Shown here in pieces: positions 1 through 24,648 of a stretch of 24,648 nucleotides of DNA. How positions within the stretch are numbered: the first letter of the stretch is position 1; every line of letters begins with the position of its first letter. Below the pieces are notes generated by a model. The model did no database searches. It saw only the letters and a list, made by a program, of their open reading frames with translations, and had not been told where the DNA came from. The position numbers and the translations under genes are program-made. Source of the DNA: a virus (taxonomy: Duplodnaviria; Heunggongvirae; Uroviricota; Caudoviricetes); the IMG/VR virus record IMGVR_UViG_2684622670_000019, positions 1 through 24,648 of that record; one strand, written 5' to 3'.

Positions 1-888
1 AAGATATTTTAGCTGTCTTACGCTCGCCAAATAATAGCGGGCGTAAATTTTTACTCAGGATGTACCAACGTGATCCACACTATAACTGATACGTTTTCCT
101 GACGGTCAGCACCCATTTTGAAAGTCAGTTTCCGAACATTTTGCATTCGTCTACGCCGTTTTTGCTGTGCTGTTGATCGCTGCACTTTTGAGGTGATCTT
201 TTGTCGATAGTGTTTTCGTACAGGAGTTGACCGTACCCGTTATATCGGGCGTCCATGCCGTAATACACGGCTTCGCCCGGGGTTCGTTTCCACATCGCCA
301 CTGATAATGGCGAGCACAGCTAGTCGTTTCAGGGCCACATCATTAACGCTTTTAACGCCTGATTAAATACTAAAGAGATGTCCGATGGAGAAACCATAAT
401 TGCATCTACTCGTCGTGAACTGCTTTCATCCGGCACGGTATCAAGGTATTTTATGCGCGCACGAAAAGTATCAGGTCTTTCCTTCTAAGGAGCTCCGCCT
501 ACCCTTCACGAGTTGTGCAGTTTTTCTGCAAGACTCTAATGAGAAGCAGATAAGCGATAAGTTTACACCGCGCCTTCTCGGGCATGTGTCGGACACCATG
601 ACATCACCGTATCGTGATGACAAAAGCAGAGGGTGACAAAATTGAAATCAAATAATGATTTTATTTTGGCTGATAGTGACCTGTTTGTGGCAACAAATTG
701 ATAAGCGATGCTTTTTTATAAGGCCAACTTAGTATAAAAAAGCTGAACGTGAAACATTAAAAACCATTAATATCAATGTGTTACAGCATCTGTAGTCTAA
801 AAAATAGACTACATAATGCTACAAAACACAACATATCCAGTCACTATGAATCAACCACTTAGATGGTATTAGTGACCTGTAACAGAGC

Positions 889-929
889 ATTAGCGCAAGG
901 TGATTTTTGTCTTCTTGCGCTAATTTTTT
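889..929 (+). terminator. Intrinsic terminator upstream of gtrA (plus-strand orientation)
   Basis: Perfect 11-bp stem attagcgcaag (889-899) / cttgcgctaat (914-924), 14-nt loop, followed by a run of T (925-929). Confidence 0.55.
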
Positions 930-1087
930 GTCATCAAACATATCGCACTCCAGAGAAGCATAACGCCTTGCATTCCAGTACAAAACTTTGTGTGTATGAG
1001 TTTTTTCTCATCAACTACCGCAAGTCATCGATCGATTGAGGCTAGGATGATAGACTCCATGCCTTTAATTATTAGCTGATAGAAGAA

Positions 1088-1450
1088 ATGTTAAAGCTAT
1101 TTGCAAAGTACACCTCGATTGGTGTGCTAAACACACTTATACACTGGGTGGTTTTTGGTGTTTGTATCTATGCAGCGCATACAAATCAGGCTCTGGCAAA
1201 CTTCGCAGGTTTCGTTGTGGCAGTGAGCTTTAGCTTCTTCGCGAATGCAAAATTCACATTCAAAGCATCGGCTACAACGATGCGCTACATGTTATACGTC
1301 ACGTTCATGGGAGCGCTTAGCGCTGCTGTTGGATGGGCTGCTGATAGATGCGCACTTCCCCCAATCATTACTCTTATTACCTCCTCCGCCATCAGCCTGG
1401 TGTGCGGTTTCGTCTATTCAAGGTTAATTGTCTTTAGGGGTGCGAAATGA
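1088..1450 (+). CDS. gtrA: GtrA, bactoprenol-linked glucose translocase (flippase), O-antigen conversion
   Basis: 120-aa small multi-TM protein ([24 protein letters not shown]...) matching GtrA of Shigella/Salmonella serotype-converting phages from memory; first gene of a three-gene operon with ATGA overlap to gtrB. Confidence 0.85.
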
Positions 1451-2370
1451 AGATATCTCTTGTAGTTCCTGTCTTCAATGAAGAAGAGGCGATACCAATT
1501 TTTTATAAAACGGTACGTGAATTCGAAGAGTTGAAGCCATATGAAGTAGAAATTGTTTTTATAAATGATGGTAGCAAAGACGCTACTGAGTCAATTATTA
1601 ATGCTCTGGCTGTTTCAGATCCTCTAGTTATTCCTTTGTCATTTACTCGCAACTTTGGTAAAGAACCAGCATTGTTTGCAGGGTTAGACCATGCTACTGG
1701 AGATGCCGTGATTCCAATTGATGTTGACCTGCAAGACCCGATTGAGGTTATTCCTCATCTTATTGAAAACTGGCAGGCTGGCGCCGATATGGTGCTGGCA
1801 AAGCGTTCAGACCGCTCTACAGATGGGCGTCTGAAGCGCAAGACAGCAGAGTGGTTTTATAAGCTTCACAATAAGATCAGCAATCCGAAGCTCGAGGAAA
1901 ATGTTGGCGATTTCCGGCTGATGTCCCGCGATGTAGTGGATAATATTAAGCTTATGCCAGAACGCAATCTTTTCATGAAAGGCATTCTTAGTTGGGTTGG
2001 TGGGTCTACAGATGTAGTTGAGTATGTCCGTGCTGAGCGGATAGCCGGCAGCACGAAATTCAATGGGTGGAAATTATGGAACCTCGCACTTGAAGGTATA
2101 ACAAGTTTCTCCACTTTCCCTCTGCGTATGTGGACTTATATTGGGCTATTCGTAGCTGGAATGGCTCTTTTATATGGCACATGGATGATTATCGACACCT
2201 TGGTGTTTGGAAATCCGGTTCGCGGTTACCCATCACTTATGGTGTCCATTCTCTTCTTAGGCGGAATTCAGCTTATAGGAATTGGCGTACTTGGTGAATA
2301 TATAGGAAGAATTTACATAGAGTGCAAAGCTAGACCTAGATTTATTATCAAGAGAATGAAAAATGAATAA
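1447..2370 (+). CDS. gtrB: GtrB, bactoprenol glucosyltransferase (GT2 family)
   Basis: 307 aa; N-terminal GT2 signature ([10 protein letters not shown]...INDGSKD...IDVDLQDP) and C-terminal TM helices; translationally coupled to gtrA and gtrC. Confidence 0.88.
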
Positions 2371-3793
2371 AACAATCAAAATCAACTTCTACATACTATT
2401 TATTATTTTGTTTTTTATTATAACATGTAATATTTACTACTATGATGATGTATTTAGATCGTATTGGGGATATTATGGTTGGTCTGAAGATGGAAGGCCT
2501 TTTGCAGATTTATTCTATAAATTATTTATTTTCTTTAGATCTGAAAGCATACCAGATATTTACCCGCTACCACTAATTTTAACGTCTGTGCTTCTTGTTA
2601 TATCACTAACAAATGCATTGCAAAATATACTATCAAAAGATGGGGTTATAGTTAATATAACTTTTGCAATATTTATGCTTAACCCTTTTCTTTTGTCTAA
2701 TATGCTATTTAGATATGATGGTGCATTTATGATTTTATCTATTGCACTTTCGGCTATTCCGTTCATTTTTACAAAAAGTAGAACATTCGCCATATCATCA
2801 CTACTGTGCCTAACAATATCGCTTGGATTGTATCAAGCCTCAATAAATGTGTACATTGGGCTTGCATCAGTAGTGGTTGCAATGGAAGCATTGAAAGGGG
2901 AAAAGTTTACATCAATAGCCAGCAGAGTGCTATTATCTGTTACATGCGTAGTCTCTTCATATGTTATATACTCAAAATTAATACTTGAATCATTATCTTT
3001 AAATAATAACTTCTCGAAATATGCTCAAATAGTTGAATTAAATAAAGGAGGAGTCATCAATGTTTATGAGAATATAATTAACGCAGTTAAAAAAATTGAT
3101 GTTGCTCTTCATAGTGGTATTGGAACACCTCTTTATATATTTTTATCAATAATAGCCATATCATCTGTGTGTGTTGCCATTAAACGAAAACAATTTCAGT
3201 TACTATTTTTTATTGCTATATCTATTTTGGGTTGTTTCTTTTCTTCTTTTGGTGTGTCTGTCTTTGGGAAATCGCCAGTATTTGTGTCAAGGATATTTAT
3301 CGGATTTGGTGTTTTTATAATGGCAGTTCCTTTGATTGGCTCAGCACTTCTTAATTGGAAACTTAATTACTTACTATCATTATTCATTGCAATTCCTATG
3401 CTGTCCATCTTTTTTGCCACCATTAATGCCTCAAGAGAGGAATTTAAATTCCAAAACAATTTATCACTTCAAATGATTAATGATATTAATCATAGCAAAG
3501 CTAAATATCTCGACTTTGTTGTTATTGATGGCTATGCGAAGAACTCTTCTGTTGCAAGCATAAATAAGAAAATATTTCCCGTAATATCTGATATATTGCC
3601 TCCTGTCTTTACAAATAGATATGATGGTGGGGTTTTCACATTGATGAGAAATGGACTAAAAGATGTTGTTAGTGCTGAGTCATCAGCTGCAGACAACGCG
3701 GTATCAATATCAGATGATGGAAATCTAATTTCTGACAATAATATATATAGCATTCATGCGACCAAAGATATTATTGTAATAAAATTAAAATAA
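2363..3793 (+). CDS. gtrC: GtrC-type serotype-specific O-antigen glucosyltransferase (polytopic membrane protein)
   Basis: 476 aa, many TM segments, extremely AT-rich; third position of the gtr operon, overlapping the gtrB stop by 8 nt. Family members are highly divergent, so the call is by position and topology. Confidence 0.7.
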
Positions 3794-3798
3794 CCCCT

Positions 3799-3835
3799 CC
3801 CCCTCCCGCATCAACTCCAGTAATGGCGGGAGGGG
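3799..3835. terminator. Stem-loop between convergent gtrC and tailspike; likely terminator for the tailspike transcript
   Basis: 10-bp perfect GC-rich stem cccctcccgc (3800-3809) / gcgggagggg (3826-3835); the flanking A-rich tract 3781-3793 gives a U-run after the stem on the minus strand. Confidence 0.55.
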
Positions 3836-3857
3836 ATCTACAAAAAATCAAATATCA

Positions 3858-5921
3858 CTAAGAAAAAATCCAATTACCATACATTCCAGTTATTTCACTA
3901 TACATGCCTTCTTTATTTTTTAATTTAATCCAAGCGCCGAATTCAGTGGTGGCTACTTGCGTTACTTCTGAAGAGTTACTTACAAACCTTATATTTGCTA
4001 CACCTATTGCTCTACTTGGTGATGAGATTGTCATAGCTCTTATTATTTTTAACTCTCTGAAATCACCAGTGCTACTTGCGATTATATCAATATCATTAGT
4101 GCTATGGTTAAATATAATGGTGTTATTTAACAGCTTTGTATTTTGAAAAGATGTTATTGTGGCAATCCCTCCAATAAATCCTCTTATCTGGGCCGGGCCA
4201 GTATCTCCACTATCATAGGCTAATGATGTGGTTATATTATCTTCCTCCTTTCCTATATGTATATCAATAAAGTACTCTTTTAAACTAATACCAGCCAAAA
4301 CTAAAAATGTTGATATAGTCGATGTACATTTTTTAATAACCAGATTCTTAAAATTTCGAGATAACCCGATGCTTATTGGATCAATAGTTCTAGGTAATAA
4401 TCTGATTATTTTATCCCCACCTGCTATAGTAGTTTCATCAACAATTTCACCTATTTCCACAAAAAGGCGGTCATCCCCCAGCATTTCAAAAACACAAAAG
4501 TCTAAAGGAGACGTCTTAAATACCACTCTATCAATTAAGATTTTCCCTATACCATTTCCCATAACTCTAGTAGCTGTCACCCCTCTGTTAGTCACATTCG
4601 TTAGTGTTGTATTCCCCGAGATGATTACATCAGCTACAAGACTGTCAGGGAAAATATTAAGTTCCACACCAGTATACGCACCATTGATGTATGGGTTTGA
4701 GATTTCACAATTAATCAACCGAGGGACAGTGTGTCCAGGCACACTTTCGTCTGCCTCTGGTTCAATATCTATGCCAGATTTCGGCATAGCACCTGTAACA
4801 CCTCCGTAGTCACCAATATTATAAATCTCAGGATTAACTATTATTATATTTTCACCTGACGTTAGGCTTATACCGTTACGCCTGCATTGTTTGACGATCG
4901 GTTTTTCTATATAGATATTTTCTGGAACCGTGCCATCGGTAGTCCCCCACTTCATGCCTATATATATTCCGTCGCCAAACATGTTGGTATACAGTCCACC
5001 AATAATACGAATGTTAGAGGATTGAAGTATTGTAAGCCCCCATCCATGTTCTCCTTCGGATGTGTTTGTTAACCGATCACCTTCCAGTACAGGATTATAA
5101 ATATTTACATTTTTAACACCGTTTGCTATGTAAATGATATGGCTTTGTGGCCTGTTTTGATTTGCTAGTTTTAATGCCCCATCCTTCTCAAATCTTATAG
5201 TGCTATTATCTACGCATCTTAACACAGATTTAAAAGCATCATTTCCAGGGGAAAAAGGGTCTTCATTCACAGCCATCAAGCCTTCAAATGATTTATCTAT
5301 AATGAATTCTGCACCAATAGATGCTGCGGATTCATACGCTTTTTGTAGTGTTTGTGCGTCATTGCAAAAATCAGAAGCATAAATAGAGTTGGTTTTCTTT
5401 AATTCAAATATCCTACCATTTCTGCTCCTGATAATTAATATTCCATCTGGGGTGAGCGTGGGGGTGGATGATTCATAAACATATCGACCATGAATCATTA
5501 CATGATTAAATATATCTGGGACATCCTCTTGCTCTATATTAATAGCAACATATATAAGTTTATTACTTAACTCCCCCCTTAACTGATCAGGATCATACTT
5601 CAGCACATTAGGAAAATAGAACTGCTGCGCACCATACGCATCATATACAGCCATAGAATGGCCTTGCACAGTTACGAATTTAGCAATCTGTCCGTTATAT
5701 ACCGGATATCCAGCAGCGTTAATGATTATTGGTTGCGAAACAGGAACGTGAGAACCGTCTTCATTCTCCACATAAACCTGAATCTGGTTTTCAGGATTTA
5801 CTGGATCAGTGTCAATTTTACCGATATAAATTTTGCCATTGGCAACCGCTTTAAAAGAACGCGCCATAGTGAATAGTTGCGAAGGCATACTCACTACAAC
5901 ATTGGCTGTAATATCTGTCAT
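3858..5921 (-). CDS. Tailspike protein: P22-type N-terminal head-binding domain fused to a beta-helix receptor-binding (depolymerase) domain
   Basis: 687 aa; N-terminal ~110 aa ([11 protein letters not shown]...[32 protein letters not shown]...VLKYDPDQ) closely matches the P22/Sf6/HK620 tailspike head-binding domain from memory; the remainder is a repetitive beta-helix-like sequence. SD GGAG upstream of ATG 5921. Confidence 0.85.
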
Positions 5922-6053
5922 TTAATTTGCTCCAGATACAATGAATCGCCGCAGCGTAGCTACGGTTGGCGTTTGTTACATACCGAAACGGTACGATTGT
6001 TGATTTGTACAGTAGGTTTTACGATGCCATTCCACCCATTTGGTGAGGCATTG

Positions 6054-6311
6054 ATGATGTACAGCAAATACGATGAGGCGCAGTTCCACTTGAGGCTTAC
6101 GCACGAGTTGCACGCTAAGATTAAGCAGCGTGCAAAAATGAATAACAGGTCTATCAATTCCGAAATTGTGGCTACGATGGAAGAATCTCTCTCCAAACCA
6201 TCACCTGTAAGCGGGTATCGTGATGAAGAAGAGAGACTGGCCTCATTAATCTCGGAACGAGTAAAAGAAGTTGCGGCTGAAATTCTAAGGAAAGAAAAAA
6301 CCCGCGATTAA
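6054..6311 (+). CDS. Mnt-like ribbon-helix-helix repressor
   Basis: 85 aa from ATG 6054 (MMYSKYDEAQFHLRLTHELHAKIKQRAKMNNRSINSEIVATMEESLSKPSPVSGYRDEEERLA...) aligns with P22 Mnt (..FNFRMPMEVREKLKFRAEANGRSMNSELLQIVQDALSKPSPVTGYRNDAERLA..). The longer ORF-track start at 5877 is rejected. Confidence 0.75.
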   Translation: MMYSKYDEAQFHLRLTHELHAKIKQRAKMNNRSINSEIVATMEESLSKPSPVSGYRDEEERLASLISERVKEVAAEILRKEKTRD

Positions 6312-6326
6312 GCGGGTTTAGTTTTC
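6295..6326. terminator. Bidirectional intrinsic terminator between convergent mnt-like and KilAC antirepressor genes
   Basis: 7-bp stem aacccgc (6299-6305) / gcgggtt (6312-6318), flanked by AAAAAA (6295-6300) and TAGTTTT (6320-6325). Confidence 0.5.
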
Positions 6327-6337
6327 ATTATAAAATG

Positions 6338-7063
6338 TTACGCCACATTTGAGCCATGTAGCAGGTGTTGTAGTGCTTTAACGCCTTCAGAATTGTAGCG
6401 GAACGCCTCTACCTGTTTGCTGGAATGCGCCGATTTATCCAGGAAGAACTTCCCGTACTGCTCAGTTTTGAGGTTGTTTGCGTTAGCAATGCGACCAATC
6501 TTGTTGGCCGTTACTCCAAGCTGCTCTGCAACCTCCCCTGCTGAGTAGTAATGCTCTTCTATTGCCGGAAGAGGTATTGCATTAAAACCAACAAGCGGGT
6601 TGATTATACTTGCTGCCGCTGTCTGCTTTGCCTCCGGCGCAAGATTTGGCATCAGATCGAACAGATTGGTAACAGCTTCAACCGTCATTTTCAGTGTTCG
6701 CGCTTGACGATACTCAATAAGTCCACTCGCTGATTTACCGCTTTTAATGTGTGCTTCCTGCATACTTTCAAGTTTGTCTACAAGTGTTCGGCGAACTGCT
6801 TTAGATTCGCGAGCAGCAACACGAAGCGCCTGCTTGATAGTCATGGAGATAACATCAATGTCAGCCCCGTTTTTCCGACCTACACTTTTTGTGTAGGTCT
6901 CGCCCTCCAATTCATCCTCAATTTTCTCGATGAATTTGTTGTTACGTACTGATGGCTCTCCACATAACTTGCGAGCTTCATTAACCATCATCAGAAGGCT
7001 TTGGCTGTCAATGGTTTTATCCGTGACAACGGATCCGATGTTTGCTACATTCTTCAAAGTCAT
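6338..7063 (-). CDS. Antirepressor-like protein with C-terminal KilAC/ANT-type domain
   Basis: 242 aa from ATG 7063 with SD AAGGA 7 nt upstream; C-terminal region (YSAGEVAEQLGVTANKIGRIANANNL...) resembles the phage antirepressor KilAC domain; sits in the ant position of a P22 immI-like operon. Confidence 0.6.
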   Translation of the reverse strand: MTLKNVANIGSVVTDKTIDSQSLLMMVNEARKLCGEPSVRNNKFIEKIEDELEGETYTKSVGRKNGADIDVISMTIKQALRVAARESKAVRRTLVDKLESMQEAHIKSGKSASGLIEYRQARTLKMTVEAVTNLFDLMPNLAPEAKQTAAASIINPLVGFNAIPLPAIEEHYYSAGEVAEQLGVTANKIGRIANANNLKTEQYGKFFLDKSAHSSKQVEAFRYNSEGVKALQHLLHGSNVA

Positions 7064-7100
7064 TAGGCATTCCTTATGTGGTAGTAAGGGTGTGACATAG

Positions 7101-7132
7101 GCCGCCAGCAGCACACTGGCGGTTTTCTTTTT
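7101..7132 (+). terminator. Intrinsic terminator in antisense orientation between the two antirepressor genes
   Basis: Stem ccgccag (7102-7108) / ctggcgg (7116-7122), 7-nt loop, then TTTTCTTTTT (7123-7132) on the plus strand although both flanking genes are on the minus strand. Confidence 0.55.
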
Positions 7133-7151
7133 GCGCCGTCCGGCGCACCAA

Positions 7152-7778
7152 TCAATGAATCCATTCCTCGCCGCGCAGTTTTGTCAGCATTGGCTGAGCG
7201 TTCTTTACGACAAAATTGTTGGTATCAAGATTCTTCATTTCACGAAGAAGTGATTTCTTGGTTTCTTCTGACATATAGCGAGTCTCATATGCAATATCGT
7301 AAATTCTTCCTGAAAGCTCAGAACCAATTTGCTTCATTCCTGGGTAGATGTGTTTGCACATTTGTTGACTCTTCTCCATCCACAATTGTAAGTAGCAGAG
7401 ATTAACCAGTTCTTCGTCAGTAAACTGTTTTGCAATCGGTGAGCATTCTGCCTGCCGATCCAAAATATCCAGCACCCAGCGGCGGAACTCTTTTGCTACA
7501 GGAGTGCGAGCAAACATCGCGATTAGGTGGGCACCGCGTAGTGAGAAAACTCGCACTTTTTTGCGATAATTTCCTGAGGTACTCACTTCGAGTACCTGAG
7601 TCATTCCGGCGCTAAACTCATCGCCATACTTGTTATAAATCATTGTTACTGCACGACTATTTGCGTATTTAAGTGCAGATGCAATATTAGATGATGTAAA
7701 CCAAACACCATGCATATCACGGGTGGGCACCAACTCAACTCCGTGGAAGTTGTAATCTGATTTTGCTACAATATTCAT
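7152..7778 (-). CDS. Antirepressor-like protein with N-terminal Bro-N/AntA-type domain
   Basis: About 208 aa from ATG 7778 with SD AAGGAA upstream; N-terminal half (NFHGVELVPTRDMHGVWFTSSNIASALKY...LIAMFARTPVAKEFRRWVLDIL) fits the Bro-N/AntA fold pattern; immediately downstream of the Arc-like gene. The TTG start at 7883 from the ORF track is rejected. Confidence 0.6.
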   Translation of the reverse strand: MNIVAKSDYNFHGVELVPTRDMHGVWFTSSNIASALKYANSRAVTMIYNKYGDEFSAGMTQVLEVSTSGNYRKKVRVFSLRGAHLIAMFARTPVAKEFRRWVLDILDRQAECSPIAKQFTDEELVNLCYLQLWMEKSQQMCKHIYPGMKQIGSELSGRIYDIAYETRYMSEETKKSLLREMKNLDTNNFVVKNAQPMLTKLRGEEWIH

Positions 7779-7851
7779 GTTAGTTTCCTTGCATACGGTT
7801 ACTGACATAGAGGCCCGGTTTGTGTTCGCGCACTGCCGGGCTTCGCTATTT

Positions 7852-8025
7852 TTATTGGATGACAACATCGCCCTTTGCCTCAAGTTTCATCAATAACTCC
7901 ATTCGATAAGCTATCTCTGCCTGAATTGACCTATGGCATCTTTTTGCTGATTCGCGGATATGTGAATCAACCTTTTCTGTAAAACGAACCTGACGCGGCT
8001 TGATGGAAGATATCTTTTCAGTCAT
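7852..8025 (-). CDS. Arc-like ribbon-helix-helix repressor (57 aa, below the ORF-track cutoff)
   Basis: MTEKISSIKPRQVRFTEKVDSHIRESAKRCHRSIQAEIAYRMELLMKLEAKGDVVIQ aligns with P22 Arc (PQFNLRWPREVLDLVRKVAEENGRSVNSEIYQRVMESFKKEGRIGA); SD AGGAG 7 nt upstream of ATG 8025; first gene of the minus-strand operon. Confidence 0.7.
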   Translation of the reverse strand: MTEKISSIKPRQVRFTEKVDSHIRESAKRCHRSIQAEIAYRMELLMKLEAKGDVVIQ

Positions 8026-8074
8026 TATGCACTCCTGTTTTTGAAAAACTCATAATCTCACTTTTTGTAGTTTG

Positions 8075-8103
8075 ATTATTCACTCACACTCAGTATGAGT
8101 CAA
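8075..8103 (-). promoter_or_regulatory. Sigma70-type promoter for the arc-ant operon (Pant analogue) with embedded candidate operator
   Basis: On the minus strand TTGACT (8103-8098), 17-nt spacer, AATAAT (8080-8075); the spacer contains the inverted repeat ACTCA-gta-TGAGT (8088-8100) and a further ACTCA copy at 8082-8086. Confidence 0.5.
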
Positions 8104-8124
8104 TGAATTTTTTATGGTGAACTA

Positions 8125-8766
8125 ATGAATTTTGACGATCAATTCCCATCAAGAGTATCTCTGGCAAGACAGTCCAGGGGTATGACGCAGGCGCAGTTGT
8201 CAAAATTAGCTGGTGTTGTTCAACGTCAAATAGCTGCATACGAGGGTGGTGAGGCTAAACCACGGCTTCGTGTATTGCAGGCATTAGCCAACGCATTAGG
8301 TACTACGGCTGAGTGGTTAGCTCTGGGTGAAGGTCAGGGTCCGGGAACAAAAAACGTCATGCCTGACGTTCTGGTAAAGCAAATACCAATCCTCAAACTA
8401 GATGAAGTTATGCATTACCTAAACACAGGTGAACATTCATCGTCTAGATTTCATCCGGCAATATACAATGTTGGTGACTCTGCATTTGCATTGACTATTG
8501 AAGGTGAAGCTATGACTACAAGTTCAGGCATTAGCTTTCCCAGAGGATCAGTTGTCACGTTCAGCCCTCTAGTAAAAGCTAAAAGCAAAGATTATGTAAT
8601 AGCATCATTGGATAAAGAGCAAATATTGAGCTTCAAACAGGTTTACATTGGTGAAATAGAGACAAACCTAGTATCCCTAAACCCAATGTATCCTAATATT
8701 CTTGTTAGAAATGAAGATGTTAGTATTTTGGCAACCGCAGTTTACCTTGAAATCCCGTTGCTTTGA
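8125..8766 (+). CDS. Lambda-CI-fold repressor (N-terminal XRE HTH, C-terminal S24 LexA-like domain) with catalytic Ser replaced by Ala; predicted non-cleavable
   Basis: 213 aa; HTH (MTQAQLSKLAGVVQRQIAAYEGGEAKP); C-terminal domain aligns with the lambda CI C-terminal domain (VGDSAFALTIEGEAM versus ASDSAFWLEVEGNSM; SFKQV versus TFKKL; LNPMYP versus LNPQYP). Divergent from the arc-like operon, in the P22 mnt position. Confidence 0.75.
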   Translation: MNFDDQFPSRVSLARQSRGMTQAQLSKLAGVVQRQIAAYEGGEAKPRLRVLQALANALGTTAEWLALGEGQGPGTKNVMPDVLVKQIPILKLDEVMHYLNTGEHSSSRFHPAIYNVGDSAFALTIEGEAMTTSSGISFPRGSVVTFSPLVKAKSKDYVIASLDKEQILSFKQVYIGEIETNLVSLNPMYPNILVRNEDVSILATAVYLEIPLL

Positions 8767-8826
8767 TATCCTTTAGGAAGCGACACATTATCATCTGGTA
8801 TCCTGCTCAAAACTAAGGAGGTTGGT

Positions 8827-9054
8827 GTGAAGCGATGGTTCCTCATAATTACTGTTTTCGCGATCATTTACACTATTTTCCCTGCATTAAAAGCACCAAT
8901 GCAAATAATTTCACTAGCAATAATTGCGATTGGTGCTTTCATTGCAGTAGCCGTACTTGTGTTTAAGGTTTTAAAGTTTTTAGTTTGGCTATCAAAAGAT
9001 GATGGATGCAAAGTTCATCAAGAAAAAGAAGGCAAAATAACCAAAGTTGACTAA
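8827..9054 (+). CDS. Small two-TM membrane protein; candidate superinfection-exclusion or abortive-infection effector
   Basis: 75 aa; strong SD TAAGGAGG 5 nt upstream of GTG 8827; two hydrophobic helices (FLIITVFAIIYTIF, IISLAIIAIGAFIAVAVLVF) and a charged C-terminus; AT-rich; directly downstream of and co-oriented with the CI-like repressor; no recognisable homologue. Confidence 0.55.
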   Translation: MKRWFLIITVFAIIYTIFPALKAPMQIISLAIIAIGAFIAVAVLVFKVLKFLVWLSKDDGCKVHQEKEGKITKVD

Positions 9055-11174
9055 CTGTCACTAGCGAGCCATGTAATAATCCCCGTGCGGGCAATGGTTT
9101 TTGCTTCATCTGTTGATAAGGTTTTCTCCCATCTCTTAAATGCCCCAGATTGCATCAGTTTCCTTTCTATTACGCGTCTCACTTCTGCTCTGTCTACTGG
9201 TGCGTTTTGCAGGCGAAATAGCATTGATTTAAACTCAGGAGAAGACAGTAGAGCATCAGCAGCCTTTATCCTGCTTGTTTTCCCTGACATCAATGCGGAC
9301 GTTATCACCCCTGTTGCACCTACACCAGGAAGACCAGATAAGCTTGTAATACCTTCCGCCGCAGCAGCTTTTGAGGCTATTCCATAAATTTTTGCGAGAC
9401 TACCCTTTTCTTTCAGAAAGTTATTAACTTGCTGATCCACAAGGCTACTAGCATACTGCTTACCAGTATTGAGTCTATTCATAGACTTAGCTGCTTGATA
9501 AATCGTATCAAGGCGCTTTGATGCATCTGTGCCAATAGCATCACGGAGAGCCTTCATATTGGCCCCATTGCGTGACATTCCGTTATACCATTTTACAAAT
9601 CCATCAACTCCTAATTGCTGGCCAGGTGATTTGGCATAGCTGGTAAATGCTTTATTCATTGAGGTGAGCGCAACTTCCTGCCGCATATCCTTTGGAATTG
9701 ACTTCATTAATTGCCTAAAGTCACCACCGTTTCCTTTTGCCATATTAACAACAGCACTTTCAACTTTTGGAATTGCTGATTGCTGAAGTTTTCTACCCAA
9801 GACGGTTACAGCATCATCTTCAATGGATTTTCGTTTTTTTACCAACTCCTTACCAAGCGTCCATAACTCCCCTGCGCCATATTTTTCTGCGACAGCCTGT
9901 TGGTCATCTGTTATAGCTGCATATAACTTTTTAAGAACACCTGTTTCTTCATCCTTGAATGGACCAGAGCCTTTGCCAATAGCTTGCCCCACCTGCTTTC
10001 TAGCGAGATCTAAACGCCCATACGTTGGCAAGGTGTTTGGATCAAGTCGGTTCAATGTCCGCTTCATTATTGGAGATAATTCATCAATTCCACCTATGTC
10101 ATCAGCAAAATCCTCTAAAAAATTCAATGTATTAGTTGCCTCAATACGGTCTCTTACTGGAACCTTTTCGGCAATTTTGTTGTAGATGTTATCTGACTGA
10201 TTTTGTAATGATGAAATGGTTTTATCAAAATTATCTGCAAGCCTGTCAGAAACCAGTTGCTTATCAAGGCTTCCCCCAAATGAAGTTATCATTTCATCAG
10301 CTTTTCTTCCTAATTCAGTAATAAAACGCTTATGCGCCTCACTAATCTCTGTTCCAGGGAGACTTGCCACTGCATTATCAAGAGCCCTGACAGCGGGATT
10401 ATTAGAGATCATGCCTGGAGTGGCATAATTTTCCAGTTCTAGCTCACGAATAGCATTTATCGCGTTAAAATCAGGATTAACTTCATCGGCGAAATCTTGA
10501 ATAGCTCGTTGCCCGCCGATAAATTTATTGTCCATTGCGCCAGCAGCTTTCTTTAACGTTGCTTTAGATGATTTACTACCCATCCCTACGGATGAGCGAT
10601 AAATATCTCCGGCACTATTTTTAATTTTTCCTGCAATCTTCCCAAGCGCTGGGCCAACAATCTCTGCTACAGGGCCAGCCACAGCGCCAATAGCAGCGCC
10701 GGAAGCAACATCGCTATTTGTTCCATTGGCTACAATAGCCCCTTCTCCAGCACCAAGCCCTGCGGCGGCAGCCAGCCTTGCCGCCCCTTTCGGAACCTGA
10801 GAAATAATCCCACCACCACTAACAAATGGTGCTGCTTGTCCAACGAACTCACCAACATCTTGTGCGGTTGATGGTTTTGCCGCTAACTTCTGCTGTAGAG
10901 ACTGAATTGCGGCTTGCTCTTCTGGTGTCATATCCTGAAACAGGCCAACACCTTTACCAACATCCATCAATCCACTGAGAACGCCATACATAAAACGGTC
11001 GAAACCGTTGGCTTTATTAACAACATTTTCCTGTCTGGAATTTTCCTCTGGTGAAACCAAAGGTGATTGCTGCTGTTCTGGTTGGGCATCAAGCACAAAA
11101 CCATCAGGAAGCTGTGAGTTATCAGGCTGATTATCGAGAACAAAGCCTTCGGGTAAACCTACATCGGTTGCCAT
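9051..11174 (-). CDS. Ejection (E) protein, P22 gp16-like
   Basis: 707 aa, Gly/Ala-rich; last gene of the gp7-gp20-gp16 ejection-protein block by conserved P22-like gene order. Confidence 0.7.
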
Positions 11175-12502
11175 TGTCCGTTCCTATAAATGAGTTTCTG
11201 ACCAGTTTTAGGGTTCGTTGCCGTCGCGCCTTCTGATATCCCACTTGGCGCAGCTTTTGTCTGCCCATTACCACCTTGTGGTGTAGGCTGCGCTGGGACA
11301 TCGTCAAATAGCTTGGCCTTCCTTCTCCCTAAGCTTTTTTTCAGCCCCTGAGGAATAGTATCTCCATACGTATCCAGATATTCGTCTACCTGCTGGTTAA
11401 ACTGCTGCCCCATAGCGTTGGCGTTAATTTTTGCTGCGTTGACAATGTTATCCCTCGCTTCCTGTGATAAGCCATTCCCTGCATTAAGCTGGTCTACATA
11501 TCCTTTTATCTGCCCCCATATGCCATCAGAGCGCATGACCTGAACCTGTTCACCTTCGCGAACAACTGACTGAGGGTCGAGAGACTTCATGTAATTAAAG
11601 ATAATCCCAAGTTGGGCAGCGCCAGTATTTACCTTGCTAAGGGCTTGCAGAGAGTTTGCCGCCGCTCTGACAGAGTTATAATTTTTGCCAAAATTGGTAA
11701 TGTCAGAATTTAATCCCTTAATTAAGTCTGCTGACGGCTTACCTTTTTGCCCCAGCTCCATTAGCTTCAATCCCATCTCATCTGAGTGCATTTGTGCCCG
11801 CTGAGCCCTGTCTAGTTGAGCGTTCTGGATATTTGCCCATCCTCTCGCATTCTCCATATCAGCCTGACGGATGCTTTCATCCAATCGCCCTTTCTCAAGT
11901 TGGCGACCAACCATCTTATCCTGATAATCCAGCATTTTATCCGGACCAACAGCCCCTAGCGTCATAGTAGTCAGCATGTGTGATAGCTGCTCTGGATTCT
12001 GGATACCTGTCTGAATCATCCAGTCAGCATTCGCCCCCACGCGATTTAACCTGTCCTTGTTGTCAGTAATGAATTTACTGTAGGCTTCCGGTCCCTGAGA
12101 AAGAGCGACGTTAGCCCTCATGGCTAAATCGCCCATATCGTTGCGTTGCTGCTCATTAAGACCGGAAAACGCCTGTTGTGCCTGTGCAACAAACGCTGGA
12201 TTTTCCTGGGCAAACTTAAATAGTCCCGATGGATCACCAGAAGCCCATGCATCAGCATGAACCTTATTGAACGCACTAATAGCTTTCTGTTGCTGTTCCT
12301 GCTTATAAATATCAGCAACTCCAGCCAGACCACGTAACGCGGTCAGACCAACGTTATTTGCACCTGATCGAGCCAGTTCATTGTTTTCGCGGATCAGACC
12401 AAGCGTTGCGTTAATGTCGCTTGCCTTTGGCGCATTCTCGTTTTGCGCACCAATGCCAGCCAGAAAACCACCAGAATTAATACCCTGTTGCCACGTAGCC
12501 AT
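11159..12502 (-). CDS. Ejection protein, P22 gp20-like
   Basis: 447 aa; position between gp7 and gp16 homologues; Gln/Ala-rich composition typical of E-proteins. Confidence 0.65.
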
Positions 12503-12512
12503 TGATTACCCC

Positions 12513-13202
12513 TTAAAACAACGAGCCAAGCAGACCAAGACCAGCACCGATACCAGCACCCCACGGAGTTGATAGCTCGAGAGCACTGGCTATGCCACCA
12601 CCCAAAAGCGCACCGGATGCAGCACCACTAACCCCCTGCTGCAATGCTGACGGTCGGTTGGCGTTTGCCGCAGCCAGCGCCGCGCTTTGCTGTGAAATCT
12701 GACTCATGTTGTTGGCATATGTTTGCCCGGCGTTTGCCTGCCCCTGAAGAGCGCCAAGACCGATATTTGCCAGGTTGTTGTAATTGTTCATTTGTCCAGA
12801 TAGCCATTGCTGACCAAGCGTTGGTGCGATTGTTGCTAACTGATTACTGGTTGCGGTGGAACCCAATCCACCTGTTGCTTCCGCTGCCGCCAGACTCTGA
12901 TAGCGCGCCTGACCAGCAAGGTCTTTGTACTGCTGAGAGTTGTAATACTGGTTAAGCGCCTGACCTTGCCCCTCCAGAGACGATAAGTTCTCGAGGCTGC
13001 CGACATACTTCTCAGCCAGAGGAGTAAACGGTTTCAGGTTGTTCATGATGGTGTTGAACTGCTGATTTTGCAGGTCTGCGGAATACTTCTGGGCTTCTGC
13101 TGCATACTTTGCGCTTTTATCGGCTCCACCTTTCCCGCCTTTTTCAGGGCAATAAGGTTCCTCGCCGCGCAGTTTTCTGCCCAGCTTAAATGCATATAAC
13201 AT
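12513..13202 (-). CDS. Ejection protein, P22 gp7-like
   Basis: 229 aa (same length as P22 gp7); N-terminus MLYAFKLGRKLRGEEP...; C-terminal Gly-rich hydrophobic tail. Confidence 0.7.
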   Translation of the reverse strand: MLYAFKLGRKLRGEEPYCPEKGGKGGADKSAKYAAEAQKYSADLQNQQFNTIMNNLKPFTPLAEKYVGSLENLSSLEGQGQALNQYYNSQQYKDLAGQARYQSLAAAEATGGLGSTATSNQLATIAPTLGQQWLSGQMNNYNNLANIGLGALQGQANAGQTYANNMSQISQQSAALAAANANRPSALQQGVSGAASGALLGGGIASALELSTPWGAGIGAGLGLLGSLF

Positions 13203-13204
13203 GG

Positions 13205-13663
13205 CTATCTCCCGTGATTCAGGAAGTCGATTAGTTCTTCGCGTGTGGCGCTGTAAAACGTCACGTCATCCACGCCTTTGAAGTATTTCTTGATGGTTCC
13301 TACACGCTTAAGGCCAATCATTGCGCAGTACATCTGCCCGTGGCGGAATTTGCGTGCAGCGAACGATGTGACGCACTGAACGGTGGTGTTAGTCAGAATG
13401 TATCGCCAGAACGCCAACCCGATTTCCTTGCTGAATCCACGAACCTCTGGCAGGTACATGGCGTGACAATCAAATGTAAGCGGCTGAATCTCCTGATAGT
13501 AAACAATGCCGCCGAACTGCCCGTGCACGTTCACCTCAAAGTAACGGCAATCAGGTTTGTAGTCGTATCCATCACCGTTGTTGCTCCCGGCAATAATGTC
13601 AGGGTGATTTCCGACTGCTTCGATCAGGTCGATGTTTCGCGTTGGTTTGAACTGAATCATCAC
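13205..13663 (-). CDS. Head-completion protein, P22 gp14-like
   Basis: 152 aa; position between the tail needle and gp7, as in P22-like phages. Confidence 0.6.
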
Positions 13664-14508
13664 TGCTCCGCGATTATCTTGATGGTTGTGGCAGTAAATG
13701 CCGCACCATTTGACTGAATGGTTAACGTACTGCCATTTGTGGCAAGAAAGCCGTCTTTATCCACGCTGAAGAACGTAGCTAACAGGATGTTATCGGTTGT
13801 TGTCGCCGCATTACGACTGCTGACCAGCGTGTCAGGAACAGAGCCGGAAAAGGTTAGCTGCATTGACCTGTTGGCGGTTCCGCTGGGCCACGTCCCGACG
13901 ATCGACAGCTTGAAGAACAGGGTTTTGTTCTCGTTGAACACAACCATCTTGTTGTTAACGGTGTCGAAGAATGGTGCCAACGTTCCGGATGACGGCGTGA
14001 GCGTTTTCAGCAGGCTAACAAGGTTAGTCGGCGCTGCCGTGATGGTTACAGATACGCCAGAGTAAACAACCTCTGACTTCTTGCGAGTAGTGGCATACTC
14101 CAGAGCATCGATGCGCGTTTCATGGTCTGAAAGCGTGTTTTGAATGGCGACAACTTCATCCGTCAGGTAATCAATGTCGTTTTCTGCTGTCGTTAATCGT
14201 GAATCAAGGCCGACTATCGCAGCTTCTGCGTTAGTGATCCTTGTTTCGTGGTCCTGAATCTTAGCTTCAGCTGATGCCAGTCGAATTTCGTGATCGACAA
14301 GAATCACATCCTGCTCATCGTTCCTGACTTGTGCGTCATAAGCGCCCTGCCCTGCTTCGTTGGCCTTGTTCGCCACGTTACCAACATCAGTACCCTGTGC
14401 GATAACGTAAAGCAGATACGACTGCGAGAAGATATTGCGTGGAAGGACTGATGTGTCGAGCCGTGTAGCCTGAATGATTACCGGTACATTGAGATTCGAA
14501 TCAGCCAT
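13660..14508 (-). CDS. Tail needle (P22 gp26-like) with C-terminal knob extension
   Basis: 282 aa; N-terminus [43 protein letters not shown]...[20 protein letters not shown] matches the P22 gp26 N-terminus; followed by a heptad coiled coil and about 130 extra C-terminal residues, as in Sf6-type knobbed needles. Confidence 0.85.
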
Positions 14509-15926
14509 TACTCAATCCTTATCTGGCAGCCAGACAGAGTTACAGGTGACTTAGTGATAACGCGCAATTTGAAGCCAATGTTTTTCCTGATGCGCCCTAC
14601 TTTCTTCCACAAAACGCGTTTGTCGTAAACGAACGGTTCATTCTGCTCAATCATCTGCTCACGCCCGTAATTGATGCCGTCAGTGGTTGCAGAGAGGAAC
14701 AGGCGGTCGGCGTACTGCGCAACGCCAGTTGACGATTCAACCTCAAGATCGAACACTCTGGCGTTATCCGCTTTGAACAACGGAGTAAACAGCAGGTGTT
14801 CCTGTTGCTTGTCGTACTGGCTGCTGATATCGAACTGCAATTTCCCTGTCATCGATTCAAGCTTATCGCCGCACGTTATTTGGTTGCCTTCGTAAATGAA
14901 GTCGATAGCGCGGTACACATCGTCATACAGGCCTGTTTTCAGTACACACCATTGCGGACCATTGGCGCTTGAAGATGCGTCGTACACGAGAACATGGCGC
15001 GGAAGGTGGATAATCAGCAACTCATGAGCATCAAATCTCAGCGATTCCATCACACCATCAGCCAGTTCATCAGCAGTGTAGGAGCGTAGTATTTTCTCAA
15101 TGCTCGCGCTGGCGATTGGTGATACCTGACCGGAGCCGATGATATACACAGACGGCGCACCTGTTGCCGGATTGCTGATAAACGCATAGGAATCAGCAAA
15201 CGGCGTTTTGCAGTAAGTTCCGGCGATGCCTTTCTGCACCATCAGCGATGGCTGTGCAACATACAAAGCGGCACCAACGGTGGTTGCCCCAGTCAGGGAA
15301 AAATATTCAATCGTCGATGAGCCAAAGCAGACGATGAAGTCTCGCCATGTTCCGATGCCGATGATACCGTCCGGCTGCGATTCTGCGCGATATTGTGCGC
15401 TGTATCGGTCAGGGTGCGATTCGTCTTCAAGGTCAGTGATAAACCATGAATCAGTGCCGTCTTTTGACCACGCATAACGCCCACGTAAGCGCGTAATGTC
15501 GCGGACTGAACCTAACTCATACTGCGTGAATCCGCTGTCTGTAGGCCAGTTTGAGACGGTTTTAACCGTGCCATCATAGCGATACTCGACCAGTTGACCA
15601 TTAACGCCTACTGCCTGTGATGTCCTACCGTGTGCCATTGATACGCGACCACTTCCGGCAACATCACCGACCTCGCTTTCGCCCTTATACAGCTTGCCGC
15701 CACACACGCGATATACAGCATTCTGCGCCATGTTGTACTCGACGCCGCGCGATACGCCGTTCACATCAGAACGTTTGGCAATGCCCGGGAATGAGCGAAG
15801 ATATCCGCTGCTGTTCAGGATTTCTTTGGGTGTAGCCAACATATTCACTGGGAGATAGTCGATATAGTCGGCGTTTCGAAAGTCTTTGCCGACACCTTTC
15901 ATAAGCGGAAGTTGCTGAATCGGCAT
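14508..15926 (-). CDS. Tail hub / head-completion protein, P22 gp10-like
   Basis: 472 aa (same length as P22 gp10); conserved position between gp4 and gp26. Confidence 0.75.
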
Positions 15927-15935
15927 TTATTCACC

Positions 15936-16397
15936 TCACGTACTCGGATCATCTTTCTCGATGTAAAACCGATTCCACGTAAACGCGCTTTTGTTACCAC
16001 TACCGCGAGGCATGTCATTTCGCCGCTCAAGTGGTGGTATTTTGGTTAAAGCGATACAGATTGTTTGATATGCACTGTCAGCAGCGGTAAGGAGAGCGTC
16101 TGACGGCTGAATGACGTTATCCATGCACACTTGCACAGCGAGTTTCAAAGCGACGCCATCATTTGCCCATGCAGGGATACCTGAATCATCGTCAGGTAAC
16201 GGCATGATGCCGTTTTCTGTATCAGCAAACAGATACCCAAGCTCGATACCTTTCGCCTGCCATGCTGCCATCATGTCTTCGAGGTCATTAATGGCATCTT
16301 CAATTGCCTGAGGGTCAGCATCTGTCAACGTGGCATTGGAATACAGCCCGGCTTTTCGTAAAGCCTTTAGAACGAGATCACCCTTCGTTTTCGCCAT
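15936..16397 (-). CDS. Tail adaptor / head-completion protein, P22 gp4-like
   Basis: 153 aa; MAKTKGDLVLKALRKAGLYSNATLTDADPQAIEDAINDLEDMMAAW resembles the P22 gp4 N-terminus. Confidence 0.75.
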   Translation of the reverse strand: MAKTKGDLVLKALRKAGLYSNATLTDADPQAIEDAINDLEDMMAAWQAKGIELGYLFADTENGIMPLPDDDSGIPAWANDGVALKLAVQVCMDNVIQPSDALLTAADSAYQTICIALTKIPPLERRNDMPRGSGNKSAFTWNRFYIEKDDPST

Positions 16398-16566
16398 CTT
16401 CTTCCGCCTTAGCCACTTTTTGCTTCGTTGCGGTTTCTTCAGGAGTTTTTACCCAGCCTTTTTTCAGGTGAGATTTAACTTCTTCGTCATCAACAATGAT
16501 GTAATCGACAGCAAACTGACCACAGGTGATCATGTTGCCCGGCTTATAGAGCATTGTTCGTGACAT
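16378..16566 (-). CDS. Small hypothetical protein between coat and gp4
   Basis: 62 aa from ATG 16566 (MSRTMLYKPGN...) with SD GGGAGA upstream; acidic C-terminus; overlaps the gp4 start. Confidence 0.45.
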   Translation of the reverse strand: MSRTMLYKPGNMITCGQFAVDYIIVDDEEVKSHLKKGWVKTPEETATKQKVAKAEEDGENEG

Positions 16567-16607
16567 TGTCTTCTCCCAATAAAAATGGGGCCGAAGCCCC
16601 ACTAAAA

Positions 16608-17861
16608 TTACTGCCCGGCAATAACGATGCCCGTATATTCAGGAACAAGTACAGAGCAACCGTACAGAGTGGTGAAACGCGCAGTGGTTACGCCTTTGAT
16701 GTGGTCGAAGGCGTAAGACATGATCAGCGTAGCGCCCTGCTCGGTGGTTGCTGTCATTACCTGTGGACCCTGACCAGTCGGGAACGCCAGTTTGCCGTAC
16801 ATCAGCTCAACAGAACCATCAGCCCAGAACAGGTTAGCCGGTGCGGCATTTTTGTTGAGAATGGTAATTGCTGCACCATTTGCCGCGTTAGCATCAACGT
16901 TTGCATATGGTCGGCTGGCGACATCCGCGTTGTCAGGCGGCAGAATTTTCGGGGAGATAGTTACTGTCGTTCCGCTTACAGCCAGAACGCGGAATACCTG
17001 CGGCTGCCCGGTGGTATCTTTGGTGATCTGATGTACGGAATTCACGCCAGCAATGGTGAACGCATCGCCAACCTGCAAACCAGATGCAGATACCGTAATG
17101 GTCCCCTGTCGGTTATCCACTGGCATATCGTTGACATCTTTCGCTTCAACCTTGTGCGCAGGTTCAGCCGCCAGTGTCAGGGAAGTTGCTGTACCCTTCG
17201 GAACACGACCAGAAATATCGGTCTTGTAGCTATCGAAGGACGCAACCGGAGGGATCTGCGCTTTTTCGTATGCCGTCAGGGTTGCGCCCTGAGCATAGGC
17301 ACGGTGACCAAGCTCGCCAGCAAGGTCTTTGTAGTTGAAGGGGTTCCAGAAAGAGCGACGGTTGATACCCTGAGGTACACCAATCGCCGTCATGGTGGCA
17401 TCAATACCTGCCGCACAGTTCCACAAATCACGGCCCTGTGAACCAGTGGTTGAGTCAGCCATTGTGATCACGTTAGTAGCACGCTGCGTGACCATGGAAA
17501 TCAGGTCAGAGTCAATCTGTGCAGCAAGGCGCATACCTGCGGCGCGACCAGCTTCAGTTTTATGCTCAGGGTCACGCATTTCACGCGCATCCAGAGTGTA
17601 CAGAATGTTTTTCGGCTCCTTGAACACAGAAGGAACAAGGCGCTGAACCAGTGCTGTTGGCGTTTTGCTGCTGAGGTCGAGGCCTTCCTCAATGTTCATG
17701 TGGTAATGCTGCGGACGATACAGAACATCACCTGCTCGCTGCATTGCTGTATCACCGGGACGGAATTTTTTAGCGTTACGGGAAACTACGCAGGCGGCCT
17801 CAAAGCCTTCAACGTAGTTTTCGAACATGATTTCAAGGTCTTTTGCTAATTGGTTAGCCAT
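16608..17861 (-). CDS. Major coat protein, P22 gp5-like
   Basis: 417 aa; several motifs shared with P22 coat from memory (KKF.P...MQR; VDNR...VGD.F..AGV; NVFWAD); position after the scaffold gene. Confidence 0.85.
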   Translation of the reverse strand: MANQLAKDLEIMFENYVEGFEAACVVSRNAKKFRPGDTAMQRAGDVLYRPQHYHMNIEEGLDLSSKTPTALVQRLVPSVFKEPKNILYTLDAREMRDPEHKTEAGRAAGMRLAAQIDSDLISMVTQRATNVITMADSTTGSQGRDLWNCAAGIDATMTAIGVPQGINRRSFWNPFNYKDLAGELGHRAYAQGATLTAYEKAQIPPVASFDSYKTDISGRVPKGTATSLTLAAEPAHKVEAKDVNDMPVDNRQGTITVSASGLQVGDAFTIAGVNSVHQITKDTTGQPQVFRVLAVSGTTVTISPKILPPDNADVASRPYANVDANAANGAAITILNKNAAPANLFWADGSVELMYGKLAFPTGQGPQVMTATTEQGATLIMSYAFDHIKGVTTARFTTLYGCSVLVPEYTGIVIAGQ

Positions 17862-17879
17862 GCTTAATGCTCCGATAGG

Positions 17880-18773
17880 TTATTTTTTTGCCTTTTTAGC
17901 GGCGAAATACGGCGTCCAGTCACCAGTTTCCAGCGCCTTGGCTTTCAATTTGTCGAGGTTGTTGATTACTGCGCCGTTGCTCCCCTTAACCGTCGGGGTT
18001 GTGGCTGCCGTGGTTTTTGCTTTTGGCATGATTCTGGCCTTCGATTCGATACGTTCCAGCAGACGACCAATTGCTACGGGGTTGGTAGCTTCTGCCAGTT
18101 GCTTGCGCAGTTCAGCGTTGCGACCAAGCGCCAGAACAACGATTTCCGGCTTCTCTGACTCAAACAGGATCGCGTTTTGTGTCTCGATGGGAACTTCCTC
18201 GAGTACGGCCTGCTCAGCTTCCTGATAGCCAGGAACTTTGAGAGCCTTAACACGTTGCTGATATTTGGATAATCGCTCTTGATAGGCAGCCTGAAGCTCC
18301 TGCTCCTTCTGCTTGCGAGCCATCTCCTGTTGCTGGTACTTGCCGTTATCCTCTGCCCACTTAGCCATGCGTTGCTGGTAGATTTCTTCATCGAACCCGA
18401 TGTCCTCATCATCCAGTTTTGGCATTCGCGGTGGTTGAGTGATTACCGGCTGCTGCTCGACGGGTTTCTGAGACTGACGCATCAGCTCTTTCAGCTCGCG
18501 GTCTTTCTCTTTAATCGTCTTGCGCAGGTGTTTTACCAGTCCATGCTCTGCGCCATCTTCGCTGGTTGGCGAATCCAGCTTTTCGTCACCAAAGTAGAAT
18601 TCCTGTTCTGATTCGTCGTCATCAGTTTCAGTAGCTTCCTCTGCATCATTGCCGGAGGACTCACTGCCATCTTCTGTTTCGACTTCTTCAGCCAGTTCGA
18701 CATCATCAGGAATCTGCTCTGACGCGTCGGTTTCGATTTCAACTTCTGGTGTGTTTTCTGCCATCTGGTCCAT
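17880..18773 (-). CDS. Scaffolding protein
   Basis: 297 aa; highly acidic N-terminus, predicted coiled-coil centre, basic C-terminus; between portal and coat. Confidence 0.7.
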   Translation of the reverse strand: MDQMAENTPEVEIETDASEQIPDDVELAEEVETEDGSESSGNDAEEATETDDDESEQEFYFGDEKLDSPTSEDGAEHGLVKHLRKTIKEKDRELKELMRQSQKPVEQQPVITQPPRMPKLDDEDIGFDEEIYQQRMAKWAEDNGKYQQQEMARKQKEQELQAAYQERLSKYQQRVKALKVPGYQEAEQAVLEEVPIETQNAILFESEKPEIVVLALGRNAELRKQLAEATNPVAIGRLLERIESKARIMPKAKTTAATTPTVKGSNGAVINNLDKLKAKALETGDWTPYFAAKKAKK

Positions 18774-18863
18774 TTGTTACCCCTGTTTACTCGATGTTCA
18801 GCCCATCGGAAGGCAATAGGGTGCAAGGCCTCATAAAGACAGCCATTGCACGTTATGGGTTAA

Positions 18864-21062
18864 TTACTGCTGTGGTTGTTGCTGAGTTGATTTTTGCAGG
18901 ATGCTGCTGATGTCCATGCGCTGCGCATGGCCCTGTGCCTGACTTTTCAGGACAAGCTCTGCATCAGCACGGGCATTATCTCCTTGCTGTTGCTGGAACT
19001 GTCCGAGCAGTTTCAGAGCCTCGCGGATATCAGATTTCTGCTGACTATCGGCAGATGCGAGGATTTTCACAACATTTGCCGCTGCAACCTGAGCATCAGT
19101 CTGTGCCTGGAATGCTTTAACCTGAATGGCTGCCTGTTCGTTCTGCGCTTTCTGCAATTCAGCCTGACCAGCAAGAAGCTGACCTTGCGCTGCAACCATA
19201 GCCGGATCTGGCTGACTGGCCTGTTGTTGTTTCGCCTGTTCAACCATCTGCTGTTCTTCAGGCGTTCTCGGCTTGATAACGCCAGACAGAAGCAACTGAT
19301 TGCGGTTGTATTCTTTCAGGTCTTCCATCCCTTCGCCGTCCATATTGTCGAGAATAAGAGACGATACAAGGTCATGCTTCGGCGTTCCTGGTGGGATAAG
19401 TGCCAGCATGGAAAGTAACGACTTAACCGTTGCATCACGGCGAGTAGCGAACGACTGACCGACATCGACAGTCACTTCATAGTTGCCCTGCGAAAGGTCA
19501 TTAAGCGCGATAACCTGCCCTGTCTGACGGTCAACCACTTCACCAGTCATCAGAGCCACGTCATCGCTGCCGTCCTCATTAACGATACGCATCGGCGTAT
19601 CACTGCCATAGACCTCACGCGCCATAGAAAGCCACACAACGCCAGCGCGACGCATGGATTTAGCCATGTTGTCCATGTAGATATAGGACTGCGTATCCAT
19701 CCGGTTAAAGATGCTATCAACGGTATCGGTGGCAACGTTGCTCGGCATGTTCTCAAGCTGCGACGCACCTGTAATTTGCTGAATAGCCGTTCCGGTGTAC
19801 TGCAATAGCCCGGCAAGAGCAGGAGGCATTTGTGTTGGAGGGGTCCAGCCAGCAACCTGAGCCTCTGAAATGACTGTTCCGTTTTTGTCCTTCTTGCTGG
19901 TCATAGGAAGAACTGCAGGTCTTTTCTTATTCCTCTCTGCCCAGTGATTCATTAATGGACCGGGAATGAAATCAACATCCACGATAGGAATGCCATCACC
20001 GCCAGCCTGAGTAGCGTTATCTGCAATCATGGAAACCATAAGGTTCTCAAGACGCTGTGCATCCATCGCTTTTGCAGCGTGGCCTTCGATTCGCTCCTGA
20101 TTATCAACAAATGAGCGACGCCCATATACCGGGATGAGAGGAATATGTTCACCCGGAATACGCTTCGGTTCTTCCAGCCATTCAGCGCCAGACAGAAGAC
20201 CGCAATAAACGCGGCGCTTCTTCACCGTTCGCTCGCCAATCAGTTCGAATGCACCATCGGTCAGTTCGTCGACAATATCTTTGATTTGATCTTCATCATA
20301 GATTGCCGTTTCTCCGCTAACAGGGTTACGCCATGCTGTGAGCTTCACCTTCTCTACGCGAACTTCGTAGTAGCGACCAACATAGATGGCATCTGGCGTT
20401 GACCAGTCATATTGAGTACCAGTGTCATCACGAGAAAGACTTGCCGCGATGGAATCAGGGTATTCAGCCTCGAACGCTTTAGGGGTCATGGAGAACATTT
20501 CCATAGCCCACATAGCATCAGAGCGGTCATATTGCTTGCTGTCCTGATCGAAGAAGACGCATGTCGCCGGGTCGTAAACAGGAAGAAGGCTGATGCGGCG
20601 TTGCTCGTTACTCGGATCCATTTCATCTTCGTAATCGGCACACATGCGGAAACAACCGAATCCACCCGTTACAGCATCATCAAATGCGTTATCACACGCT
20701 TCGCCACCGGATGTTTCCTGATAGTCAGCGCGGAATTTGCCGTTCATCTTTTCGGCTAACGCTTCCGATGCCTTATCGTCCTTCGGCCTGAATTTAACGC
20801 TGATGCGATTCTGTCGATACTCGCCAATGATGCGATCACATTCACGGGCAATCTTATTCAGTTCAAAGCGCGGGTAATGCTCAAACCTGCCTTCATCAAA
20901 TGAGTAACCAGCGTTTGTGCTGCCTTCCCACTGTGCGCCGGACACCCGGACGAAACGTTGAGCCTCAATAATCTGCTCACGCATATCCTGCGTTGCTGAC
21001 CAGGCATTATCAAAGTTGCACAGCACCTTGCGATGCCAGTCAGTCATCTTTTTTTCTGCCAT
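18864..21062 (-). CDS. Portal protein, P22 gp1-like
   Basis: 732 aa (P22 portal is about 725 aa); Gln-rich C-terminal barrel region (QQQASQPDPAMVAAQGQLLAGQAELQKAQNEQ...); immediately downstream of the large terminase. Confidence 0.85.
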   Translation of the reverse strand: MAEKKMTDWHRKVLCNFDNAWSATQDMREQIIEAQRFVRVSGAQWEGSTNAGYSFDEGRFEHYPRFELNKIARECDRIIGEYRQNRISVKFRPKDDKASEALAEKMNGKFRADYQETSGGEACDNAFDDAVTGGFGCFRMCADYEDEMDPSNEQRRISLLPVYDPATCVFFDQDSKQYDRSDAMWAMEMFSMTPKAFEAEYPDSIAASLSRDDTGTQYDWSTPDAIYVGRYYEVRVEKVKLTAWRNPVSGETAIYDEDQIKDIVDELTDGAFELIGERTVKKRRVYCGLLSGAEWLEEPKRIPGEHIPLIPVYGRRSFVDNQERIEGHAAKAMDAQRLENLMVSMIADNATQAGGDGIPIVDVDFIPGPLMNHWAERNKKRPAVLPMTSKKDKNGTVISEAQVAGWTPPTQMPPALAGLLQYTGTAIQQITGASQLENMPSNVATDTVDSIFNRMDTQSYIYMDNMAKSMRRAGVVWLSMAREVYGSDTPMRIVNEDGSDDVALMTGEVVDRQTGQVIALNDLSQGNYEVTVDVGQSFATRRDATVKSLLSMLALIPPGTPKHDLVSSLILDNMDGEGMEDLKEYNRNQLLLSGVIKPRTPEEQQMVEQAKQQQASQPDPAMVAAQGQLLAGQAELQKAQNEQAAIQVKAFQAQTDAQVAAANVVKILASADSQQKSDIREALKLLGQFQQQQGDNARADAELVLKSQAQGHAQRMDISSILQKSTQQQPQQ

Positions 21063-21063
21063 A

Positions 21064-22479
21064 TCAACCTACACCACAAGGAATTGAGTAACTGGAATAG
21101 TCGGGTTGCGCAGCCGACTCCGGGCAATGCATACACATCATCAGCGCATCAGCCAGGTTAGGAGATGGAATACCGAGCTTCTGCTTCATTTCGACCTTAG
21201 TCATTAGCTCCAGCTTCCCGTTGTTATTGAATTTGCGCTGAATCTGCGTCAGTTCTGCAAACAGCTTCTCCAGCATCTTCTCGCCTATCGCTTCTTTGTC
21301 GAAACTCAGCATGTCGTCGGGGTCTGCATACTCACCGTAAACAACCGCCCGATATGTCAGATACAGCCTGTCAGCCAGCGCGTAATAGAATTGCGCTCGC
21401 TTATTGCGGAACACATCACCAATAGTGCGAACGTTGTCGCCCTGTACGACTTCATCAGCCCATGCTCCGGCCTGATACGGCGCATCTTCATCGAATGGCG
21501 ATTCACTGCCCTTGAACATCGTGGCGGTGATTTTCTTGCCGGAGAACGCTTCCGTTGTCTGTCTGCGTAGGCCCGCACCAACACCATCACCATCCCACAG
21601 GTAATGGTCAGCACCGTCTTCAATCGCCAGCGAAGTTGCCCAGTCAGCACCTTCATTGATGTCCATCAGCAGACCTTCGGCAATGCGCTTAACAACCGAA
21701 CCGTGACGCGATGCATAACCTTTAGCATCCGGCCCTGTATCTGACGGGTCATGCGCAGAGACAACAGCGCCTTTCGCTTTCCATCCGAGTTTCTTGTGCG
21801 CATCGGTTGCGGCTTCAAGCCATTCACGTTTGATGATTGCCATATCACTTGCGCTTACTGGCTCACCAAGCCAGATGTGACGATACAGTGTCGGATTTCT
21901 GCGTTTGCACTCTTCCATCTCCAGACGGAGAACTTCAGGAAAGTGCGGGTTGTCGGTGTAGTTCACCGTCAGCAGACAAATATCATCGGGAGGATTTACG
22001 ACGAATCGCTGATAGGTATCGTCGAGTATGTTCTTCGGGTTAAAGCTCACCCATATTTCGGAAAACGGCTTGCGGATGGTTGGTATCAGGATATCCCATG
22101 ATTCCTTCGTTACCGCTTCCGCTTCTTCCACCCAGCAGATATCAATGCCTTCGAGCGATTTAATCTTCGTCGGGTTGTTTTTGATGCCGTAGAACATGAA
22201 TTCAGCATTCGTTCCGAGATGACGAATCATGGAACGCTGAATTTCAAACTCAGCCGAATACCCTTCACGCTCGATGGTATCTTCAAGCAACCGGATTACC
22301 GAATCGCTGATACTGTTTTGCAGTTCACGAGCGCAGAGAATACGCACTGGCTGACGACGCGCCGCTTCAACAAGCAGCCTAGCAATTGCCCATGACTTAC
22401 CGCTACCTCGACCGCCTTTGGCGACTTTGTAGCGATGCGCCTCAATGAACGGTTCAAAGATAGGATTAATCGAGGTCAT
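21064..22479 (-). CDS. Terminase large subunit
   Basis: 471 aa; N-terminal Walker A (VAKGGRGSGKSWAIA); size and position match Sf6/P22 TerL; ATGA overlap with TerS. Confidence 0.88.
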   Translation of the reverse strand: MTSINPIFEPFIEAHRYKVAKGGRGSGKSWAIARLLVEAARRQPVRILCARELQNSISDSVIRLLEDTIEREGYSAEFEIQRSMIRHLGTNAEFMFYGIKNNPTKIKSLEGIDICWVEEAEAVTKESWDILIPTIRKPFSEIWVSFNPKNILDDTYQRFVVNPPDDICLLTVNYTDNPHFPEVLRLEMEECKRRNPTLYRHIWLGEPVSASDMAIIKREWLEAATDAHKKLGWKAKGAVVSAHDPSDTGPDAKGYASRHGSVVKRIAEGLLMDINEGADWATSLAIEDGADHYLWDGDGVGAGLRRQTTEAFSGKKITATMFKGSESPFDEDAPYQAGAWADEVVQGDNVRTIGDVFRNKRAQFYYALADRLYLTYRAVVYGEYADPDDMLSFDKEAIGEKMLEKLFAELTQIQRKFNNNGKLELMTKVEMKQKLGIPSPNLADALMMCMHCPESAAQPDYSSYSIPCGVG

Positions 22480-22901
22480 TTTCCGAATAGAGTGCTCATC
22501 GGTGATGTTTCAATCTGGATTGCGCCGCCGTCTTTGCCGACAAGCTCGTTAGTTACCTTGTCGCCATACTTACGGGGATTCATTCGGGCCAGCGCCCATT
22601 TGCGGGTATCAACGCGAAGTCTTGCCTTTGCCACCTCAGCAGCATCTGGAATCGCAGTGTCAGCAATTTCGAATATCTCTTCGAAAATAGAATCAGCTCG
22701 TGCCTCAGTTGCCTTCGCGTACTTGTCTCTAAATTCTTCATGCTCTGACAGCCAGCGAAATACAGTAGCCTTTGCTGGCATGCCGGGGCGCTTGCAAACC
22801 TTAACCAGACTTTCCCCGGAGGCAAGCAGCGCACAGATATCATCAGCCACCTCCGGCAGGTAATCCGAAGGGCGACCGACATTCTTTTTCTCAGTCGCCA
22901 T
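22476..22901 (-). CDS. Terminase small subunit (Sf6 gp1-like)
   Basis: 141 aa; MATEKKNVGRPSDYLPEVADDICALLASGESLVKVCKRPGMP... with HTH-like N-terminus, matching the Sf6-type TerS from memory. Confidence 0.8.
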   Translation of the reverse strand: MATEKKNVGRPSDYLPEVADDICALLASGESLVKVCKRPGMPAKATVFRWLSEHEEFRDKYAKATEARADSIFEEIFEIADTAIPDAAEVAKARLRVDTRKWALARMNPRKYGDKVTNELVGKDGGAIQIETSPMSTLFGK

Positions 22902-22980
22902 ATTGATTATTTCCCTTCTGCTTGCTTATCCCATTCATCGCGGAATTTGGATGGGTTGTCGAAACCTTGAGTTGCCATGT

Positions 22981-23223
22981 TTATGCTCCGGTAGTGAACA
23001 GGTCTAACGCTTCCTTCGATTTACGCACCGCTTCAAATGTGCGGATCGTGATATCTGAATTAGCGCCGCCTGACTGGAAGTGAATTTTGAATAGCTCAAG
23101 CTTCAACTCGTCAGTGCCAATGAACTGAAATGCTTCTTCTGCGGCTGCGTTCTGGTTCATGACCAGTTTGTAAATCTCTAACTGGAATTTCTGTTCTTCA
23201 GTCATGGGAATAATCTCTGCCAT
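22981..23223 (-). CDS. Small hypothetical protein upstream of the terminase genes
   Basis: 80 aa ORF with SD (ACGGAG) upstream of ATG 23223; no recognisable domain. Confidence 0.4.
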   Translation of the reverse strand: MAEIIPMTEEQKFQLEIYKLVMNQNAAAEEAFQFIGTDELKLELFKIHFQSGGANSDITIRTFEAVRKSKEALDLFTTGA

Positions 23224-23326
23224 TGTTGGCTCCGTTTATCCGTTAAAAGGGATATCAGTTAAGTTATCCCGTGTAGGGTATAAGCCATTATCAAAGCCAC
23301 TCTGTAGGGAATGGCTTTTGTAATAA

Positions 23327-23701
23327 CTACTGTTCGCTTAGCTTCTGCTTCAGCAAGTAACCTTCGAGCATCCAGATTTTGTTTACAGCATTCTGCCGGG
23401 CAATCTTCCGACCAATTTCTGCATCAAAGTTTTCCGGGCTTGCACAGGCACTCTCTCCGGTAACGGTGAAGCCATTCTTCAGTACCAATACGCAGAAAGT
23501 GAGAAGGTGCAGAGCATCAGGGGTGGCTTCGACATAAGGCTCCGGATTATAAATAAGGTCATCTTCTTTAGCCTGGTGGTCACCCTGCGCAGCAGTGAAA
23601 AAATGCTCACTGCAAATGAGGCCTTCAATTTTCTCGGGTGTTACACGCGGTGCCGTTTTGCCTTTCTCAACGATTTCTTTTTCGATTTGCTGGTCGTTCA
23701 T
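23327..23701 (-). CDS. Hypothetical protein, apparently conserved among lambdoid phages (between lysis and packaging genes)
   Basis: 124 aa (MNDQQIEKEIVEKGKTAPRVTPEKIEGL...); SD-like AGGGG upstream; function unknown. Confidence 0.5.
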   Translation of the reverse strand: MNDQQIEKEIVEKGKTAPRVTPEKIEGLICSEHFFTAAQGDHQAKEDDLIYNPEPYVEATPDALHLLTFCVLVLKNGFTVTGESACASPENFDAEIGRKIARQNAVNKIWMLEGYLLKQKLSEQ

Positions 23702-24079
23702 AATTATGCCCCTGTAGAGTGGTTGCTTGATTAGGATGTCTTTCCATCAGTCCGCCACCACAAAGAATCTTTTTTGCCATAAGGCAGGAGGTTCATCTTT
23801 CAGTGGCTGCCAGTGTTATTTCCCCACTTACTGGCTTGGGTTGTTTCGCTGTACTGCCGTAACTGGTTACCCAGAATAAATTCCGGTTTCATTATCAAGC
23901 CCACCCGTAGATAGGCTTTGTAATGAACTGGCTCTTATCTCAACGCAGCCCCTTACCGCGCGCCAGATGCTCAATATCAAGCATCAGCAATGAGATGTTT
24001 AATCTGGATTCACTCCAGAAGTGATTACCACCATGTCTACAGAGCCAGATGTGAAGGATGATGAGTAAAATTATCGCTA

Positions 24080-24547
24080 TCATCGAAGGCATTGCGTCCT
24101 GATGTATTCCTGAAGCGTTCTCAGTGCTGTTTGGTCGCGGATAATTCCGTCCCGGACACCGAGAACGTTTCGTCCAGCAACTGGAGAGAGTTCGACGGTG
24201 GCATCATTGCCCATGCCGGAGGCGCTGGAGGTTTCGGCTGAGGATGGCACAGGGCATTTTCCTTTGACGAGCACCCTGCCACCATTATCAAGCTTGCGCC
24301 GAAGAGCATCATTTTTAGCGTTCGCATCAGCTAACTCCTTCGTGTATTTAGCATCGAGTGCATCAGCAGAACGCTGGCGCTGCTGCATGTCAGTAATGGT
24401 GGCGGTCGCCTGCTTCAGCTCACTGACTTTTTTATCGCGCTGCTCTTTGTAGGTCATGGCGTTATCACGGTAATGATTAACAGCCCATGACAGGCAGACG
24501 ATGATGCAGATAATCAGAGCGGAGATAATCGCGGTTACTCTGCTCAT
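24080..24547 (-). CDS. Rz: Rz i-spanin (lysis)
   Basis: [39 protein letters not shown]...[11 protein letters not shown] closely matches lambda Rz; its ATG overlaps the endolysin stop (ATGA). Confidence 0.88.
24121..24327 (-). CDS. Rz1: Rz1 o-spanin lipoprotein, embedded in Rz in the +1 frame
   Basis: [23 protein letters not shown]...[13 protein letters not shown]: lipobox (VAGC) and proline-rich region as in lambda Rz1; entirely within Rz. Confidence 0.75.
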
Positions 24548-24648
24548 TGCTGCCCCCACAAACAGACTTCACGCTCAATCTCACGACGGGTCATCAGCCC
24601 TTTCCATTGCTTACCGCCAGCGTATGTCCAGCGCCGTAGCTGATCACA
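24544..24648 (-). CDS. Endolysin, C-terminal fragment (gene continues beyond the window edge)
   Basis: Minus-strand translation ...[34 protein letters not shown]-stop resembles the C-terminus of lambdoid phage lysozymes; stop at 24544-24546. Confidence 0.6.

Follow-up and report, generated by a model that had tools for sequence, protein, structure and literature searches.

A probable self-contained Mnt repressor cassette beside the tailspike gene of a P22-like Escherichia coli prophage

The mnt-like gene situated between the tailspike and the antirepressor genes of a P22-like prophage is, judged by homology, an intact Mnt-type repressor gene, with a sequence and a predicted specificity new among variants of this well-known repressor. 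Along with the operator and the promoter predicted in front of it, the gene probably constitutes a self-contained Omnt-Pmnt-mnt cassette that would regulate itself and would not control the adjacent arc-ant-KilAC operon, its product most likely being a self-regulating repressor expressed from the prophage. A P22 specialist would find nothing surprising in this arrangement. The practical gain lies in annotation: the predicted operator and promoter are pinpointed for a widespread Mnt variant, two repeats in the same spacer are found to differ in standing, and the ant operon is set apart.

The locus and its relatives

The window, that is, the whole stretch of 24,648 nucleotides analysed, covers the end of the late operon in a P22-like (Lederbergvirus) prophage of the E. 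coli type. The features relevant to the locus are listed below; the other genes of the window are virion genes on the minus strand and gtr genes on the plus strand.

3858-5921, minus strand: tailspike gene
5922-5947, minus strand: conserved tailspike 5' leader with its ribosome binding site (RBS; TGGAGC, complement of 5929-5934); the tailspike ATG is the complement of 5919-5921
5948-5965, no strand: mosaic 'boundary sequence' GCCGCAGCGTAGCTACGG, from comparison with P22 and CUS-3; contains the 10-bp palindrome at 5955-5964
5979-5995, no strand: predicted Mnt operator CATACCGAAACGGTACG, a 17-bp near-palindrome with half-sites C(A/G)TACC, at the position and spacing of P22 Omnt
5997-6025, plus strand: predicted Pmnt (-35 TTGTTG at 5997-6002, 17-nt spacer, -10 TACGAT at 6020-6025), from positional homology to the annotated P22 Pmnt
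6042-6048, plus strand: mnt RBS GGTGAGG
6057-6311, plus strand: mnt-like gene, 84 aa, stop at 6309-6311 (Pfam Arc, PHROG 795, 1mnt_A)
6298-6319, both strands: two-way intrinsic terminator with hairpin AAACCCGC-GATTAA-GCGGGTTT, common to mnt (plus) and arc-ant-KilAC (minus), overlapping the mnt stop
6338-8025, minus strand: antirepressor operon (arc-like, ant, KilAC), from Pfam and PHROG
6338 to about 7063, minus strand: KilAC-type anti-repressor gene
7152 to about 7775, minus strand: ant, with Bro-N and P22_AR_C
7852-8025, minus strand: arc-like gene
8075-8103, minus strand: Pant-like promoter TTGACT-17-AATAAT, from a promoter scan (10/12 matches)
8125-8766, plus strand: C2/LexA-like repressor gene (HTH_3 and peptidase S24), divergent from arc, in the slot of mnt in P22
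9051-11174, minus strand: gp16-like ejection protein gene

The layout described in the first-pass annotation, with the Mnt homologue between the tailspike start and the antirepressor genes and not divergent from arc, was confirmed, and gene order and strands likewise place the mnt-like gene convergent with the KilAC/ant operon. The segment from the gp16-like gene to the tailspike has regulators and antirepressors in between and varies in content among 80 relatives. It is an 'ant moron' in the sense of Villafane et al. 2008, a block of variable content and independent expression that separates the gene 16 homologue from the tailspike and is the sole hypervariable insert in the late operon (PMC2629481).

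The 80 viral loci were retrieved by similarity of the Mnt protein and 79 of them include the upstream DNA. The comparison with related prophages that had been proposed as a check returned the same tailspike/mnt layout in every one of these 79, the tailspike head-binding domain being encoded immediately upstream of mnt in the opposite orientation. Downstream of mnt the loci diverge: nothing was recognised in 32 loci, a 161-aa protein follows in 12, the KilAC-ant-arc genes with a C2-like repressor, as in the window, in 13, the KilAC-ant-arc genes with a 127-aa Arc-family regulator in a further 13, and other combinations in a few. The closest phage is JEP4, whose mnt/KilA/Rha/arc/C2 block is 97% identical and whose gene is annotated as 'regulatory protein mnt'. 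In VSe13, IME10, Sf101 and vB_EcoP-720R6 mnt is divergent from the tailspike across a spacer of about 130 bp or less, and the divergent tailspike/mnt layout is found in the Salmonella phages ST64T and ST160 and in L too. No fewer than 63 complete E. coli genomes contain 80% or more of 5860-6340. According to the epsilon34 paper ST64T and ST104 have mnt alone, and in the literature the orphan mnt of the L/ST64T-type phages has no known present function (PMC2629481, PMC8022706). The layout is common, has already been annotated and is one of the ordinary forms of the 'ant moron' (PMC2629481, PMC8022706).

The mnt-like gene and its product

The claim of a clear Mnt homologue held firm. The product matched Pfam Arc PF03869 (3.2e-15, residues 8-53), PHROG 795, which is the family containing P22 Mnt (2e-32), and PDB 1MNT (1mnt_A; E 9e-16, residues 6-77), and all three agree on an N-terminal ribbon-helix-helix (RHH) domain of the Arc/Mnt type. 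BLASTP aligned it with P22 Mnt at 45% identity; the match takes in the N-domain, the SKPSPV-GYR linker and the C-terminal helix and reaches residue 77-78, with a C-terminal variant that differs in sequence from that of P22. A second ATG at 6054 would give a product of 85 aa, and relatives retain only the ATG equivalent to 6057. RefSeq names the gene merely 'Arc family DNA-binding protein', at times with an over-long open reading frame.

The gene had also been called an 'extra' Mnt. This is apt for relatives such as E. coli MS1657, in which a second Arc-family regulator sits in the arc-divergent slot, but not for the window, which has one Mnt-like gene and in that slot a repressor composed of HTH and peptidase S24 domains. 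In JEP4 this C2-like gene is present besides the immC c2 gene of the phage, and in other relatives a 127-aa Arc-family protein takes its slot.

Predicted operator and promoter

The intergenic region from the tailspike ATG to the mnt-like ATG comprises 132 bp (5922-6053), as first measured, and both repeats pointed out in it are present: a perfect 10-bp palindrome CGTAGCTACG at 5955-5964 and the inverted repeat TACCG-aaa-CGGTA (TACCGAAACGGTA) at 5981-5993. Both short palindromes were missed by the repeat search at seed 6 and were checked by direct reading and by script. In 20,000 shuffles the chance of a perfect 10-bp palindrome in 132 bp was 11.7% and that of a 5-3-5 inverted repeat in the 132-bp spacer 11.3%; neither repeat is significant alone, and only the comparison with relatives can tell signal from chance.

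For the TACCG repeat this comparison was favourable. It forms the core of the 17-mer CATACCGAAACGGTACG and is conserved as the operator core in all 74 scored relatives with a QFHLRL-type strand. We aligned the tailspike-mnt spacers to the annotated P22 arc-mnt control region and found the rightward part to be homologous. P22 has, in this order, the 17-bp Omnt AGGTCCACCGTGGACCT, a single A, the -35 hexamer TTGAGA, 17 nt and the -10 hexamer TATCAT, and the geometry of the window matches it, with an operator that ends 1 nt before a TTGnnn -35, a 17-nt spacer and a TAnnAT -10; in the Sf101 group the Pmnt spacer is just 15 nt. The predicted operator spans about -53 to -37 relative to the predicted Pmnt, which is weak against the consensus (7/12) and was not called by the consensus promoter scan. 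In the comparison with VSe13, only 2 of the 57 positions of 5979-6035, which includes the operator and the -10, have changed, both in the operator centre; among the synonymous sites of the mnt gene next to it, about one in two is altered (dS about 0.9). Self-regulation, which had been suggested among other roles, fits this anatomy since the conserved predicted operator abuts the -35 of the gene's own promoter with the spacing of P22.

Two further elements in and around the spacer were considered and rejected. A conserved inverted repeat GATGCC...GGCAT at 6023-6052, in the promoter/5'UTR of mnt, was discarded as an mnt 5' hairpin: its arms are almost invariant and show no real covariation, and its 5' arm falls within the predicted -10 or upstream of it. 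A plus-strand CTGTCA-16-TACAAT (5915-5942) was discarded as an mnt promoter, as most relatives have TACAAG or TGCAAG there.

Boundary sequence and tailspike leader

The 10-bp palindrome fared differently. Its presence is not in doubt, but as a feature it is unconserved and within the reach of chance: relatives have CATGGCTACG, CGTGGCTACG or GGTGGTTACG at the site, the Sf101 group is without the segment, any 10-bp palindrome occurs there in 1 of 74 relatives, and CGTAGCTACG itself is found in the window only. We regard it as the apparent outcome of two chance substitutions in a mosaic junction. The boundary sequence in which it lies occurs twice in P22, as GCCGCAGCATGGCTACGG upstream of gene 9 and as AGCGTGGCTACGG after ant, and is annotated as bsq1 in CUS-3; in one relative (L168) it is joined to a truncated ant gene.

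On its other side the junction meets the tailspike leader, which is nearly identical to the sequence upstream of P22 gene 9. Of the 737 E. coli genomes with a hit, most match the leader and the tailspike start (query bases 1-107 of 5860-6340). An RNA structure formed in this leader from the two palindromes was rejected, its fold being no better than that of shuffles (z -0.9).

Operator type and beta-strand type

Residues 6, 8 and 10 of P22 Mnt touch the operator, as Knight and Sauer reportedly found in 1989 and as the 1MNT structure is reported to show. These positions of the beta-strand read H6-N8-R10 in P22 Mnt (PHFNFRMP) versus Q-H-R in the window protein (AQFHLRLT), and Q-N-R in ST64T and 720R6 (PQFNLRLP). 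The palindrome at the operator spot differs along with them:

H-N-R strand, P22: AGGTCCACCGTGGACCT
Q-N-R strand, ST64T, ST160 and 720R6: AGACCAC-N-GTGGTCT (AAGACCACGGTGGTCTT in ST64T and ST160, GAGACCACTGTGGTCTT in 720R6)
Q-H-R strand, window type: CATACC-N5-GGTAC

The loci were collected by Mnt protein similarity, hence the sample is unbiased by operator sequence, and CATACC-N-AAA-N-GGTAC is carried by 74/74 scored QFHLRL-type loci, other strands going with other palindromes at that spot. Variation among the 74 operators falls mainly on the two positions beside the central AAA, with changes in the half-sites in 5, and symmetric variants such as CATACC...GGTATG exist among the relatives. Five more QFHLRL loci (L165, L166, L169, L171 and L173) were unscored, having been missed by the start-codon pattern; direct reading gave CATACC...GGTAC in L165 and a symmetric GTACC-TAAAC-GGTAC in the other four. 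A natural chimaera (L175) combines a QFNLRL N-terminus and a window-type C-terminus with an AGACCAC operator. From this chimaera and the pattern in the 74 loci it follows that the operator type goes with the N-terminal strand and not with the remainder of the protein or with the surrounding genes. The dinucleotide CC holds the same position in all three half-site types and matches the invariant Arg.

A more ambitious reading, to which we give tentative and clearly less than even credence, would make Q-H-R/CATACC a third natural Mnt recognition class beside H-N-R/GGTCCAC and Q-N-R/AGACCAC and would add to it a stand-alone selected function, as an anti-antirepressor or as a governor of the tailspike. 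If this is true, the three strand/operator classes and the natural domain chimaeras would be a ready-made set for the ribbon-helix-helix recognition code, and the classes would offer a neat experimental system for RHH specificity.

The terminator and the antirepressor operon

The bidirectional terminator proposed to be common to the mnt-like and KilAC genes was recovered. It was called on both strands by the scan, its hairpin at 6298-6319 has folding energies of -15.8 and -14.4 kcal/mol (z -4.5 and -4.3, with 0/200 shuffles as good), each strand has a T-rich tail with the better U-tract on the minus strand, and it is conserved in JEP4, VSe13 and L168. Lying between convergent genes, such a two-way terminator would insulate mnt and the ant operon from each other, and on the minus strand it would stand before the tailspike gene, where P22 has the terminator of ant.

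The same arc-ant-KilAC module is found in JEP4 and in at least 26 viral loci. The operator CATACCGAAACGGTACG occurs once only in the 24.6-kb window in a search allowing up to 3 mismatches, and no operator-like site was found at that threshold in 8026-8124, the arc/ant promoter region. It is likewise found once in the complete 39-kb genome of JEP4, the pattern RTACC-N5-GGTAY being single there too. When viral contigs were searched with the pattern for an operator before arc or ant, the Mnt-linked matches listed all adjoined the tailspike, and among the matches listed to the operator plus Pmnt with a different left flank there was one, an IS insertion. Two copies of the pattern, spaced by 515 bp, were seen in four contigs, which were set aside as an unrelated phage with a repeated promoter-like element. 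In E. coli MS1657 an Mnt of 100% identity lies by the tailspike, and the arc/ant promoter region, unrelated to that of the window, comes with a different palindrome, TTGGTTCTAGAACCAA, and a separate Arc-family regulator of 127 aa; the same Mnt exists where there is no ant module, as in Sf101 and IME10 and in at least 32 viral loci. The single operator, MS1657 and the ant-less phages indicate that the ant operon is a separate module and leave control of the ant promoter by Mnt unsupported. From its predicted promoter and regulators, the arc-ant-KilAC operon is a module of its own with no sequence link to mnt.

Alternative roles of the gene

The first-pass annotation had raised action of the protein in trans on the Pant-like promoter at 8075-8103 of the arc-ant-KilAC operon. 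The two are separated by some 2 kb and are found together in about 30/80 related loci, but with no site in 8026-8124 at up to 3 mismatches, no other match in JEP4, a different promoter region served by an identical Mnt in MS1657 and the same Mnt in phages without any ant, we hold such action to be highly improbable. Still less credible, by a little, is that the gene is a decaying immI remnant devoid of present function. Pant has indeed decayed, and decay has been raised as a possibility for the orphan mnt of phage L (PMC8022706); nonetheless the frameshift in relatives envisaged for a nonfunctional remnant did not appear, as the open reading frame is intact in 75/75 relatives (84-88 aa). Its dN/dS against diverged relatives is 0.02-0.08 at dS 0.9-1.4, a sign of strong purifying selection even with synonymous sites near saturation, and the operator/promoter block is far more conserved than the synonymous sites. 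Together with the co-variation of operator and strand, this argues that the orphan mnt genes by the tailspike are functional rather than decaying.

Regulation of the tailspike, another of the roles first proposed, is weakly supported at best. Here Mnt at 5979-5995 would repress a leftward descendant of Pant that reads into the tailspike, or modulate read-through of the late operon, keeping the tailspike off in the lysogen. The operator is placed 57 bp from the tailspike ATG, where Omnt fronts arc in P22, mnt and tailspike are linked in 79/79 loci, and it has been published that the ant moron may tune tailspike expression (PMC2629481). However, at the position equivalent to P22 Pant the window has the hexamers ATGGCA and CAAATC (2/6 at the -10, with no final T), and decay is equally seen in ST64T (TCGGCA/TATATC) and in 720R6. 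The scan of the minus strand gave no leftward sigma-70 promoter in 5922-6053, nor did the alignment of P22 Pant, the leader RNA folds in an ordinary way, and the linkage is equally explained by mnt being the tailspike-proximal end of the moron; we therefore consider this role improbable. Somewhat better placed, yet on our estimate still unlikely, is a role in immunity in trans, by which the prophage Mnt would silence antirepressor promoters under Mnt control in P22-like phages with the same operator, whether superinfecting or resident in the same cell, and so guard the lysogen from induction by foreign Ant. P22 Mnt maintains lysogeny by repressing ant (PMC2629481, PMC11016777), and purifying selection acts strongly on the gene and on its operator specificity despite the lack of a further target in cis. 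Against it, none of the loci and viral-contig matches listed has this operator type before arc or ant, the tailspike being opposite in all 79 loci with upstream DNA, and the operator and Pmnt were met with another left flank only at the IS insertion among the viral-contig matches listed. Such a role is compatible with autoregulation and, if true, would supply a selective reason to keep the cassette.

Proposed mechanism

Under the preferred reading of an autoregulating cassette, the locus would be the 'left arm' of P22 immI minus arc-ant, joined to the tailspike leader via the mosaic boundary sequence. The Mnt-like protein, presumed to be a tetramer like P22 Mnt, would bind the single operator at 5979-5995. 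The geometry, the co-variation with the strand and the single site point to its own control region as the only cis target in the phage, with autoregulation and the silencing of leftover leftward initiation at the old Pant as the expected results. The arc-ant-KilAC operon would be left to its own strong promoter, the divergent C2-like repressor and the Arc-like protein, and its independence is indicated by the occurrence of the same Mnt without an ant module or with ant modules that have other regulators and promoters.

Vershon et al. reportedly found in 1987 that the stimulation of P22 Pmnt by Mnt is no more than indirect and comes from the shut-off of Pant, which overlaps it. The P22 geometry lets Pmnt fire while Mnt occupies Omnt. 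With Pant decayed, a modest autoregulation of either sign would be expected in the window, and the cassette would be expressed from the prophage. As autoregulation is then a thin reason for such strong conservation, a further role in trans or related to the tailspike is likely. Our first guess for it would be the repression of cognate antirepressor promoters on other phages, though no such target appeared among the loci and viral-contig matches listed, and our second the tuning of transcription into the tailspike.

Comparison with known systems

P22 shares with the window the position of mnt in a moron flanked by gene 16 and the tailspike, the order of RHH N-domain, SKPSPV-GYR linker and C-terminal helix at 45% identity, and a 17-bp two-fold symmetric operator 1 nt before the gene's own -35 with a 17-nt spacer, and remnants of Oarc/Pant such as CAGTAG can still be aligned. 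The strand is H-N-R in P22 and Q-H-R in the window, the C-terminal helices are different sequence variants, and the P22 operator is AGGTCCAC-C-GTGGACCT in contrast to CATACC-N5-GGTAC. Beyond the operator P22 has arc-ant with a strong divergent Pant, whereas the window has the tailspike leader and decayed Pant hexamers; unlike in P22, mnt of the window ends in a terminator common to the convergent antirepressor operon.

The phages L, ST64T, ST104, ST160 and SE1 have the order of the window, with the tailspike on the minus strand, boundary sequence, palindromic operator, promoter and mnt on the plus strand. They differ in their Q-N-R strand, AAGACCACGGTGGTCTT operator and Salmonella hosts, and have no second antirepressor module downstream. 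Among the phages of E. coli and Shigella, JEP4, VSe13, Sf101 and IME10 share the type of Mnt N-domain and the operator with the window. Sf101 and IME10 differ by a P22-like C-terminal helix and the lack of an ant module, and VSe13 by a short antirepressor gene and the 161-aa protein in place of the module. CUS-3 resembles the window in having more than one RHH regulator in one moron and an annotated boundary sequence at the tailspike junction. Its two tandem mnt genes stand together, divergent from ant, whereas in the window one regulator lies on either side of the ant operon, and one of the pair is of the HTH-S24 type.

Mosaic structure of mnt and its junctions

The mnt gene of the window was found to be mosaic, with a joint at about 6215-6311 when compared with the related loci L004, L163 and L175, the last of which combines a different N-terminus (QFNLRL) with the window-type C-terminus. 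In Mnt, the N-terminal domain assorts independently of the C-terminal helix, and at least four C-terminal variants are present. Among the loci sampled, the window-type C-terminus (RDEEERLASLISERVKEV...) was mostly accompanied by the KilAC module and by the terminator that mnt shares with it. The exceptions are the VSe13-like loci L002, L161 and L162, where a short antirepressor gene stands in place of this module. Across P22-like phages, the module junctions 5' of the tailspike gene are marked by a boundary sequence, GCCGCAGC(A/G)TGGCTACGG, copies of which lie as follows:

Window 5948-5965: boundary sequence
L006 (related locus) 2085-2105 and 2200-2216: boundary sequence, two copies
L168 (related locus) 748-766: boundary sequence

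In L168 a 5'-truncated ant gene is joined to the boundary sequence. P22 has it twice, and the ant terminator lies between the two copies together with a short segment of other sequence.

Start and upstream region of mnt

The RefSeq Mnt ORF of E. coli MS1657 (L007 6165-6452; 95 aa) begins at an upstream ATG corresponding to window position 6024, which falls within the predicted -10 box. Sequence comparison with the relatives and P22 indicates a start at the equivalent of 6057. In one viral contig (L212 12119-12160) an IS element lies directly left of the predicted operator and separates mnt from the tailspike leader, leaving operator, promoter and gene undamaged. A conserved inverted repeat was also located upstream of the gene:

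Window 6023-6052: GATGCC...GGCAT(C), extending from within the predicted -10 box (3' half) to the mnt ribosome-binding site

The repeat is found in the Q-H-R (window) and Q-N-R (ST64T, ST160, 720R6) types of the Mnt N-terminal beta-strand, and the P22 copy is degenerate. It may act as a protein site, or may form a 5'UTR hairpin if transcription starts upstream of the predicted position; among the relatives compared the arms are almost invariant and no real covariation between them was seen.

The exact 16-mer CATACCGAAACGGTAC occurs twice in an unrelated phage (L076 2615-2630 and 3130-3145; likewise L016, L023 and L060), upstream of terminase. Both copies lie within a repeated promoter-like element of ~70 bp, directly 3' of TATATA and ~25 bp 5' of a small-gene start. 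They are probably operators for that phage's own regulator, and their resemblance to the predicted Mnt operator may be coincidental.

Repressor divergent from the antirepressor operon

A second C2/LexA-like repressor gene stands divergent from the arc-ant-KilAC operon, and relatives differ at this position:

Window 8125-8766 (+), with 8026-8124 upstream of arc: C2/LexA-like repressor (HTH_3 and peptidase S24)
L007 8207-8222: palindrome TTGGTTCTAGAACCAA, in the promoter region of the 127-aa Arc-family type

In these relatives a 127-aa Arc-family protein replaces the C2/LexA-like repressor, and the promoter region and palindrome differ as well. If the repressor at 8125-8766 is self-cleaving, antirepressor expression would be SOS-inducible. 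The closest phage, JEP4, carries this repressor gene together with its own immC c2 gene. In P22 the slot that the repressor fills in the window is occupied by mnt.

Follow-up and report, generated by a model that had tools for sequence, protein, structure and literature searches.

A probable modular variant of the P22 immI region next to the tailspike gene of a P22-like Escherichia coli prophage

What kind of regulatory system lies between the ejection gene and the tailspike gene of a P22-like E. coli prophage, where phage P22 carries its secondary-immunity region (immI, or 'ant moron')? In a 24,648-nucleotide stretch of viral DNA, referred to here at its full length as the window, this interval had been predicted to hold a rearranged and uncharacterised immI-like island, possibly an immunity or exclusion system. 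Our analysis indicates that the locus is probably a P22-type secondary-immunity region in which several modules have been swapped. Judged from sequence alone, as its function must be here, it varies a well-known system module by module and is present in already sequenced phages.

The locus and its counterpart in P22

ORF calls confirmed the six predicted ORFs at 6054-9054, with the same coordinates and orientations (Table 1). On one side, the tailspike carries a Head_binding domain (E 1.9e-67); on the other lies a 707-aa ORF at the gene 16 position, with the P22 injectosome gene Inj_translocase beyond it. The locus is thus placed between homologues of gene 16 and gene 9 (tailspike), inside the late operon, and is syntenic with P22, JEP4 and E212. 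These flanking domains and the synteny with P22 agree with the prediction of an immI-type regulatory island at this site. The original gene list was right about the six ORFs and the flanks but overlooked a homologue of the sar antisense RNA and the loss of a catalytic serine, both described below.

Table 1. Coordinates of the features of the locus, counted from the first nucleotide of the window
Feature	Position	Strand	Basis
Palindrome TACCGAAACGGTA, candidate operator of the Mnt-like repressor	5981..5993	.	position and arm conservation; putative binding
Mnt homologue, 85 aa, RHH and C-terminal coiled-coil region	6054..6311	+	Pfam Arc, E 3.2e-15
Bidirectional terminator-like hairpin where the mnt-like gene and ORF2 converge	6298..6319	.	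terminator scan, both strands
ORF2, 241 aa, antirepressor-type protein resembling Rha/KilAC; second cargo gene in the ant operon	6338..7063	-	phrog_1726, fold
Ant antirepressor, 208 aa, Bro-N N-terminal and P22AR C-terminal domains	7152..7778	-	Pfam
sar homologue, ~75-nt antisense RNA over the ant SD	7764..7855 (RNA ~7779-7855)	+	alignment, fold, covariation
Putative 57-aa RHH protein at the Arc position; its gene opens the ant operon	7852..8025	-	position, sub-threshold profiles
Divergent control region, candidate promoters and operators	8026..8124	.	scan, conservation
Leader site	8044-8066	.	control region element
Candidate P(CI-like) promoter	-35 TTGATT 8072-8077, -10 TATGAG 8094-8099	+	control region element
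Pant-like promoter	-35 TTGACT 8103-8098, -10 AATAAT 8080-8075	-	scan score 10/12
Palindrome ACTCAGTATGAGT, candidate operator	8088-8100	.	exact copy unique in window
CI-like repressor, 213 aa, 434/lambda-type HTH and S24 domain without nucleophile Ser	8125..8766	+	Pfam, alignment
Promoter-like site TTGATA-17-CATTAT (8763-8791) and sieA-type leader, SD TAAGGAGGT, GTG start	8763..8829	+	promoter scan, alignment
75-aa ORF, two predicted TM helices, in sieA slot	8827..9054	+	phrog_7294, full length, E 3e-49

Comparison with P22 immI (sieA, mnt, Pmnt/Pant, arc, sar and ant, between genes 16 and 9) showed the same location and the same gene order. Both have overlapping divergent promoters, a small gene at the head of the ant operon (RHH in P22, putatively so in the window), and a sar that is homologous in sequence, position and fold; the P22AR C-terminal domain of Ant, the sieA leader ahead of the sieA-slot gene and an Mnt homologue (45% identical) are further likenesses. 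Contrary to what had been proposed, the island is therefore not rearranged: from the sieA slot through the maintenance repressor, divergent promoters, arc slot and sar to ant it follows P22, with single modules replaced. That the gene content differs from P22 was, in turn, correctly foreseen. In place of Mnt, a CI-like HTH+S24 protein occupies the maintenance-repressor slot; BLAST detects no resemblance to Arc in the protein of the Arc slot, Ant begins with a Bro-N domain where P22 Ant has P22_AR_N, and an additional gene, ORF2, follows ant. Moreover, the Mnt homologue is located next to the tailspike and has another palindrome, and the sieA slot is filled by an unrelated 75-aa protein. Three repressor folds had been counted among these genes, but Arc and Mnt share the RHH fold, which leaves two.

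The CI-like repressor and the divergent control region

The predicted CI-fold repressor was confirmed by Pfam matches to HTH_3 (E 9e-13) and Peptidase_S24 (E 1.3e-12). Its best match among solved structures is the C-terminal domain of lambda CI (E 1e-7), and its HTH recognition helix, VVQRQIAAYE, is nearly invariant. In a HMMER alignment to lambda CI, Ala129 (EGEAM) falls on Ser149 (EGNSM) and Lys171 on Lys192; the general-base lysine is present and the serine nucleophile of the G-(D/N)-S-M motif is absent. No Ala-Gly or Cys-Gly scissile bond was found at the aligned cleavage site, which reads Val-Met in a linker aligned with low confidence. Since both the nucleophile and the Ala-Gly site are missing, the CI-like protein is probably RecA-insensitive ('SOS-blind') and should not cleave itself upon RecA activation; its C-terminal domain probably serves dimerisation only. 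It shares the HTH and S24 architecture and the lysine with lambda CI and LexA but differs from them in the Ser-to-Ala change, in lacking Ala-Gly and in not being the primary immunity repressor. Because JEP4 carries a separate immC c2/cro/c1, the CI-like protein is a second repressor.

Host LexA controls the antirepressors of Gifsy, 186 (Tum) and SPC32H in an SOS-coupled manner, and the CI-like protein could be imagined as a phage analogue of LexA that activated RecA inactivates after DNA damage, so that Ant is released and the prophage is induced. We consider this very improbable. The S24 domain is indeed full-length with its lysine retained, and the serine is kept (GDSM/GNSM) in distant family members (42-49% identical) and in one close relative, P0003 (81%). 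Against such coupling, the nucleophile position is Ala in an identical GEAM motif in the window, JEP4 and NZ_OZ040950, the equivalent S149A change in lambda CI abolishes cleavage, and most relatives, like the window protein, have no obvious Ala-Gly. A related but speculative proposal, to which we give little credence, is that the CI-like/RHH/sar/Ant cassette acts as a mobile 'second switch', with RecA-cleavable Ser alleles (P0003 and the 42-49% relatives) and SOS-blind Ala alleles. If this were true, antirepressor release and prophage induction, or cross-induction of neighbouring prophages, would be SOS-dependent with the Ser alleles, and a single-codon polymorphism would toggle the wiring of secondary immunity to DNA damage.

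As in P22, where Pant and Pmnt are annotated in this manner, the Pant-like promoter and the candidate P(CI-like) promoter overlap back-to-back. The latter is weak by consensus and absent from the promoter scan output. Although the CI-like proteins of the cassettes compared are only 44-81% identical, the cassettes have the motifs AAAAACTCATA and ATGAGTCAA, the -35 and -10 elements and the ACTCAT/ATGAGT motifs in common; ACTCA occurs 4 times, against 0.17 expected. The 13-bp palindrome ACTCAGTATGAGT has half-sites closer than is usual for an HTH dimer and is absent from some of the cassettes compared (L010 and L012). Each of these candidate sites may belong to the CI-like protein or to the RHH protein. 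In a lysogen, the CI-like protein would be made from the promoter overlapping that of the antirepressor and would hold the antirepressor promoter off, the task of Mnt in P22. In phage DNA entering a cell that lacks this repressor, the Pant-like promoter would fire, expressing the 57-aa RHH protein, Ant (Bro-N and P22AR_C) and Rha/KilAC-like ORF2, in that order.

The ant operon and its antisense RNA

The 57-aa protein at the Arc position matched phrog_10182 (E 2e-37) and, in Pfam, ParD_like (E 8e-4) and Arc (E 0.011, below the Arc cut-off). When its family was compared with Arc/Mnt by hhalign (E 1.8e-4, probability 48%), the strand-helix-helix pattern and an RS(I/V)xxEI motif aligned. On these sub-threshold profile matches we assign it tentatively to the RHH proteins. 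The stop codon lies directly against the sar terminator, exactly the arrangement of P22 arc, and the gene is present in 7/7 cassettes. As an analogue of Arc, it would shut the Pant-like promoter down after expression.

The window sar region can be aligned with sar and the arc-ant junction of P22, and folds into the same two hairpins (dG -33.2, z -4.5, compared with -29.5 and -5.3 for P22 sar). For the terminator hairpin, the alignment has 97.5% of its cells paired and compensatory changes in 7/14 pairs; 0/500 shuffles reached the observed score. Its promoter, an extended -10 TGCTACAAT at 7764-7772, recurs as a conserved motif within the opening codons of all ant genes examined. An Rfam search returned no sar match at the gathering threshold. 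By alignment and structure, the element is a clear homologue of P22 sar, with predicted expression. Transcription reading through from the late operon would have to cross the locus to reach the tailspike gene, and sar would pair with the ant ribosome-binding site, limiting Ant translation from such read-through.

E. coli HS and phage JEP4 (MT740315) share this arrangement at 97.6-97.9% nucleotide identity, apart only from the 75-aa ORF, which both lack; an additional small ORF is present in JEP4 and an IS3 insertion in HS. The HS prophage region has been diagrammed as the 'HS-1' type of ant moron, with the statement that arc is apparently missing from it and that ant must be under some other control (Villafane et al. 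2008, fig. 3, PMC2629481). In contrast to that account, we identify a putative RHH gene at the Arc position as well as a sar homologue.

Ant carries the predicted Bro-N domain (E 4.7e-10) followed by P22_AR_C (E 5.8e-14). Its C-terminal domain is 29% identical to residues 206-274 of P22 Ant (BLASTP, E 2e-9), which identifies it as a P22 ant-related antirepressor, and its ATG at 7778, preceded by the SD AAGGA, aligns with the P22 ant start. Ant and ORF2 had been taken for a split antirepressor; however, Ant is a complete two-domain protein and ORF2 an independent family, with at least 1940 full-length homologues, whose members follow different Ant types elsewhere. ORF2 matches the PHROG family phrog_1726 'anti-repressor' (E 2e-100), and its AF2 model, of moderate confidence (pLDDT 71, pTM 0.35), resembles BFVD proteins named antirepressor, KilAC, KilA and Rha in Foldseek (E down to 1.7e-8), but profile searches gave no Pfam family at E <= 0.1, including ANT/KilAC PF03374, and no NCBIfam family. 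ORF2 has its own upstream SD (AAGGA), and no minus-strand terminator follows ant. The predicted targets of Ant, and possibly of ORF2, are primary immC-type repressors, either those of lambdoid prophages resident in the cell or that of the phage itself, which would be inactivated by binding. The immC region lies outside the window.

The Mnt unit, the sieA slot and the spread of the cassette

The gene divergent from Pant encodes the CI-like HTH+S24 protein and not Mnt; the Mnt homologue is found at the far end of the locus, convergent with the ant operon. Originally regarded as an extra gene, it is the counterpart of a tailspike-proximal Mnt unit present on its own in phages L and Sf101. It is 45% identical to P22 Mnt over 73 aa (full length), including the SKPSPV(T/S)GYR linker, and its homologues are annotated as Mnt in 88 phage records. 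The palindrome TACCGAAACGGTA is found 73 nt upstream of the ATG, comparable to P22 Omnt at -74 and a phage L palindrome at -80; its exact sequence occurs once in the window, and its TACC-N5-GGTA arms are kept in JEP4, SBF22, VSe13 and Sf101. The hairpin after the gene occupies the same place as an annotated bidirectional terminator after mnt in phage L. The Mnt-only morons of L/ST64T and Sf101 thus share with the window an Mnt divergent from the tailspike, a palindrome at the Omnt position and the terminator; they have no ant cassette, whereas in the window the whole CI-like/Ant cassette lies between the Mnt unit and the gene-16-position ORF. As a separate unit, the Mnt homologue probably binds its own upstream palindrome and autoregulates, and it may modulate transcription into the tailspike gene.

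At the opposite end, 34 nt of the window (8796-8829) match the start codon and 5' leader of P22 sieA at 97% identity. The 75-aa protein itself gave no BLASTP match to P22 SieA, and the common part is limited to this leader and start. SBF22-type prophages and the phages E212 and EC.P3 also carry this ORF beside the gene-16-position ORF. Its product, a predicted membrane protein that the lysogen would make from the sieA slot, is the sole candidate exclusion factor of the locus.

The prediction of an immunity or exclusion system holds for its first half, in that the region is of the immI immunity type. That the locus, or part of it, serves mainly to protect the lysogen from other phages rather than to regulate repressors seems improbable to us. 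The 75-aa membrane ORF with its sieA leader and strong SD would suit such a role, and a CI-like repressor expressed in the lysogen would confer immI-type immunity against phages with the same Pant operators. However, a PADLOC-DB v2 search of the locus proteins gave only generic HTH matches, for the CI-like protein, and nothing significant for the others, the 75-aa protein included. This protein is dissimilar to SieA, its ORF is missing from the otherwise identical regions of JEP4 and NZ_OZ040950, and the remaining five genes are all of regulator or antirepressor types.

The arrangement was thought to be uncharacterised. This is true of its function, but the arrangement is already public in JEP4, a viable isolated phage, in ~25/5426 E. 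coli genomes and in E. coli HS, diagrammed in 2008. IS elements have inserted within the region in E. coli HS and MS15236, and it is therefore dispensable for prophage carriage. Such interruptions, the high mosaicism and variability between relatives and the lost catalytic serine might point to a decaying moron, left over from past recombination and without a current role; rapid flux of the region and degraded ant genes in some phages have been described (Villafane et al. 2008, PMC2629481). We find this very hard to reconcile with six intact ORFs, 95-99% conservation across ~25 genomes and a plaque-forming phage, compensatory changes that maintain the sar hairpin, promoter and operator motifs conserved across distant cassettes, and the size of the full-length ORF2 family.

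The swapped-module reading, which we prefer, agrees with the distribution of the cassette. An antirepressor accompanies the CI-like protein and the 57-aa RHH protein, with unchanged geometry, in 7/7 contexts examined, comprising P22-like and siphovirus late (tail) operons and a site adjacent to int; as a cassette, CI-like/RHH/sar/Ant is portable. The same Ant (76-91% identical, 76% for SPN3UB), sar and geometry are found in SBF22-type prophages and in Salmonella phage SPN3UB, and SBF22 also has ORF2. Their regulatory pair, in contrast, is a true Arc-family protein and a 106-108-aa Mnt-type protein, with a different control region that bears the palindrome TTGGTTCTAGAACCAA, where the window has the CI-like and 57-aa pair. 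Window positions 7859-8795 (RHH gene, control region and CI-like gene) replace the arc and mnt-type pair of SBF22 and SPN3UB, while the Ant/sar/ORF2 cargo is 91% identical across the exchange, showing that the regulatory pair swaps as a unit.

Gene content and module boundaries

The window covers the late half of a P22-like (Lederbergvirus) prophage, the minus strand of which carries the late genes. All six ORFs listed in the original prediction are present between the tailspike and the ORF at the gene 16 position, in the order and on the strands proposed. Three repressor folds (CI-type, Arc and Mnt) had been counted among them; these reduce to two, since Arc and Mnt are both RHH proteins. Nor is the antirepressor a split one, as had also been proposed. 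The family of the 57-aa protein aligned with Arc/Mnt in hhalign (E 1.8e-4), with the strand-helix-helix order and the RSxxxEI motif in register.

Features of the region and its flanks
Feature	Position	Strand	Basis or remark
Tailspike	3858-5921		flank; P22 head-binding domain, Pfam Head_binding E 1.9e-67
Palindrome TACCGAAACGGTA	5981-5993		candidate operator, 73 nt upstream of Mnt-like ATG
Mnt-like	6054-6311	+	Pfam Arc E 3e-15; 45% identical to P22 Mnt over whole length
ORF2	6338-7063	-	PHROG label anti-repressor; structure model
Ant	7152-7778	-	Bro-N and P22AR_C domains (Pfam)
sar promoter, extended -10 TGCTACAAT	7764-7772	+	within first codons of ant
sar-like RNA, ~75 nt	~7779-7855	+	predicted; spans ant Shine-Dalgarno
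57-aa ORF	7852-8025	-	weak RHH matches: Pfam Arc E 0.011, ParD_like E 8e-4
Minus-strand promoter	-35 TTGACT 8103-8098; -10 AATAAT 8080-8075	-	17-nt spacer; promoter scan, good
Plus-strand candidate promoter	TTGATT 8072-8077; TATGAG 8094-8099	+	16-nt spacer; weaker
Palindrome ACTCAGTATGAGT	8088-8100		candidate operator; unique in window
CI-like	8125-8766	+	HTH_3 and Peptidase_S24 (Pfam)
75-aa ORF	8827-9054	+	phrog_7294 match over full length
Gene-16-position ORF	9051-11174		other flank; 707 aa; P22 injectosome translocase gene comes next

To the left of the tailspike lie O-antigen modification genes (gtrA, gtrB and a gtrII-type gene). This serotype-conversion operon (1088-3793) has a low G+C content of 30-38%, compared to about 50% in the head genes. 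What the tailspike shares with P22, JEP4 and CUS-3 is limited to its N-terminal head-binding part and the 'boundary' sequence upstream; its receptor-binding part is different.

Module boundaries were set by pairwise comparisons of the window with an SBF22-type prophage, the isolated phage JEP4 (MT740315), E. coli NZ_OZ040950 and P22. These comparisons showed that immI is not rearranged, as had been proposed: the order is that of P22, and modules have been replaced. Homology to the SBF22-type prophage extends over 5800-6323 and 6338-7858 and, after a gap, resumes at 8796-9300. This break indicates that segment 7859-8795, comprising the 57-aa gene, the control region and the CI-like gene, replaces the SBF22 regulatory pair, which consists of an Arc-family gene and a divergent 106-aa Mnt-type gene. 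The SBF22 cargo genes, ant and ORF2, are 91% identical to those of the window. Siphovirus SPN3UB carries the Arc/Mnt-type version inside its tail gene cluster, with an Ant that is 76% identical. The immI regulatory pair is thus exchangeable as a unit, RHH/RHH for HTH-S24/RHH, with sar and the cargo unchanged.

In every context examined, the geometry of CI-like gene, 57-aa ORF and antirepressor gene was constant; the contexts comprised two lambda-like tail operons, an HK97-like tail region, a Salmonella int-adjacent site and another tailspike-adjacent site. On three metagenome/Logan contigs (L006, L013 and L014) the cassette lies within siphovirus tail-gene clusters, for example between tape-measure and minor-tail genes. 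Its presence in such clusters means that this 'ant moron' cassette is not confined to P22-like phages; it moves between late operons of unrelated virion types.

At the opposite end of the region, homology of JEP4 and NZ_OZ040950 to the window ends at 8832 and the 75-aa ORF is absent from both. The P22 sieA leader, with its TAAGGAGGT Shine-Dalgarno sequence and GTG start, is 97% identical to window 8796-8829. Because it has this leader, ribosome binding site and start in common with sieA, we regard the 75-aa ORF as an alternative cargo of the sieA slot; its product is unrelated to SieA. Positions 8882-8947 within this ORF, which on the late strand come immediately after the gene-16-position ORF, form an imperfect inverted repeat of 29 nt that is 79% complementary and has an 8-nt loop; it may fold as RNA in the late transcript or simply result from repetitive hydrophobic coding. 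Between ORF2 and the mnt terminator, JEP4 and SBF22-type prophages carry an extra 222-nt ORF for a hypothetical protein (L001 4418-4639 and L003 2927-3148), which is missing at the window 6323/6338 junction and from NZ_OZ040950.

Control of the antirepressor gene

The sequence that joins the 57-aa gene to ant can be aligned with the arc-ant junction of P22, and sar was recognised through direct alignment and folding against P22. Both hairpins of P22 sar recur in the fold of the predicted RNA (-33.2 kcal/mol, z -4.5, vs -29.5 kcal/mol, z -5.3, for P22). Across nine cassettes, 97.5% of the cells of the terminator hairpin were paired and 7 of its 14 pairs showed compensatory changes; none of 500 shuffles reached its score, and slid controls were only 38-49% paired. 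About one fifth of the paired cells in the nine-cassette alignment are G-U, which in the complementary strand would become A-C mismatches; selection on the structure therefore acts on the sar strand. The TGnTAnAnT promoter motif occurs in all nine cassettes, regardless of the Ant N-terminal domain. A decaying remnant is a less supported explanation of the region than an immI-type circuit. An Rfam search of the whole window gave no match at the gathering threshold; with E up to 10, SymR fell over the sar position at chance level (24.9 bits vs a gathering score of 61) and was rejected. Between ant and ORF2, a plus-strand terminator-like hairpin at 7099-7125 (CCGCCAG...CTGGCGG followed by TTTTCTTTTT) would end any transcript that runs antisense to ant, and a stretch of about 33 nt within this hairpin is 97% conserved in an otherwise divergent Salmonella cassette (L010).

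The divergent control region is 99 bp long, and its two promoters overlap completely, back-to-back, as do the annotated Pant and Pmnt of P22. The promoter elements and the motifs AAAAACTCATA and ATGAGTCAA are kept across cassettes in which the CI-like proteins are only 44-81% identical. ACTCA occurs four times (0.17 expected), and no other 99-bp stretch of the window has more. Each candidate operator was compared across six cassettes by footprinting, which did not decide between the CI-like and the RHH protein as its ligand. Gene callers lengthen several CI-like homologues (L006, L010 and others) by about 12 aa ('MSQ..F.NGE.M'), in a frame that a stop codon closes in the window. What looks like a conserved peptide is conserved promoter/operator DNA at 8094-8124 (ATGAGTCAA...), which places the true start at ATG 8125.

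HMMER alignment of the CI-like C-terminal domain with lambda CI placed EGEAM on EGNSM, so that Ala129 stands in place of the nucleophile Ser149; Lys171 aligned on Lys192, and the aligned cleavage site is Val-Met, not Ala-Gly. The same Ala is found in JEP4 and NZ_OZ040950. Ranked by identity to the window protein, homologues carry Ala at 92%, 76% and 71%, and Ser at 81% and 42-49%. Codon 129 (8509-8511) is thus polymorphic for Ser and Ala among close relatives, which implies that the loss recurred or was reverted. Judged from the established Ser-Lys mechanism of S24 proteins, this allele is most likely not RecA-cleavable, and an SOS-coupled switch is less supported than an immI-type circuit. 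The HTH recognition helix VVQRQIAAYE is close to invariant among the homologues. JEP4 also carries a separate immC c2/cro/c1, so the CI-like protein is a second repressor.

ORF2 and the Mnt-like unit

ORF2 had been taken for one half of a split antirepressor. Profile searches assigned it to no Pfam or NCBIfam family; its own family comprises at least 1940 full-length homologues. The AF2 model (pLDDT 71, pTM 0.35) matched viral proteins that bear the names antirepressor, KilAC, KilA and Rha (lowest E 1.7e-8). Foldseek returned no PDB match at E <= 0.001, the best, non-significant one being a MerR-like wHTH (RacA) over the C-terminal part only. Homologues are found behind Ant in L012 (84% identical; the Ant there is of the P22_AR_N type), SBF22 (86%) and L014 (42%), ORF2 has its own SD, and no minus-strand terminator separates it from ant. 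Together, these data argue that ORF2 is an independent second cargo gene, with predicted co-transcription with ant.

The Mnt gene, originally considered an extra, proved to be a widespread tailspike-proximal unit. It occurs alone between gene 16 and the tailspike in Sf101, and with orf62 in phage L, where a bidirectional terminator follows mnt as at window 6298-6319; these arrangements place the CI-like/Ant cassette between the Mnt unit and the sieA slot. The Mnt-like/tailspike intergenic region is near-invariant among the window, JEP4, SBF22 and VSe13, and palindromes comparable to that of the window are P22 Omnt at -74 and an Omnt-like one at -80 in phage L. An action of the Mnt-like protein on the ant promoter was rejected, since the unit is found on its own as well as together with either of two ant control regions that are unrelated to each other. 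Another function, or a remnant, has been suggested for mnt of phage L (PMC8022706), and Mnt may affect read-through into the tailspike gene (Villafane et al., PMC2629481). No minus-strand promoter into the tailspike reached the scan threshold between the Mnt-like gene and the tailspike.

Proposed circuit and earlier records

Antirepressor modules set the time at which prophages wake and determine whether a prophage can be induced by another one. The most likely mechanism of the region is an immI-type circuit, in which the CI-like protein, as an SOS-blind maintenance repressor, would keep Pant off, the 57-aa RHH protein would provide an Arc-like shut-off, and sar would restrain translation of Ant when late transcription reads through. 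The antirepressors Ant and ORF2 would target primary repressors, exclusion is the candidate role of the 75-aa protein, and the Mnt-like protein would form a separate, autoregulated unit. A defence island is less supported than this circuit, and PADLOC matched no defence system in the region. With a single promoter region, two repressors and an sRNA, the region is a compact, testable model. It varies a well-understood circuit, and practical stakes are modest.

JEP4 is 97.6% identical over the region, and its annotation there reads repressor C2, hypothetical, Rha, KilA, hypothetical and mnt; NZ_OZ040950 is 99.1% identical. Villafane et al. (2008) called the inter-16/9 region the 'ant moron', diagrammed the HS-1 type, noted that HS-1 apparently lacks arc, so that ant control must differ from P22, and described the P22 version as the only one studied (PMC2629481). 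The literature on immI, antirepressors, the 'ant moron' and JEP4, which was incompletely covered, yielded no functional study of the region or cassette. The initial reading of an uncharacterised immunity locus is partly supported: the arrangement was already on record in JEP4 and E. coli genomes and diagrammed for HS-1, and no functional description was found. It is previously recorded but not dissected; new here are the identification of sar, the loss of the catalytic site and a correction of the statement that HS-1-type morons lack arc.

At least 80% of the region is covered in 25 of 5426 complete E. coli genomes, including E. coli HS. Its copies in HS (NC_009800) and MS15236 (NZ_CP082094) are interrupted by IS3-family and IS100/IS21-family insertions, respectively, which shows that a prophage can be carried without an intact region.

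Follow-up and report, generated by a model that had tools for sequence, protein, structure and literature searches.

A candidate sar-type antisense RNA cassette over the start of a second antirepressor gene in a P22-like ant moron

The window, by which we mean the whole stretch of 24,648 nt that was analysed, comes from a P22-like (Lederbergvirus) phage or prophage; in this region its identity is 98% with Escherichia phage JEP4 and 98-99% with prophages of several E. coli strains, HS among them. It carries an 'ant moron' between the homologue of gene 16 (9051-11174, minus strand) and the tailspike gene (3858-5921, minus strand), and ant morons of this kind are known from P22-like phages, in which they lie between the homologues of genes 16 and 9 (PMC2629481). 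The order along the antirepressor operon is arc-like gene, sar-1, ant1, sar-2 and ant2 (Table 1), sar-1 and sar-2 being two elements on the opposite strand. The product of the gene in the arc position has a weak ParD_like match in Pfam, under the curated cut-off, and from its sequence is possibly a ribbon-helix-helix protein. The ant2 product matches the anti-repressor family PHROG 1726 with E = 2e-100, the ant2 DNA is similar to P1 ant1/ant2, and the protein is homologous to P1 Ant2 from residue 17 (TIDSQ) on, exactly past its leader. A preliminary description of this DNA had named the gene a KilAC antirepressor; the assignment as an antirepressor holds, whereas KilAC does not, no Pfam family, ANT/KilAC (PF03374) included, having matched ant2 at E <= 0.01.

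The repressor gene that diverges from the arc-position gene encodes an HTH domain and a peptidase S24 domain, LexA/C2-like, and this repressor may replace Mnt as the repressor of the operon, linking it to SOS. The site TTGACT-17-AATAAT faces the antirepressor operon and is, by its sequence, a candidate for the convergent partner of the sar-1 and sar-2 promoters. On the far side of ant2, a perfect bidirectional terminator (6298-6319; AAACCCGC...GCGGGTTT), with T-runs on both strands, separates this gene from the Arc/Mnt-family gene. Three plus-strand ORFs of 120, 307 and 476 aa (1088-3793) adjoin the tailspike gene, and by their sizes and position they may be counterparts of the P22 O-antigen conversion genes gtrA, gtrB and gtrC. 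In E. coli HS (NC_009800; locus L007, 783-2584) ant2 is split by an IS3-family element and annotated as a pseudogene, and the sar-2 cassette upstream of it is intact. Phage JEP4 (MT740315) and E. coli NZ_OZ040950 likewise have an intact cassette.

Table 1. Features of the ant moron and of the sar-2 element (positions in the window).
Feature	Position	Strand	Basis or remark
Arc/Mnt-family gene, convergent with ant2	6054-6311	+	
ant2, 241-aa antirepressor-family protein, target of sar-2	6338-7063	-	PHROG 1726
ant2 leader, 16 codons (MTLKNVANIGSVVTDK)	7016-7063	-	antisense promoter lies within it, on the plus strand
-35 hexamer GTGACA of the antisense promoter	7023-7028	+	direct reading, consensus scan
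Extended -10, TGc TACATT	7043-7051	+	hexamer TACATT at 7046-7051
Predicted transcription start, A7058	7058	+	inferred; 7 nt past the -10
Predicted antisense RNA sar-2, 72-75 nt	7058-7132	+	two-hairpin fold
Predicted 5' stem-loop with the complements of start codon and Shine-Dalgarno	7059-7096	+	fold prediction
ant2 start codon (7063-7061) and Shine-Dalgarno AAGGA (7075-7071)	7061-7075	-	both inside the predicted antisense RNA
Intrinsic terminator, 10-bp stem, 7-nt loop, tail TTTTCTTTTT	7099-7132	+	consensus scan
ant1, antirepressor, Bro-N and P22_AR_C domains	7152-7778	-	Pfam, PHROG
sar-1, between arc-position gene and ant1	7764-7856	+	alignment to the P22 sar strand
arc-position gene, 57 aa, first of the operon	7852-8025	-	PHROG 10182, function unknown
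Candidate operon promoter TTGACT-17-AATAAT	8075-8103	-	10/12 consensus matches only
S24/HTH repressor gene, inside the ant moron	8125-8766	+	

Within the first codons of ant2, on the opposite strand, we found a sigma-70 extended -10 promoter by sequence, defined here by TGn, a hexamer whose second base is A and whose sixth is T, and a -35 at 17 +/- 1 nt. Its -35 overlaps ant2 codons 12-14 (gtT GTC ACg) and its extended -10 overlaps codons 5-7 (AAT GTA GCA), with a 17-nt spacer between the hexamers (7029-7045) that ends in TGC (7043-7045); in the consensus scan it has 9/12 consensus matches, with the TG. Downstream on the same strand, CAT at 7061-7063 is the complement of the ant2 start codon and TCCTT at 7071-7075 that of its Shine-Dalgarno. 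The hairpin that follows (7099-7125) consists of the arms A7099-G7108 and C7116-T7125 around the loop CAGCACA, with a tail to 7132, and has the form of an intrinsic terminator, a GC-rich stem-loop with a U-run directly after it; with 10 pairs, 6 of them G-C, it ranks first among the terminator-like sites. On the minus strand it is followed by CCTATGTCACACCC, with no U-run, so that it should terminate plus-strand transcription only, yet it is set between two minus-strand genes, the ant1 stop codon lying 20 nt past its T-run. The preliminary description had read the promoter and the two complements at exactly these positions and had expected an RNA of about 70 nt, for which we predict 72-75 nt; the strong plus-strand terminator that it had placed between two minus-strand genes is borne out by the top-ranked hairpin and its T-run.

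The predicted 75-nt RNA folds with -25.1 kcal/mol (z = -2.8), and its coding content is limited to AUG-UGG-UAG. A plus-strand ORF at 6930-7100 was considered and set aside, as it begins ahead of the promoter, where the sequence varies from one target family to another. In the ant2 sense mRNA (7064-7096, minus strand), the Shine-Dalgarno AAGGA can, as read from the sequence, join a 5-bp hairpin (CCUUA...UAAGG), and translation of ant2 may be intrinsically weak or coupled. Promoter-like sites between 5500 and 9000 are at chance level (7 against 7.0 +/- 3.1 in shuffles), so that the promoter match alone is not significant, and terminator-like sites number 10 against 2.9 +/- 1.5 in shuffles; the significance of sar-2 comes from conservation across the family and not from the single window. 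No RNA is annotated at the site in RefSeq/GenBank records, no family of Rfam 15 matches sar-2, the whole window is without a match at gathering score, and at E <= 10 the region 6800-7400 gave only chance-level matches (SgrS at 13 bits, NsiR4).

The other element of the operon, sar-1, aligns with the sar strand of P22 from promoter through terminator. Its extended -10 TGcTACAAT (7764-7772) is followed by ATT, by CAT (7776-7778, the ant1 start) and then by GUUAGU...ACUGAC; the predicted start is G7779, directly after the ant1 start codon, and the T-run of a long terminator hairpin (7810-7818 with 7836-7844) reaches into the stop codon of the arc-position gene. The fold of sar-1 reaches -33.2 kcal/mol (z = -5.2). 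The Rfam sar model (RF00262, gathering 43 bits) scores P22 sar at 97.8 bits and leaves sar-2 unmatched, but it also misses sar-1 (7779-7856; best match symR, 24.9 bits, under gathering score) and is therefore narrow. By position and by sequence comparison, the homologue of P22 sar is sar-1, and sar-2 is a second, distinct cassette. The preliminary description had taken the element at ant2 as the mirror of P22 sar, which is borne out for the geometry and the conserved unit, the positional homologue being sar-1 and not the element it had flagged. Among the matches listed, 35 of 135 unique contexts contain both elements, with sar-1 at ~640 nt from the hairpin of sar-2.

To survey the family, the collection was scanned twice, each scan anchored on a part of the cassette (the hairpin or the leader). 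The hairpin pattern, CCGCCA-N6-12-TGGCGGTTTT-N0-1-CTTTTTGC (hairpin and T-run, with no constraint on a promoter), was found in at least 119 viral contigs, giving at least 86 unique sequences, which are linked by descent and recombination and do not count as independent events. Among the matches listed, 85 of 86 unique sequences have a sigma-70 promoter within 90 nt upstream of the hairpin and on its strand, compared with 0-2/86 in three control windows further upstream and 1/86 on the opposite strand under the same criteria; a minus-strand gene starts between promoter and hairpin in all 86, CAT being 9 nt away from the end of the -10 in 65 of them, 24 nt away in 14 and 6 nt away in 5, and the stop codon of the upstream gene lies 34 or 50 nt from the start of the hairpin in most loci. 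The predicted RNA covers the start codon or the Shine-Dalgarno of the gene in which it lies in every family member among the matches listed. A plus-strand gene does lie upstream of the element in the window (6054-6311), and the hairpin might end a long antisense transcript coming from elsewhere, for example by read-through from this gene, with the promoter-like site being incidental; we regard this as very unlikely, given that the bidirectional terminator at 6298-6319 closes that gene and that the promoter is kept where there is no convergent gene, as in SPN3UB and in myovirus-like prophages.

In a one-genome-per-species scan with the hairpin pattern we found 13 cassette-bearing loci, 11 of them in Enterobacterales (Citrobacter, Pantoea, Rahnella, Lonsdalea, Erwinia, Buttiauxella, Raoultella and Serratia). 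The remaining two come from one assembly of Chryseobacterium sp. 18061 (Bacteroidota; L131 and L157, on contigs 1 and 2), where the cassettes are complete and of enterobacterial type, one of the ORF6N class and one of the P1-Ant-like class; they may reflect contamination or chimeric contigs and not the true host range. The pattern also matched 17 ordinary terminators in other phyla, with the promoter in 0 of the 16 that could be evaluated. The exact sar-2 type occurs in 78 of 5426 complete E. coli genomes. In Erwinia phage Midgardsormr38 (L008, ~2680-2720) the hairpin and T-run fall inside the annotated 3' end of the antirepressor ORF18, and the annotated gap between ORF18 and ORF19 is only 18 nt; either the stop of ORF18 has been annotated wrongly or the terminator there runs into coding sequence.

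The second scan, with the leader-anchored pattern GTGACA-N14-TGCTAMAKT-N6-AGTCAT, left the terminator free. A GC-rich hairpin with a T-run was found at the same place in 84/84 unique downstream sequences among the matches listed, 69 of them with hairpins of the CCGCCA type and 15 with different stems that still pair, including GCCGATAG/CTATCGGC, ACCAGCAG/CTGCTGGT and ACCGTCAG/CTGACGGT; tails of the TTTTCTATTT type, which the terminator-finding script missed, were judged from RNAfold output and alignment. When the 15 terminator types were aligned, 95.3% of cells were paired as against 18-54% in slid controls, and compensatory change was seen in 6 of the 10 stem pairs, with 0/500 shuffles as good. 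Furthermore, the G-U pairs at the base of the stem form on the plus strand only and become C-A mismatches in the sense RNA. Together with the one-sided T-run, these G-U pairs point to the plus strand as the one under selection.

The predicted RNAs of 26 class representatives measure 65-81 nt and would each consist of a 5' hairpin and the terminator. The 5' domain, which would pair with the 5'UTR of the target, can be divided at 80% identity into at least 11 classes, and these are shuffled among the target families. RNAalifold on 19 class representatives recovered the terminator alone, the 5' domains having diverged too far for alignment, and the largest 5'UTR class (22 unique sequences) showed little variation and no clean covariation for the predicted 5' hairpin. 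The variability of the 5' domain between classes is what one would expect of a specificity determinant, and it can be considered that promoter and terminator are real, with the main effect being transcriptional interference, or an action of the RNA elsewhere, for example on host mRNAs or on the ant2 mRNA of superinfecting phages. The sar-2 promoter does face the candidate operon promoter (8103-8075), and a terminator with a U-tail resembles those of Hfq-dependent sRNAs. At the same time, coverage of the start codon or Shine-Dalgarno of the gene in which the element lies, in every member among the matches listed is what selection for pairing with the ribosome-binding site predicts, and interference alone needs no terminator at a fixed place with covariation, so we consider this explanation unlikely.

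The genes that carry the cassette at their start fall into five families by N-terminal domain (86 unique sequences among the matches listed): P1-Ant2-like proteins with no Pfam family, which include that of the window (41), Phage_pRha (24), ORF6N (14), Bro-N (5) and KilA-N (2). Targets were clustered on residues 16-95, full-length clustering having merged all of them because their C-terminal modules are shared. The promoter lies in a leader of 14-16 codons, outside the Pfam domains, and the Rha, ORF6N and KilA-N domains begin at residues 15-25, after leaders of the same pattern as that of ant2. In the Rha class a methionine stands directly after the leader (...VVTK-MSSREIA, ...YVT-MSSREIA), which in these sequences looks like the original start codon kept after a graft. 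The Bro-N class has a different leader (MNSIIKHFEF...) and, in the same place, a promoter of its own that is unrelated (TTGACT-16-GATAAT).

Aligned by their extended -10, 57 unique promoter regions among the matches listed have an invariant -35 core GACA (57/57) at a fixed spacing of 17 nt, a spacer with ~0 bits, and an A 7 nt past the -10 in 57/57. The family consensus of the -10 is TGnTA[C/A/T/G]A[T/G]T, position 3 of the hexamer taking all four bases. In the leader, the codon before GTC encodes 11 amino acids with T as its third base in 54/54 (among the matches listed), the T doubling as position 6 of the -35. Such patterns agree with selection on the promoter, at the nucleotide level, and not on the peptide. 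The peptide pattern is itself conserved (T-x-x-N-V-A-N-x-x-x-V-V-T), the hairpin would form in the sense RNA too, and there are mosaic joints at ~7002 and ~7098; one could thus imagine that no RNA is made, that the leader has a peptide function, and that the hairpin is a recombination linker or an element for processing or stability of the sense mRNA between ant1 and ant2. We find this very unlikely, since it leaves the invariant third-position T of a codon for 11 amino acids without a reason, the information profile is that of a sigma-70 promoter and not of a peptide, the Bro-N class places a different promoter within a different peptide at the same position, and the T-run is one-sided, with the G-U pairs of the stem base turning into mismatches in the sense RNA.

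We therefore favour, with a probability of about 0.75, the reading of 7023-7132 on the plus strand as a small gene whose product is a cis-encoded antisense RNA working like P22 sar. The sequence elements, the conservation of the unit, the selection on the promoter at the nucleotide level and the covariation of the terminator are direct observations, from which we infer production of the sar-2 RNA, its start site and repression of ant2. The extended -10 sigma-70 promoter inside codons 5-14 of ant2, the second antirepressor gene of the operon, would drive transcription from about A7058, against the direction of the operon; the RNA would cross the ant2 start codon and Shine-Dalgarno and end at the Rho-independent terminator just past the ant1 stop codon. 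Being perfectly complementary to the ant2 initiation region, this RNA of 72-75 nt would pair with the operon mRNA, block ribosome binding and probably expose the duplex to RNase III, such that synthesis of Ant2 would be held down and that of Ant1 would be unaffected.

The closest comparison is with P22, in which Psar (GTGTTA-17-TGcTATACT) lies in the first ant codons and the sar terminator overlaps the end of arc. Both promoters lie in the first codons of their target, in sar-2 as GTGACA-17-TGcTACATT, and the TGcTATACT of Psar aligns with the extended -10 of sar-2; P22 sar starts 7 nt past the -10, as predicted for sar-2, and its 68-69 nt compare with the predicted 72-75 nt, for which a fold in two hairpins, as in sar, is predicted. 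The P22 terminator stands at the end of the upstream gene, and that of sar-2 likewise abuts the upstream stop codon, works in the antisense direction only by its sequence, and shows covariation. Both elements are cis-antisense to the ribosome-binding region of an antirepressor gene in an ant moron, and this layout, with the promoter in the first codons, is kept in 85/86 family members among the matches listed. On the other hand, the RNA bodies cannot be aligned (the promoter region alone aligns) and the terminators differ in sequence. P22 sar lies between arc and ant and targets a P22-type Ant, whereas sar-2 lies between two antirepressor genes and targets a P1-Ant2-like protein, covering, unlike P22 sar, the start codon as well as the Shine-Dalgarno. 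In P22, antisense pairing of sar with ant blocks translation and the duplex is cleaved, and in P1/P7 the c4 RNA controls the icd-ant1/ant2 antirepressor at the RNA level (both summarised in PMC12197685). Like sar-2, c4 is an RNA repressor of an antirepressor, one whose body is homologous to ant2; it differs in being encoded on the same strand, upstream, and in being processed and acting in trans on short sites, whereas sar-2 is encoded on the opposite strand over its target. The Rfam C4 family has no match in the window, and P1 Ant2, unlike ant2, is without the promoter-carrying leader. Short cis-antisense RNAs of ~70-77 nt also include IS10 RNA-OUT and lambda OOP, whose targets and sequences are unrelated to sar-2. 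RNA-OUT arises from a promoter within the 5' end of the transposase gene, whose ribosome-binding site it covers. The phage RNA OOP has an intrinsic terminator, and the sequence it overlaps is not a ribosome-binding site but the 3' end of cII.

As far as sequence comparison can tell, promoter and terminator are kept as a unit across otherwise unrelated target genes, and the cassette, made of a promoter leader, a variable 5'UTR and a constant terminator, is a mobile module of Enterobacterales phages and prophages. Homology with other prophages and phages breaks at ~7002 and ~7098, just outside the cassette: one E. coli group shares 7002-7150 only, and SPN3UB shares sequence from 7098 rightward, which fits recombination at the cassette ends. 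We hypothesise, tentatively and with the odds rather against it, that the cassette is a self-contained, portable antisense silencer, grafted by recombination at its constant ends onto at least five unrelated antirepressor-type domains, in which the leader of 14-16 codons serves chiefly to carry the promoter on the other strand, the hypervariable segment recognises the target and sets the specificity of an RNA-based immunity, and the terminator is nearly constant.

Antirepressors decide the silence of prophages, and P22 sar has stood nearly alone as a cis-antisense controller of one; in a 2025 review, sar, c4 and 24B_1 are the sole entries on antirepressor control (PMC12197685). We found no description of the sar-2 cassette family in the literature searched, and published Salmonella prophage transcriptomes (PMC7067206) could not be linked to sar-2 because the 8-20 kb stretch of ST64B has no ant cassette. 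A sar-type antisense RNA is of a known kind; what is new is the sar-2 family, its spread, its tandem use and the portable design with a promoter in the leader. Judging by its presence in at least 119 viral contigs and in prophages of at least eight Enterobacterales genera, the sar-like design appears to be common, and in the window it occurs twice in one operon. According to the paper on the epsilon-34 genome, control of ant morons of the HS-1 type must differ from that in P22 (PMC2629481), and sar-2 offers an answer to this question. In addition, the family illustrates cleanly how a promoter on one strand can shape the leader of a coding sequence on the other. Were the cassette indeed a portable silencer, the antirepressor mRNA of a superinfecting relative would be silenced in trans by the prophage where the two match, and not where the incoming phage is of another class, and the operon of the window would carry two immunity specificities, those of sar-1 and sar-2.

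Follow-up and report, generated by a model that had tools for sequence, protein, structure and literature searches.

In the immunity I (immI) region of phage P22, the genes arc and ant are found together with the antisense RNA sar, and late transcription runs across the region (PMC2629481, PMC12111858). Phage P1 provides a second relevant example. Its Ant protein is an antirepressor of C1 whose production is controlled by an antisense RNA, and the kilA gene, whose product is itself a suspected antirepressor, is located directly after ant1/2 (PMC8201110). Herein we describe a phage locus that resembles both systems and that carries two adjacent antirepressor-family genes, each preceded by a predicted antisense RNA element.

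Organization of the Locus

The window analyzed is a stretch of 24,648 nucleotides (positions 1 to 24,648 of IMG/VR record IMGVR_UViG_2684622670_000019). Escherichia phage JEP4, with 97.5% identity, is the phage nearest to it, and the layout of the window is of the P22 type, with structural genes, a tailspike gene, and gtrABC. The slot known as the “ant moron” is part of the late operon, where it lies upstream of the tailspike gene and is bounded on its other side by a homologue of gene 16. In the window, this slot includes two tandem minus-strand genes that we call gene 1 (ant1; 7778 to 7152, 208 aa) and gene 2 (ant2; 7063 to 6338, 241 aa). As described in the initial annotation, each gene has its own SD sequence (AAGGAA, approximately 7 nt upstream of each ATG) and the two coding regions are separated by exactly 88 nt (7064–7151). 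Both are real genes, as judged from the Pfam cut-offs passed by gene 1 and from the 1940 homologues of gene 2 (top match E 1e-146).

We consider it likely that the region belongs to a P22-like phage (Lederbergvirus) and represents its “ant moron” of the immunity-I type, and that the two antirepressor-family genes within it are both complete and differ in ancestry. The initial annotation had mentioned two independent antirepressors as its second choice, and this option is now favored, because a single immI-like operon encodes two antirepressor-family proteins, each of them complete.

A small arc-like gene of 57 codons with a putative RHH product (7852–8025, minus strand) occupies the position of P22 arc. 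The product gives subthreshold matches to two Pfam models, ParD_like (E 8e-4) and Arc (E 0.011), and is assigned to PHROG 10182. BLAST found no similarity between this protein and P22 Arc. An open reading frame of 52–67 aa is nonetheless present at the equivalent position in all 12 related loci. A sigma-70 promoter resembling Pant (8075–8103, minus strand; TTGACT-17-AATAAT) scored 10/12 in a promoter scan. Given its position and its likeness to P22 Pant, this sequence probably acts as the operon promoter and would serve arc, ant1, and ant2. An operator-like inverted repeat (8052–8062/8069–8079) is located near this site.

Two additional genes flank the putative operon. A CI/LexA-like repressor gene (8125–8766, plus strand), identified by its Pfam HTH_3 and Peptidase_S24 domains, is divergent from the arc-like gene and sits in the place of P22 mnt. 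The encoded protein carries GEAM in place of the GxSM catalytic motif. Control of the operon by an SOS-cleavable CI-like repressor is therefore disfavored, because the catalytic Ser is Ala. At the other end, an mnt-like gene encoding an 85-aa Arc-domain repressor (6054–6311, plus strand; Pfam Arc, E 3e-15) is convergent with gene 2, and its counterpart in JEP4 is annotated as “regulatory protein mnt.” A bidirectional intrinsic terminator (6298–6319), in which one hairpin scores in both directions with T-runs on either side, is predicted to close both the ant operon and the mnt-like gene.

Domain Composition of the Two Proteins

Residues 23–105 of the gene 1 protein match Pfam Bro-N (PF02498; 40.6 bits, E 4e-10), above the gathering cut-off of 25.6, and residues 117–184 match P22_AR_C (PF10548; 53.1 bits, E 3.6e-14), above the gathering cut-off of 22.4. 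Thus, the Bro-N type originally proposed for this gene is correct, but the protein is not a bare Bro-N domain and instead has the composition of a complete Ant-type protein. The protein matches PHROG 245 (“anti-repressor Ant,” E 3e-53) and shares 29% identity with the C-terminal region of P22 Ant (E 1e-9).

The gene 2 protein shows no similarity to that of gene 1. Its N-terminal domain resembles the core of P1 Ant1/Ant2, such that residues 14–105 align with residues 112–203 of P1 Ant1 with 66 of 92 positions identical (72%; E 4e-44). No alignment was found between the C-terminal halves of these same two proteins, and gene 2 ends with a winged-helix domain for which there is no Pfam model. This domain had first been taken for KilAC. 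When a domain search was run, however, the ANT/KilAC model (PF03374) gave no match to gene 2 at E ≤ 10, whereas in a positive control it recovered the ANT domain of P1 Ant1 at residues 231–333 with 106.4 bits. The sole Pfam match for gene 2 at this threshold is a meaningless one to HTH_31, and an NCBIfam search returned zero matches for either gene.

Both domains of gene 2 have DNA-binding-like folds. The AlphaFold model of the protein is moderate (pLDDT 71.5, pTM 0.36), and its interdomain geometry is unreliable, as are the high-rmsd alignments obtained with full-length Foldseek searches. The C-terminal domain may still be related to KilAC at the level of the fold. Based on the homology to P1 Ant and on the operon position, we infer that gene 2 codes for an antirepressor. 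A literature search returned no relevant reports on tandem or two antirepressors, or on a characterized homologue from Stx phages.

Predicted Antisense RNAs Upstream of Each Gene

The 88-nt spacer contains the SD sequence of gene 2 along with the body and terminator of an RNA that we call predicted antisense RNA 2. A promoter scan identified a candidate plus-strand promoter (Psar2; 7023–7051) with the arrangement GTGACA-17 nt-TGcTACATT, located inside codons 5–14 of gene 2. The predicted sar-like RNA of approximately 75 nt (7058–7132, plus strand) is complementary to gene 2 over its start codon and SD sequence, and ends at a terminator composed of a stem at 7099–7125 and a U-run at 7123–7132. 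The initial annotation had noted a terminator in this spacer, but its orientation is the reverse of that expected for the genes, since the T-run is present only on the plus strand and thus is antisense to them.

Several lines of comparative data are consistent with the existence of this RNA. All 12 related loci have spacers of 61–90 nt with the same elements, and all 13 homologous loci carry the pattern GTGACA, exactly 17 nt, TGnTA(A/C)A(G/T)T, always 12 nt from the complement of the start codon. The 17 intervening nucleotides are variable among these 13 loci, as are the encoded residues 3–12. The -35 hexamer overlaps conserved Val-Thr codons, and so its conservation could be driven in part by the protein. 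In the terminator stem, four of nine pairs exhibit compensatory changes and none is broken in the core, while the T-run always remains on the antisense side. Among eight homologues (z −2.8 to −5.1), most are predicted to fold into two stem-loops, with the anti-SD sequence inside the apical loop or adjacent to it.

The corresponding element at gene 1, predicted sar-like antisense RNA 1 (7779–7853, plus strand), covers the ribosome-binding site of gene 1. Its extended -10 element (TGcTACAAT, 7764–7772) lies within the first codons of gene 1, and the T-run of its terminator (7849–7853) overlaps the stop codon of the arc-like gene. This RNA aligns with the P22 arc–ant spacer and is predicted to fold like annotated P22 sar, with the same pair of stem-loops (z −5.28 vs. 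−5.26). The element is kept in 15 sequences, which include three compensatory pairs in the terminator stem. Both predicted elements share the hallmarks of sar-type antisense RNAs: a convergent promoter in the first codons of the target, complementarity to its ribosome-binding site, and a terminator in the upstream spacer. Judging from these sequence features, both RNAs probably are made and block translation.

A covariance model for the second element (R1) identified 27 sites, all of which (27/27) reside on the strand opposite the matched gene. This model matched neither P22 sar nor antisense RNA 1. Likewise, Rfam searches of the 3.3-kb region and of 141-nt sub-windows (E ≤ 10) revealed no sar RNA (RF00262) at either spacer, and the matches obtained in the region are subthreshold and at chance level only (symR at 24.9 bits, NsiR4, and SgrS). 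By these sequence comparisons, antisense RNA 2 behaves as a family separate from RF00262 sar. Modules of the RNA 2 type also precede an unrelated ORF6N gene in phage SPN3UB, as well as Rha-type genes. The module, comprising the first-codon promoter, the ribosome-binding site, and the upstream terminator, appears to be exchanged intact between coding sequences that are unrelated.

A Proposed Mechanism

We propose that the Pant-like promoter would drive a minus-strand operon that proceeds through the arc-like gene, ant1, and ant2 to the bidirectional terminator. At its 5′ end, each ant gene would carry a portable cassette for control of the kind known from P22 sar, in which a promoter within the first codons fires backwards to produce an RNA of approximately 75 nt that extends over the start codon and SD sequence and ends in the upstream spacer. 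Translational silencing would be needed for each ant gene, because both lie in the path of late transcripts. The second antisense RNA would end at the terminator in the 88-bp spacer, while transcription from ant1 into ant2 should pass. Both Ant proteins would bind and inactivate repressors, as suggested by their position in the operon and by homology to the Ant proteins of P22 and P1.

Alternative Explanations

The distribution of gene 2 raises the question of whether the two proteins act separately. The order of RHH gene, Ant-type gene, and gene 2 is kept in all 12 full-length gene 2 loci, which are from different enterobacterial species, and 68 of the 5426 complete Escherichia coli genomes carry the two genes in tandem. 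Pfam assigns a Bro-N or P22_AR_N domain at the N terminus to all nine position-1 proteins scanned, and also to the protein in E. coli A41, where gene 1 is replaced by an Ant protein with P22_AR_N and P22_AR_C domains. In Stx2a phages, the gene 2 family adjoins a P22_AR_C-like gene in reversed order. A near-constant Ant-type neighbor could signal dependence rather than independence.

It is conceivable, albeit doubtful, that arc, ant1, and ant2 form a functional unit of mutually dependent proteins, either as a heteromeric antirepressor or as a relay in which one protein modulates the other, and that the sar2 RNAs constitute a portable family found with any antirepressor-like gene in the second slot. 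Mutual dependence would account for the joint travel of these genes and for the Ant-type partner found beside the gene 2 family in nearly all contexts, including the 12 full-length loci, A41, and JEP4. In P1, the Ant1 and Ant2 proteins reportedly copurify as a complex. The placement of kilA, with its suspected antirepressor product, directly after P1 ant1/2 (PMC8201110) also fits this explanation.

However, the identities of the partners vary. Position 1 can be filled by a Bro-N or a P22_AR_N protein, with or without P22_AR_C, and position 2 by a Rha-type or ORF6N protein as well as by a member of the gene 2 family. Furthermore, phiKp_30 keeps gene 2 without gene 1 (the shared stretch is limited to window positions 6114–7173), whereas Ant is present without gene 2 in P22 and in SPN3UB, the latter sharing only positions 7101–7780 and thus gene 1. 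A common regulatory context is sufficient to explain co-location, and no physical interaction is needed. We therefore continue to prefer the explanation that the locus carries two complete and independent antirepressors.

Another option that we view as unlikely is that gene 2 does not encode an antirepressor, and instead specifies a DNA-binding protein of the Rha/KilA/Bro class with a regulatory action on promoters of the phage or of the host. The C-terminal domain of gene 2, which is represented by 653 representative clusters, is fused elsewhere to Bro-N (38 of 117 relatives), Rha, KilA-N, ORF6N, AntA, or P22_AR_N domains, and weak HTH_17 matches are present in 9 of the 117 relatives. The Rha, KilA-N, and Bro-N domains are predicted DNA-binding modules, and the antirepressor role of the gene 2 family is itself deduced from sequence. 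Against this, the N-terminal domain closely matches the core of P1 Ant, which is an experimentally defined antirepressor (PMC8201110). Moreover, gene 2 is predicted to be under the same arc/sar-type control as ant, and P22 Ant is a member of the same shuffled domain superfamily.

It is improbable that the spacer hairpin terminates or attenuates the sense transcript and that gene 2 is transcribed separately from a promoter of its own. The hairpin is stable and GC-rich, a second hairpin (GCGCCG..CGGCGC, 7134–7147) is also located between the genes, and polymerase pausing at such structures is possible in either orientation. However, the gene strand carries an A-run before the 7099–7125 hairpin and non-T nucleotides after it in 15 of 15 aligned sequences, and the terminator scan scores the plus strand only. 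The promoter scan revealed no sense-strand promoter between genes 1 and 2, and the conserved promoter faces the antisense direction. A sense-strand terminator in the spacer is thus rejected on the orientation of the T-run, and the two genes are not divided into distinct transcription units by the spacer terminator, which points the opposite way.

Finally, the leading claim of the initial annotation, that one ancestral Bro-N plus KilAC antirepressor was split into adjacent genes that jointly rebuild a single function, can be considered highly improbable: although Bro-N is present in gene 1, the C-terminal domain of gene 2 takes the architectural role of KilAC (C-terminal to Bro-N, KilA-N, or Rha elsewhere), and some KilAC-annotated proteins are among the unreliable, high-rmsd full-length Foldseek matches, both proteins have two domains of their own (with P22_AR_C in gene 1 and the P1 Ant core homologue in gene 2), they are dissimilar, each gene is found without the other, the position-1 partner alternates between Bro-N and P22_AR_N, and PF03374 is missing both from gene 2 and from the list of 25 families compiled for 117 relatives of its C-terminal domain, where any match would be from a single member with E > 0.005.

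Implications

The names given to gene 2 to date, which include “hypothetical protein” from PGAP, the labels “KilA” and “Rha” applied to the gene pair in JEP4, and the KilAC assignment of the initial annotation, do not fit the results of the domain searches. Two domains encountered in this protein, the P1-Ant core and the winged-helix C-terminal domain, have no Pfam model. Similarly, predicted antisense RNA 2 has a precise promoter, start, and terminator, and is absent from Rfam.

More broadly, the P22 immI switch has a recurring form with two antirepressors across Enterobacterales, which represents a modest elaboration of the classic switch. If each antirepressor inactivates a different class of repressor, then phages of this type might be able to induce more kinds of resident prophages. 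In addition, if the control module is indeed mobile, then it provides a clear case of regulatory mosaicism.

Comparison with Known Systems

Single-chain antirepressors composed of Bro-N and KilAC domains resemble this locus in that gene 1 carries Bro-N and the C-terminal domain of gene 2 is in the KilAC position. In contrast, no gene here encodes a lone domain, and gene 2 falls outside PF03374. No collinear fused counterpart of gene 1 plus gene 2 was seen.

Both predicted RNAs resemble sar (RF00262) in their length of approximately 70–75 nt, their two stem-loops, their Rho-independent terminator, the location of the promoter in the first codons of the target, and their complementarity to the ribosome-binding site of an antirepressor gene. 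However, P22 sar scores 97.8 bits against a gathering threshold of 43, whereas neither spacer examined here scores because its sequence is too diverged.

The similarity to the Ant1/Ant2 proteins of P1 and P7 is most evident in the 72% identity between gene 2 residues 14–105 and Ant1 residues 112–203. A second antirepressor-like gene adjoins in both systems, and in both an RNA pairs at the ribosome-binding region, as reported for P1 (PMC8201110) and as predicted here. The P1 protein differs in having an additional N-terminal extension and a true ANT/KilAC C-terminal domain, whereas the C-terminal domain of gene 2 is of another type. The control RNAs also are distinct. That of P1 is c4, which is processed out of the same transcript and is not a convergent countertranscript.

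The most extensive resemblance is to P22 immI. The same genomic slot, from the gene 16 homologue to the tailspike gene, holds a small gene of putative RHH type and then an Ant-type gene whose product includes a P22_AR_C domain, and a predicted antisense RNA with two stem-loops starts by the ant start codon and terminates where the arc-type gene ends. Both also have a Mnt-like gene with an Arc domain. There are also differences. The arc-like protein of the present locus lacks detectable similarity to Arc, and the N-terminal domain of its Ant protein is Bro-N rather than P22_AR_N. In the P22 arrangement mnt diverges from arc and the promoters of the two genes overlap. Here it is a CI/LexA-like gene, and not mnt, that is divergent from arc, with the mnt-like gene convergent at the opposite end. 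Lastly, ant is followed here by a second antirepressor-family gene with a second predicted antisense module.

Two Two-Domain Proteins Encoded in Tandem

The ant locus comprises two tandem minus-strand ORFs, gene 1 (ant1, 7778-7152, 208 aa) and gene 2 (ant2, 7063-6338, 241 aa). As the initial annotation described, each has a Shine–Dalgarno sequence (SD; AAGGAA) ~7 nt 5′ of its ATG, and an 88-nt spacer (7064-7151) separates the two. The products had been assigned to the Bro-N and KilAC types, respectively. The first assignment captures part of gene 1, which matches Bro-N at residues 23-105 (40.6 bits) but also carries a C-terminal domain of its own, P22_AR_C, at residues 117-184 (53.1 bits), both above the Pfam cut-offs. 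Given these matches and the 29% identity between its C-terminal region and that of P22 Ant, gene 1 encodes a complete two-domain Ant-type protein.

The KilAC assignment was not borne out, as searches of gene 2 against Pfam, even at E ≤ 10, and against NCBIfam gave no match. The protein belongs to PHROG 1726, labeled “anti-repressor” (E 2e-100), and residues 14-105 share 72% identity with residues 112-203 of phage P1 Ant1 (E 4e-44). P1 Ant1 does have a genuine ANT/KilAC domain (residues 231-333, 106 bits), located in a region that does not align with gene 2. The C-terminal domain of gene 2 (approximately residues 125-241) defines a large family with 653 representative clusters at E ≤ 1e-3, and among 117 relatives it is fused to Bro-N (38), Phage_pRha (27), KilA-N (14), ORF6N (13), AntA (9), and P22_AR_N (6). 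ANT has no place among the 25 of 36 families listed for these 117 proteins, leaving at most one possible member, at E > 0.005. This domain fills the role that KilAC has elsewhere and, by the available test, is not a KilAC family member.

The AlphaFold model of gene 2 has two domains (pLDDT 71.5), and Foldseek comparison with viral models matches it over its full length to proteins that bear the names antirepressor, KilAC, KilA, or Rha. Based on the P1 Ant1 homology, the C-domain fusions, and the two-domain model, we place gene 2 in the shuffled antirepressor/Bro/KilA/Rha superfamily, as the second two-domain member at this locus. The gene 1 and gene 2 proteins show no similarity to each other, and two protein domains at this locus are uncatalogued. 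Weak HTH_17 matches occur in 9 of the 117 C-domain relatives. Conceivably, gene 2 regulates by binding DNA and is not an antirepressor, as its winged-helix C-domain and its Rha/KilA-type relatives might suggest. However, the P1 Ant homology and the regulatory context make this unlikely.

A Conserved Cassette with Variable Partners

A scan of one genome per species recovered 12 loci with full-length gene 2 homologues, from Serratia, Pantoea, Citrobacter, Erwinia, Kluyvera, Proteus, Buttiauxella, and others. In every one of the 12, an ORF of 52-67 aa is followed by an ORF of 190-294 aa, a spacer of 61-90 nt, and the gene 2 homologue. Proteins at the gene 1 position, taken from nine of the loci and from Escherichia coli A41, carry a Bro-N or P22_AR_N N-terminal domain in every case according to Pfam (10/10), with P22_AR_C in six of the ten. 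The exact gene 1-gene 2 pair is present in 68 of 5426 complete E. coli genomes.

Other genomes separate the two genes. SPN3UB-type Salmonella phages have only 7101-7780 of the window in common, corresponding to gene 1, whose homologue is followed by an unrelated ORF6N protein. Klebsiella phage phiKp_30 has only 6114-7173 in common, comprising gene 2, the spacer, and a 22-nt remnant of the gene 1 3′ end. In E. coli A41, gene 2 lies beside a different Ant, of the P22_AR_N plus P22_AR_C type. One might argue that the gene 1 and gene 2 proteins act together, because gene 2 is almost universally located with an Ant-type gene and because P1 Ant1 and Ant2 form a complex. We consider this improbable, given that the identity of the partner varies and that each gene can be found alone.

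Several related arrangements were observed. Stx2a phages (WGPS6, L007 2504-4188) carry a gene 2 homologue (61% identity) and then a P22_AR_C-like “Ant” (32% identity to the C-terminal half of gene 1). This pair lies near the integrase in the order opposite to that of the window, with a sense-oriented terminator upstream in place of an antisense module. A contig labeled Chryseobacterium sp. (CACSKA010000002.1) bears an enterobacterial-type arc-ant1-ant2 cassette (61% protein identity) with a typical antisense module, which suggests contamination, mislabeling, or recent transfer. In P1-type phages (phi456, L004 2168-4166), ant1/2 is followed directly by a gene annotated as KilA, forming another tandem antirepressor-superfamily pair; the kilA product has a KilA-N plus KilAC architecture. 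The suspicion that KilA is a second antirepressor is raised in one paper (PMC8201110).

Two Predicted Antisense RNAs

The terminator that had been placed in the spacer exists as a hairpin (7099-7125), but its T-run (7123-7132) sits on the plus strand, antisense to the genes; on the gene strand, an A-run comes before the stem. The 9-bp stem is kept in 15 aligned sequences, with compensatory changes at four pairs. With the T-run on the antisense side in all 15, it is highly improbable that a sense-strand terminator divides the locus into two transcription units. Least credible of all is the initial proposal of one antirepressor gene split in two, which we reject given that both proteins have two domains, each gene occurs without the other, and gene 2 pairs with a different Ant in A41.

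A promoter scan predicts a plus-strand promoter (GTGACA-17-TGcTACATT, 7023-7051) inside gene 2 codons 5-14. The predicted transcript, element 2, would span ~75 nt (~7058 to 7132, plus strand) and be complementary to the gene 2 start codon and SD. All 13 loci have an invariant −35 hexamer, a spacing of exactly 17 nt, an invariant extended −10 (TGnTA(A/C)A(G/T)T), and a fixed 12-nt distance to the start-codon complement, while the promoter spacer sequence and encoded residues 3-12 are variable. Where gene 2 homologues use Ala, Ser, or Thr codons (GCA, TCA, or ACA), the TG of the extended −10 is retained in each. The Stx2a homologue, which lies outside the cassette, has neither the promoter motifs nor the VT codons, and therefore the protein does not dictate these motifs.

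Most of eight homologues of element 2 fold into a 5′ stem-loop with the anti-SD in or beside the apical loop, followed by the terminator (z-scores −2.8 to −5.1 for the eight). A covariance model built from element 2 sequences found 27 sites in the 58 sources searched (12 outside the training set), all on the strand opposite to the matched gene. Sites that were inspected lie at gene 5′ ends, including those of genes with Rha-type or other N-termini and the SPN3UB ORF6N gene. It is the slot, rather than the protein, that the antisense module accompanies. The covariance model did not detect P22 sar, nor did it detect the antisense RNA predicted over the gene 1 ribosome-binding site (element 1).

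Two junctions provide additional detail. The SPN3UB ORF6N gene (L002 2917-3036) is unrelated to gene 2, yet it shares the antisense terminator, and its opening codons contain a TCGACA-17-TGcTACATT promoter. In phiKp_30 (L003 4040-4063), gene 2, the spacer, the antisense terminator, and the last ~22 nt of gene 1 are joined to unrelated upstream sequence, which resembles a scar left when gene 1 was lost by deletion or recombination.

The P22 annotation places sar RNA antisense across the arc-ant spacer; the sar promoter lies within the first codons of ant, and the sar terminator lies at the arc end. Element 1 (plus strand, 7779-7853) aligns with this region and folds into two stem-loops as does P22 sar (z −5.28 versus −5.26 for P22 sar), and an extended −10 (TGcTACAAT, 7764-7772, plus strand) lies within gene 1. 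Fifteen sequences retain element 1, and compensatory changes occur in its terminator stem. The Rfam sar model matches P22 at 97.8 bits but does not match element 1. Because the likeness in position and fold is unscored by Rfam, element 1 is a structural and positional counterpart of P22 sar rather than a scored family member, and is probably a divergent homologue.

Genomic Setting

The window comes from a P22-like (Lederbergvirus) phage or prophage, with gtrABC-like genes (1088-3793), a tailspike gene (5921-3858, minus strand), and, after the latter, minus-strand P22-type structural genes up to the terminase. Escherichia phage JEP4 is the closest sequenced relative across the ant region (97.5% identity). 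The minus-strand operon runs from a Pant-like promoter (8103-8075; 10/12 consensus matches in a promoter scan, with operator-like inverted repeats) through an arc-like gene, ant1, and ant2 to a bidirectional terminator (6319-6298). This terminator is common to the operon and a convergent mnt-like Arc-domain gene (6054-6311, plus strand) located between gene 2 and the tailspike gene.

The Pant-like region (8052-8100, minus strand) exhibits operator-like symmetry, with an inverted repeat AATAATCAAACT..AGTGAGATTAT across the −10 and start site and a second symmetry, ACTCA-TAC-TGAGT, between the −35 and −10. Three candidate repressors for these predicted operators are the arc-like, mnt-like, and CI-like proteins. 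The last is encoded by a CI/LexA-like gene (8125-8766, plus strand; HTH_3 and Peptidase_S24) divergent from the arc-like gene. In an alignment, it has GEAM in place of the GxSM found in LexA, JEP4 immC C2, and the E. coli A41 homologue, replacing the catalytic serine with alanine and retaining the catalytic lysine position. This protein probably cannot be cleaved and serves, in the manner of Mnt, as a maintenance repressor. The near-identical JEP4 encodes C2 separately, in immC.

Just 3′ of the CI-like gene, at the P22 sieA position, a 75-aa ORF with two predicted hydrophobic helices (8827-9054, plus strand) may encode a small membrane or exclusion protein. An extra 73-aa ORF directly 3′ of gene 2 in JEP4 (L001 3418-3639) and A41 (L006 2764-2985) has no Pfam match and is absent from the window at 6312-6337.

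Proposed Mechanism and Comparison with P22 immI

P22 Ant acts on the c2 repressor, binding and inactivating it; sar blocks ant translation, Pant is shut off by Arc and kept off in the lysogen by Mnt, and the moron lies in the path of late transcription toward the tailspike gene (PMC2629481, PMC12111858). The repressor inactivated by P1 Ant is C1, and control of this Ant likewise involves an antisense RNA (PMC8201110). The gene structures and conserved signals of the ant locus are observed; we infer that genes 1 and 2 encode antirepressors that would be made briefly after infection or on derepression, and that one sar-type RNA would be synthesized to repress translation of each. Late transcripts have to pass through both ant genes on the way to the tailspike gene; each gene would therefore need its own silencer, and an antisense-oriented terminator would not hinder this read-through.

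Variability of “ant morons” is already documented (PMC2629481), and specialists in mosaic lambdoid phages might find no great surprise in this locus. We found no description of a form with two antirepressors and two antisense RNAs in the literature searched. The analysis corrects the first reading of the locus and gives precise, testable RNA predictions.

The closest known system is P22 immI, with which the ant locus has in common the genomic slot, a P22_AR_C domain, a predicted sar-like RNA, and the placement of a small, putative RHH gene ahead of an Ant-type gene. Compared to P22, the window adds a second antirepressor-family gene and a second antisense module, and its Ant has a Bro-N rather than a P22_AR_N N-terminal domain. 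In addition, a CI-like gene occupies the position of P22 mnt, which is divergent from arc, whereas the mnt-like gene of the window has been relocated.

Follow-up and report, generated by a model that had tools for sequence, protein, structure and literature searches.

Does the start of the Bro-N antirepressor gene of this prophage carry, on the opposite strand, the gene of a small RNA that restrains antirepressor synthesis, and what does it mean that a related motif recurs at the start of the second antirepressor gene? In phage P22 a ~70-nt sar RNA is made that represses the translation of Ant (PMC12197685), and it is this published role of sar (PMC12197685, PMC12111858, PMC2629481) on which the mechanism considered here is based. 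The HS-1-type 'ant morons' appear without arc, an arrangement that in the view of the authors who described it suggests antirepressor control unlike that of P22 (PMC2629481).

The stretch of viral DNA that we analysed as a whole (24,648 nucleotides, hereafter the window) comes from a P22-like prophage and includes its immunity-I ('ant moron') region, in the opposite orientation to the P22 map (Table 1). Two records stand closest to it: phage JEP4, at 97.5% identity, and the prophage of E. coli HS, 99.5% identical over 7000-8130. The 7000-8130 stretch finds at least a partial match in 99 of 5,426 complete E. coli genomes, 27 of which match it over most of its length. Both antirepressor genes, ant1 and ant2, are recognized by PHROGs; ant1 also has Pfam domains and ant2 has no Pfam match. 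The 57-aa ORF in the arc position, which the initial annotation had called 'Arc-like', turned out not to be a detectable homologue of Arc: it gave no match to Arc (Pfam PF03869), no similarity by BLASTP to the genuine Arc protein that L004, a related locus, encodes at the equivalent place (and that is 42% identical to P22 Arc), and weak ribbon-helix-helix signals only (ParD_like, E = 8e-4 and 19.8 bits, under the 23-bit Pfam cut-off; a weak AmrZ match, E = 0.8, with an RHH-type alignment). From its position, the Pant-like promoter probably drives the 57-aa ORF, ant1 and ant2, in this order; it is convergent with the two antisense promoters described below, Psar1 and Psar2.

Table 1. Genes and predicted regulatory elements of the immunity-I region, in window coordinates.
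Feature	Position	Strand	Remarks
Tailspike	3858-5921	-	
Arc-domain, Mnt-like gene	6054-6311	+	
ant2, second antirepressor ('KilAC' gene of the initial annotation)	6338-7063	-	PHROGs phrog_1726 'anti-repressor', E = 2e-100
Psar2, predicted promoter, GTGACA - 17 nt - TGcTACATT	7023-7051	+	Consensus scan; ant2 codons 5-14
sar2, predicted antisense RNA, ~70-75 nt	7058-7132	+	Spans ant2 start codon and ribosome binding site
ant1, antirepressor, Bro-N + P22AR_C	7152-7778	-	Pfam; PHROGs phrog_245 'anti-repressor Ant'
Psar1, -35-like hexamer TGGAAG	7744-7749	+	3/6 matches; 17 nt upstream of -10; ant1 codons 10-12
Psar1, extended -10, TGcTACAAT	7764-7772	+	ant1 codons 3-5; offset 6-11 from ATG
sar1, predicted sar-type antisense RNA, ~73-75 nt	7779-7853	+	5' end predicted at G7779, 3' end in U run
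sar1, 5' hairpin	7779-7806	+	Fold; stem 7779-7784 / 7801-7806, 6 pairs
sar1, 3' terminator hairpin	7810-7844	+	Outer stem 7810-7819 / 7835-7844 (10 pairs, including G-U); inner stem 7822-7825 / 7830-7833 (4 pairs)
sar1, terminator tail GCUAUUUUUAUU	7845-7856	+	GCUA, then U5 (7849-7853)
57-aa ORF, arc position	7852-8025	-	Possibly ribbon-helix-helix
Pant-like promoter, TTGACT-17-AATAAT	8075-8103	-	Consensus scan, 10/12 matches
cI-like HTH + S24 repressor	8125-8766	+	
gp16-like ejection protein	9051-11174	-	

The putative promoter Psar1 would be a sigma-70 promoter of the extended -10 type within the first 12 codons of ant1. The motif TTTGCTACAAT occupies positions 7762-7772 of the plus strand (TG at 7764-7765, -10 hexamer TACAAT at 7767-7772), close to the ant1 start codon, the complement of 7776-7778; all coordinates given in the initial annotation were correct on re-reading. 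A consensus promoter scan of the window did not call Psar1, because its -35 hexamer matches at just three of six positions. A search anchored on the ant1 protein, and unbiased for non-coding DNA, provided 80 viral contigs with an ant1 that is 61-100% identical to the window's. Conservation of the motif at ant starts in relatives, proposed at the outset as a check, was borne out by these loci: all 80 keep a TAnAnT -10 at constant offset, 76 keep the TG, and all 80 carry the -35 hexamer at a fixed offset, as TGGAAG, TTGAAG or TGGAAA. Two of the four loci that lack the TG have an improved -10 or -35 (L081, TATAAT with TTGAAG; L066, TTGAAG). In same-residue codon pairs of ant1, synonymous identity amounts to 82% over codons 2-13 versus 47% over codons 14-70, which points to a constraint on the nucleotide sequence that exceeds the need of the protein; the first 12 residues (MNIVAKSDxNF) are also conserved as protein, and part of the conservation of Psar1 could stem from this. 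As a predicted promoter, Psar1 makes a clear example of a promoter that constrains the N-terminal codons of a protein.

Transcription from Psar1 would most likely start at G7779, on the strand opposite to ant1 and just before its ATG, and the ensuing transcript (~73-75 nt) is predicted to form two hairpins. The RNA of 7779-7856, which is matched by both of our covariance models (R1 and R2), folds at -33.2 kcal/mol (z = -5.2), with none of 200 shuffles equally good. The sequence UUUCCUU (7784-7790), an anti-Shine-Dalgarno element that complements the ant1 ribosome binding site AAGGAAA, would be displayed in the loop of the 5' hairpin, and sar1 is perfectly complementary to the ant1 leader. The stem first described at 7813-7818 / 7836-7841 is present, but it is actually longer, extending to the outer stem listed in Table 1 and adding an inner stem. 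Together with the U run, the 3' hairpin would act as an intrinsic terminator whose end falls within the upstream ORF's stop codon, U5 overlapping the TAA (7852-7854). Judged as an intrinsic terminator, the stem is strong, but it is set apart from U5 by four nucleotides (GCUA), and 7810-7853 was not called by the consensus terminator scan, its loop and spacer lying outside the limits of that scan.

Comparison among the relatives provided support for both hairpins. We distinguished 32 versions of the junction RNA, and 31 of them fold into the same two hairpins from nucleotide +1. Plain MAFFT alignments of these RNAs were rejected, as they put the 5' stems, and the 3' stem in part, out of register across subtypes, and RNAalifold on such an alignment recovered the 3' helix only; a covariance-model alignment was used instead. 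Here 95.8% of cells were paired, 12 of 16 pairs had changed on both sides, and the covariation score was 0.515 versus 0.182 for shuffles (0/500 reached 0.515) and at most 0.083 for slid controls, although the alignment was fitted to the structure of the model and these counts are biased towards that structure. All six pairs of the 5' stem have changed on both sides across relatives (variants include GUUAGU/ACUGAC, GUUGGU/ACUGAC, GUUGGU/GCCGAC, GUCGA/UCGAU and GUCAG/CUGGC), as have six of the ten pairs of the 3' outer stem, with 96.9% of cells paired. Variants of the latter include GGCCCGG/CCGGGC, GGCCCAG/CUGGGC, GAGACCCGG/CCGGGUCUC, GAAACCCCG/CGGGGUUUC and a P22-like GAAGCCCUG.../...GGGGCUUC, and loci L004 and L013 display a natural double change (G>A plus C>U) in this stem. 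Nearly all relatives have a T run behind the hairpin, beside unrelated upstream genes; most have T5 or T6, and the run is short or broken in P22, L077, L078, L079 and L082. The joints of the mosaic fall at the ends of the element, at window positions 7858 and 7780: in one group of E. coli prophages the match to the window extends to 7858, after which a true Arc homologue follows, and SPN3UB-type phages match it only to 7780, with an identical promoter and a P22-like RNA body.

Of the competing explanations, the one that survives best, which we nonetheless consider improbable, is that the hairpin belongs to the sense strand, as a stabiliser, processing site or attenuator in the operon mRNA between the upstream ORF and ant1, and that the promoter motif is a by-product of the MNIVAK codons. 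The hairpin can form equally in the sense RNA, and the conserved N-terminal peptide and the poor -35 of Psar1 would likewise be accommodated by this explanation. However, the conserved T run follows the hairpin on the antisense strand only (on the sense strand an A run precedes the hairpin and no U run follows it), the 5' hairpin starts exactly at the predicted transcription start in all relatives, and the excess conservation is at synonymous sites of ant1 codons 2-13. The homologous element of P22, moreover, is a demonstrated antisense RNA gene.

The kinship with P22 sar is apparent from position and sequence. In the annotated P22 genome, arc occupies 14861-15022, sar 15021-15090 on the opposite strand and Psar 15097-15125, with ant beginning at 15091 (details of the behaviour of Psar were taken from the P22 GenBank annotation and from secondary papers), and the -10 of P22 Psar, TGcTATACT, lies at the same offset from the ant ATG (6-11) as in the window. 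The two loci share TTGCTATACTATTCATGTTGGTTT...TTACTGACA (P22) and TTGCTACAATATTCATGTTAGTTT...TTACTGACA (window); read on the sar strand, P22 has TTGCTATACTATTCATG and then GTTGGTTT...TTACTGACA..., followed by the hairpin and AACUUU, and the window has TTGCTACAATATTCATG and then GTTAGTTT...TTACTGACA..., followed by the hairpin and GCUAUUUUU. P22 sar also folds into two hairpins, with values (-29.5 kcal/mol, z = -5.3) close to those of sar1. The module upstream of the Bro-N gene had been regarded as secondary and its terminator as weaker; on the contrary, it takes the canonical position of sar, and its U tract is better than that of P22 sar.

In Rfam searches, the sar model (RF00262) gave no match in the window at its gathering threshold (43 bits), nor in 6900-8150 at E <= 10, whereas P22 sar, the positive control, scored 97.8 bits; the model misses sar1 because the hairpin sequences have diverged from those of P22 sar. 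At the equivalent position upstream of related ant1 genes RF00262 scored above threshold in L084 (59.4 bits), in L049 and in SPN3UB (48 bits). The model R2, built from window-type sequences only, had a sole match in the 41.7-kb P22 genome, and this was sar (15018-15090; 23.2 bits, E = 0.011), a moderately significant match given that the E-values are rough. R2 also matched the Rfam-positive elements; its matches in L049, L054, L006 and L084 had E = 8e-4 to 0.02. Weak Rfam matches of the window to symR (24.9 bits) and SgrS (13 bits) were judged to be due to chance or driven by the terminator.

A relic of sar, homologous but with its expression or regulation lost in this prophage lineage, is less probable still. 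Such decay might be suspected from a divergence that lies beyond the reach of RF00262, from the weak -35 and from the replacement of the canonical arc by an unrelated ORF, but it is at odds with compensatory changes within the window-type lineage that leave both stems intact (for example from GGCCCGG/CCGGGC to GGCCCAG/CUGGGC), with a -10 kept throughout the 80 loci, with the loss of TG being offset by a better -10 or -35 in two of the four cases, and with a U tract superior to that of the functional P22 RNA.

Chance resemblance to a promoter and a terminator, which would fit the absence of TGNTAYAWT enrichment in the window (6 matches versus 4.3 expected) and the presence of TTTGCTACA at two irrelevant coding sites, can hardly be credited in view of the fold z-score, of the conservation and covariation across the 80 loci and of a position that equals that of P22 sar exactly. 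The 9-mer TTTGCTACA itself occurs in four copies in the window against 0.33 expected (0/100 shuffles reach four), and it is not diagnostic alone, because two of these copies (3994 and 7492) are in ordinary coding sequence, where they lack the -10 completion. The case against chance rests on the comparison with relatives, and we regard this sequence-based case as strong.

Taken together, the P22 Psar/sar architecture, the conservation of the promoter and the covariation of both hairpins support, at the level of sequence, the antisense promoter and terminator that the initial annotation had placed upstream of the Bro-N gene. We put the probability that sar1 is a functional sar-type antisense RNA gene at roughly 85%, and by these sequence comparisons 7744-7853 (plus strand) belongs to the sar family as a divergent member beyond the reach of the present Rfam model, which covers only part of this family. 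We infer from the analysis the exact 5' and 3' ends of sar1, its expression and its translational repression of ant1. By analogy with P22 sar, sar1 would most likely pair with the ribosome binding site and start region of the ant1 mRNA and thereby block the initiation of translation. The late operon shares the direction of the two ant genes and extends from the gp16-like gene through immI to the tailspike, as it does in P22; transcripts reading through from this operon would therefore span ant1 and ant2 and be untouched by repression at the Pant-like promoter. In this scheme sar1 would limit the synthesis of antirepressor from transcripts that are beyond the reach of the protein repressors acting at that promoter, late read-through being an important case, and each ant gene would have an antisense RNA of its own because the translational block is needed separately at each ribosome binding site.

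A second module of this kind is predicted at the ant1-ant2 junction, over 7023-7132 as a whole. Here the motif TTTGCTACATT (7041-7051) lies inside the start of ant2, whose ATG is the complement of 7061-7063. That the two modules have a promoter motif in common, as originally claimed, holds for the extended -10, TGcTAnAnT: the local similarity between the Psar1 and Psar2 regions (p ~0.003) comprises the promoter segment only. The motifs had also been said to lie at equivalent places, and indeed both are inside the ant starts, but the offset from the ATG is 6-11 in ant1 and 12-17 in ant2. The predicted sar2 terminator consists of GGCCGCCAG-loop-CUGGCGGUU (stem 7100-7108 / 7116-7124), followed by UUUUCUUUUU. 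The sar models R1 and R2 gave no match to 7058-7134, and the sar2 region gave none at gathering level in Rfam, either in the window or in 20 related loci; the SgrS match, located at 7037-7130 in a permissive Rfam scan (E 0.64), is chance-level. An origin of the two modules by duplication is possible.

The initial annotation had considered two antirepressor genes with an antisense module each to be unusual, yet the pair is the rule among relatives, as every locus whose ant1 is intact has both modules. All of these loci contain TGCTAnnnT, and each of the 25 distinct versions shown has a -35 (GTGACA, TCGACA or related, GAGACA and ATGACA) 17 nt upstream, with a predicted RNA of 68-84 nt. Seven core pairs of the sar2 stem are kept in 18 variants, with two covarying positions and ten different loops. 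The module is conserved before several unrelated types of antirepressor: the ant2 position is mosaic and holds a window-type, ORF6N-like, Rha-like or KilA-N-like gene, and in each type the promoter lies within a brief N-terminal leader, xxVANxxxVV(T/D). We found no published description of sar2, which is the more novel of the two modules; sar1 is ordinary in kind and leaves the understanding of sar-type regulation unchanged.

These observations incline us, with some reserve, to a broader interpretation in which a widespread variant of immI contains tandem antirepressor genes, each with a dedicated sar-type antisense RNA, and in which the N-terminal leader is a mobile 'antisense-guarded start cassette' that doubles as a recombination joint. 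As to the leaders themselves, the short N-terminal leader contains the promoter TGcTAnAnT, accompanied in the case of sar2 by a near-consensus -35. Leaders of the ant1 type (MNIVA / MNSIA) precede Bro-N and P22_AR_N antirepressors, and those of the ant2 type (xxVANxxxVV[T/D]) precede the window-type, ORF6N-like, Rha-like and KilA-N-like ones. For the HS-1-type 'ant morons' the predicted RNAs would mean that P22-type control has been retained at least in its antisense layer, which has apparently been duplicated for the second antirepressor gene, and sar1 would be an unannotated regulatory RNA gene in a prophage module that is common in E. coli and Salmonella.

Several known systems invite comparison. 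Akin to the predicted sar1, OOP of lambda and sas of P22 are short lambdoid cis-antisense RNAs with constitutive promoters and intrinsic terminators, and they tune a lysis-lysogeny or an exclusion gene; they show no homology to sar1, and OOP targets the 3' end of cII for RNase III cleavage, whereas sas acts on sieB as a translational switch. The c4 RNA of phages P1 and P7 (icd-ant) is, as predicted for sar1, a small RNA that occludes a ribosome binding region and so prevents the synthesis of an antirepressor. However, c4 is processed from the transcript of its own target and acts through short complementary segments rather than as a convergent cis-antisense RNA, and it has no sequence relation to sar1.

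Much closer are the sar RNAs known from further P22-like phages, where sar is annotated in epsilon34 and has been measured in UAB_Phi20, and the one detected by RF00262 in the siphovirus SPN3UB, all of which have the same position as sar1. SPN3UB-type loci have a related ant1 and share the promoter TTTGCTACAATATTCATG with the window. These RNAs have a P22-like 3' hairpin (GAAGCCCU...GGGGCUUC) and pass the Rfam threshold, which sar1 does not; the window type differs by a distinct 5' stem (GUUAGU/ACUGAC) and by a 3' hairpin with an internal loop.

P22 itself provides the nearest model. Its sar is, like the predicted sar1, a ~70-nt cis-antisense RNA between the gene in the arc position and ant, driven by an extended -10 within ant codons 3-4 from a start at ant -1 (as predicted for the window), with an anti-Shine-Dalgarno in the 5' hairpin and a 3' hairpin terminator that reaches into the stop codon of the upstream gene. 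Promoter and 5' stem agree in part of their sequence and both RNAs combine a 6-pair 5' hairpin with a long 3' hairpin, whereas the hairpin sequences have diverged. The surroundings differ more. The target gene of the window has a Bro-N N-terminal domain where P22 ant has P22_AR_N, the gene upstream shows no detectable homology to Arc where P22 has arc, and the divergent regulator is a cI-like HTH plus S24 protein where P22 has Mnt. Finally, unlike the immI of P22 (mnt-arc-sar-ant), the window contains a second antirepressor gene downstream of ant1, with a predicted antisense module of its own.

The module at the junction of the two antirepressor genes, ant1 and ant2, is kept downstream of ant1 in the related loci L007-L086, and the genes behind this conserved element are antirepressors of unrelated types. 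A promoter with a -35 element near consensus and an extended -10 is predicted for it, together with a strong terminator and a transcript of ~70-84 nt; Rfam scans of the module returned no family. The adjoining palindrome differs from relative to relative and lacks a U tract on both strands. Two extra plus-strand copies of the promoter 9-mer TTTGCTACA were found inside coding sequences, one in the tailspike gene (3994-4002) and one in ant1 (7492-7500); both are without completion of the -10 and without any terminator, and are probably driven by codons (Val-Ala-Lys).

Features of the antirepressor region and its flanks (window coordinates; sar2, predicted second antisense RNA)
Feature	Position	Strand	Location
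Arc-domain, Mnt-like gene	6054-6311	+	converges on ant2 end
Bidirectional terminator-like hairpin, AAACCCGC..GCGGGTTT	6298-6319	both	flanked by T runs
Second sar-like antisense module	7023-7132	+	ant1-ant2 junction
GC-rich palindrome, GCGCCGTCCGGCGC	7133-7146		between sar2 U tract and ant1 stop codon
57-aa ORF	7852-8025	-	arc position
cI/C2-like HTH + Peptidase_S24 repressor gene	8125-8766	+	place of mnt in P22

In loci L004, L005 and L006, mosaic recombination joints fall at the two ends of the element encoding sar1 (the predicted antisense RNA opposite the start of ant1), namely at window 7780, the ant1 start codon, and at 7858, just beyond the terminator U run. As the joints coincide with these ends, the conserved antisense-RNA cassette seems to serve as a linker when modules are exchanged. 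In two further loci (L074 and L081), the ant1 frame (1501 onwards) is interrupted or truncated, but the sar1 element preceding it is intact (104.4 and 94.1 bits, respectively, with R1, the covariance model of sar1-type RNA).

At its other end, ant2 shares the terminator-like hairpin with the convergent Mnt-like gene. The 57-aa ORF was considered as an Arc homologue, but no such homology was detectable, and BLASTP revealed no similarity to the true Arc encoded at the same place in L004. It matches phrog_10182 (unknown function), and its ribbon-helix-helix signals are weak (ParD_like, E = 8e-4; AmrZ, E = 0.8). According to the epsilon34 paper (PMC2629481), HS-1-type ant morons seem to be devoid of arc.

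The S24 domain of the repressor would suggest RecA-dependent self-cleavage, which could render antirepressor expression SOS-inducible. This repressor gene is divergent from the Pant-like promoter (8075-8103, minus strand), and P22 carries mnt at the corresponding site.

Follow-up and report, generated by a model that had tools for sequence, protein, structure and literature searches.

What is the role of the 99-bp spacer that separates two divergent regulatory genes in the antirepressor region of a P22-like prophage, and which proteins act on it? The window analysed here (the whole stretch of 24,648 nucleotides) is a P22-like E. coli prophage, and the region in question is the "ant moron" of HS-1 and phage JEP4. 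Escherichia phage JEP4 (Lederbergvirus) shares 98.8% identity with the window over the 1.2 kb that surround the spacer, and prophages with the module at 98.8-99.3% identity were found in 28 of 5,426 complete E. coli genomes, strain HS among them. A single paper that mentions such an ant moron was found; it described the antirepressor genes of HS-1, noted an "apparent lack of arc" and suggested a control unlike that of P22 (Villafane et al., 2008; PMC2629481). Our literature search found no paper that characterises the cassette. The original prediction, made from the sequence of the window, had proposed a divergent control region with a strong promoter and with ACTCA/TGAGT repeats as operators for an Arc-like, an Mnt-like and/or a CI-like protein, as at P22 Pant/Pmnt. 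As argued below, we consider it likely that the spacer controls a self-contained antirepressor cassette that is evolutionarily related to P22 immI.

The antirepressor locus and its setting

The ant moron slot, which in P22 separates genes 16 and 9, lies between a gene 16-type ejection-protein gene and the tailspike gene, and the same slot is occupied in the window, where the tailspike gene (3858-5921) encodes a P22 head-binding domain. The genes and elements of the locus are as follows.

6057-6311: gene for an Mnt-like protein (Arc-family)
6338-7063, minus strand: antirepressor 2 (phrog_1726; start set at ATG 7063)
7152-7778, minus strand: antirepressor 1 (Bro-N and P22_AR_C domains)
7779-7850, plus strand: predicted sar homologue, antisense to the ribosome-binding site of the first antirepressor gene
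7852-8025, minus strand: 57-aa ribbon-helix-helix (RHH) protein, first gene of the operon and Arc analogue (phrog_10182, "unknown function")
8026-8124: the 99-bp spacer; on its left the 57-aa gene starts on the minus strand (CAT at 8023-8025), and on its right the CI-like gene starts at ATG 8125
8125-8766, plus strand: CI-like repressor of 213 aa (434-type HTH and lambda-type S24 domains)
9051-11174: ejection-protein gene (gene 16-type)

The 57-aa gene appears to be the regulator that was missed by Villafane et al. (2008). JEP4 carries a separate, classical c2-cro-c1 immunity region, and the CI-like gene of the spacer locus is thus a second repressor. Although the protein has the architecture of CI and is annotated in JEP4 as "repressor protein C2", it is hardly credible that it is the main repressor of the prophage and that the spacer is the primary lysis-lysogeny switch, equivalent to immC. 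Besides the presence of the c2-cro-c1 region, the operon under control consists of antirepressor genes and not of replication or lysis genes, and in many phage types the cassette is located within tail or late gene clusters. We rejected this candidate role because the genome context contradicts it.

Promoter of the antirepressor operon

The expression signals read from the spacer are listed below.

8098-8103, minus strand: -35 hexamer TTGACT (reverse complement), of which GTCAA is nearly invariant in 25 non-redundant aligned loci
8075-8080, minus strand: -10 hexamer AATAAT (reverse complement), 17 nt from the -35
8033-8037, minus strand: Shine-Dalgarno sequence AGGAG of the 57-aa RHH gene, within the invariant block 8027-8040
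8116-8120, plus strand: weak Shine-Dalgarno sequence GGTGA of the CI-like gene (family consensus A.GG)

The promoter TTGACT-17-AATAAT matches the consensus at 10 of 12 positions, and with a simple position-weight score it comes out first among the 246,150 hexamer pairs scored on the two strands of the window (24.6 kb). In all of the approximately 45 distinct related loci, the best minus-strand sigma-70-like site is found at this same position, and the end of the -10 lies 48-51 nt from the ATG of the CI-like gene (53-60 nt in the type-4 locus L082 and in a distant branch). Loci of the main family have TTGAC[T/A/C] as their -35, and some distant ones a weaker hexamer; a -10-like hexamer, variable in sequence and always good, follows at 16-18 nt in every locus. 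GTCAA is the most conserved element in the MAFFT alignment of the spacers. The promoter, here called P_ant after its P22 analogue, is beyond chance, and its predicted start site is at about 8068. The near-consensus promoter had been placed at exactly the right coordinates, and comparison with the related loci has only strengthened this part of the original prediction.

In record X01916, our reference for P22 immI, 22 bp separate the Pant -35 from the mnt ATG, as compared with 21 bp between the -35 and the ATG of the CI-like gene in the window, and the intergenic spacers measure 90 and 99 bp, respectively. In P22, Oarc fills the Pant spacer, while Omnt follows the -10 at +1 to +18, and the Pmnt hexamers overlap Pant back-to-back, with the Pmnt -10 over the Pant -35. 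Searching for the P22 Oarc and Omnt sequences themselves gave no match within 3 mismatches anywhere in the window.

The sar-like element and kinship with immI

The element between the stop codon of the RHH gene and the start of the first antirepressor gene forms two predicted hairpins that end in a T run (fold z-score -5.2) and aligns with the sar region of P22. It is preceded by a possible promoter of its own.

7744-7749 and 7767-7772, plus strand: candidate sar promoter TGGAAG, 17 nt, TACAAT

Compensatory changes are found in 8 of the 12 pairs of the terminator stem, and when aligned, the terminator hairpin of locus L004 is identical to that of P22 sar at every base. Nearly all loci carry the element. 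Rfam holds no sar family, and the sole hit there was a sub-threshold match to symR. Judged by its alignment and predicted fold, 7779-7850 is a sar homologue. Because this homologue is situated just downstream, the analogy with immI amounts to shared ancestry and goes beyond mere resemblance. Geometry and sar homology support what had been predicted, a divergent control region in the layout of P22 Pant/Pmnt whose strong promoter reads into an RHH-antirepressor operon.

The regulators encoded on either side

The 57-aa protein displays the RHH pattern, i.e. an N-terminal beta-strand with alternating outward residues followed by two helices, the second of which bears an R-S/T cap. The profile built from 18 diverse RHH relatives matches the chains of pArc, AmrZ, CopG, Mnt and Arc (E = 2e-4 to 1e-2). 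Pfam Arc (PF03869) scores 16.0 bits with the window protein, below the cutoff of 20.4, and it matches 8 of the 18 relatives at E <= 0.1, with 2.6e-5 as the best E value. Residues P10, Q12 and R14 align with Q9, N11 and R13 of Arc, which contact bases. On these sequence features, the protein is assigned to the ribbon-helix-helix class; it is Arc-like in position and fold class and lies outside the curated Arc family, so that the designation "Arc-like" is justified at the level of the RHH superfamily but not at that of the Pfam family.

The Mnt-like protein had been named as a further operator binder. However, none of the gene tables that we inspected for eight cassette contexts of other phage types lists its gene, and the protein therefore cannot explain the conserved blocks of the spacer; the Mnt-like gene is not part of the cassette, and this role has to be given up. 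Two small convergent ORFs at the operon end, in L004 and L008, were considered as Mnt equivalents and set aside, since inspection of their translations by eye revealed no obvious RHH motif.

The 213-aa protein combines HTH_3 (9.3e-13) and Peptidase_S24 (1.3e-12) domains, as do the members of the LexA/CI family. Its N-terminal domain aligns with the DNA-binding domain of the 434 repressor (E = 4e-6) and its C-terminal domain with residues 129-226 of lambda CI (E = 1.6e-7). Throughout the family the recognition helix reads G-V/I-V/S-x-RQIAAYE, and apart from position x it does not vary. The equivalent of Ser149 is Ala (GEAM in place of GNSM or GDSM) while that of Lys192 is kept, and the protein thus lacks the Ser-Lys dyad of the self-cleaving LexA/CI repressors. 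The same Ala occurs in the three closest relatives that share the change (P0002, P0004 and P0005), whereas 16 of the 17 other relatives keep the serine (GDSM, GNSM or GESM). Because the catalytic serine is missing, the CI-like protein is probably an SOS-blind maintenance repressor that acts like Mnt.

Constrained blocks and the ACTCA/TGAGT repeats

To locate constrained positions, we compared the window with its three clade members L002, L004 and L007, whose spacers align with it without gaps and whose CI-like and RHH proteins are 71-92% and 86-91% identical, respectively. For the wider family, in which 1-3 nt indels blur the conservation of ungapped columns, a MAFFT alignment was used instead. 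Counts of invariant positions in the four clade cassettes are given below.

8027-8040: ribosome-binding site of the RHH gene, 14/14 invariant
8045-8062: left block AAAACTCATAATCTCACT, candidate operator, 18/18 invariant
8063-8074: intervening stretch, 0/12 invariant
8081-8094: promoter spacer, 1/14 invariant
8095-8105: right block ATGAGTCAATG, candidate operator overlapping the -35 and its flanks, 11/11 invariant

The left block holds a tandem CTCA-N4-CTCA and corresponds to about +7 to +24 of the predicted P_ant transcript; its family-wide consensus is AAaCtCA.AaaCTCAt. The family-wide consensus of the right block is aTGaGTCAATG followed by a T run, and this is the block with the highest information across the family. 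The two blocks, which appear to be held constant by selection, are candidate operators. Among these, the best conserved in the clade comparison is the 18-bp putative operator at 8045-8062, downstream of the predicted start. The original prediction had covered 6 bp of that block.

Two further features concern the repeats between the promoter hexamers.

8088-8100: palindrome ACTCA-GTA-TGAGT, 13 bp, in the promoter spacer and -35; candidate dimer site
8082-8086, plus strand: extra ACTCA, not conserved and lineage-specific

All motifs claimed for the spacer are present at the exact coordinates, i.e. ACTCA at 8082-8086 and 8088-8092, TGAGT at 8096-8100, ACTCAT at 8048-8053 and ATGAGT at 8095-8100. 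Their number carries no weight: the window has 42 copies of ACTCA where 45.6 are expected, approximately 33% of 99-bp shuffles hold some 5-mer in at least four copies, and we dropped the count as evidence. The repeats gain meaning because related loci were compared. In this comparison the proposal that they are operators held for ATGAGT and ACTCAT, which fall in the constrained blocks, but not for the ACTCA copies of the promoter spacer, which lie in one of the least conserved stretches; the stress laid on two ACTCA copies between the -35 and -10 was thus misplaced. CTCA at 8089-8092 is kept in three of the four loci of the clade. The perfect palindrome ACTCA-N3-TGAGT occurs once in the window; it is kept as (A/T)CTCAT-N-ATGAGT in L002, L004 and L006, its left arm is partly kept in L008, L013 and L061, and it is lost in L007, L009 and others. 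We found no convincing further copies of the right block or of the palindrome in the window, including upstream of the Mnt-like gene. The sole 8-mer common to the spacer and the region upstream of mnt is CAATGAAT.

These observations also bear on whether the ACTCA/TGAGT motifs arose by chance in an AT-rich promoter region in which just the -35, the -10 and the ribosome-binding sites function. Such an origin would account for the insignificant 5-mer count, for the lineage-specific copy at 8082, for a left-right similarity that is insignificant inside single loci except L070, and for half-site spacings that differ between cassette classes. We nevertheless regard it as very unlikely, since an 18-bp block with no role as promoter or ribosome-binding site is invariant next to neighbours with 0/12 and 1/14 invariant positions, and TG at 8096-8097 and ATG at 8103-8105, on the flanks of the -35, are conserved beyond what a -35 needs. 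Moreover, two DNA-binding proteins that are strictly linked to the spacer need sites somewhere.

Transcription of the CI-like gene

A possible promoter for the CI-like gene is found inside the 5' end of the RHH gene, where it would face P_ant.

8000-8005 and 8023-8028, plus strand: candidate CI-like promoter TTGATG, 17 nt, CATTAT

In almost all loci this candidate reaches the 99th percentile or exceeds it, and its median score is 8.1. In the same region, RHH codon 8 always ends in C (ATC, AGC or GGC) and Lys9 is always encoded by AAG (30 of 30 loci each), whereas other Lys codons nearby are both AAA and AAG and the next Pro codon uses all four third bases. The candidate overlaps a coding sequence and its start codon, and it is lacking in type-4 loci. 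The alternative is a weak promoter that overlaps P_ant back-to-back, with a candidate -35 at about 8068-8077 and a -10 at about 8091-8099. This is the arrangement of Pmnt in P22 and would yield a short, mnt-like leader; furthermore, a CAnnAT hexamer ends at the AT of ATGAGT in many loci, and one of the top three plus-strand hits falls there in nine loci. However, the best such pair in the window, TAGTTT-17-CAGTAT, scores 0.5, and the family median of 3.6 stays within the background range, in contrast to the higher median of the facing candidate and its nucleotide constraint at synonymous sites. We therefore hold the back-to-back promoter to be rather unlikely, and the CI-like gene is probably transcribed from the facing promoter inside the start of the RHH gene, with a predicted start at about 8035. 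If the facing promoter is real, the start sites of P_ant and of the CI-like gene are about 33 bp apart and the left block lies within the overlap.

Assignment of the operators

Which protein binds which block? As a tentative choice, we place dimers of the CI-like protein at the promoter core, i.e. on the right block and palindrome, and the RHH protein on the tandem CTCA-N4-CTCA of the left block. The comparison of the window with L044 and L093 points in this direction. The RHH proteins of these loci are approximately 90% identical, with identical beta-strands, and the left blocks have the core AAAAACTCATA in common, whereas the palindromes of the promoter spacers are unrelated (ACTCAgtaTGAGT and ATATGAATtATTCATAT) and the CI-like proteins are only 46% identical. 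The palindromes thus differ in step with the CI-like protein and the left core goes with the RHH protein, which favours the CI-like protein at the core and the RHH protein on the left. An array of RHH dimers, such as that of MetJ, would also fit tandem units of 8 bp.

Covariation was a second line of evidence. In 12 of the 12 loci whose CI-like recognition helix has Arg at position x, where the helix starts, the GAG of the right block is replaced with GTG, giving GTGTCAA and not GAGTCAA. CTCA is kept in the left blocks of almost all of these loci; L070 is the exception, an Arg-type locus whose -10 lies between two ACAC-N-GTGT palindromes. Taken as proof of binding of the right block by the CI-like protein, this covariation was weakened: the many independent switches suggested by the whole-protein tree shrink in a tree of the N-terminal domain, in which the Arg-type domains form one or two clusters. 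L061 and L069, whose RHH proteins differ at one residue, have quite different control regions. Because control region and CI-like N-terminal domain are passed on together as a block, the association of Arg with GTG may reflect one or two evolutionary events, that is, descent.

The opposite, P22-like assignment would place the RHH protein on the ACTCA/TGAGT palindrome between the -35 and -10 and the CI-like protein on the 18-bp left block. In P22, Arc binds in the Pant spacer and Mnt after the start site, the reverse of the order that we prefer, and positional homology between the cassette and immI, which share ancestry, accordingly favours the opposite assignment. The base-contacting N11 and R13 of Arc have their counterparts in Q12 and R14 of the RHH protein. 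The CI-like recognition helix is invariant, and yet the spacer palindromes differ completely between cassette classes; such a helix would match the family-wide invariant left core AAACTCAT better. The left block is also similar across RHH types with different beta-strand residues, and its class follows the class of the CI-like protein (CTCAAT with Pro; ACTCACAGACTCG with Arg or His). The variable half-site spacing between classes also speaks against our preferred placement, as does the lack of significant left-right similarity within single loci. On the other hand, cassettes with the same RHH beta-strand have a promoter spacer that is nearly without invariant positions, and L007 and L009 are without the palindrome. 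In addition, the right block remains constant across RHH types that differ in their beta-strand residues, and the Arg-linked change is in the right block and not in the left. Weighing these points, we consider the P22-like assignment possible but doubtful and give other arrangements a slightly smaller chance.

The circuit would be the same under either assignment, and regulation probably proceeds as follows. The leftward sigma-70 promoter (-35 at 8103-8098, -10 at 8080-8075) would transcribe the RHH gene, pass the sar gene and read the two antirepressor genes. In the lysogen, the CI-like repressor, in the place of mnt, would keep P_ant shut, and owing to the change from Ser to Ala it should not respond to RecA/SOS, unlike most of its relatives. 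After infection, the RHH protein made from P_ant would, as the Arc analogue, shut P_ant in turn and limit antirepressor synthesis. The candidate operators for these steps would be the right block over the -35, here extended to the palindrome, and, as the second, the left block just past the predicted start. If the promoters face each other, a protein bound to the left block would shut both, as Arc does, and one bound to the right block P_ant alone, as Mnt does; repression of P_ant would then free the promoter of the CI-like gene from interference as well. The proposal that the operator is bound by the RHH and/or the CI-like protein in the manner of P22 Pant/Pmnt retains its immI-type layout but loses the role of Mnt, and no sequence like Oarc or Omnt goes with it.

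Distribution and cargo of the cassette

Homologues of the CI-like protein (32-100% identity) were found in approximately 80 loci. Every distinct locus (about 45) has a gene for a 56-57-aa RHH protein divergently upstream of the CI-like gene, with a spacer of 97-100 bp (85-90 bp in the distant branch). A search seeded with the RHH protein gave the same pairing, and among the loci examined we found neither an RHH gene without its CI-like partner nor the reverse. The contexts comprise podovirus, siphovirus and myovirus genomes, in which the cassette is flanked by structural genes, e.g. those for the tape measure, minor tail proteins, the sheath initiator and baseplate J. The cargo that follows the RHH gene varies and includes Bro-N, P22_AR_N/C, Rha, ORF6N and KilA-N/ANT antirepressors.

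A bolder reading, which we regard as speculative, is that the control region, the CI-like gene, the RHH gene and sar together make up a plug-in induction module of podo-, sipho- and myoviruses with interchangeable cargo and with facing promoters about 33 bp apart. If so, relatives that keep the Ser-Lys dyad would, through the antirepressor, make their host phage and co-resident prophages SOS-inducible without host LexA, and the exchange of Ser for Ala would have switched this SOS input off in the lineage of the window. Specificity would then reside in the CI-like N-terminal domain, inherited as a block with the control region, and the RHH protein would be a generic, swappable shut-off.

Antirepressor modules set the waking of prophages and can induce neighbouring prophages in the same cell. 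The present cassette is common (the E. coli genomes mentioned above, many Enterobacterales phages and three morphotypes), and yet annotations call its 57-aa regulator "hypothetical". With the promoter, both constrained blocks and the putative sar homologue located, footprinting and reporter work can start from a concrete map. A repressor that lacks the serine, beside relatives that bear it, is a natural case for testing whether SOS sensing matters in such cassettes.

Comparison with known systems

The cassette can be set beside four known systems. If the promoter at 8000-8028 is real, the locus would resemble the face-to-face switches of P2 and 186 (Pe/Pc and pR/pL) in having two converging promoters with nearby starts. 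In those switches, repression of the strong promoter relieves interference on the promoter of the repressor. The proteins of the cassette are unrelated to P2 C and to 186 CI and Apl, and the overlap is much shorter than the 62 bp of 186.

As compared with the CI repressors of 434 and lambda, the CI-like protein governs an accessory antirepressor operon and not PL/PR, and its candidate operator is a palindrome of 13 bp instead of 14 or 17 bp.

The Gifsy antirepressors GfoA, GfhA and GftA and Tum of coliphage 186 are reportedly controlled by LexA. In these systems, as here, an antirepressor is kept silent by a repressor of the LexA/CI type. However, they use the LexA of the host, whereas the repressor is encoded by the cassette here; that of the window lacks the catalytic serine and should not sense SOS, and the cassette adds a layer of RHH protein and antisense RNA. 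Silencing of an antirepressor gene by a LexA/CI-type repressor, with the antirepressor inactivating the main prophage repressor once it is expressed, has been described (PMC7067206).

The closest likeness is to P22 immI. Both occupy the slot from the ejection-protein gene to the tailspike gene, and in both a divergent repressor gene faces an antirepressor operon that begins with an RHH gene and has a strong promoter. The differences lie in the parts. In place of Mnt, an RHH tetramer, the divergent repressor is a CI-like protein with HTH and S24 domains; the RHH protein encoded first in the operon is of a distinct family that does not reach the Pfam Arc threshold; the repressor gene is probably read from a promoter that faces P_ant and does not stand back-to-back with it; the operon has two antirepressor genes, with a sar-like unit ahead of each; and the cassette occurs in siphovirus and myovirus genomes as well. 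Our results thus extend the P22 immI model to a broader mosaic family and do not overturn the current understanding of it.

Sar-type units and the two antirepressor genes

Two units resembling sar, the antisense RNA gene between arc and ant in the immI region of P22, are found in the window, one associated with each antirepressor gene.

7744-7856, plus strand: antisense RNA homologous to P22 sar, opposite the RBS of the first antirepressor gene
7744-7772, plus strand: its candidate promoter, TGGAAG-17-TACAAT
7779-7844, plus strand: its two hairpins
7023-7135, plus strand: second sar-like unit, preceding the second antirepressor gene
7023-7051, plus strand: its promoter-like sequence, GTGACA-17-TACATT
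7099-7130, plus strand: its hairpin, AGGCCGCCAG...CTGGCGG, followed by a T run

The 7744-7856 unit could be aligned to P22 sar with covariation in the terminator stem, and its T run shares bases with the stop codon of the RHH gene; Rfam has no family for this homologue. The fold z-score of the second unit was only -2.2. Because the second unit lies before the second antirepressor gene and has the motif TGACATAGG in common with the first, the sequence suggests that each of the two antirepressor genes may have a separate antisense RNA.

Palindromes in the control regions

8037-8049: perfect 13-bp palindrome GTTTTTGAAAAAC, directly left of the conserved left block, the 18-bp candidate operator

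This palindrome is only partly preserved in relatives, and the related locus L019, otherwise identical to the window copy, carries G8043A within it. In another related locus, L070 (IMGVR_UViG_2924464632_000003), the spacer upstream of the CI-like gene contains the near-identical palindromes ACACGGTGTG and ACACAGTGTG, which are 30 bp apart and sit on either side of the -10 of the antirepressor promoter; the first residue of the CI-like helix is Arg in this locus. L070 shows the clearest arrangement of two candidate operators in the cassette family.

CI-like repressor

8102-8111 and 8124-8133: direct repeat of AATGAATTTT

The CI-like start codon lies inside the second copy of this repeat, and a mini-ORF, ATG AAT TTT TTA TGG TGA (8103-8120), arises from the first. 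Upstream ATGAGTCAA is wrongly annotated as an N-terminal extension (MSQ...) of the CI-like genes of several relatives. At residues about 127-130, the repressor (8125-8766, plus strand) reads GEAM, in contrast to GDSM in relatives; the window lineage and the homologues P0002, P0004, and P0005 have alanine at the position of the S24 domain's catalytic serine, and 16 of the 17 other family members retain the serine.

Flanking genes and comparison with P22

8827-9054, plus strand: predicted membrane protein of 75 aa, assigned to phrog_7294, a group of unknown function
6057-6311, plus strand: Mnt-like Arc-family gene, convergent to the antirepressor operon and adjoining the tailspike gene

The membrane protein gene belongs to a separate mosaic segment common to phages EC.P3, E212, and epsilon34 (gene 14 region), and occupies the position that sieA has in P22. 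The cassette as inspected in other phage types does not include the Mnt-like gene. The Mnt-like protein of the window resembles P22 Mnt in its C-terminal part but differs in the beta-strand residues, which are QFHLRL in the window and HFNFRM in P22.

Follow-up and report, generated by a model that had tools for sequence, protein, structure and literature searches.

Genes and features of the ant moron

The window, that is, the whole stretch of 24,648 nucleotides of viral DNA analyzed here (IMGVR_UViG_2684622670_000019:1-24648), represents a P22-like prophage. It carries gtrABC (1088-3793), a tailspike gene with a P22 head-binding domain on the minus strand (3858-5921), portal and terminase genes, and the genes of the ejection proteins gp20 and gp7; ahead of these two, a 707-aa ORF without a Pfam match occupies the gp16 position (9051-11174, minus strand). 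The region between the gp16-position gene and the tailspike gene was named the “ant moron” by Villafane et al. (PMC2629481). Read along the minus strand, in the direction of the late operon, this region starts after the 707-aa ORF with the gene of a 75-aa membrane protein (8827-9054, plus strand), followed by a gene for a CI-like repressor (8125-8766, plus strand) and a control region of 99 bp (8026-8124), which separates the start of the CI-like gene from that of a divergent gene encoding a 57-aa RHH protein (7852-8025, minus strand). The RHH gene is the first of the ant operon and is followed by the antirepressor gene ant (7152-7781, minus strand) and, as the operon's last gene, a second antirepressor-family gene of 241 aa (6338-7063, minus strand). 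A bidirectional terminator-like stem-loop (6298-6319) then lies between the ant operon and a convergent gene for an 85-aa RHH protein homologous to Mnt (6054-6311, plus strand), beyond which the tailspike gene begins.

The two antirepressor genes are recognized as such, Ant by its Bro-N and P22_AR_C domains (Pfam) and a match to the PHROG anti-repressor Ant (E 1e-53), and the second gene by phrog_1726, also an anti-repressor family (E 2e-100). The 57-aa protein belongs to phrog_10182 (E 2e-36). Its position and size fit Arc, and its Pfam matches to ParD_like and Arc (E 0.011) stay below threshold; the profile of its family finds Arc (1.3e-4), AmrZ (3e-4), CopG and Mnt among the structures in the PDB. 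The small RHH proteins are thus members of the Arc superfamily at the profile level only, which does not imply orthology to Arc. The initial annotation had spoken of an “arc-ant” promoter; an RHH-ant operon is indeed present, and its first gene is better called Arc-like.

The Mnt homolog falls into Arc-like PHROG families and is labelled “regulatory protein mnt” in phage JEP4 and “Arc family DNA-binding protein” in E. coli HS. Its C-terminal half (SKPSPVSGYR...) resembles P22 Mnt. It lies in the same moron as the CI-like gene, outside the cassette described below; it is transcribed divergently from the tailspike gene and converges on the ant operon. Two palindromes, CGTAGCTACG (5955-5964) and TACCGAAACGGTA (5981-5993), are found upstream of it, neither of which is statistically unusual by itself.

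The CI-like gene starts with ATG, a few bases downstream of a Shine-Dalgarno-like GGTGA, and comprises 213 codons for a protein of 213 aa that consists of an HTH_3 DNA-binding domain, a linker and an S24-like domain. The HTH_3 domain (8164-8319; residues 14-65) scores above the Pfam gathering score (E 9e-13), and in a HMMER search against solved structures the 434 repressor matches it at E 4e-6. The C-terminal Peptidase_S24 domain (PF00717; residues 108-206) reaches 47.9 bits against a cutoff of 23.3 (E 1.3e-12). An AlphaFold2 model of the protein (mean pLDDT 86.5) displays helices at residues 7-18, 22-29, 33-41, 48-57 and 62-67, which correspond to the five-helix N-terminal domain of the HTH_3 type. 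With this model as the query, the best Foldseek match in the PDB is the lambda repressor, followed by LexA and UmuD', and its C-terminal domain superimposes on that of lambda CI with 1.8 A over 98 columns (TM 0.84). Pfam and Foldseek thus agree with the initial assignment of a CI/LexA-type S24 domain to this reading frame. At the sequence level, the protein shares 26% identity over 201 residues with the P22-type C2 repressor of phage JEP4 (BLASTP). Within the CI-like family the recognition helix, G-V-V-Q-R-Q-I-A-A-Y-E, is near-constant in the family alignment, with the exception of residue 33.

Catalytic residues and the cleavage-site segment

The placement of the two catalytic positions rests on four concordant alignments obtained with HMMER, MAFFT, BLASTP and superposition of the AlphaFold2 model, the last of which is structure based. 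All four put Ala129 (codon GCT, 8509-8511) at the position of the catalytic serine, equivalent to Ser149 of lambda CI and Ser119 of LexA, and Lys171 (codon AAA, 8635-8637) at the position of the general-base lysine, equivalent to Lys192 and Lys156, respectively. In the HMMER alignment to lambda CI chains, LEVEGNSMT pairs with LTIEGEAMT and TFKKL with SFKQV, and the entry of the K192A mutant (2hnf, with TFAKL) pins down which lysine is the catalytic one. MAFFT alignment with lambda CI, P22 C2 and E. coli LexA yields identical columns for both residues, and BLASTP against the canonical C2 of phage JEP4 places KGDSMT opposite EGEAMT and TFKKL opposite SFKQV. The superposition on lambda CI at 1.8 A is the structure-based check that had been proposed for the initial annotation's claim of a Ser-to-Ala replacement in EGEAM with the partner lysine of SFKQV kept, and it finds alanine, and no serine, at the catalytic position.

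The segment homologous to the cleavage-site region (8380-8424; residues 86-100, IPILKLDEVMHYLNT) contains no Ala-Gly. Opposite the V-x-A-G of lambda CI, P22 C2 and LexA, the alignments place K-L-D-E-V-M, and the only Ala-Gly of the whole protein is found at residues 29-30, within the HTH domain; the linker therefore lacks a conventional scissile bond, just as had been noted. In the model, the region forms a strand (86-90) followed by a helix (92-101) that includes KLDEVM. A LexA S119A variant is wholly unable to self-cleave under base-mediated or RecA-mediated conditions (PMC4980697). Since both the serine nucleophile and the Ala-Gly bond are absent, and since the corresponding LexA mutant is cleavage-dead, the CI-like protein very probably does not cleave itself, as judged from its sequence, and should for the same reason be blind to RecA and to the SOS response. 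With two defining features of S24 autopeptidases (the serine nucleophile and Ala-Gly) missing, it should be described as a pseudo-peptidase repressor with an S24 fold rather than as an S24 peptidase.

A sequencing error or a pseudogene as the source of Ala129 was rejected, given the many near-identical copies and the purifying selection on the domain. Of 5426 complete E. coli genomes, 28 contain the gene at ≥99% identity, and 24 IMG/VR contigs encode the protein at ~100% identity (tblastn). Alanine at the serine position is moreover common to several clusters at 71-99% identity (P0001 with its 62 member sequences, P0002, P0004 and P0005).

A census of the family, based on 120 representatives (the window plus 119 clusters), places this substitution in a wider context. 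The complete set of Ser, Lys and Ala-Gly is retained by only 4 of the 120 representatives, while 75 have Ser and Lys and no Ala-Gly, 10 have Ser only, 8 (including the clade of the window) have Lys only, and 23 have neither residue. In most of the 75 Ser + Lys members, V-Q-A precedes Arg, Lys, Ser, Ala or Ile. Under parsimony on a neighbor-joining tree, the Ser column must have changed at least 9 times and the Lys column at least 8 times. Within the clade of the window, the two deepest branches (P0005 and P0004) have alanine, and the nested cluster P0003, at 81% identity, has serine, encoded by a TCT codon that is a single base apart from the GCT of the window; such a pattern is expected when selection on catalysis is relaxed. 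The CI-like family is thus largely stripped of its self-cleavage equipment, and the Ser-to-Ala replacement on which the initial annotation had focused is one state in a family-wide decay.

The loss of catalytic residues is accompanied by strong conservation of the domain that carried them. Two Ala-bearing alleles with a dS of 0.15 show zero non-synonymous changes in residues 106-213, and two Ala-bearing proteins at 71% identity have a pN of 0.20 and a pS of 0.79 in the C-terminal domain (pN and pS are given for pairs at 71-81% identity, where synonymous sites are saturated and dN/dS proper is not computable). In the Ala clade, purifying selection on the C-terminal domain thus remains strong. 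The S24 fold is kept for something besides cutting; fold homology and purifying selection fit a retained structural or dimerization role, and by analogy to lambda CI and LexA dimerization is the obvious candidate. “Dimerization only”, as initially proposed, may nevertheless understate what the domain does, as some activity, such as cleavage at an Ala-X bond, may persist in the 75 Ser + Lys members.

A mobile cassette and its control region

Homologs of the CI-like protein were gathered by sequence search followed by profile search, and their genomic surroundings were fetched. Wherever the upstream sequence is long enough, which is the case for 55 distinct loci, the CI-like gene is divergent from a homologous RHH gene that is followed by at least one Ant-family gene. 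An ORF of ~57 aa lies on the opposite strand ~86-100 bp upstream in all loci, usually at exactly 97-100 bp. The small RHH proteins of these loci belong to a single family, marked by a conserved KGE..IQ motif at the C-terminus, and the antirepressors belong to the Bro-N/P22_AR_C, P22_AR_N, pRha and phrog_1726 families. A second Ant-family gene is often present after RHH-Ant, and in many loci the gene that comes after Ant is of the phrog_1726 type.

The phages that carry this arrangement differ considerably. It is found in P22-like ant morons (the window, JEP4 and E. coli HS), in lambda-like tail clusters between the tape-measure/minor-tail and tail-tip genes (L002 and L009), next to the integrase at a prophage end (L004-L006), in a phage with both a tailspike and a tape measure (L008), and in a prophage (L007) with its own primary repressor of the Phage_CI_repr + S24 type. 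In three of these loci (L002, L004 and L009) there is no linked mnt. Among isolated phages, the GenBank phage set contains only two with a member of the CI-like family. One relative, JEP4, has the CI-like gene at 100% protein identity, with 98.8% DNA identity across the region, and keeps in its immC a separate, canonical P22-type C2 with VSAG, GDSM and FKKL, so that SOS induction of the phage does not need the CI-like protein. The prophage of E. coli HS carries the gene as well, next to a second ant gene that is disrupted by an IS3 element.

Because the arrangement of repressor, RHH and Ant recurs in 55 of 55 loci in such different phages, we consider the cassette to be a mobile, self-contained unit, rather than a local modification of P22 immI, and the CI-like protein to be its dedicated regulator: most simply, a regulator that travels with the ant operon through diverse genomes is the regulator of that operon. 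Of the initial proposal that a CI-type protein sits where P22 has mnt, divergent from the ant operon, and has taken over the role of Mnt, the position holds, as does the predicted function. What happened was no simple swap, as the window still has a Mnt homolog at 6054-6311. Both this homolog and the mobile nature of the cassette had been missed in the initial annotation.

We then considered the control region between the two divergent genes. The best σ70 match within it (10/12 in a promoter scan) is a predicted promoter of the ant operon at 8075-8103 on the minus strand, with a −35 hexamer TTGACT (8103-8098), a 17-bp spacer and a −10 hexamer AATAAT (8080-8075), which reads into the RHH gene. 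Both hexamers are kept in position in the aligned intergenic regions of related loci. In 24 aligned non-redundant control regions, scoring the complementarity of every pair of positions revealed the strongest dyad symmetry between 8094-8098 and 8100-8104 (z = 5.0). The resulting 11-bp dyad (8094-8104; TATGA-G-TCAAT, centered at 8099), with the family consensus aTTGAGTCAAt, overlaps the ant −35 hexamer and is a candidate operator of the CI-like protein. It is the most conserved element of the control region, but 11 bp is short for an HTH dimer, and the dyad overlaps a −35 hexamer that is conserved anyway. A search for ATGAGTCAAT in the remainder of the window gave a single site with one mismatch, at 1586, which is no more than expected by chance.

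Covariation between the DNA and the proteins points to the likely binder of this dyad. Residue 33, the first exposed position of the recognition helix (G-V-V-X-R-Q-I-A-A-Y-E), is Arg in 12 distinct loci, all 12 of which have T at base 8098, and Gln, His, Pro, Ser, Thr or Ala occur with A in 24 of 31 loci, the exceptions being a group of 7 loci that combine Gln with T (raw counts, in which phylogeny is ignored). The same base is independent of the β-strand class of the RHH protein, with KQISYRP and KPMAYRM each occurring with both bases. Because base 8098 tracks residue 33 and not the RHH class, the comparison favors the CI-like protein over the RHH protein as the candidate binder of the dyad; a protein sitting on the −35 hexamer is placed to repress. 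For the RHH protein, an inverted repeat at 8052-8079 (ATAATCTCACT / AGTTTGATTAT, arms 8052-8062 and 8069-8079), which spans the −10 hexamer and the +1 position, is a candidate operator by analogy to the autoregulation of Arc.

Several other control elements were sought in and around this region. Upstream of 8125, promoter scanning and inspection gave no convincing −35/−10 pair for the CI-like gene itself, and a −35 hexamer at 8095-8100 was rejected, as it would place the transcription start after the ATG. Control by the host LexA was also dismissed, since the right half of the sole CTGT-N8 match in 8026-8124 (CTGTTTTTGAAAAACT) is poor when judged by eye. Nor does the Mnt homolog appear to share an operator with the ant promoter, as both palindromes upstream of its gene are confined to that spot.

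A putative lock on antirepressor synthesis and its known relatives

In the immI region of P22, Mnt silences ant in the lysogen and Arc turns the operon off after infection. Building on the fold, the substitutions, the synteny and the purifying selection described above, we infer a similar logic for the cassette, composed of the CI-like gene, the 99-bp control region, the 57-aa RHH gene, Ant and a second Ant-family gene. The CI-like protein would act as a dimer held together by its S24-like domain, and binding of this dimer to the 11-bp dyad over the ant −35 hexamer would keep Ant silent in the lysogen, as Mnt does in P22. The RHH protein would take the part of Arc, shutting off the operon or limiting the burst of Ant after infection, and Ant would target C2-type repressors, with the phage's own C2, encoded elsewhere, serving as the SOS-cleavable switch. 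Taken as a whole, the picture of a DNA damage-insensitive lock with an S24 fold, placed on a mobile antirepressor cassette and repressing Pant via the −35 dyad, seems to us fairly probable; one point that speaks against it is that the Mnt homolog of the window could in principle act on the same ant promoter.

This point leads to the most direct competing view, according to which the Mnt homolog is the real maintenance repressor of the ant promoter, leaving the CI-like protein with another job, such as activation of the operon on some signal or immunity against other phages. The homolog is bona fide and lies within the same moron, and phage modules in which a transcription factor activates an adjacent inducer gene are known (PMC10432266). 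Yet its gene is convergent with, not divergent from, the ant operon, with a terminator in between, the two palindromes upstream of it recur nowhere else in the window, and the cassette exists without a linked mnt; it is the CI-like gene that accompanies the ant promoter in all 55 loci and whose best candidate site sits in a repressing position, which renders this alternative rather improbable. Still less credence can be given to the idea that Ser-to-Ala marks a decaying gene, a functionless remnant in a fast-changing moron. Ant morons do turn over quickly and hold degraded genes (PMC2629481), as the IS3 insertion next to the gene in E. coli HS illustrates, but the reading frame of the CI-like gene is intact in all copies and the alanine persists through lineages at 71-99% identity and in different phage types. 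With no non-synonymous C-terminal change at a dS of 0.15 and a pN far below pS at 71% identity, the substitution data largely refute such decay, and we regard it as very improbable indeed.

A different question is whether the CI-like protein, though uncleavable by itself, is still inducible by another route. Candidates would be inactivation by the antirepressor-family proteins of the cassette or by the antirepressor of another phage, trans-cleavage by an active S24 protein, removal by Lon or ClpXP, or sequestering by RecA filaments without a cut. The strong conservation of the S24-like domain and of Lys171 would fit such a scenario, as would the second Ant-family gene in nearly every cassette, and antirepressors that act on non-cognate repressors have been documented (PMC3121763). 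Against this, the segment available for trans-cleavage has no Ala-Gly, the sequence indicates no specific alternative trigger, and a stable non-inducible repressor suffices, as exemplified by Mnt of P22, so that we deem induction by another route unlikely. On a par with it stands the speculation that the cassette family forms a series from SOS-coupled to SOS-uncoupled antirepressor switches, in which the dead S24 domain has become a sensor or docking module that might receive RecA filaments without cleavage, the second Ant-family protein, or some ligand. Were this unlikely reading true, the release of Ant, and hence the induction of resident prophages, would answer to a signal other than SOS. 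A related possibility is that the 75 Ser + Lys members, with their conserved V-Q-A followed by a residue other than Gly, cleave at an unconventional Ala-X bond.

The usual accounts of prophage induction invoke a CI-type repressor that cleaves itself or an antirepressor under LexA control. The arrangement proposed here would add a CI-type protein that an antirepressor cassette took on as its own lock and that then, several times over and in independent events, shed what it needs for self-cleavage. With it comes a portable repressor/RHH/Ant module that passes from one type of phage to another, and the natural S24 variants of the family (Ser, Ala or Gly; Lys or Arg; with or without Ala-Gly) provide a test set for a fold that no longer cuts. 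On the practical side, genome annotation labels the protein “repressor protein C2” or “LexA family protein”, which would wrongly imply a second SOS-inducible immunity repressor. To specialists, the repeated loss of catalysis and the portability of the cassette would be of use without coming as a great surprise. Our literature searches returned no account of an RHH-ant cassette with a protease-dead CI-type repressor as its fixed and dedicated partner, or of the gene of JEP4. For the prophage HS-1, Villafane et al. described an ant moron with ant and no arc, under the control of “a mechanism ... that differs from P22” (PMC2629481), for which the present cassette offers a concrete candidate.

Compared with known systems, the CI-like protein follows the two-domain plan of lambda CI, P22 C2 and the 434 repressor, with an HTH_3 domain, an S24 fold and the lysine of the catalytic dyad kept. 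It differs from them in having Ala in place of Ser, no Ala-Gly, and a cleavage segment that is predicted to be helical, as well as in its location, which is an ant moron in the late operon instead of immC, and in its partner, which is RHH-ant instead of cro. With P22 Mnt it shares the position between gene 16 and the ant genes, the orientation opposite to the late operon, the divergence from the RHH-ant operon, and the predicted role as an SOS-independent repressor of ant, whereas the folds are unrelated, Mnt being an RHH tetramer and the CI-like protein an HTH + S24 protein. The window resembles P22 immI in the presence of ant, but the gene divergent from RHH-ant encodes HTH + S24 and not an RHH protein such as Mnt, a true Mnt homolog is present in addition, and the cassette also occurs outside P22-like phages. 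A comparable S24-family repressor is LexA of Synechocystis sp. PCC 6803 (sll1626), which lacks both Ala-Gly and the dyad serine and acts as a non-SOS transcriptional regulator (PMC1524924); that protein is a chromosomal winged-helix LexA orthologue controlling host genes, in contrast to the phage HTH_3 repressor with its antirepressor discussed here. Finally, in the Gifsy phages the antirepressors GfoA and GfhA are under the control of LexA and in Fels-1 FsoA is under that of the phage's CI-like repressor, and coliphage 186 Tum and N15 AntC are likewise listed as LexA controlled (PMC3121763). The common theme is an antirepressor silenced by an S24-family repressor away from the main immunity region. 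In those phages, however, the repressor is cleavable and SOS frees the antirepressor, whereas the dedicated repressor of the present cassette has lost the means to cleave itself.

Conservation and annotation of the CI-like repressor family

The catalytic Ser and Lys of the S24 fold are kept, together with a conserved V-Q-A, in 75 of the 120 family members (the window protein and 119 cluster representatives), and the residue that follows V-Q-A in these 75 proteins is Arg, Lys, Ser, Ala, Ile or another residue instead of Gly. The Ser-Lys dyad may either be retained there for structural reasons or support cleavage at an unconventional Ala-X bond. In most of the family, the C terminus is extended by an additional tail of ∼50 to 70 residues (family alignment A1, columns about 285-363), which is present in protein clusters P0012-P0021 and in most members of 260-300 aa, is absent from the clades of the window protein and of P0007, and ends in a conserved amphipathic stretch, e.g., ERLSALENRLDEIMHLIR. 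This tail could form an additional oligomerization helix.

In phage JEP4 (MT740315), the copy of the CI-like gene (JEP4_14, positions 12458-13027 of homologous locus L001) was deposited with an internal TTG as its start, equivalent to window position 8197, and as deposited lacks the first 24 residues, part of the HTH among them; its product label, "repressor protein C2," is identical to that of the real C2 in immC. The E. coli copies are labeled in RefSeq only as "helix-turn-helix domain-containing protein," and many relatives of the protein bear the label "LexA family protein."

Neighboring genes and signals in the moron region

Directly 3′ of the CI-like gene and in the same orientation lies the gene of a 75-aa predicted membrane protein (8827-9054, + strand; phrog_7294, no assigned function), whose stop codon overlaps by a few bases that of the 707-aa ORF that occupies the gp16 position and runs convergently to it. 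Since this slot holds a different gene, of 212 aa, in E. coli HS (NC_009800), the membrane protein gene looks like exchangeable moron cargo, and its product is possibly expressed from the prophage along with the CI-like repressor.

Within the ant operon, the short gap between the ant stop (7152) and the start of the second antirepressor-family gene (7063) holds a GC-rich stem-loop with a 10-bp stem (7099-7125), which scores as a terminator on the + strand only, that is, antisense to the operon. The element might attenuate read-through or stabilize the mRNA. The E. coli HS cassette (homologous locus L082, positions 1911-3712) has its second antirepressor-family gene interrupted by an element of the IS3 family and reduced to a truncated pseudogene, with intact copies of the CI-like gene, the RHH gene and Ant.

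The Mnt homolog beside the tailspike gene

A genuine Mnt homolog of 85 aa (6054-6311, + strand) is encoded divergently from the tailspike gene and convergently with the ant operon. Its upstream region (5922-6053), which separates it from the tailspike start, contains the palindromes CGTAGCTACG (5955-5964) and TACCGAAACGGTA (5981-5993), neither of which has a further copy elsewhere in the whole window. The Mnt homolog may act on its own promoter or on transcription into the tailspike gene, and the same mnt-tailspike adjacency is found in JEP4, E. coli HS and Salmonella phage VSe13.

Follow-up and report, generated by a model that had tools for sequence, protein, structure and literature searches.

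The window analysed here, that is the whole stretch of 24,648 nucleotides, is a P22-like (Lederbergvirus) prophage, and the gene under study is situated within its 'ant moron'. The gtrA/B/C genes (1088-3793) are followed by a tailspike gene with a P22 head-binding domain (3858-5921, minus strand), an Arc/Mnt-type RHH gene (within 5877-6311), a 258 amino acid open reading frame without family match (6338-7114, minus strand), a Bro-N/P22AR antirepressor gene (7152-7883, minus strand), and a small Arc-like gene (7852-8025, minus strand). The gene of a repressor with HTH_3 and Peptidase_S24 domains, an analogue of Mnt in the immI or ant-moron region, is located on the plus strand at 8125-8766. On the far side of the gene under study come, all on the minus strand, the gene of a 707 amino acid ejection ('DNA transfer') protein of a rare sequence type in the position of gp16 (9051-11174), gp20 (Inj_translocase, 11159-12502), and gp7 (12513-13202), while Rz is found at 24080-24559.

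Between the repressor gene and the gp16-type gene the plus strand contains a coding sequence of 75 amino acids with a GTG start (8827-9054), here called ORF75. It is preceded by the Shine-Dalgarno sequence TAAGGAGG (8814-8821, plus strand), all eight nucleotides of which complement the 3' end of the 16S rRNA, and by a spacer of five nucleotides (TTGGT). The repressor gene, which has the same orientation, ends 60 nucleotides upstream of the start codon at position 8766, and a terminator scan between the two genes found none. A promoter-like site, TTGATA-N17-CATTAT (8763-8791, plus strand), which is a consensus match, overlaps the repressor stop codon with its -35 hexamer. At the other end the stop codon of ORF75 (9052-9054) and that of the convergent gp16-type gene (9051-9053) give an overlap of four nucleotides (9051-9054). 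A preliminary description had already pointed to a reading frame with a strong Shine-Dalgarno sequence behind the repressor and to an overlap of three to four nucleotides with the gp16 gene, and both observations were borne out. The leader RNA around the Shine-Dalgarno sequence yielded no sequestering structure and folded no better than shuffled sequence (z = 0.68), by which a structured regulatory leader RNA was rejected; an Rfam search of the window gave no matches.

Kyte-Doolittle hydropathy scanning, read together with the alleles, suggested two hydrophobic helices (residues 4-20 and 25-46, the second extending to 54) and a charged tail, in agreement with the two transmembrane segments proposed earlier. 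Helix 1 comprises codons 4-20 (WFLIITVFAIIYTIFPA; 8836-8886, plus strand) and is preceded by MKR; all substitutions found in it among the alleles are hydrophobic-conservative. It is unlikely to be a signal peptide, since the sole plausible cleavage site, which follows ALKA, has Pro24 at position +1. The motif P19-ALKA-P24 separates it from helix 2 (codons 25-54, core 25-46; 8899-8988, plus strand), which has the conserved small residues A34, G/S36, and A37 and an amphipathic stretch, KVLKFLVW, after its core. The remaining 21 residues (codons 55-75; 8989-9051, plus strand) form a tail with five lysines or arginines and five aspartates or glutamates, which is predicted to be cytoplasmic. This tail, LSKxDxCKVxQExxGKITKVD, is the best conserved part of the protein, with 15 of the 21 residues identical in a homologue (P0022, described below) that is 57% identical overall. 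By the positive-inside rule ORF75 would be an inner-membrane hairpin with both its N-terminus and its C-terminus in the cytoplasm. AlphaFold2, run on a shallow alignment, yielded one long helix (pLDDT 75, pTM 0.37), a model which is uninformative on topology.

The preliminary description had regarded the protein as an orphan, which is right in so far as no characterised relative was found. It does have a profile, PHROG 7294, which matches over the full length (E 3e-49, residues 1-75 against positions 1-75 of 75), and a RefSeq entry, WP_000832789.1, annotated 'hypothetical protein'. Of 5426 complete E. coli genomes 34 contain it, as do three sequenced phages. Searches of Pfam, NCBIfam, PADLOC, and the PDB matched it to no family, the sole Pfam match at E <= 0.1 being DUF3754 with an E of 0.083, below the cutoff. 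A word-indexed protein search returned relatives of at least 84% identity only, all from E. coli and Salmonella, and in species-representative genomes neither ORF75 nor its leader was found. In the searches run, ORF75 was confined to P22-like phages, with no homologue outside prophages.

With high confidence, ORF75 is a genuine gene, encodes a membrane protein, and occupies the sieA slot. Twenty three IMG/VR contigs, 22 of them with the full-length gene, yielded together with the window 17 DNA alleles, and the reading frame is intact in every one of these. The 29 variable sites are distributed 17, 2, and 10 over codon positions 1, 2, and 3; the depletion at position 2 (2/29, p = 9e-4) is the signature of the replacement of one hydrophobic residue by another. 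One group of alleles has ATG at the same codon, with a different Shine-Dalgarno sequence and a different upstream gene, and one variant carries an in-frame duplication of three codons (LKF). Among the close alleles pN/pS is about 1, a value which with only some 12 substitutions is uninformative, and the estimate of selection was therefore taken from a more distant comparison. HMMER, run exhaustively over 1.84 billion representatives, found a single true homologue beyond the cluster of ORF75 itself, the above mentioned P0022, which likewise has 75 amino acids and is encoded on a P22-like metagenomic contig (L151), where the overlap of four nucleotides is kept with a gp16 homologue 78% identical to that of the window. 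A 722 amino acid repetitive hydrophobic match from the same scan was dismissed as compositional. Comparison of the two genes, which are 69% identical in nucleotide sequence, gave a dN/dS of 0.29 overall and of 0.16 in the tail, with a synonymous excess at p about 1e-3, and judged from these substitutions ORF75 is under purifying selection. It might still be argued, from the pN/pS of the close alleles and from the missing family annotation, that there is no functional gene at all and that a chance frame happens to be open in an AT-rich spacer behind the conserved sieA leader. This is barely credible in view of the dN/dS at such a divergence, the exact conservation of 75 codons, the in-frame indel of one variant, the ATG which this codon has in a different context behind an independent Shine-Dalgarno sequence, and the few changes at codon position 2.

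The low GC content of ORF75, 34.6% compared to 45.8% in the window and 42-44% in the flanking genes, had been taken as a hint of recent acquisition. The AT-richness as such was confirmed. Resolved by codon position, the GC fractions at positions 1 and 2 are 0.46 and 0.29, versus 0.56 and 0.43 in the gp16-type gene, while GC3 is 0.29 and thus nearly the same as in both neighbouring genes (0.33). As the deficit resides in positions 1 and 2, it mostly comes from a protein rich in isoleucine, phenylalanine, leucine, valine, and lysine, and AT-richness was rejected as a sign of a recent or foreign origin.

The 33 nucleotides which include the leader, the Shine-Dalgarno sequence, and the GTG (GGTATCCTGCTCAAAACTAAGGAGGTTGGTGTG; 8797-8829, plus strand) align with the 5' end of P22 sieA (...TTTTTTCATGGTATCCTGCACAAAACTAAGGAGGTTGGTGTG) with 32 of 33 positions matching; the exception is CTC here and CAC in P22. 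GTG is the start codon of both genes. In the P22 record sieA is convergent to gene 16 and located 22 nucleotides beyond it, and a promoter, PsieA, is annotated. A complete PsieA of the P22 type also precedes ORF75 in nine contigs, which include the start of a divergent 121 amino acid gene as well. SieA genes are placed between the homologues of gene 16 and gene 9, adjoining gene 16, and this is where ORF75 is found. The position of P22 sieA had been assigned to it before, and the kinship in the leader is closer than could then be seen.

A second precedent comes from the prophage HS1 of E. coli HS. Its Arc-like protein (WP_021518013.1) and its repressor (WP_001008290.1) are the same as those of the window, and they are followed there by a 212 amino acid open reading frame which is SieA of type B, with 28% identity to P22 SieA (E 9e-23) and with the sequence FNRYPGEARKFNK. 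When this gene was moved to galK together with 106 bp of upstream DNA, it conferred full exclusion of P22-like phages (Leavitt et al. 2024, PMC10883804). The 106 bp stretch is nearly identical to positions 8721-8820 of the window, including the promoter-like site, which is indirect evidence, by a consensus match plus analogy, that the upstream stretch of the window may drive a cassette.

ORF75 shares its leader with many other genes. A pattern scan of IMG/VR for GGTATCCTGNNNAAAACTAAGGAGGTTGGTGTG found at least 119 contigs, in 118 of which the frame behind the GTG could be read to its stop codon, and among the matches listed these 118 frames make up 12 families, unrelated to one another and 62-164 amino acids in length. 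These are an hkcB-like protein with a transmembrane segment and a coiled coil (at least 23 loci), a 129 amino acid signal-peptide protein (at least 20), a 109 amino acid protein with a transmembrane segment and a coiled coil (at least 13), SieA type A (at least 11), ORF75 (at least nine), a 62 amino acid two-helix frame which is unannotated in phage JEP4 and belongs to PHROG 21338 (at least nine), a 140 amino acid soluble protein (at least eight), a 103/106 amino acid protein with an N-terminal transmembrane segment (at least eight), a four-helix protein of 116 amino acids (at least six), an anchored one of 149 amino acids (at least five), a 99 amino acid signal-peptide protein (at least four), and a 68 amino acid member of the host-type YobH family (at least two). 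Eleven of the 12 families, among the matches listed, start with a membrane or signal segment, and each family, in its most frequent arrangement, has a frame ending between -4 and +57 nucleotides from the gp16 stop codon. Cassettes and upstream modules reassort freely, and as the cassettes are swapped behind a fixed leader, the leader is the 5' recombination joint of the slot.

ORF75 is thus one of many interchangeable cassettes of the moron type in the sieA expression slot: at least 11 other families replace it at the same leader, and independent expression is presumed. It belongs to a known kind, the small prophage envelope proteins of the P22-like ant moron. Leader, start, and tight packing against gp16 are common to ORF75, to the family of HK620 hkcB and epsilon34 gp14, and to the 62 amino acid frame of JEP4. 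The other cassettes are likewise mostly small envelope-targeted proteins, and that of JEP4 also has two helices; it is unrelated to ORF75 in sequence (hhalign probability 0.2). Among the matches listed, ORF75 differs from all other cassettes in that its stop codon overlaps that of gp16. The region between gene 16 and gene 9 has been described as a hypervariable 'ant moron' with ten types in sixteen P22-like genomes, and Villafane et al. noted that its genes have non-identical functions (PMC2629481). While this variability is known, no description of the leader-plus-cassette pattern was found in the literature searched.

The upstream gene had been named in the preliminary description simply as the repressor, which needs correction. 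It occupies the position of P22 mnt, is divergent from the arc-like and ant genes, and the catalytic serine of its S24-like domain is replaced by alanine (GEAM). Since phage JEP4 has the same gene at 99% identity besides a separate, normal C2/cro/c1 immC region, the protein is the repressor of the immI region and not the main immunity repressor. Its junction with ORF75 is found in one of the 5426 complete E. coli genomes (strain 13TMH22). At least four further upstream contexts are found before ORF75, and at least five different cassettes follow the same repressor, namely ORF75, the 62, 99, and 109 amino acid frames, and SieA type B. The repressor belongs to the context and is in no dedicated partnership with ORF75.

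A resemblance to lambda cI-rexAB had also been suggested. What agrees with lambda cI-rexA-rexB is that a membrane-protein gene follows, in the same orientation, the gene of a lysogen-expressed repressor of the HTH/S24 type, with no terminator between. In lambda, however, the repressor is the one of primary immunity and the four-helix RexB has RexA as partner, whereas ORF75 follows an immI repressor and has no RexA-like partner. Neither co-transcription with a primary repressor nor a two-component make-up, as in a Rex-type operon, was found at the ORF75 locus, which contains no second component. Because the adjacency of repressor and ORF75 is a rare recombinant and no conserved operon, the analogy is a loose one.

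With respect to SieA, the likeness is one of place and not of sequence. The slot between the gp16-type and immI genes and the orientation in it are common to ORF75 and to SieA of P22 (type A) and HS1 (type B); P22 SieA shares the leader, Shine-Dalgarno sequence, and GTG, and HS1 SieA the upstream repressor. [quoted passage not shown] BLASTP of ORF75 against the SieA proteins gave, however, E values of 3.5 for P22 and 0.037 for HS1, the latter for a hydrophobic stretch only, and hhalign a probability of 0.2, while P22 SieA and HS1 SieA, as a positive control, found each other at the E of 9e-23 given above. The conserved cytoplasmic SieA motif FxRYPxEAxxFNK, situated near the C-terminus and present in HS1 SieA as the sequence cited, is absent from ORF75. 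Furthermore SieA proteins have 162-212 amino acids and three to four transmembrane helices (PMC10883804), in contrast to 75 amino acids and two hydrophobic segments here. Lacking similarity and motif, and differing in size and number of helices, ORF75 was rejected as a homologue of SieA.

As to function, we tentatively propose, by analogy, that ORF75 may block the entry of phage DNA (superinfection exclusion) from the inner membrane of the lysogen, a reading which, though the best supported of those considered, is a serious possibility rather than a probability. SieA of both types is located in the inner membrane and blocks DNA injection, and mutations escaping it map to gp16 and gp20 (PMC10883804). 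ORF75 points against the late operon and adjoins the 3' end of the gp16-type gene. In the lysogen its transcripts would stem from read-through out of the immI repressor gene and/or would start at the promoter-like site (8763-8791), an expectation drawn from the consensus match and from analogy. The protein would then insert in the inner membrane as the hairpin described and, like SieA, would disturb the trans-envelope conduit which an incoming P22-like phage builds from its ejection proteins gp7, gp20, and gp16, so that the DNA would not enter. Its contacts would probably be made by the conserved cytoplasmic tail and by the small-residue face of helix 2. The preliminary description had offered the gene as a candidate for either exclusion or abortive infection. 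The former remains a reasonable lead, as the sieA slot, the precedent of HS SieA type B, and a predicted membrane protein under purifying selection come together, whereas nothing speaks specifically for the latter, as there is no sensor partner. It has to be kept in mind that a place in the hypervariable moron region does not fix a function, and that one of the slot cassettes is soluble.

Small phage membrane proteins which block DNA entry and are expressed apart from the structural operon are also known from T4 (Imm) and HK97 (gp15; see the citations in PMC11436027 and PMC10883804). They represent the same kind of solution as is proposed for ORF75, in different phage groups and different genomic contexts; the Pfam family Imm_superinfect did not match ORF75 at E <= 0.1.

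Three other functions were weighed against exclusion. Class II holins such as S68 of phage 21 have about 70-80 amino acids and a charged C-terminal tail, and their two transmembrane segments leave both termini in the cytoplasm. By hydropathy and charge ORF75 resembles this architecture (AlphaFold2 gave the one long helix), its inferred topology would fit, and the small residues A31, A34, G36, A37, and A40 on one face of helix 2 suit helix packing. A holin-like or abortive-infection effector would, upon infection, form oligomers which depolarise the inner membrane or make it permeable, the cell dying before phage are released. Two profile matches, to PHROG 14607 'holin/anti-holin' (E 0.083) and to the PADLOC '4TM effector' (E 0.052), lie in the same direction but are below significance. 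The helices of ORF75 are almost purely aliphatic; the polar faces, or faces rich in glycine, by which the pore-lining helices of holins are usually marked are missing from them. Class II holins are encoded in the lysis cassette and act late, whereas ORF75 is an ant-moron gene antisense to the late operon and far from the lysis cassette around Rz; it is accompanied by neither a sensor nor a partner gene, its upstream contexts reassorting freely, and a constitutive pore-former with a perfect Shine-Dalgarno sequence is expected to be toxic. Such an effector is therefore improbable. Many small bacterial proteins with one or two helices modulate membrane proteins, which makes it conceivable that ORF75 acts as a lysogenic-conversion factor on a transporter, a sensor kinase, or a component of the envelope stress response in the inner membrane of the host, to the benefit of the lysogen in the gut or in the host animal. 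From its conservation, the cytoplasmic tail would seem to contact a specific protein; the host-type YobH family is represented among the slot cassettes, and the ant moron has been described as containing genes with differing functions (PMC2629481). We consider this unlikely, though worth keeping in view, because those slot cassettes which have a known function are all exclusion proteins (PMC10883804), and because ORF75 is strictly tied to one type of ejection protein, is restricted to P22-like phages, and has no homologue outside prophages.

The tie to the ejection protein leads to the third alternative, that ORF75 serves the cycle of its own phage, either as a membrane factor which the rare gp16 type needs or by which it is regulated, or by convergent transcription which tunes late read-through into the tailspike gene. 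The leader scan gave at least nine ORF75 loci, eight of them with a readable gp16 C-terminus, and its type was identical in 8/8. Three inspected loci from the protein scan had the same 707 amino acid gp16 type with the same overlap. Every readable ORF75 locus thus has this one gp16 type, the stop codon of which overlaps that of ORF75, and linkage and overlap are kept in the diverged homologue. The type is rare: EC.P3, E212, and S.Kent 1-2-1 have it at no less than 97% identity and Kapi1 at 52%, and no other sequenced phage in the collection searched gave a full-length match to the gp16 of the window, the partial matches having mostly about 25-33% identity. This alternative is weakened by the fact that the same C-terminal type is also paired with two other cassettes among the matches listed, so that ORF75 is dispensable there. 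Moreover, with an overlap of four nucleotides and no intergenic DNA for recombination, linkage of the two genes is expected from geometry alone, and it is weak evidence of a functional pairing. By its orientation and its sieA leader ORF75 would be expressed from the prophage and not in the late phase, and a role in transcription only is hard to square with the purifying selection on its protein. Taken together this alternative is quite improbable, and exclusion at the inner membrane is retained as the working proposal.

With another function, ORF75 would be a further small membrane protein among those of prophages, and an ordinary one. The slot is more notable than its occupant, as one leader serves at least a dozen unrelated, mostly envelope-targeted cassettes, a family of candidate exclusion proteins that are directly testable with the assays established for SieA. 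SieA is the sole characterised occupant of the slot, and its own mechanism is only modelled as interference with the ejection conduit. The sieA position might be a dedicated plug-in expression site, in which each cassette jams the gp7/gp20/gp16 conduit in a different way, with ORF75 as the smallest version, matched to a rare gp16, and with a specificity that co-evolves with the type of ejection protein; this extension is speculative and, as it stands, unlikely. Should ORF75 and the other cassettes indeed exclude, they would constitute a panel of unrelated tiny probes of a step that is poorly understood, the assembly of the podovirus ejection channel across the envelope, and mutants escaping them would show which surfaces of gp16 and gp20 are vulnerable. 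Genes of this kind carried by prophages of E. coli and Salmonella would decide which phages of the P22-like group, transducing and therapeutic ones among them, may enter a strain. Phage Kapi1, the gp16 of which is the 52% identical one, has two signal-peptide proteins at the position of the cassette.

The 33-nt stretch at window positions 8797–8829, which comprises the leader, SD and GTG of ORF75 (8827–9054, + strand; a predicted two-helix membrane protein of 75 amino acids), agrees with the leader ahead of P22 sieA in 32 of 33 positions. In a scan of viral contigs for this leader, at least 118 contigs were found, and the matches listed (loci L032–L150) carried behind it at least twelve unrelated families of open reading frames, eleven of twelve of these cassette families, among the matches listed, beginning with a transmembrane or signal segment. 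As the cassettes and the modules upstream of the leader are freely reassorted around it, the sieA-type leader acts as a recombination joint. In phage JEP4 the slot equivalent to that of ORF75 contains at 5028–5216 a two-helix reading frame of 62 amino acids (PHROG 21338), with the same upstream repressor and the same leader as in the window; this interval is left empty in the GenBank record of JEP4, the reading frame being unannotated.

An internal mosaic junction was observed in ORF75 itself in the allele group of six viral contigs, L024–L029 (window 8827–8883 versus 4001–4057 in these contigs). All eleven differences of L024 and L025 from the ORF75 of the window, and 10–12 of the 13–15 differences of L026–L029, lie within the first 58 nucleotides, and the remaining part of ORF75 and the gp16 gene are almost identical to the window. 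In this group ORF75 starts with ATG, has an SD unlike that of the window, and is preceded by a co-oriented gene for a transmembrane protein of 186 amino acids. Another contig with ORF75, L009, carries at 3605–3970 (− strand) a reading frame of 121 amino acids that is oriented away from the sieA slot and contains the HExxH-like motif HECAH. Since the start codon of this reading frame and that of the slot gene are just 30 nucleotides apart, the promoter of each gene must lie within the opposite gene. The 5′ part of the 121 amino acid reading frame is kept in P22 (about 3862–4212 of the P22 locus) and is unannotated in the P22 record.

In the immI-region HTH/S24 repressor encoded upstream of ORF75 (8125–8766, + strand), GEAM is found around residues 126–130 versus GDSM in P22-type C2, so that at the S24 self-cleavage site the catalytic serine is replaced by alanine, with the lysine (FKQ) retained. 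This replacement suggests that the repressor would not be inactivable by RecA-stimulated autocleavage. The divergent promoter region between the repressor gene and the small Arc-like gene (7852–8025, − strand) contains a 13-bp palindrome, ACTCAGTATGAGT, at 8088–8100, a candidate operator, which overlaps a promoter-like site at 8103–8075 on the minus strand. The Arc-like reading frame and that of the Bro-N/P22AR antirepressor (7152–7883, − strand, TTG start), both as called, overlap by 32 nucleotides, and no sar-like antisense RNA was found by Rfam anywhere in the window; antirepressor control probably differs from that in P22.

Among complete E. coli genomes the repressor–ORF75 junction of the window was found only in 13TMH22. 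At 4829–5809 of this locus an IS621 (IS110-family) element adjoins codBA just past the Arc-like gene, and the prophage appears to be truncated on the tailspike side.

The gtrA/gtrB/gtrC O-antigen glucosylation module (1088–3793), which adjoins the tailspike gene of the window and has a low GC content of 36.8%, gives the same prophage a second system of exclusion or conversion, at the level of the receptor. The gp16-position protein (9051–11174, − strand) is of a rare type with no Pfam family; among sequenced phages, proteins of at least 97% identity to it were confined to EC.P3, E212, and S.Kent 1-2-1, the Kapi1 protein is 52% identical, and distant relatives are frequently annotated as ‘transglycosylase’.
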